IMG/VR virus record: IMGVR_UViG_3300045988_000121
Location: 1 to 5,851 of that record
DNA: 5,851 bases
Source: a virus
Strand: one strand, 5' to 3'
Translations under genes and position numbers: made by a program
Shown here: positions 1 through 5,851 of the stretch, piece after piece
How the letters are laid out: every line of letters starts with the position of its first letter
Position numbering within the stretch: position 1 is the first letter of the stretch
The notes under the pieces: generated by a model
Databases searched by the model: none
The model's input: the letters and a program-made list of their open reading frames with translations, nothing else
What the model was told of the DNA's origin: nothing

Positions 1-36
1 TTCCAGAAATGCACGCAAGCCGAACACGATTCAATC
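1..36. repeat. Terminal direct repeat (left copy), identical to 5816-5851. It marks a circular genome that was linearised with a 36-nt overlap.
   Basis: I compared ttccagaaatgcacgcaagccgaacacgattcaatc at 1-36 with 5816-5851 base by base and found them identical. The reading frame of the capsid ORF is continuous across the junction. Confidence 0.95.
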
Positions 37-1646
37 GAGACCAGACGATTCTAACCACGTTCGATGCAGGCAAACTCATTCCATTCTATGTGGACGAAGT
101 CCTGCCGGGTGACACATTCAGCGTGGACACAGCGGCCATTATCCGCATGACAACGCCGAAATATCCGGTAATGGACGATGCATTCATTGATTTTTACTAT
201 TTCTTCTGTCCAAACCGAATTCTATGGGACGATTTCAAGTACTTCATGGGAGAAGTAGAAAGTACACCATGGATGCCCACAAAAACGTACAAAGTACCAC
301 AACTCTTACTAAAAAATAAAGATAAATTTATAATCCCATACGAGAAAAGCATACTCGACTATATGGGAGTGCCAACAAAAAGCATTAAAACGCCAGAAAC
401 GGAAGCAAGCATCAACGCACTACCTATCAGAGCATATGTAAAAATCTGGAACGAATTCTTCAGAGATGAAAACGTAGACAATGCGGCGACAATTATAACA
501 ACAAGTGAAGATGTACAATACAAAGACGGGTCAGATGAAAGCATACCGTTAGAACAAGTAATCAAAGAAGCATACAAAGGAGGAAGATGCCTACCAGTAA
601 ACAAATTCCACGACTACTTCACATCCTGTCTCCCATACCCTCAGCGTGGGCCAGATGTGACAATCCCAATGAGTGGTCTATATCCAGTAGAACTAAGAGA
701 TTTGGCAGGGCATAAACCGCAAGGCACAATTTTCATGAACGGAACTGGAACAATGGCAACAGGCACAATCGACGGCGGCGGCGGCGGTGCGGCAACGATA
801 ACAGGTGCAACAAAGTCAGGTGGAAACACAGCAATCCAGGGAAATTTATACGTAAATCTTGCAGGAGACTTAACCGCAACAGGTGCACAAGCAACAATCA
901 ACCAGCTGAGACAGGCTATCAGCGTGCAGCAGTACTATGAAGCACTGGCACGTGGAGGCAGTCGATACCGCGAACAAGTACACGCACTGTGGGATGTAAC
1001 TATCAGCGACAAAACCGTACAGATTCCAGAATATCTGGGAGGAGGACGCTATCACGTCAACATCAATCAAATCATCCAGACAAGCGGACAGCAGACAAAC
1101 ACCGATACGCCAATTGGCGAAACAGGCGCAATGTCTGTAACACCTATCAATGAAAGCTCCTTTACAAAGAGCTTTGAAGAGCACGGATTTGTAATCGGTG
1201 TATGTTGTGTAAGACATAACAGAAGTTATCAGCAGGGACTTGAACGTTTTTGGAGCAGAAAAGACAGGCTGGATTACTATGTACCACAGTTTGCAAACAT
1301 CGGTGAACAGCCTGTAAAAAAGAAAGAAATCATGTTAACCGGCGAAGCAAGCGATGAAGAAACATTCGGATATCAAGAAGCATGGGCGGACTACCGCATG
1401 AAACCGAACCGCGTATCTGGATTAATGCGAAGCAATGCCACCGGCACACTTGACTTCTGGCATTATGCAGACAACTACAAAACCGTACCAACACTTTCAC
1501 AGGAATGGATGTCAGAAGGCAAAAAGGAGATTGCACGGACTTTGATTGTGCAGAATGAACCACAGTTCTTCGGCGCAATCAGAGTAGCAAACAAAACAAC
1601 AAGACGAATGCCGCTTTACAGCGTGCCGGGTCTGTATAAACTGTAA
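1..1646 (+). CDS. VP1: Major capsid protein VP1 (phiX174 F homologue). It is 5'-truncated by the linearisation; the true start is ATG 5782, giving about 559 aa.
   Basis: The frame is open from the window edge. The ORF track starts at ATG 9, but the same frame continues from 5782 (MNRNNERHFLQVPE then MHASRTRFNRDQ...). Gokushovirus capsid hallmarks are present: TTFDAGKLIPFYVDEVLPGDTF near the N-terminus and INQLRQA...ALARGGSRYREQVHALWDV mid-protein. The length is typical for VP1. Confidence 0.95.
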   Translation, partial: PEMHASRTRFNRDQTILTTFDAGKLIPFYVDEVLPGDTFSVDTAAIIRMTTPKYPVMDDAFIDFYYFFCPNRILWDDFKYFMGEVESTPWMPTKTYKVPQLLLKNKDKFIIPYEKSILDYMGVPTKSIKTPETEASINALPIRAYVKIWNEFFRDENVDNAATIITTSEDVQYKDGSDESIPLEQVIKEAYKGGRCLPVNKFHDYFTSCLPYPQRGPDVTIPMSGLYPVELRDLAGHKPQGTIFMNGTGTMATGTIDGGGGGAATITGATKSGGNTAIQGNLYVNLAGDLTATGAQATINQLRQAISVQQYYEALARGGSRYREQVHALWDVTISDKTVQIPEYLGGGRYHVNINQIIQTSGQQTNTDTPIGETGAMSVTPINESSFTKSFEEHGFVIGVCCVRHNRSYQQGLERFWSRKDRLDYYVPQFANIGEQPVKKKEIMLTGEASDEETFGYQEAWADYRMKPNRVSGLMRSNATGTLDFWHYADNYKTVPTLSQEWMSEGKKEIARTLIVQNEPQFFGAIRVANKTTRRMPLYSVPGLYKL

Positions 1647-1656
1647 GAAAGGAGGA

Positions 1657-1684
1657 AGCCCGGAGAAATCCGGGCTATTTTAAA
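1657..1684 (+). terminator. GC-rich hairpin with a GNRA loop plus a T-tract between VP1 and VP2. It is a candidate leaky intrinsic terminator and an SD-to-start bridging hairpin.
   Basis: The stem AGCCCGGA (1657-1664) pairs with TCCGGGCT (1669-1676). The loop is GAAA, followed by ATTTTAAAA and then ATG 1685. The only SD (AAGGAGGA, 1649-1656) lies immediately 5' of the stem. Confidence 0.55.
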
Positions 1685-2572
1685 ATGTCACTATTAGGAG
1701 CACTAGGAACAATCGGAAGCATAGCAGGAACAGTTGGCACAGTAGCAAACGCAGTAGGACAAATTGGAAACGCATTCGGTGCATGGGGACAAGTAGGACA
1801 AAGCCAAAGCCAAGGCGGAAGCACACAAAGCGGCGGCGGACAAAGCCAAAGCGGCAGCAAGTCCGGGACAAACGTAGACCAAGTAGAAAAGTGGTTGCAA
1901 GGAGCATACGGATACCAGAACAACGAAGGAGTGAAACAAGGCCAATTCAACCAGAGATCAATGCTACAGCAGATGGGCTATAACACACTGGGGGCGATCA
2001 TGCAGGGTGTCTATAACCACATCGAAAACCAGACTGCAATGAATTTTAACAGCACAGAAGCACTTGCAAACCGTGAATGGCAAGAAAGAATGTCAAATAC
2101 AGCTTATCAGAGAGCAGTAAAAGACATGAGAGAAGCAGGGTTAAACCCGATTCTAGCATTCCAGAACGGCGGTGCAAGTACGCCCGGTGGAAGCACAGCA
2201 ACAATCTCAGGTGCAAGCATGGGTGCACCGTCCTCAAGTGCGTTAGGAGTAAGTAGAGCATCCGGGTTTGTGCCAAACGCATACGAAAGTGAAAGCTGGT
2301 CACAAAGCGACTGGTACAACGCCGCGCAAAGCTGGAATCAGATGCTTAGCAGTACAGGCATGACACCACTAGGATTGCAGAAAACGCTATCAGAAATCGG
2401 AGAAGGTACAGGAAACTTAATCGACAAAACCGTTGGAGCAGGAAGAAAAGCCGCAGAAAGAGGAAAAACAAATGTAAACAAAGCAATAGAAAACGTAAGA
2501 AATGGGCATGGAATCGACAACATCACAGGCAATAGAAATAGAGCCGGTGGTGGAGCAGGAAGGAACAAATAA
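1685..2572 (+). CDS. VP2: Minor capsid / DNA pilot protein VP2 (295 aa)
   Basis: It sits immediately after VP1. It has a hydrophobic Gly/Ala-rich N-terminus (MSLLGALGTIGSIAGTVGTVANAVGQIG), a Q/S/G low-complexity linker, and the conserved gokushovirus VP2 core REWQERMSNTAYQRAVKDMREAGLNPILAF. No alternative in-frame start exists between the upstream stop (1637-1639) and 1685. Confidence 0.9.
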   Translation: MSLLGALGTIGSIAGTVGTVANAVGQIGNAFGAWGQVGQSQSQGGSTQSGGGQSQSGSKSGTNVDQVEKWLQGAYGYQNNEGVKQGQFNQRSMLQQMGYNTLGAIMQGVYNHIENQTAMNFNSTEALANREWQERMSNTAYQRAVKDMREAGLNPILAFQNGGASTPGGSTATISGASMGAPSSSALGVSRASGFVPNAYESESWSQSDWYNAAQSWNQMLSSTGMTPLGLQKTLSEIGEGTGNLIDKTVGAGRKAAERGKTNVNKAIENVRNGHGIDNITGNRNRAGGGAGRNK

Positions 2573-2575
2573 AAA

Positions 2576-3598
2576 ATGAGCTGTTATAAACCGTTAATTC
2601 GGATATACAGCCCAGAAAACAGAAAAATCAGCGGGCAAGTGTATACGCTTGCCCGCTTTTCTGAAAGAATGGGCAAAAAAGTTAAATATGAAGATTTGAT
2701 GTACAATCCAAAAGTAATGCTGATACCATGCGGGCAATGCATCGGATGTAGAATAAGGCAGCGCGAGGACTGGACAACAAGAATAGAACTGGAAGCACGA
2801 GAATATCCAAAAGAACAAGTCTGGTTCATTACACTAACTTATGATGACGACCATGTACCGGGCATGATAGTAAAAACCGGTGAAATCATGCGCAAAGTGC
2901 AATACGTCTGGAAGCCGGGAGAGAAAGCGCCAGAGAGCGTACAAACGCTAATGTATCCAGACATTCAAAAATTTTTAAAACGTCTCAGGAAAGCTTACAG
3001 GGGCAAATTACGCTATTTCTGTGCTGGAGAGTACGGAGAACAAACAGCAAGACCACACTATCACATGATTTTGTACGGATGGGAGCCAACAGACCTGAAA
3101 CACCTGTATAAAATCCAACACAACGGATACTTTACAAGTGAATGGCTGTGCAAGCTGTGGGGAATGGGTCAAATACAAATAGCGCAAGCAGTACCCGAAA
3201 CTTACAGATATGTTGCAGGATACGTAACAAAAAAAATGTATGAAATAGACGGTAAAAAAGCAAACGCATACTATGAACTAGGGCAACAAAAACCATTTGC
3301 ATGTATGTCACTTAAGCCGGGACTAGGCGATGCTTACTATCAAGAACACAAAGAAGAAATCTGGAGGCAAGGATACATCCAATGCACAAACGGAAAGAAG
3401 GCGCAAATTCCGCGATATTATGAAAAAATGATGGAAACAGAAAATCCTGAAAGGCTTTGGAGAATCAAAAGAAACAGACAAGCCGCAGCAATTGCAGAAA
3501 ACCGGCTAAAGTATGAAAATGCAGACTTTGAAACAAATCTTAAAACCAAAGAAAGAGTTGTTAAAAAATCCGTAAAGCTCAAAAAAGGTGGACTTTAA
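2576..3598 (+). CDS. VP4: Replication initiation protein VP4 (HUH rolling-circle endonuclease, phiX174 A homologue, 340 aa)
   Basis: Motifs occur in the canonical order: CGQCIGCR, FITLTYDD (motif 1, nt 2825-2842), RPHYHMILYG (HUH motif, HYH at nt 3056-3064), and YRYVAGYVTKK with two Tyr spaced Y-x3-Y (nt 3209-3223), as in the phiX174 A catalytic tyrosines. Confidence 0.95.
   Translation: MSCYKPLIRIYSPENRKISGQVYTLARFSERMGKKVKYEDLMYNPKVMLIPCGQCIGCRIRQREDWTTRIELEAREYPKEQVWFITLTYDDDHVPGMIVKTGEIMRKVQYVWKPGEKAPESVQTLMYPDIQKFLKRLRKAYRGKLRYFCAGEYGEQTARPHYHMILYGWEPTDLKHLYKIQHNGYFTSEWLCKLWGMGQIQIAQAVPETYRYVAGYVTKKMYEIDGKKANAYYELGQQKPFACMSLKPGLGDAYYQEHKEEIWRQGYIQCTNGKKAQIPRYYEKMMETENPERLWRIKRNRQAAAIAENRLKYENADFETNLKTKERVVKKSVKLKKGGL
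2630..2661 (+). terminator. Perfect 10-bp hairpin plus T-tract inside the 5' end of VP4, 58 nt after the VP2 stop. It is a candidate leaky terminator or attenuator.
   Basis: AGCGGGCAAG (2630-2639) pairs with CTTGCCCGCT (2648-2657). The 8-nt loop is TGTATACG, followed by TTTC. The element encodes ISGQVYTLARFS of VP4. Confidence 0.4.
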
Positions 3599-3616
3599 AA
3601 GTTTTCGGTGTCACCT

Positions 3617-3653
3617 AGCCCAGTACCTATCAAGTAAGGTACTGGGCTTATTT
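3617..3653 (+). terminator. Rho-independent-type terminator hairpin after VP4
   Basis: A 12-bp perfect stem, AGCCCAGTACCT (3617-3628) with AGGTACTGGGCT (3637-3648), has the loop ATCAAGTA and is followed by TATTT. It starts 19 nt after the VP4 stop codon. Confidence 0.65.
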
Positions 3654-3697
3654 GCGCGCGCACGCGCGCGCGTAGACGCACGCACATGCACGCGCAT
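3653..3697. repeat. Two 22-nt perfectly alternating pyrimidine/purine (CG/CA) tracts. The region is Z-DNA-prone and hairpin-prone.
   Basis: 3653-3674 (TGCGCGCGCACGCGCGCGCGTA) and 3676-3697 (ACGCACGCACATGCACGCGCAT) each alternate Y/R without interruption and are separated by the single base G3675. Palindromes lie inside: TGCGCGCGCA (3653-3662) and ACGCGCGCGCGT (3662-3673). TGCGCG (3653-3658) is complementary to CGCGCA (3691-3696). Confidence 0.85.
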
Positions 3698-3736
3698 TTA
3701 TTATATTAACTTGTTGTAGACGTAGTAGTAGAGCAA

Positions 3737-3900
3737 GTGGAAAAGTTGAAAGTGATAAAAATTACTCGTTATCACGTGAGAAACAGGAAAAATTCTCAGT
3801 TAAAAATCTTGTTAAAAACTTGTTAAATTGTTGAAACACTCTATTGTGCTAAAGTTTAACAATGTTAAAATGTTGAAAACTATGTGGAAAAAGTTGAAAA
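3737..3900. repeat. Iteron-like array of GTT(G/A)AAA motifs, bracketed by a 16/17-nt direct repeat, in an AT-rich noncoding region
   Basis: GTGGAAAAGTTGAAA (3737-3751) matches GTGGAAAAAGTTGAAA (3884-3899). GTT(G/A)AA(A/T) starts at 3745, 3799, 3811, 3822, 3830, 3864, 3872 and 3893. One inverted pair, TTTAAC-AAT-GTTAAA, lies at 3855-3869. Tandem CTTGTTAAAAA / CTTGTTAAATT occurs at 3808-3829 with an 11-nt period. Confidence 0.7.
3752..3775. repeat. 7-bp inverted repeat GTGATAA-N10-TTATCAC, a candidate protein-binding site or ssDNA hairpin
   Basis: GTGATAA (3752-3758) is the reverse complement of TTATCAC (3769-3775). It is followed by the palindrome CACGTG (3773-3778). Confidence 0.5.
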
Positions 3901-3912
3901 ATCCAAAAAAGA

Positions 3913-3946
3913 TTGACTTTTTTCCAAAAATATAATAAAGTATAAT
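3913..3946 (+). promoter_or_regulatory. Sigma70-type promoter-like region upstream of the accessory gene block
   Basis: TTGACT lies at 3913-3918. Two perfect TATAAT boxes lie at 3931-3936 and 3941-3946, but their spacers are 12 and 22 nt, which is non-canonical. At the canonical 17-nt spacing the -10 would be TAAAGT (3936-3941, 4/6 match). The A-tract array upstream could act as an UP element. Confidence 0.4.
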
Positions 3947-3968
3947 CACAGAAAGGAAGGTGCTAAAA

Positions 3969-4151
3969 ATGAAACACAACTACGAACTAAAAGCATTAAA
4001 AGCCAACAAAGCAGTGGAAACAGTACTAAGAATAAACGCGGAACCCAAAGACGCAAAACGAAAAGCAAAGAGTTACACAAACAAACATGAAGGAATCTAC
4101 AAACTATACAAAGTTGAAGAAGTGGAAATATATTTCGCTGAAAAAGAATAA
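3969..4151 (+). CDS. Hypothetical small basic protein (60 aa), first gene of the accessory block
   Basis: ATG 3969 is preceded by SD GAAAGGAAGG (3951-3960, 8-nt spacing). The track's earlier start at 3960 lies inside the SD. I recognise no motif. The protein is Lys-rich and soluble-looking. Confidence 0.5.
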   Translation: MKHNYELKALKANKAVETVLRINAEPKDAKRKAKSYTNKHEGIYKLYKVEEVEIYFAEKE

Positions 4152-4284
4152 AAGCACCTACGGTGGACCTACCGAAGTTTCAAAAGTTGCTACGCAACCC
4201 TTGAAAATTCGGCAGGTGTATGATACACTAAGACAAAGAGGCGGCGAACCTCAGAACCTTGAAAAAAAAATAGGAGAAGAAGTC

Positions 4285-4674
4285 ATGATTGTATCATACA
4301 TTGCAGAAAAAGAAGGAAACGTAGAAGTTAAAAGATATTTCCGGGTAAAAGAGTTTGCATGTAAAGATGGAACGCCGGTCGTCTTTATAGACGACCACCT
4401 AGTAACAATTCTGTCAATCCTAAGGACCAAAATCGGAAGGCCGGTTATCATCAACAGCGGATACAGAACGCCGGAGCACAACAAGCGAGTAGGCGGCGCA
4501 AAGTACAGCTACCACATGCGCGGCATGGCGGCAGATATCAAAGTCGAAGGAATGAAAGCAAAAGAGCTGGCAAAAAAACTCGACGAGATAGTACCGAATG
4601 AATGCGGCATCATCGTATATAACAACTGGGTGCACTTTGATGTTCGCCACAGCAAATACAGAAAGGGGGTGTAA
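4285..4674 (+). CDS. Zinc D,D- or L,D-peptidase of the LAS / Peptidase M15 (M15A, YcbK-like) fold. It is a putative peptidoglycan hydrolase (endolysin-like), 129 aa.
   Basis: The family signature is present: SGYRTPEHNKRVGGAKYSYHMRGMAADI (SGYR...N...S-x-H-x2-G-x-A-x-D) plus WVHFDV. This gives zinc ligands H77, D84 and H117 in H-x6-D ... H-x-D geometry. I prefer ATG 4285, which has SD AGGAG (4272-4276), over the track's ATG 4087. That earlier start has no SD and overlaps the preceding ORF. Confidence 0.85.
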   Translation: MIVSYIAEKEGNVEVKRYFRVKEFACKDGTPVVFIDDHLVTILSILRTKIGRPVIINSGYRTPEHNKRVGGAKYSYHMRGMAADIKVEGMKAKELAKKLDEIVPNECGIIVYNNWVHFDVRHSKYRKGV

Positions 4675-4678
4675 ACAA

Positions 4679-4795
4679 ATGGCTCTTATCAGTATCAAAG
4701 ACGTCAAGCAGGCTATCAAGATTATGATGCAGATTCTGGAAAAGCTGGACGAGATTTATCACGCCCTGCACGACCAACCGAACGAAAAGGAGTAA
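4679..4795 (+). CDS. Hypothetical 38-aa amphipathic helical peptide, tightly coupled to the peptidase gene
   Basis: ATG 4679 lies 4 nt after the peptidase stop, with SD GGGGGT (4665-4670). The sequence is MALISIKDVKQAIKIMMQILEKLDEIYHALHDQPNEKE. The track's longer start at 4598 lies inside the peptidase gene and has no SD. Confidence 0.45.
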   Translation: MALISIKDVKQAIKIMMQILEKLDEIYHALHDQPNEKE

Positions 4796-4801
4796 ACGAA
4801 A

Positions 4802-5029
4802 ATGATTGCAAAGTCATGGAACATCAGAGACCAGACTGAAAAAGACTTAACAGAACTGCTGAAAAAAAAATACGCTGAAATCGAGAGCGATTACAAGCTT
4901 CTCCGAAAAATAAGCAACGTGGAAACCGCAAAAAAAATGATAGACGAAATCTGGCAATGCAAAAGCTTTGCCAACGCCATCGAACTTGAACTAATCAGAA
5001 GGGGGTACTACAATGGCACGGCATCGTAA
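4802..5029 (+). CDS. Hypothetical 75-aa helical protein
   Basis: ATG 4802 has SD AAGGAG (4787-4792, 9-nt spacing). The protein is charged and helical-looking, and I recognise no motif. Confidence 0.5.
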   Translation: MIAKSWNIRDQTEKDLTELLKKKYAEIESDYKLLRKISNVETAKKMIDEIWQCKSFANAIELELIRRGYYNGTAS

Positions 5030-5135
5030 AGTCATGCGCGGTGCAAAAGACAAGCGCATGTTTAACGTAACGGCGCGAAAAACCAAAAGCATCAACCTGA
5101 GCCAGAAACCAATGCGCGGCGGTATTCGGCTCTAA
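5013..5135 (+). CDS. Small arginine/lysine-rich DNA-binding protein (gokushovirus ORF8-like, functional analogue of phiX174 J), 40 aa
   Basis: This ORF is not in the track because it is too short. ATG 5013 has SD GAAGGGGGT (4998-5006). The translation is MARHRKVMRGAKDKRMFNVTARKTKSINLSQKPMRGGIRL. The MARxR start and the C-terminal PMRGGIRL match the pattern I recall for Chlamydia-phage-type ORF8 peptides (...MRGGIRF). It overlaps the 3' end of the 75-aa ORF by 17 nt. Confidence 0.75.
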   Translation: MARHRKVMRGAKDKRMFNVTARKTKSINLSQKPMRGGIRL

Positions 5136-5152
5136 GAGAAAGGAGAAAAACA

Positions 5153-5392
5153 ATGGAACATCTGTACTATGGCATCTGGGATAACGTAGCAAAATGCTAC
5201 GCATGGGTCGGTGAAAACAAAAACGACAACACTTTCCAGCGAATGTGCAACATCATGGAAAAAGATAAAAGCACGTTCATCGGGCAGTCCCCAACCGATT
5301 ACGTGGGTCACAGGCTGGCAAAGTTTGAAGACGAAACCGGTACGTTCGAGAACGACAAAGAAAAAGTCTGGGAGGGCAAGCCACATGAATAA
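5153..5392 (+). CDS. VP5: Nonstructural protein VP5 (gokushovirus ORF5-like, 79 aa)
   Basis: SD AAGGAG (5140-5145) lies upstream. The pattern YGIWDNVAKCY...NDNTFQR...DYVGHRLAKFEDETGTFEN fits the VP5 family consensus as I recall it (F/Y-x-I/V-x-D-x-K/V-A ... R-x-F ... L-x-x-G/K-F-D/E-D-x-T-G). Its position just upstream of VP3 is typical. Confidence 0.65.
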   Translation: MEHLYYGIWDNVAKCYAWVGENKNDNTFQRMCNIMEKDKSTFIGQSPTDYVGHRLAKFEDETGTFENDKEKVWEGKPHE

Positions 5393-5795
5393 AAGGTATG
5401 AAGAAGGGCGAGAGCCCTTCTTTTCTGATTCAGGCGAAACGCAGCGTAAACAGTACGTATGGGCAAAAGACGAAGACGGGAAAGAATACCTGCAGGAAAC
5501 AGAAAGCATAGACATTCAGGCAGAAATTGAAAGCTATGCAGATGAGTGCGATATTAAAAACATCGTCCGTAAAGCATCGTTTGACCCACAGTTTATGCAG
5601 AGCCTTTCACAGGGAGCGCTGGACGGCACAGAAGTAGATATTACAGAATGGCCACAGAACATTCACGAATATCACAAAATGGTAGCAACAGCACAGGCAA
5701 ACGCACTGACACTGCAGAAAATGCAGGAAGAAGCGCCGAAGGAAGCACCGAAGGAAGCACCGAAGGAAGGAGACATGAAGAATGAACAGAAATAA
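5385..5795 (+). CDS. VP3: Internal scaffolding protein VP3 (136 aa)
   Basis: I prefer ATG 5385, which has SD GGAGG (5371-5375) and an ATGAATAA overlap with the VP5 stop. The track's start at 5211 lies inside VP5. ADECDIKNIVRK and the downstream D-x-T-E-W-P ... H-x-x-V-A-T-A-Q resemble the conserved gokushovirus VP3 core (..ECDINxIMKK.. / ..GD......A..). Confidence 0.8.
   Translation: MNKRYEEGREPFFSDSGETQRKQYVWAKDEDGKEYLQETESIDIQAEIESYADECDIKNIVRKASFDPQFMQSLSQGALDGTEVDITEWPQNIHEYHKMVATAQANALTLQKMQEEAPKEAPKEAPKEGDMKNEQK
5400..5430 (+). terminator. Hairpin with a GNRA loop plus T-rich tail, 9 nt after the VP5 stop and inside the first 40 nt of VP3. It is a candidate leaky terminator.
   Basis: AAGAAGGGC (5401-5409) pairs with GCCCTTCTT (5414-5422). 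The loop is GAGA, followed by TTCTGATT. A G5400-U5423 wobble could extend the stem. Confidence 0.45.
5729..5768 (+). repeat. In-frame 12-nt tandem repeat (3.3 copies) encoding (EAPK)3 at the VP3 C-terminus
   Basis: The copies are GAAGCGCCGAAG, GAAGCACCGAAG and GAAGCACCGAAG, then GAAG. Each unit junction creates a GAAGGAAG SD-like string upstream of the VP1 start. Confidence 0.9.
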
Positions 5796-5851
5796 CGAAC
5801 GGCACTTTCTGCAGGTTCCAGAAATGCACGCAAGCCGAACACGATTCAATC
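5782..5851 (+). CDS. VP1: 5' end of major capsid protein VP1, which continues at position 1 after the circular junction. 5816-5851 duplicates 1-36.
   Basis: ATG 5782 has SD AAGGAG (5767-5772, 9-nt spacing). It overlaps the VP3 3' end by 14 nt. The translation MNRNNERHFLQVPEMHASRTRFN is in frame with the ORF at 9..1646, and the H-F-x-Q-V-P motif is typical of the gokushovirus VP1 N-terminus. Confidence 0.85.
   Translation, partial: MNRNNERHFLQVPEMHASRTRFN
5816..5851. repeat. Terminal direct repeat (right copy), identical to 1-36
   Basis: Exact 36/36 identity with the window start. Confidence 0.95.

Follow-up and report, generated by a model that had tools for sequence, protein, structure and literature searches.

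Single-strand origins (sso/ssi) of rolling-circle replicons include ssoA, ssoU, ssoT and ssoW of pT181/pMV158-type plasmids, the n'/PriA site of phiX174, the primase origin of G4, and hairpins B and C of the Ff phages. Single-strand origins are strand-specific. Gokushoviruses rank with the most common phages in the mammalian gut and, to our knowledge, neither of their replication origins has been mapped. The 45-nt gokushovirus element described here resembles sso/ssi as an imperfect palindrome that lies in non-coding DNA of a rolling-circle ssDNA replicon. It is likewise modular, exchangeable, dispensable, and clustered with further hairpins, and its orientation relative to the genes is constant. 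General properties of sso/ssi are summarized in PMC5714925. Unlike the described origins, the element is strictly alternating, is 45 nt long where an sso typically has 130–200 nt, and has its mismatches on the presumptive packaged strand. Its sequence resembles none of the described sso motifs and contains no CS-6/RSB-type motif, its loop (TAGA) varies among relatives, and its function is a candidate one.

In roodoodoo- and reekeekee-microviruses, conserved intergenic hairpins with compensatory substitutions were put forward as minus-strand origins, a role that is unproven (PMC9865509). Those hairpins belong to other clades, have other sequences and lie between Cap and Rep, and neither alternation nor a G+C island was reported for them. 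The origin hairpins of HUH systems (pT181 IR-II, the geminivirus/circovirus stem-loop, the relaxase IR 5' of nic) share with the element a G+C-rich inverted repeat beside an A+T-rich conserved sequence and an HUH Rep initiator. They differ from it in that the element's loop is unconserved, leaving no nick site there, the spacing and orientation of the neighboring motif vary, and the element can be absent. Finally, Z-DNA-forming (CG)n/(CA)n inserts in supercoiled plasmids are similar in their 20–28 bp CG-dominated tracts with CA steps, and the transition threshold calculated for the element (sigma ∼ −0.04) is in the insert range. The element differs from such inserts in that it occurs naturally and is conserved, is a quasi-palindrome in two parts whose centre never alternates, and keeps no fixed phase between its halves; its Z formation is a prediction.

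A literature search found no description of this element. The analysis below leads us to view it as a conserved hairpin that almost all close relatives keep and that is not essential; it probably serves as a signal for replication while the genome is single-stranded. It is a sharply defined, recognizable non-coding landmark next to the non-coding motif that is best conserved in the group, and this position makes it a concrete candidate for experiments on the conversion of ssDNA to replicative form. It also offers a natural setting for studying hairpin formation, Z-DNA potential and perfect-palindrome avoidance on the same 45 bp.

The element and its locus

The window, meaning the whole stretch of DNA that was analysed, is a 5.8-kb circular gokushovirus genome (5,851 nt). 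Its coding strand is A-rich, as the preliminary description stated (A 38%, T 18%). The features of the locus are as follows.

2576–3598, + strand: VP4/Rep gene, 340 aa, from the ORF list; VP4 in similar GenBank microvirus records over the same stretch
3617–3648, + strand: terminator-like hairpin after Rep, with a 12-bp perfect stem and an 8-nt loop, then TTATTT (folds and inverted repeat)
3653–3672, no strand assigned: 5' arm of the quasi-palindrome, pairing with 3677–3696; alternating tract 1, which continues to 3674 (sequence, alternation scan)
3673–3676, no strand assigned: loop TAGA, containing the alternation breaker G3675 (sequence and fold)
3677–3696, no strand assigned: 3' arm of the quasi-palindrome, within alternating tract 2 (3676–3697; sequence, fold, alternation scan)
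3697–3707, no strand assigned: spacer of A+T only, TTTATTATATT, separating the element from the conserved motif (sequence)
3706–3731, no strand assigned: most conserved non-coding motif, TTAACTTGTTGTAG-NN-GTAGTAGTAG, a neighbor outside the element (conservation in relatives)
3732–3912, no strand assigned: A+T-rich block with GTTGAAA/GTGGAAAAG-type repeats, a conserved neighbor (repeat families)

The element begins 54 nt past the Rep stop codon. Direct reading of the sequence gave two 22-nt tracts of unbroken purine/pyrimidine alternation, 3653–3674 (TGCGCGCGCACGCGCGCGCGTA) and 3676–3697 (ACGCACGCACATGCACGCGCAT). An alternation scan found no other alternating run of at least 12 nt in the window. 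The longest run in 2000 shuffles of the genome averaged 12.3 nt and was at most 21 nt; 22 nt was never reached. The two perfectly alternating G+C-rich tracts first noticed after rep are real and non-random. The 45-nt element is 73% G+C compared with 43.6% for the genome. Both nested palindromes that had been claimed, TGCGCGCGCA and ACGCGCGCGCGT, were located in it. G3675 had been called phase-shifting, which is wrong. Pyrimidines occupy odd and purines even coordinates in both tracts, so 44/45 positions are in one phase, and G3675, the sole exception, sits in the hairpin loop.

The tracts fold as the arms of one 20-pair quasi-palindrome with TAGA as the loop. On the coding strand the stem has 16 Watson-Crick pairs and four A.C mismatches; on the complement the mismatches become G.T wobbles. 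The calculated DNA hairpin energies are −15.8 kcal/mol (coding strand) and −23.6 kcal/mol (complement). When 3600–3720 (121 nt) was folded as ssDNA, a check suggested at the outset, it did better than shuffles, the coding strand reaching z = −4.7 and the complement −8.0. The extensive imperfect secondary structure in a non-coding region that characterizes sso-type elements is thus found here. Very stable all-GC hairpins had been predicted for packaged ssDNA. Hairpin symmetry is present as predicted, but on the coding strand, presumed to be packaged, the stem is imperfect (4 A.C in 20 pairs).

A rep terminator was said to lie just before the tracts. The hairpin at 3617–3648 followed by TTATTT is there, but a consensus terminator scan made no call at it. 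It is kept in relatives, with a compensated transversion (GCCCAG/CTGGGC versus GCCAAG/CTTGGC). The element itself could be a second intrinsic terminator or another RNA-level element at the 3' end of the rep mRNA, as a coding-strand hairpin followed by TTTATTATATT might suggest. The coding-sense RNA hairpin folds at −27.1 kcal/mol, no significant gain over shuffles (z = −1.9). There is already a proper terminator hairpin 5 nt upstream, in most relatives the tail lacks U-richness (e.g. GCTCTTCAGCGC or ATATAATATTAAC), the mismatches are A.C rather than the G.U expected of a coding-sense RNA stem, and the terminator scan found none at the element. We consider such a role very unlikely.

Conservation and genomic position

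Rep was used as the query to retrieve 80 related loci. The close-relative set (n = 71) comprised loci whose Rep was at least 85% identical and whose sequence extended 300 nt or more past the Rep stop codon. The two-tract element was present in 67/71 close relatives, and a partial one in 2 more; the alternating tract is thus strongly conserved at the same location despite sequence drift, a point on which the preliminary description had asked for a check. It also occurs in genomes with Rep only ∼51% identical (L200, L206), and its architecture, G+C content and length (40–53 nt) persist down to ∼50% Rep identity. Among 166 distinct Rep-bearing loci there were 116 elements, all A-rich on the coding strand, even beside an inverted A+T block. 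Orientation was read from this A-richness, which follows the genome-wide skew. The 18-mer CGCGCACGCGCGCACGCG is not diagnostic alone, because many large phage contigs rich in G+C also contain it in unrelated settings.

Palindromes rich in G+C invite errors during amplification and assembly, and the preliminary description had asked for an assembly artefact to be excluded. The same architecture, with lineage-specific transition variants, is carried by ∼100 independent assemblies and GenBank records, the assemblies coming from many metagenomes and the GenBank records from several studies and hosts (pig, human, monkey, raccoon). An artefact of assembly or amplification is practically ruled out by this record.

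In 111/116 loci the A+T-rich block has the element at its 5' edge, whichever way the block points. In three sister-clade genomes (L294, L297, L298) it comes after the block, on its other side. The conserved motif is within 120 nt 3' of the element in 97/116 element-bearing loci, with the element 3–60 nt 5' of it. This motif matches 43 GenBank gut gokushovirus records and contains AACTTG, as does the phiX174 origin. It is on the opposite strand relative to the genes in 14/116 loci and in almost all of a sister clade, and the orientation of the A+T-rich block varies between related genomes (inverted in MG945447, MG945388, KT264801 and others). The tract had also been placed next to the promoter of the accessory cassette; promoter-like hexamers start only at 3913, 216 nt downstream.

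Its position beside the motif could make the element an accessory part of the plus-strand (double-strand) origin, either as a hairpin bound by the HUH Rep or as a fork pause, next to a putative nick site in the TTAACTTGTTGTAG motif. The model would be relaxase and IS608-type sites, which have a hairpin immediately 5' of the position that is cleaved. The spacing in the 97/116 loci fits this model, and the sister clade has a different 10-bp G+C hairpin, CCGGCACAAG...CTTGTGCCGG, 24 nt 5' of the same motif and on the motif's strand. However, neither adjacency nor relative orientation is conserved, since the motif and A+T block are inverted relative to the element in the 14/116 loci and in element-bearing sister-clade genomes, and the three genomes named above have the element on the other side of the block. 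Neither the fixed hairpin-motif spacing nor the conserved-loop nick of an HUH-Rep origin was found; loop sequences are unconserved, which argues against a nick in the loop, and the motif is a nick site only putatively. Rep and element do not co-vary either. Identical elements, as part of an identical non-coding module, are joined to Rep genes differing by >10%, and the elements of the window and L001 (Rep 97%) differ. We regard a part in the plus-strand origin as improbable.

Constraint within the element

The related loci provided 54 distinct element variants. The arms change by transitions, and alternation is broken inside an arm in only one relative (L075). Transversions and indels are nearly absent despite high turnover. 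At fourfold sites of Rep, 148/462 substitutions were transversions. A and T are each 6–7-fold rarer in the element than at those sites. None of the variants (0/54) is a perfect palindrome; each has 1–6 A.C mismatches on the coding strand (mean 3.8). T faces A in 116/133 cases versus 38 expected, and slid registers gave 12–44. Both G:C and A:T states were seen at 23 pair positions, often with an A.C intermediate. In the gap-free subset, 8 pairs were changed on both sides compared with 4.1 ± 1.3 in shuffles, a value reached in 1/500. The element is under constraint: alternation, G+C-richness, a short loop and the palindromic register are all kept.

Standard pairs make up 74.7% of pair cells on the coding strand, and 99.7% pair on the non-coding strand if G.T wobbles are included. 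Registers slid by 2 nt still pair at 60–66% on the coding strand and 88–96% on the other. An alternating CG-rich tract is automatically self-complementary, and much of the pairing is therefore a by-product; the near-perfect antisense hairpin follows largely from alternation and T-poverty. The loop in relatives is short and A/purine-rich on the coding strand (TAGA, TAAA, GAAG, GAAA, GATAG, TAAT, TAG), with L004 reversed to TCTA. The two tracts are in phase in 33 variants and out of phase in 21, with a non-alternating A-rich centre in all 54.

Z-DNA in the supercoiled replicative form, proposed in the preliminary description, is energetically plausible. The element has the sequence required, a CG-rich alternating tract of about 12 bp or more. 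A simple two-state estimate put the B-to-Z threshold of the window at sigma ∼ −0.039, using the parameters of Ho et al. 1986 and Peck and Wang 1983. Unconstrained superhelicity in living bacteria is usually quoted as ∼ −0.025 to −0.03. By this estimate the purified replicative form would attain the threshold, and in vivo superhelicity would be borderline. Cruciform extrusion in the replicative form was rejected as energetically out of reach, at a cost of ∼40 kcal/mol and a threshold of sigma ∼ −0.076; a perfect-palindrome control gave 11.8 kcal/mol and −0.026. Formation of the hairpin therefore implies a single-stranded context.

One reading of these data is a duplex-level non-B element, in which each tract or the whole 45 bp flips to Z-DNA in the negatively supercoiled replicative form. 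It could absorb up to ∼8 superhelical turns, buffering torsion or forming a boundary next to the A+T-rich control block, and could limit or time melting of the block or insulate rep transcription from the unit that follows. No property is kept more strictly than alternation across the 54 variants and three Rep clades, even with a third of neutral substitutions being transversions, and tracts of 20–28 bp, mostly CG with CA steps, fit the sequence rule. The A.C/G.T mismatches raise the cruciform threshold so far that the Z transition is the sole supercoil-driven one left, and the position at the 5' edge of the A+T-rich block, in either block direction, would suit a boundary. The A-rich non-alternating centre and the out-of-phase tracts of 21/54 variants are not what selection for a long Z-tract would favor, and such selection has no need of the register-specific facing of T and A. 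The threshold moreover exceeds usual in vivo superhelicity and would require transcription-driven supercoiling, the element is dispensable in relatives, and a literature search turned up no known Z-DNA role in microvirus biology. We think this reading possible but rather unlikely.

Gain and loss of the element

The element is absent from some close relatives, from L067 and L207, and from most of a sister clade with a Rep of 329 aa, in which it is sporadic and varies in its place of insertion with respect to the A+T block. It may be present or absent among near-identical genomes. Tract number varies from one (L060) through the typical two to three (L397), and L297 carries a duplicated cassette. 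Gain and loss are cassette-like and often include G/C-run hairpins, which always precede the element on the coding strand where they accompany it. The element is thus dispensable and exchanged as a cassette. It is also a transition hot spot: the window and L001 differ at 8/45 positions, with flanks ∼97–98% identical.

This turnover raises the possibility of a hypermutable, self-propagating palindromic GC cluster with little or no phage function. A low-complexity, (CG)n-derived palindrome would be kept by slippage, unit duplication and intrastrand template switching, and spread by recombination. The transition hot spot, the variable copy number, the duplicated cassette and the scattered insertion places in the sister clade agree with this, and the reversed loop of L004 is a typical outcome of template switching in a hairpin. 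Template switching in a quasi-palindrome could even place T opposite A without selection. What speaks against such a cluster is that nearly all members (67/71) of a clade with very small genomes, from which useless DNA normally disappears, carry the element, that its G+C content, length and architecture persist to ∼50% Rep identity, and that it shows hardly any transversions or indels for its high turnover. We consider it unlikely.

A candidate signal for the single-stranded stage

By analogy with the single-strand origins of rolling-circle plasmids, phiX174, G4 and Ff phages, we tentatively favor a hairpin signal for complementary-strand synthesis. The element is part of a modular group of G+C-rich hairpins that borders the main non-coding region in a large gut gokushovirus clade, and would most likely act while the genome is single-stranded. 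The G+C-rich hairpin may stay folded and free of single-strand-binding protein, and could let the host's priming proteins (RNA polymerase, primase or a PriA-type primosome) enter and begin the complementary strand. We infer both the priming function and the strand that bears the functional hairpin.

Conservation in close relatives, the palindromic register and single-strand folding beyond shuffles all point to such a signal. So do the cassette behavior and dispensability, as in plasmid sso modules. The orientation relative to the genes, invariant in 116/116 loci though read from an A-richness that follows the genome-wide skew, would fit such a signal if the coding strand is the packaged one, as expected at family level. 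Other properties fit less well. A.C mismatches occur in every variant on the coding strand, the expected packaged strand for this family, and this is odd if selection kept the stability of that hairpin. The strictest constraint is on purine/pyrimidine alternation, which a hairpin does not require, and alternation is near-absolute while the neighboring terminator hairpin has compensated transversions. Much of the pairing is automatic, and the element is missing from the genomes noted above. The minus-strand origin proposed in the preliminary description remains the best available reading, but an element missing from near relatives and most of the sister clade cannot be the only or essential one.

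Recognition motifs of known origins were sought in the element (ssoA RSB, CS-6 TAGCGT in the loop, the G4-type CTG primase start) and were not found; the loop is variable. Some relatives read TAGCGC across loop and arm, but this is unconserved. A search of Rfam with both strands of 3550–4000 returned only sub-threshold, low-complexity microRNA hairpins (mir-297, mir-466). No antisense promoter was found for a minus-sense RNA starting at the hairpin, the only match being a weak one (9/12) ∼240 nt away.

The strand asymmetry of the element bears on which strand these uncultured phages package. Conceivably they package the strand complementary to the mRNAs, and the element is a complementary-strand origin on that strand, where it pairs in 99.7% of pair cells through G.T wobbles. 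Per base, C-to-T changes are 2.7× as frequent when read on the non-coding strand as when read on the coding one. At fourfold sites the non-coding strand is rich in T, a feature that SpV4 and Chp2 show on the coding (packaged) strand. Against this, a register slid by 2 nt still pairs at 95.7%, as expected of pairing that is largely automatic, and the phiX-like motif is not consistently on the strand of the well-paired hairpin. We find this arrangement doubtful. Composition skew and the orientation of the phiX-like motif were tried as guides to the packaged strand and rejected as uninformative, the skew being 0.61 in direct and 0.59 in inverted genomes.

If the hairpin is only a modular accessory, the element has a smaller practical value as a marker for annotation and for recombination breakpoints.

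Further features of the locus

Relatives have an equivalent A+T-rich spacer of variable sequence. The spacer at 3697–3707 has a perfect 11-nt inverted copy at 3929–3939 in the window. Inverted repeats were rejected as the cause of block inversion; the longest flanking repeat equaled that of the shuffled control (6.6 versus 6.6, 101 relatives). The inverted pair is probably due to chance and is no general feature of relatives.

Gokushoviruses can integrate by a XerCD/dif-like route, marked by a dif-like motif of 28 bp and by prophage copies within bacterial genomes (PMC7062461). A Rep scan of 185,579 species genomes gave one match, a free 5.8-kb contig, and no integrated copy. A dif/XerCD attachment site was rejected for the element: 3689–3716 matches the E. 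coli dif consensus at ∼15/28 positions by eye, the XerD arm being poor, and no integrated relatives turned up in that genome collection. Avoidance of restriction sites, or a decoy role, was also rejected, because CpG observed/expected is 0.98 outside the tract and there is no avoidance.

An iteron or tandem direct repeat was likewise rejected for the window, where the best direct register matches at 15/21 positions and 2/8 informative ones. Near-perfect repeats with a 24-nt period occur in one subclade only (L001, L019, L038, L078, L022, L055, L058, L062).

Genome layout and the alternating element

The window covers one unit length of a circular microvirus genome of the gokushovirus type, with positions 1-36 repeated at 5816-5851. 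Its source record in IMG/VR is a virus contig that is complete and bears direct terminal repeats. Every large gene lies on the + strand. The closest GenBank records are uncultured gut Microviridae/Gokushovirinae from faeces of pig, human and monkey (~77-82% identity). The one match in a genome-collection search, a free 5.8-kb contig, had been binned with a Prevotella MAG; as host evidence this is weak. L-numbers denote fetched related loci, other phage contigs and reference genomes.

Features of the window
9-1646, + strand, VP1
1685-2572, + strand, VP2
2576-3598, + strand, VP4/Rep; then peptidase and the small genes VP5 and VP3
3617-3648, terminator-like hairpin between the Rep stop and the element
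3653-3674, tract 1, TGCGCGCGCACGCGCGCGCGTA, unbroken purine/pyrimidine alternation
3676-3697, tract 2, ACGCACGCACATGCACGCGCAT, unbroken purine/pyrimidine alternation
A+T-only spacer between the element and the TTAACTTGTTGTAG motif
3706-3731, after the spacer, conserved motif TTAACTTGTTGTAG-AC-GTAGTAGTAG
A+T-rich block with GTTGAAA/GTGGAAAAG repeats after the motif; motif and block together span 3706-3912
From 3913, after the block, promoter-like hexamers

Direct reading of the sequence and an alternation scan confirmed the two uninterrupted 22-nt alternations, which are the only alternating runs of at least 12 nt in the window. Among 2000 genome shuffles the longest run averaged 12.3 nt and never exceeded 21. 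The 45-nt element is 73% G+C versus 43.6% for the genome, whose coding strand is 38% A. Pyrimidines occupy odd coordinates in both tracts, so G3675 is a single exception inside one in-phase 45-nt alternation and not, as the preliminary description had it, a phase-shifting G.

The element is a quasi-palindrome with arms at 3653-3672 and 3677-3696 and a TAGA loop. The coding-strand hairpin has 16 Watson-Crick pairs and four C.A mismatches. These are G.T wobbles on the complement, where the 20-pair hairpin therefore has no interruption. Folded by itself as DNA, the element gave -15.8 kcal/mol (coding strand) and -23.6 kcal/mol (complement); as RNA it gave -27.1 (coding-sense, z = -1.9) and -41.1 (complement, z = -4.0).

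Distribution of the element among relatives

A Rep search yielded 80 IMG/VR loci with 85-97% amino-acid identity, and presence was counted in the 71/80 that reach at least 300 nt beyond the Rep stop. Relatives keep an alternating tract at the same site, a point that the preliminary description had raised: 67/71 carry the two-tract G+C element 48-230 nt past the Rep stop, in 2/71 the tract is partial or single (L051, L060), and 2/71 have none (L028, L067). The element is also found in GenBank relatives, and in L200 and L206, where Rep is only ~51% identical. It is missing from L207, and the Rep proteins of L206 and L207 are each 92% identical to that of L200. The genomes of the cultured gokushoviruses SpV4, Chp2 and phiMH2K lack it. 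Pooling all fetched loci, 116/166 distinct Rep-bearing microvirus loci have the element, in 54 distinct sequence variants. This breadth excludes an assembly artefact, the probability of which is next to nil.

Constraint and variation in the element

Arm variation among relatives consists of transitions only, and alternation is broken inside an arm in L075 alone. At Rep fourfold sites of the same genomes 148/462 inferred substitutions were transversions. In the arms, 29% of the purines are A and 12% of the pyrimidines are T, compared with 75% and 44% at fourfold sites. All variants have a short, non-alternating, A/purine-rich centre (TAGA, TAAA, GAAG, GAAA, GATAG, TAAT or TAG).

A palindromic register is also kept; the variant counts come from phylogenetically non-independent sequences. 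T stood opposite A in 116/133 cases with 38 expected; sliding the register by 2, 4 or 6 nt gave 12-44. Both G:C and A:T states occur at 23 pair positions, often with an A.C intermediate. In a gap-free 16-sequence subset 8/18 pairs had changed on both sides; shuffles gave 4.1 +/- 1.3, reaching 8 in 1/500, and slid registers gave 1-3. No variant among the 54 forms a perfect palindrome; A.C mismatches number 1-6 in each (mean 3.8). The two best-supported constraints are alternation and an imperfect palindromic register. Other properties are not conserved. The tracts are in phase in 33 variants and out of phase in 21, tract copy number is one in L060 and three in L397, and a near-perfect 24-nt direct-repeat period occurs in one subclade only (15/21 in the window).

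Turnover is high. The window and L001 differ at 8/45 element positions, all by transitions, one of which forms a compensated T:A to C:G pair, while Rep is 97% and the flanks ~97-98% identical. A hypermutable, selfish palindrome is quite an unlikely account of the element. Rare variants include a reversed loop in L004 (TCTA), unit loss in L060 and unit triplication in L397; the 5' arm is truncated in L051 and the 3' arm of L075 is broken by CCCCGCGG. Changes of this sort point to slippage, and to intrastrand template switching, at the palindrome. Clades differ by a compensated transversion in the adjoining terminator hairpin; that the element is itself a terminator is very improbable.

Supercoiling and a possible single-strand role

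Energetics were computed with our own script using Z-DNA parameters after Ho et al. 1986 and Peck and Wang 1983, and are approximate. Flipping the 45 bp from B to Z would cost ~35 kcal/mol and relax ~8.6 turns, with a threshold sigma of ~-0.039 in a 5.8-kb circle. Cruciform extrusion would cost ~40 kcal/mol, with a threshold of ~-0.076; the high cost is due to mismatches in the arms, and a perfect-palindrome control gave 11.8 kcal/mol and -0.026. B-to-Z is therefore the sole plausible supercoil-driven transition in duplex DNA, and a hairpin implies a single-stranded context. A Z-DNA or torsional role in the duplex would account for the alternation, but it leaves the obligatory centre, the unconserved phase and the register unexplained, and we consider it unlikely.

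Comparisons among the loci show a modular, dispensable non-coding element with a fixed strand orientation, and one that appears to be functional. The interpretation that accounts for most of the data, offered tentatively, is that it may be a hairpin signal of the single-strand origin or initiation (sso/ssi) kind, which would act at the single-strand stage in complementary-strand synthesis. This reading leaves the strict alternation, and the mismatches on the presumed packaged strand, unexplained. Known sso/ssi modules are imperfect palindromes that are orientation-specific, exchangeable and non-essential. PMC5714925 gives background on them, and an analogous proposal has been made for other microviruses (PMC9865509). 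No alternating G+C hairpin in Microviridae was described in the full-text literature searched, and no Rfam family matched. The element behaves like single-strand origins but did not match their motif, using what we take to be the CS-6 consensus, and so was not filed as one of them. It is rated as akin to the structured origin-region hairpins of single-stranded DNA replicons. The phiX174 origin, dif and DnaA-box consensus sequences used in comparisons are likewise those we presume to be correct.

Strand asymmetry and the packaged strand

Across all variants the coding strand had 203 A.C and 17 G.T mismatches. In the aligned subset the share of pair cells holding a standard pair was 74.7% for the coding strand and 99.7% for the complement. 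One sub-case, overlapping the sso/ssi reading, is that gokushoviruses of this group package the non-coding strand, which we regard as distinctly unlikely. Its support is weaker than first appears. Given strict alternation and few coding-strand T, nearly any in-phase register pairs on the complement (95.7% at +2, 87.5% at -2), so the perfect antisense hairpin is largely automatic. Part of the A-over-T excess in the arms follows a genome-wide bias: at fourfold sites in the window's clade, G-to-A per base is 2.7x C-to-T on the coding strand. Once exit rates are allowed for, the A.C:G.T ratio expected from this bias is ~3.8:1, and 12:1 was observed. The threefold excess left over runs opposite to selection for coding-strand hairpin stability but, given the phylogenetic non-independence of the variants, was not taken as decisive.

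A third weakness of the packaging idea is that the phiX-like motif, itself conserved, shares a strand with the well-paired hairpin in some genomes but not in others, and fourfold-site AT skew is the same with the motif direct (0.61, n=73) or inverted (0.59, n=46). Fourfold sites on the coding strand are A-rich in the window (A 0.56, T 0.13) and phiMH2K/L408 (A 0.47, G 0.07), and T-rich in SpV4/L406 (T 0.65) and Chp2/L407 (T 0.50). This contrast is compatible with the packaging idea and also with host codon preferences.

The neighbouring motif and A+T-rich block

Motif and block are the group's most conserved non-coding sequence and match 43 GenBank gut gokushovirus records. In related gokushoviruses the form is TTAACTTGTTGTAG-NN-GTAGTAGTAG and then repeats of the GTTGAAA type. 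Of the 116 element-bearing loci, 97 have the block in direct orientation with respect to the genes and element and 14 have it inverted (inverted loci include MG945447, MG945388, KT264801, L030, L042, L045, L046 and L304), and it lies on the minus strand in ~10/43 GenBank records.

Block region in relatives
L203 (MG945447), 1200-1425
L204 (MG945388), 1270-1470
L205 (KT264801), 3840-4060

The inverted loci carry at least four element types. Direct-type relatives exist for at least two of these, type B and ATAG-loop, so the block has repeatedly been inverted or exchanged. If the block holds the Rep nick site, a flip would change the nicked strand. There is a slim chance that the element is a hairpin accessory to that site.

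A sister clade, with a Rep of 329 aa, has its block in the VP2-Rep interval and oriented antisense to the genes. The alternating element is present in only ~10/45 of these genomes; in the others the block directly follows the VP2 terminator. Upstream of the Rep start, members of this clade (L087, L257, L261 and ~35 other loci) have a 10-bp hairpin, CCGGCACAAG..CTTGTGCCGG, that does not alternate. On the motif's strand, 24 nt separate this hairpin from TTAACTTGTTGTAG, and it occupies the place taken by the alternating element in the window's clade.

GTGGAAAAG and TGTGGAAAA, at 3738-3746 and 3883-3891, read TTTTCCAC(A) on the opposite strand, one mismatch from TTATCCACA, which we take to be the DnaA-box consensus. 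GTGGAAAAG is kept directly 3' of GTAGTAGTAG in relatives. A perfect 11-nt inverted repeat, TTTATTATATT/AATATAATAAA (3697-3707 and 3929-3939), flanks the 221-nt A+T block, its right arm overlapping a TATAAT hexamer. It is probably coincidental, as relatives have no equivalent beyond chance.

Cassette behaviour and recombination

The element is gained and lost as an indel cassette of 45 to ~300 nt, often with 1-3 perfect G/C-run hairpins, such as GGGGGTAGGCC...GGCCTACCCCC or GCGCCCCC...GGGGGC then TGCCG. On the coding strand these are always 5' of the alternating element, by 60-250 nt in L104, L182, L121, L200, L206, L258, L263, L294, L297, L298 and L205. The window has the alternating element without them. 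The cassette may be present or absent between near-identical genomes and is partly duplicated in L297.

Rep genes whose proteins differ by >10% are found with one and the same non-coding module, similarity breaking off at the Rep 3' end, so there is no co-variation between element and Rep. A recombination break of this kind lies at 3560-3610 of the window when compared with L019, L038 and L078: the module is nearly identical from the terminator onward, and the Rep 3' ends and whole Rep differ (~86% vs 97%).

Unrelated large phage contigs of 58-72% G+C also contain the 18-mer CGCGCACGCGCGCACGCG (L306, L329, L338, L346, L362, L376, L398; L314, L377, L383; L303, L311, L315; and others). In several the 18-mer is central between inverted or iteron-like repeats, e.g. 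GACGCAGCTGACAC...GTCAGCTGCGTCAGAC and GTGACGGATGTGACGGAT...ATCCGTCAC. Such sites, with an alternating tract at their centre, may serve as origins or in telomere resolution.

Follow-up and report, generated by a model that had tools for sequence, protein, structure and literature searches.

Peptidases of the Pfam family M15_3 were described by Roux et al. (2012; PMC3394797) in Gokushovirinae and Alpavirinae of the human gut, where an endolysin role was proposed for them and horizontal acquisition was shown, the gokushovirus copies being tied to Faecalibacterium and other Clostridiales. Kirchberger et al. (2022; PMC9239249) reported that peptidases are one of very few recurrent accessory genes, spread over many microvirus families. 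In another microvirus, Ebor, the purified wall hydrolase Gp7 degrades peptidoglycan, and the authors regard it as the first peptidoglycan-degrading enzyme of an ssDNA phage to be verified by experiment (PMC11980548). The lysis of gokushoviruses was stated to be uncharacterised in PMC7062461, in agreement with what an initial annotation of the present genome, made from the letters alone, had said.

Peptidases of the family studied here, their occurrence in gut gokushoviruses, their horizontal origin and the role proposed for them were all published in 2012, and the gene is annotated in public records; the new genome is another member of a gene class already described since then. What is added here is that the enzyme is fixed in a large gut clade with a fully conserved active site, and that it is inherited without the holin-like transmembrane (TM) ORFs usual beside its homologues in tailed phages and on long bacterial contigs, with no plus-strand frame offering a substitute.

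Genome organization

The window, meaning the whole stretch of DNA that was analysed (5851 nt), is a complete-looking gokushovirus genome with every gene on the plus strand. Gokushovirus-type Microviridae were recognised by a VP1-VP5 set encoded on one strand of a genome of about 4.5-6.5 kb, and the window carries VP1 (Phage_F), the VP2 pilot protein, the VP3 scaffold, the VP4 replication initiator and VP5 on a single strand. Its nucleotide identity to Microviridae/Gokushovirinae records is about 79%, and the base composition of the plus strand is 38% A and 18% T. The main features are as follows.

9-1646, plus strand: VP1, Phage_F (E=4.5e-129)
1685-2572, plus strand: VP2 pilot protein, PHROG 8742 'pilot protein'
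2576-3598, plus strand: VP4 replication initiator
3599-3959: gap without a recognised gene, AT-rich toward its 3' part
3960-4151, plus strand: ORF63
4272-4276, plus strand: Shine-Dalgarno of the peptidase gene (AGGAG), 8 nt from the ATG, read from the sequence
4285-4674, plus strand: peptidase, Peptidase_M15_3 / LAS zinc peptidase, putative lysis enzyme (129 aa, 14.8 kDa, pI 9.5)
4679-4795, plus strand: ORF38 (38 aa)
4802-5029, plus strand: ORF75
5013-5135, plus strand: basic 40-aa protein, pI 12.0, taken as J/ORF8-like
5153-5392, plus strand: VP5
about 5385-5795, plus strand: VP3

The mechanically called VP3 ORF opens with a GTG at 5211 and overlaps VP5 (5211-5795, plus strand), but its PHROG match starts only at residue 59, so the true start is probably the ATG at 5385. 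Scans of the whole 5851-nt genome gave no match in Rfam, and PADLOC gave none on the genome either. Scanning for promoters and terminators was not informative, with 14 promoter-like sites where 8.1 were expected and no excess of terminator-like sites over chance.

A perfect 12-bp hairpin (stem AGCCCAGTACCT, loop ATCAAGTA) lies on the plus strand 19 nt past the VP4 stop, and 3' of it comes an alternating purine-pyrimidine tract of GC and AC steps (3650-3689, plus strand); the DNA fold of 3600-3700 has a z-score of -4.66. Perfect hairpins of at least 9 bp lie downstream of VP4 in 70/77 relatives, mostly with the same stem and loop, and arm variants still pair perfectly, and the purine-pyrimidine tract is present in 63 of the 77. 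Hairpin and tract together (3617-3689) are a candidate origin or terminator element.

A predicted LAS peptidase with an intact active site

The initial annotation had read a 129-aa protein with three active-site motifs from the peptidase ORF, and both the translation and the placing of the motifs held. A longer in-frame ORF of 195 aa opens at 4087 and was considered as the gene or as an export extension, but its 66 additional residues had no tblastn match in any of 82 related loci (0/82) and the homologues are 129-130 aa long, so that 4285 is taken as the real start; the extension from 4087 onward also has no hydrophobic stretch, which argues against an export role for it. The 186-aa database entry P0001, which is 100% identical, looks like a gene-caller start artefact.

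Profile searches and structure prediction agree on the family. Pfam PF08291 (Peptidase_M15_3) matches with E=4.9e-25 and 88.2 bits, against a cut-off of 23.2 bits, over profile positions 2-108 of 108, and Peptidase_M15_2/DUF882 (PF05951) matches more weakly (30.7 bits). The sole NCBIfam match was MepK, NF053624 (E=2.3e-11), at 43.9 bits against the equivalog cut-off of 185 bits, which makes it a related domain and no member of that family. In a sequence search of the PDB the sole match was 1LBU (E=2.9e-4 with the single sequence, 1.4e-8 with a profile). With an AlphaFold2 model computed from an alignment of 99 sequences (mean pLDDT 95.9, pTM 0.89), 1LBU again ranked first among Foldseek matches to the PDB (TMq 0.63), followed by Hedgehog N-domains, VanY, VanXYc, Ply500, LysB4, LysECD7, ChiX and LdcB; no fold outside the LAS group scored meaningfully in that search. 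The fold claimed in the initial annotation is thus confirmed at the level of profile and model: 4285-4674 is predicted to encode a LAS-fold Peptidase_M15_3 protein. Its endolysin-like nature, claimed there as well, is borne out by PHROG 894 'endolysin' (E=2.3e-41).

Affiliation with the VanX/VanY enzymes (M15 subfamilies B and D) was not indicated. No VanY Pfam match was found at E<=0.01, the likeness to VanY and VanXYc is at fold level only (TMq 0.43-0.47), and the C-terminal motif reads N-W-V-H117-F-D119, not ExxH, the catalytic motif of VanX. As for the bond that the enzyme would cleave, DD-carboxy/endopeptidase, LD-endopeptidase and L-Ala-D-Glu peptidase activities are alike possible from the sequence.

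The active site is made up of three motifs, the first of which continues to N66.

4456-4467, plus strand: S58-G-Y-R61, aligning to 1LBU, with the Arg substrate-binding by analogy with 1LBU
4507-4536, plus strand: S75-x-H77-x-x-G80-x-A82-x-D84, aligning to 1LBU SRHMYGHAAD, with H77 and D84 as predicted zinc ligands
4633-4647, plus strand: H117-F-D119-V-R121, C-terminal active-site motif, with V116 before H117

These contain the H-x6-D within SxHxxGxAxD and the C-terminal His that mark PF08291 and MEROPS M15 subfamily A. Twelve residues (S58, G59, R61, N66, S75, H77, G80, A82, D84, H117, D119 and R121) are invariant in 126/126 related microvirus copies; H117, D119 and R121 are kept in the tailed-phage set as well, and position 60 is Y in 125/126. 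Nucleotide entropy over the 126 copies was 75.5, 54.1 and 134.7 at codon positions 1, 2 and 3, with variation mostly at the third position, a pattern that points to purifying selection on an enzyme that looks active.

Distribution and origin of the gene

The initial annotation had held such an enzyme to be atypical in microviruses and at most sporadically noted, a view contradicted by Roux et al. (2012), by Kirchberger et al. (2022), by GenBank labels and by the counts reported here. Among the 80 nearest relatives, retrieved by the capsid protein alone, 78 have the peptidase, including all those of complete size (71/71), so the gene is fixed and not sporadic in this gut gokushovirus clade. GenBank relatives with 65-74% protein identity are labelled 'peptidase M15' or 'similar to peptidase'. 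In the protein database there are 1413 peptidase clusters, the majority on contigs about 5.7 kb long, and IMG/VR has at least 416 peptidase loci. The initial annotation had also said that its novelty would fall away if such peptidases, together with a known export partner, were routine in the clade; routine presence is borne out, whereas no export partner is known.

In a neighbour-joining tree the peptidases of the clade form one group, consistent with a single ancestral acquisition, and the sister-group relationships of that group are mixed. Faecalibacterium phage Toutatis, Vibrio phages and long, mostly clostridial, bacterial contigs carry homologues with 40-50% identity, and the nearest cellular and phage homologues come mostly from Clostridia. 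A set of genome-contig loci (L093-L170, among them the short MAG contigs L094, L096 and L098) was considered as a source of binned microviruses for host assignment and set aside, since all of them lack a homologue of VP1 and so provide no direct link to a host.

Route to the cell wall

The initial annotation had reported no holin, signal peptide, SAR segment or amurin-like ORF, and this stood in a hydropathy scan with 19-residue Kyte-Doolittle windows (KD19) over the three plus-strand frames, overprinted frames included. The scan found no TM-length ORF anywhere on the plus strand of the genome. In the peptidase itself the first 40 residues contain no uncharged run of 10 or more, neither a Tat motif nor a lipobox was found, and in the AlphaFold2 model residues 2-6 form a beta-strand, with a mean pLDDT of 96 over residues 1-10. 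The protein therefore has none of the N-terminal signals (signal peptide, SAR, Tat, lipobox) of a signal- or SAR-endolysin, no small TM protein lies beside it as in a canonical holin-endolysin cassette, and no plus-strand frame, overprinted ones included, has a TM-like ORF that could encode an amurin of the phiX174 E type. The highest plus-strand value comes from the pilot protein.

1685-1792, plus strand: VP2 N-terminal segment, residues 1-36, the sole plus-strand TM-like segment (KD19 1.54)

This segment is uncharged and Gly-rich (MSLLGALGTIGSIAGTVGTVANAVGQIGNAFGAWGQ), and 21 consecutive residues in it are small or hydrophobic. The VP2 N-terminus of relatives differs in sequence (LLKLLPSLMQGLSMLTGII) but is similarly hydrophobic.

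Among 71 related genomes, plus-strand open frames with KD19 of at least 1.8 occurred in just 3. The homologues elsewhere served as a control. The enzymes of Toutatis and of a Vibrio phage are flanked by proteins with KD19 of 1.9-2.7, and in 23/29 long bacterial contigs, mostly from Clostridia, a same-strand TM ORF (KD19 >=1.8) lies within 1 kb of the homologue, the TM ORFs beside homologues reaching 1.8-3.3. A TM-adjacent position is typical for an endolysin. Because the homologues usually adjoin TM ORFs and the microvirus copies do not, the microvirus lineage seems to have gained the enzyme but not the holin.

Two kinds of overprinted frame were seen in relatives and are not in the genome studied here. 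One relative that carries the peptidase (L006), among the 3 just mentioned, has at 111-260 (plus strand) an ORF of 49 aa that overlaps the 5' end of VP1 in another frame (MLVWLLLLSLSWIIFIWRLF..., KD19 2.83, with a basic tail) and looks like a lysis protein of the phiX174 E type. In about 25 relatives among L004-L081 a further overprinted frame (LLHGHLFLLCSVPSAVGTL, KD19 1.3-1.9) stays open for 26-92 codons; its distance of about 1.5-1.6 kb on the upstream side from the N-terminal segment of VP2 places it within VP1, and it is probably a by-product of conserved VP1 sequence.

Proposed role in lysis

The reading that we favour, with a probability of roughly 0.6, is that a horizontally acquired endolysin-type enzyme serves as the lysis enzyme of the clade and reaches the wall by a non-canonical route. 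An ancestor of the gut gokushovirus clade would have taken the gene, without its holin, from the lysis cassette of a tailed phage or prophage, probably of Clostridia, and every complete clade genome would have retained it since. The protein would be made in the cytoplasm as a soluble, globular enzyme without an export signal, and late in infection its zinc-dependent activity would cut stem peptides or cross-links of the host wall and release the T=1 virions. Access to the wall could be gained through membrane damage by another viral product, by a host route or through late leakage, and the candidate for a viral agent of membrane damage would be the VP2 N-terminus, the sole TM-like element.

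The lysis-enzyme reading is favoured by the family and fold, by an active site kept in 126/126 copies, by fixation in 71/71 genomes of complete size, by the monophyly of the clade copies and by the endolysin position of the homologues. Roux et al. (2012; PMC3394797) made the same functional proposal and found the same Firmicutes affinity. Two considerations stand against a simple version of it. Because the peptidase is soluble and has no export signal, access to the wall needs something beyond a canonical holin, and with no holin, signal, SAR, Tat or lipobox the step that joins enzyme and substrate is missing. Furthermore, related gokushoviruses with every other gene have no peptidase and also no recognisable lysis gene, so the peptidase may be accessory, assisting lysis rather than forming the whole system.

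The missing export step would be explained across the clade if the enzyme acted from within the cytoplasm, destroying D-Ala-D-Ala, UDP-MurNAc-pentapeptide or lipid II at the inner face of the membrane, so that wall synthesis fails and the growing cell lyses; this is the logic of the protein antibiotics of other small phages (E, A2 and LysM), but carried out by catalysis. The nearest solved relatives, 1LBU (a muramoyl-pentapeptide carboxypeptidase), VanY and VanXYc, act on D-Ala-D-Ala termini, and VanX, a cytoplasmic enzyme tied to the same fold group through the VanXYc match, depletes D-Ala-D-Ala and lyses E. coli without being exported (Sohya 2014, as summarised in PMC11514776). Such a mode of action is nonetheless unlikely here. 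Tailed-phage and prophage enzymes that adjoin holin-like ORFs share 40-50% identity with the microvirus enzyme, and since all of its invariant residues are common to those enzymes there is no sign of a change of substrate. Endolysins of the peptidase and amidase types, T7 lysozyme among them, can moreover usually build up in the cytoplasm without lysis.

Small genes flanking the peptidase

A viral partner without a TM segment, encoded by ORF38, ORF75 or ORF63 and acting as an export chaperone or membrane-active peptide, could also supply the missing step; it would be comparable to mycobacteriophage Ms6 Gp1, a chaperone. Two features of ORF38 favour such a partner, its amphipathic helix and its position, with a start 4 nt past the peptidase stop here and 1-4 nt past it in most relatives.

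4664-4673, plus strand: ORF38 Shine-Dalgarno, AAGGGGGTGT here and GAAAGGGGGT in most relatives, within the last codons and stop of the peptidase gene

Because this site sits in the last codons and stop of the peptidase gene, ORF38 appears to be translationally coupled to it. ORF38 (MALISIKDVKQAIKIMMQILEKLDEIYHALHDQPNEKE) occurs in 80/80 capsid relatives with a median identity of 89%, versus 74% for VP1, and has an entropy of 12.5, 5.3 and 31.9 at the three codon positions, synonymous changes exceeding non-synonymous ones in its own frame alone. These patterns indicate that it is a real protein-coding gene, albeit one that nearly all GenBank records leave without annotation. The predicted product is an acidic (net charge -2) amphipathic helix in which heptads repeat regularly and which lacks a TM segment.

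The distribution of ORF38 speaks against a dedicated partnership, however. Eight gokushoviruses whose VP1 is 45-52% identical (MG945157, MG945136, MG945423, KT264799, KT264798, MG945391, MG945135 and MT135258; L083-L090) form a sister lineage of the gut gokushoviruses with genomes of 5.2-5.5 kb that hold VP1-VP5, ORF8, ORF38 and an ORF75-like gene. A search for M15 homologues in these eight found none, yet ORF38 is retained there with 66-76% identity, immediately ahead of ORF8-VP5-VP3 and after a different gene. Their slot between VP4 and ORF38 contains no TM ORF and no recognisable enzyme, just small hydrophilic ORFs that include a Cys-rich one. The idea that ORF38 is dedicated to the peptidase was rejected because of its presence in these eight genomes, and its distribution identifies it as a clade-core gene that is not peptidase-specific. 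Its acidic character and coiled-coil heptads are also unlike those of membrane-lytic peptides. ORF75 is present in 76/80 capsid relatives, which favours it as a partner, whereas ORF63 is found in only 7/80, and none of the three proteins had a match in Pfam, NCBIfam, PADLOC or PHROGs. We consider a partner of this kind quite improbable, and the novel-partner lysis system that the initial annotation had suggested gains no support, as the sole tightly linked conserved neighbour, ORF38, is also found in peptidase-less genomes.

By eye, ORF75 and a 68-75-aa ORF of the eight peptidase-less genomes seem to share a ...TVEEAK.IVEEIYK...-like motif. The ORF75-like ORF lies upstream of ORF38 in those genomes and ORF75 lies downstream of it here, a change of order that may reflect a small rearrangement around the insertion point of the peptidase.

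Non-lytic and antisense readings

A non-lytic role, in which the enzyme is carried with the virion and opens the wall locally at DNA entry or remodels it in some other way, would be plausible if the host were a thick-walled Firmicute, and the closest homologues are indeed mostly from Clostridia; traces of Ebor Gp7 were detected in virions (PMC11980548). We nevertheless hold this to be very unlikely: the tailed-phage homologues adjoin holin-like ORFs, as expected of endolysins, the sister gokushoviruses have the same virion genes without the enzyme, and the peptidase has no evident structural link to VP1 or VP2.

All 40 of the top hydrophobic windows, and all strongly hydrophobic ORFs, lie on the minus strand, as expected of a plus strand that is A-rich and T-poor. 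An antisense TM ORF opposite the peptidase gene (4420-4719) is the most hydrophobic ORF of the genome, and Roux et al. (2012) noted a complementary-strand ORF next to the peptidase in one microvirus, but the hydrophobicity of 4420-4719 is expected from the plus-strand composition and the equivalent span has at least one internal stop in 107/124 relatives, so this ORF was rejected as a composition artefact with a negligible chance of being a lysis gene.

Significance

Holin-free access to the wall is a question general to microvirus peptidases and not specific to one genome. That the whole clade lyses by a soluble cytoplasmic LAS peptidase without a permeabilising partner, either through precursor destruction or with the Gly-rich VP2 N-terminus as a conduit, seems doubtful to us; if true, partner-free cytoplasmic lysis or a VP2 conduit would amount to a way of lysing the host that is not known from any phage. 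Few human-gut phages are as abundant as the gut gokushoviruses, and we know of no cultured member of the present gokushovirus clade. The small enzyme is a tractable entry point to their lysis, and its use as a compact lysin could be tried on gut Clostridia.

Comparison with known systems

Protein E of phiX174 and other amurins address the same problem, lysis by a phage too small for a full cassette, but they are small membrane proteins without enzymatic activity, often encoded in overprinted frames, and act by inhibiting MraY, MurA or MurJ, whereas the present genome encodes an enzyme and no TM ORF. Closer in kind is Gp7 of the Rhodobacter microvirus Ebor, a wall hydrolase of similar size (146 aa) with an HHpred match to 6SSC_A; Ebor belongs to a different subfamily ('Tainavirinae') and encodes a 45-aa predicted membrane protein, Gp1, that is absent here (PMC11980548).

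Two bacterial enzymes share the domain. The L,D-endopeptidase MepK/YcbK of E. coli has a related catalytic domain (NF053624, Peptidase_M15_2/DUF882) and is exported by its own signal, unlike the microvirus protein, which has none. The zinc D-Ala-D-Ala carboxypeptidase of Streptomyces albus G (1LBU), the founding M15A/LAS enzyme, aligns across the SxHxxGxAxD motif, but it is bacterial, carries an additional domain at its N-terminus (213 aa) and shares only 22% identity with the peptidase, so its bond specificity is not transferable.

The M15_3 endolysins of tailed phages are nearer still, with 44-50% identity for Faecalibacterium phage FP_Toutatis (AUV56799) and Vibrio phage 1.105.O (AUR87864). 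They are likewise single globular domains with no signal peptide, a basic pI and the same invariant active-site residues; they differ in being flanked by TM proteins, as the microvirus enzyme is not, and the Toutatis enzyme has a loop of about 8 residues before the WVH motif that the microvirus copies are without.

The closest counterparts are the M15_3 peptidases of gut Gokushovirinae and Alpavirinae (Roux et al., 2012; PMC3394797), which have the same Pfam family, size, proposed endolysin role and Firmicutes affinity. Those of Human gut gokushovirus (KX513868, KX513876 and KX513877, 'peptidase M15') and of pig-faeces Microviridae (MG945xxx, 'similar to peptidase') are 65-74% identical to the present enzyme, and the gut gokushovirus peptidases occupy the same slot between VP4 and the block of small ORFs, VP5 and VP3, matching the present locus in every substantive respect.
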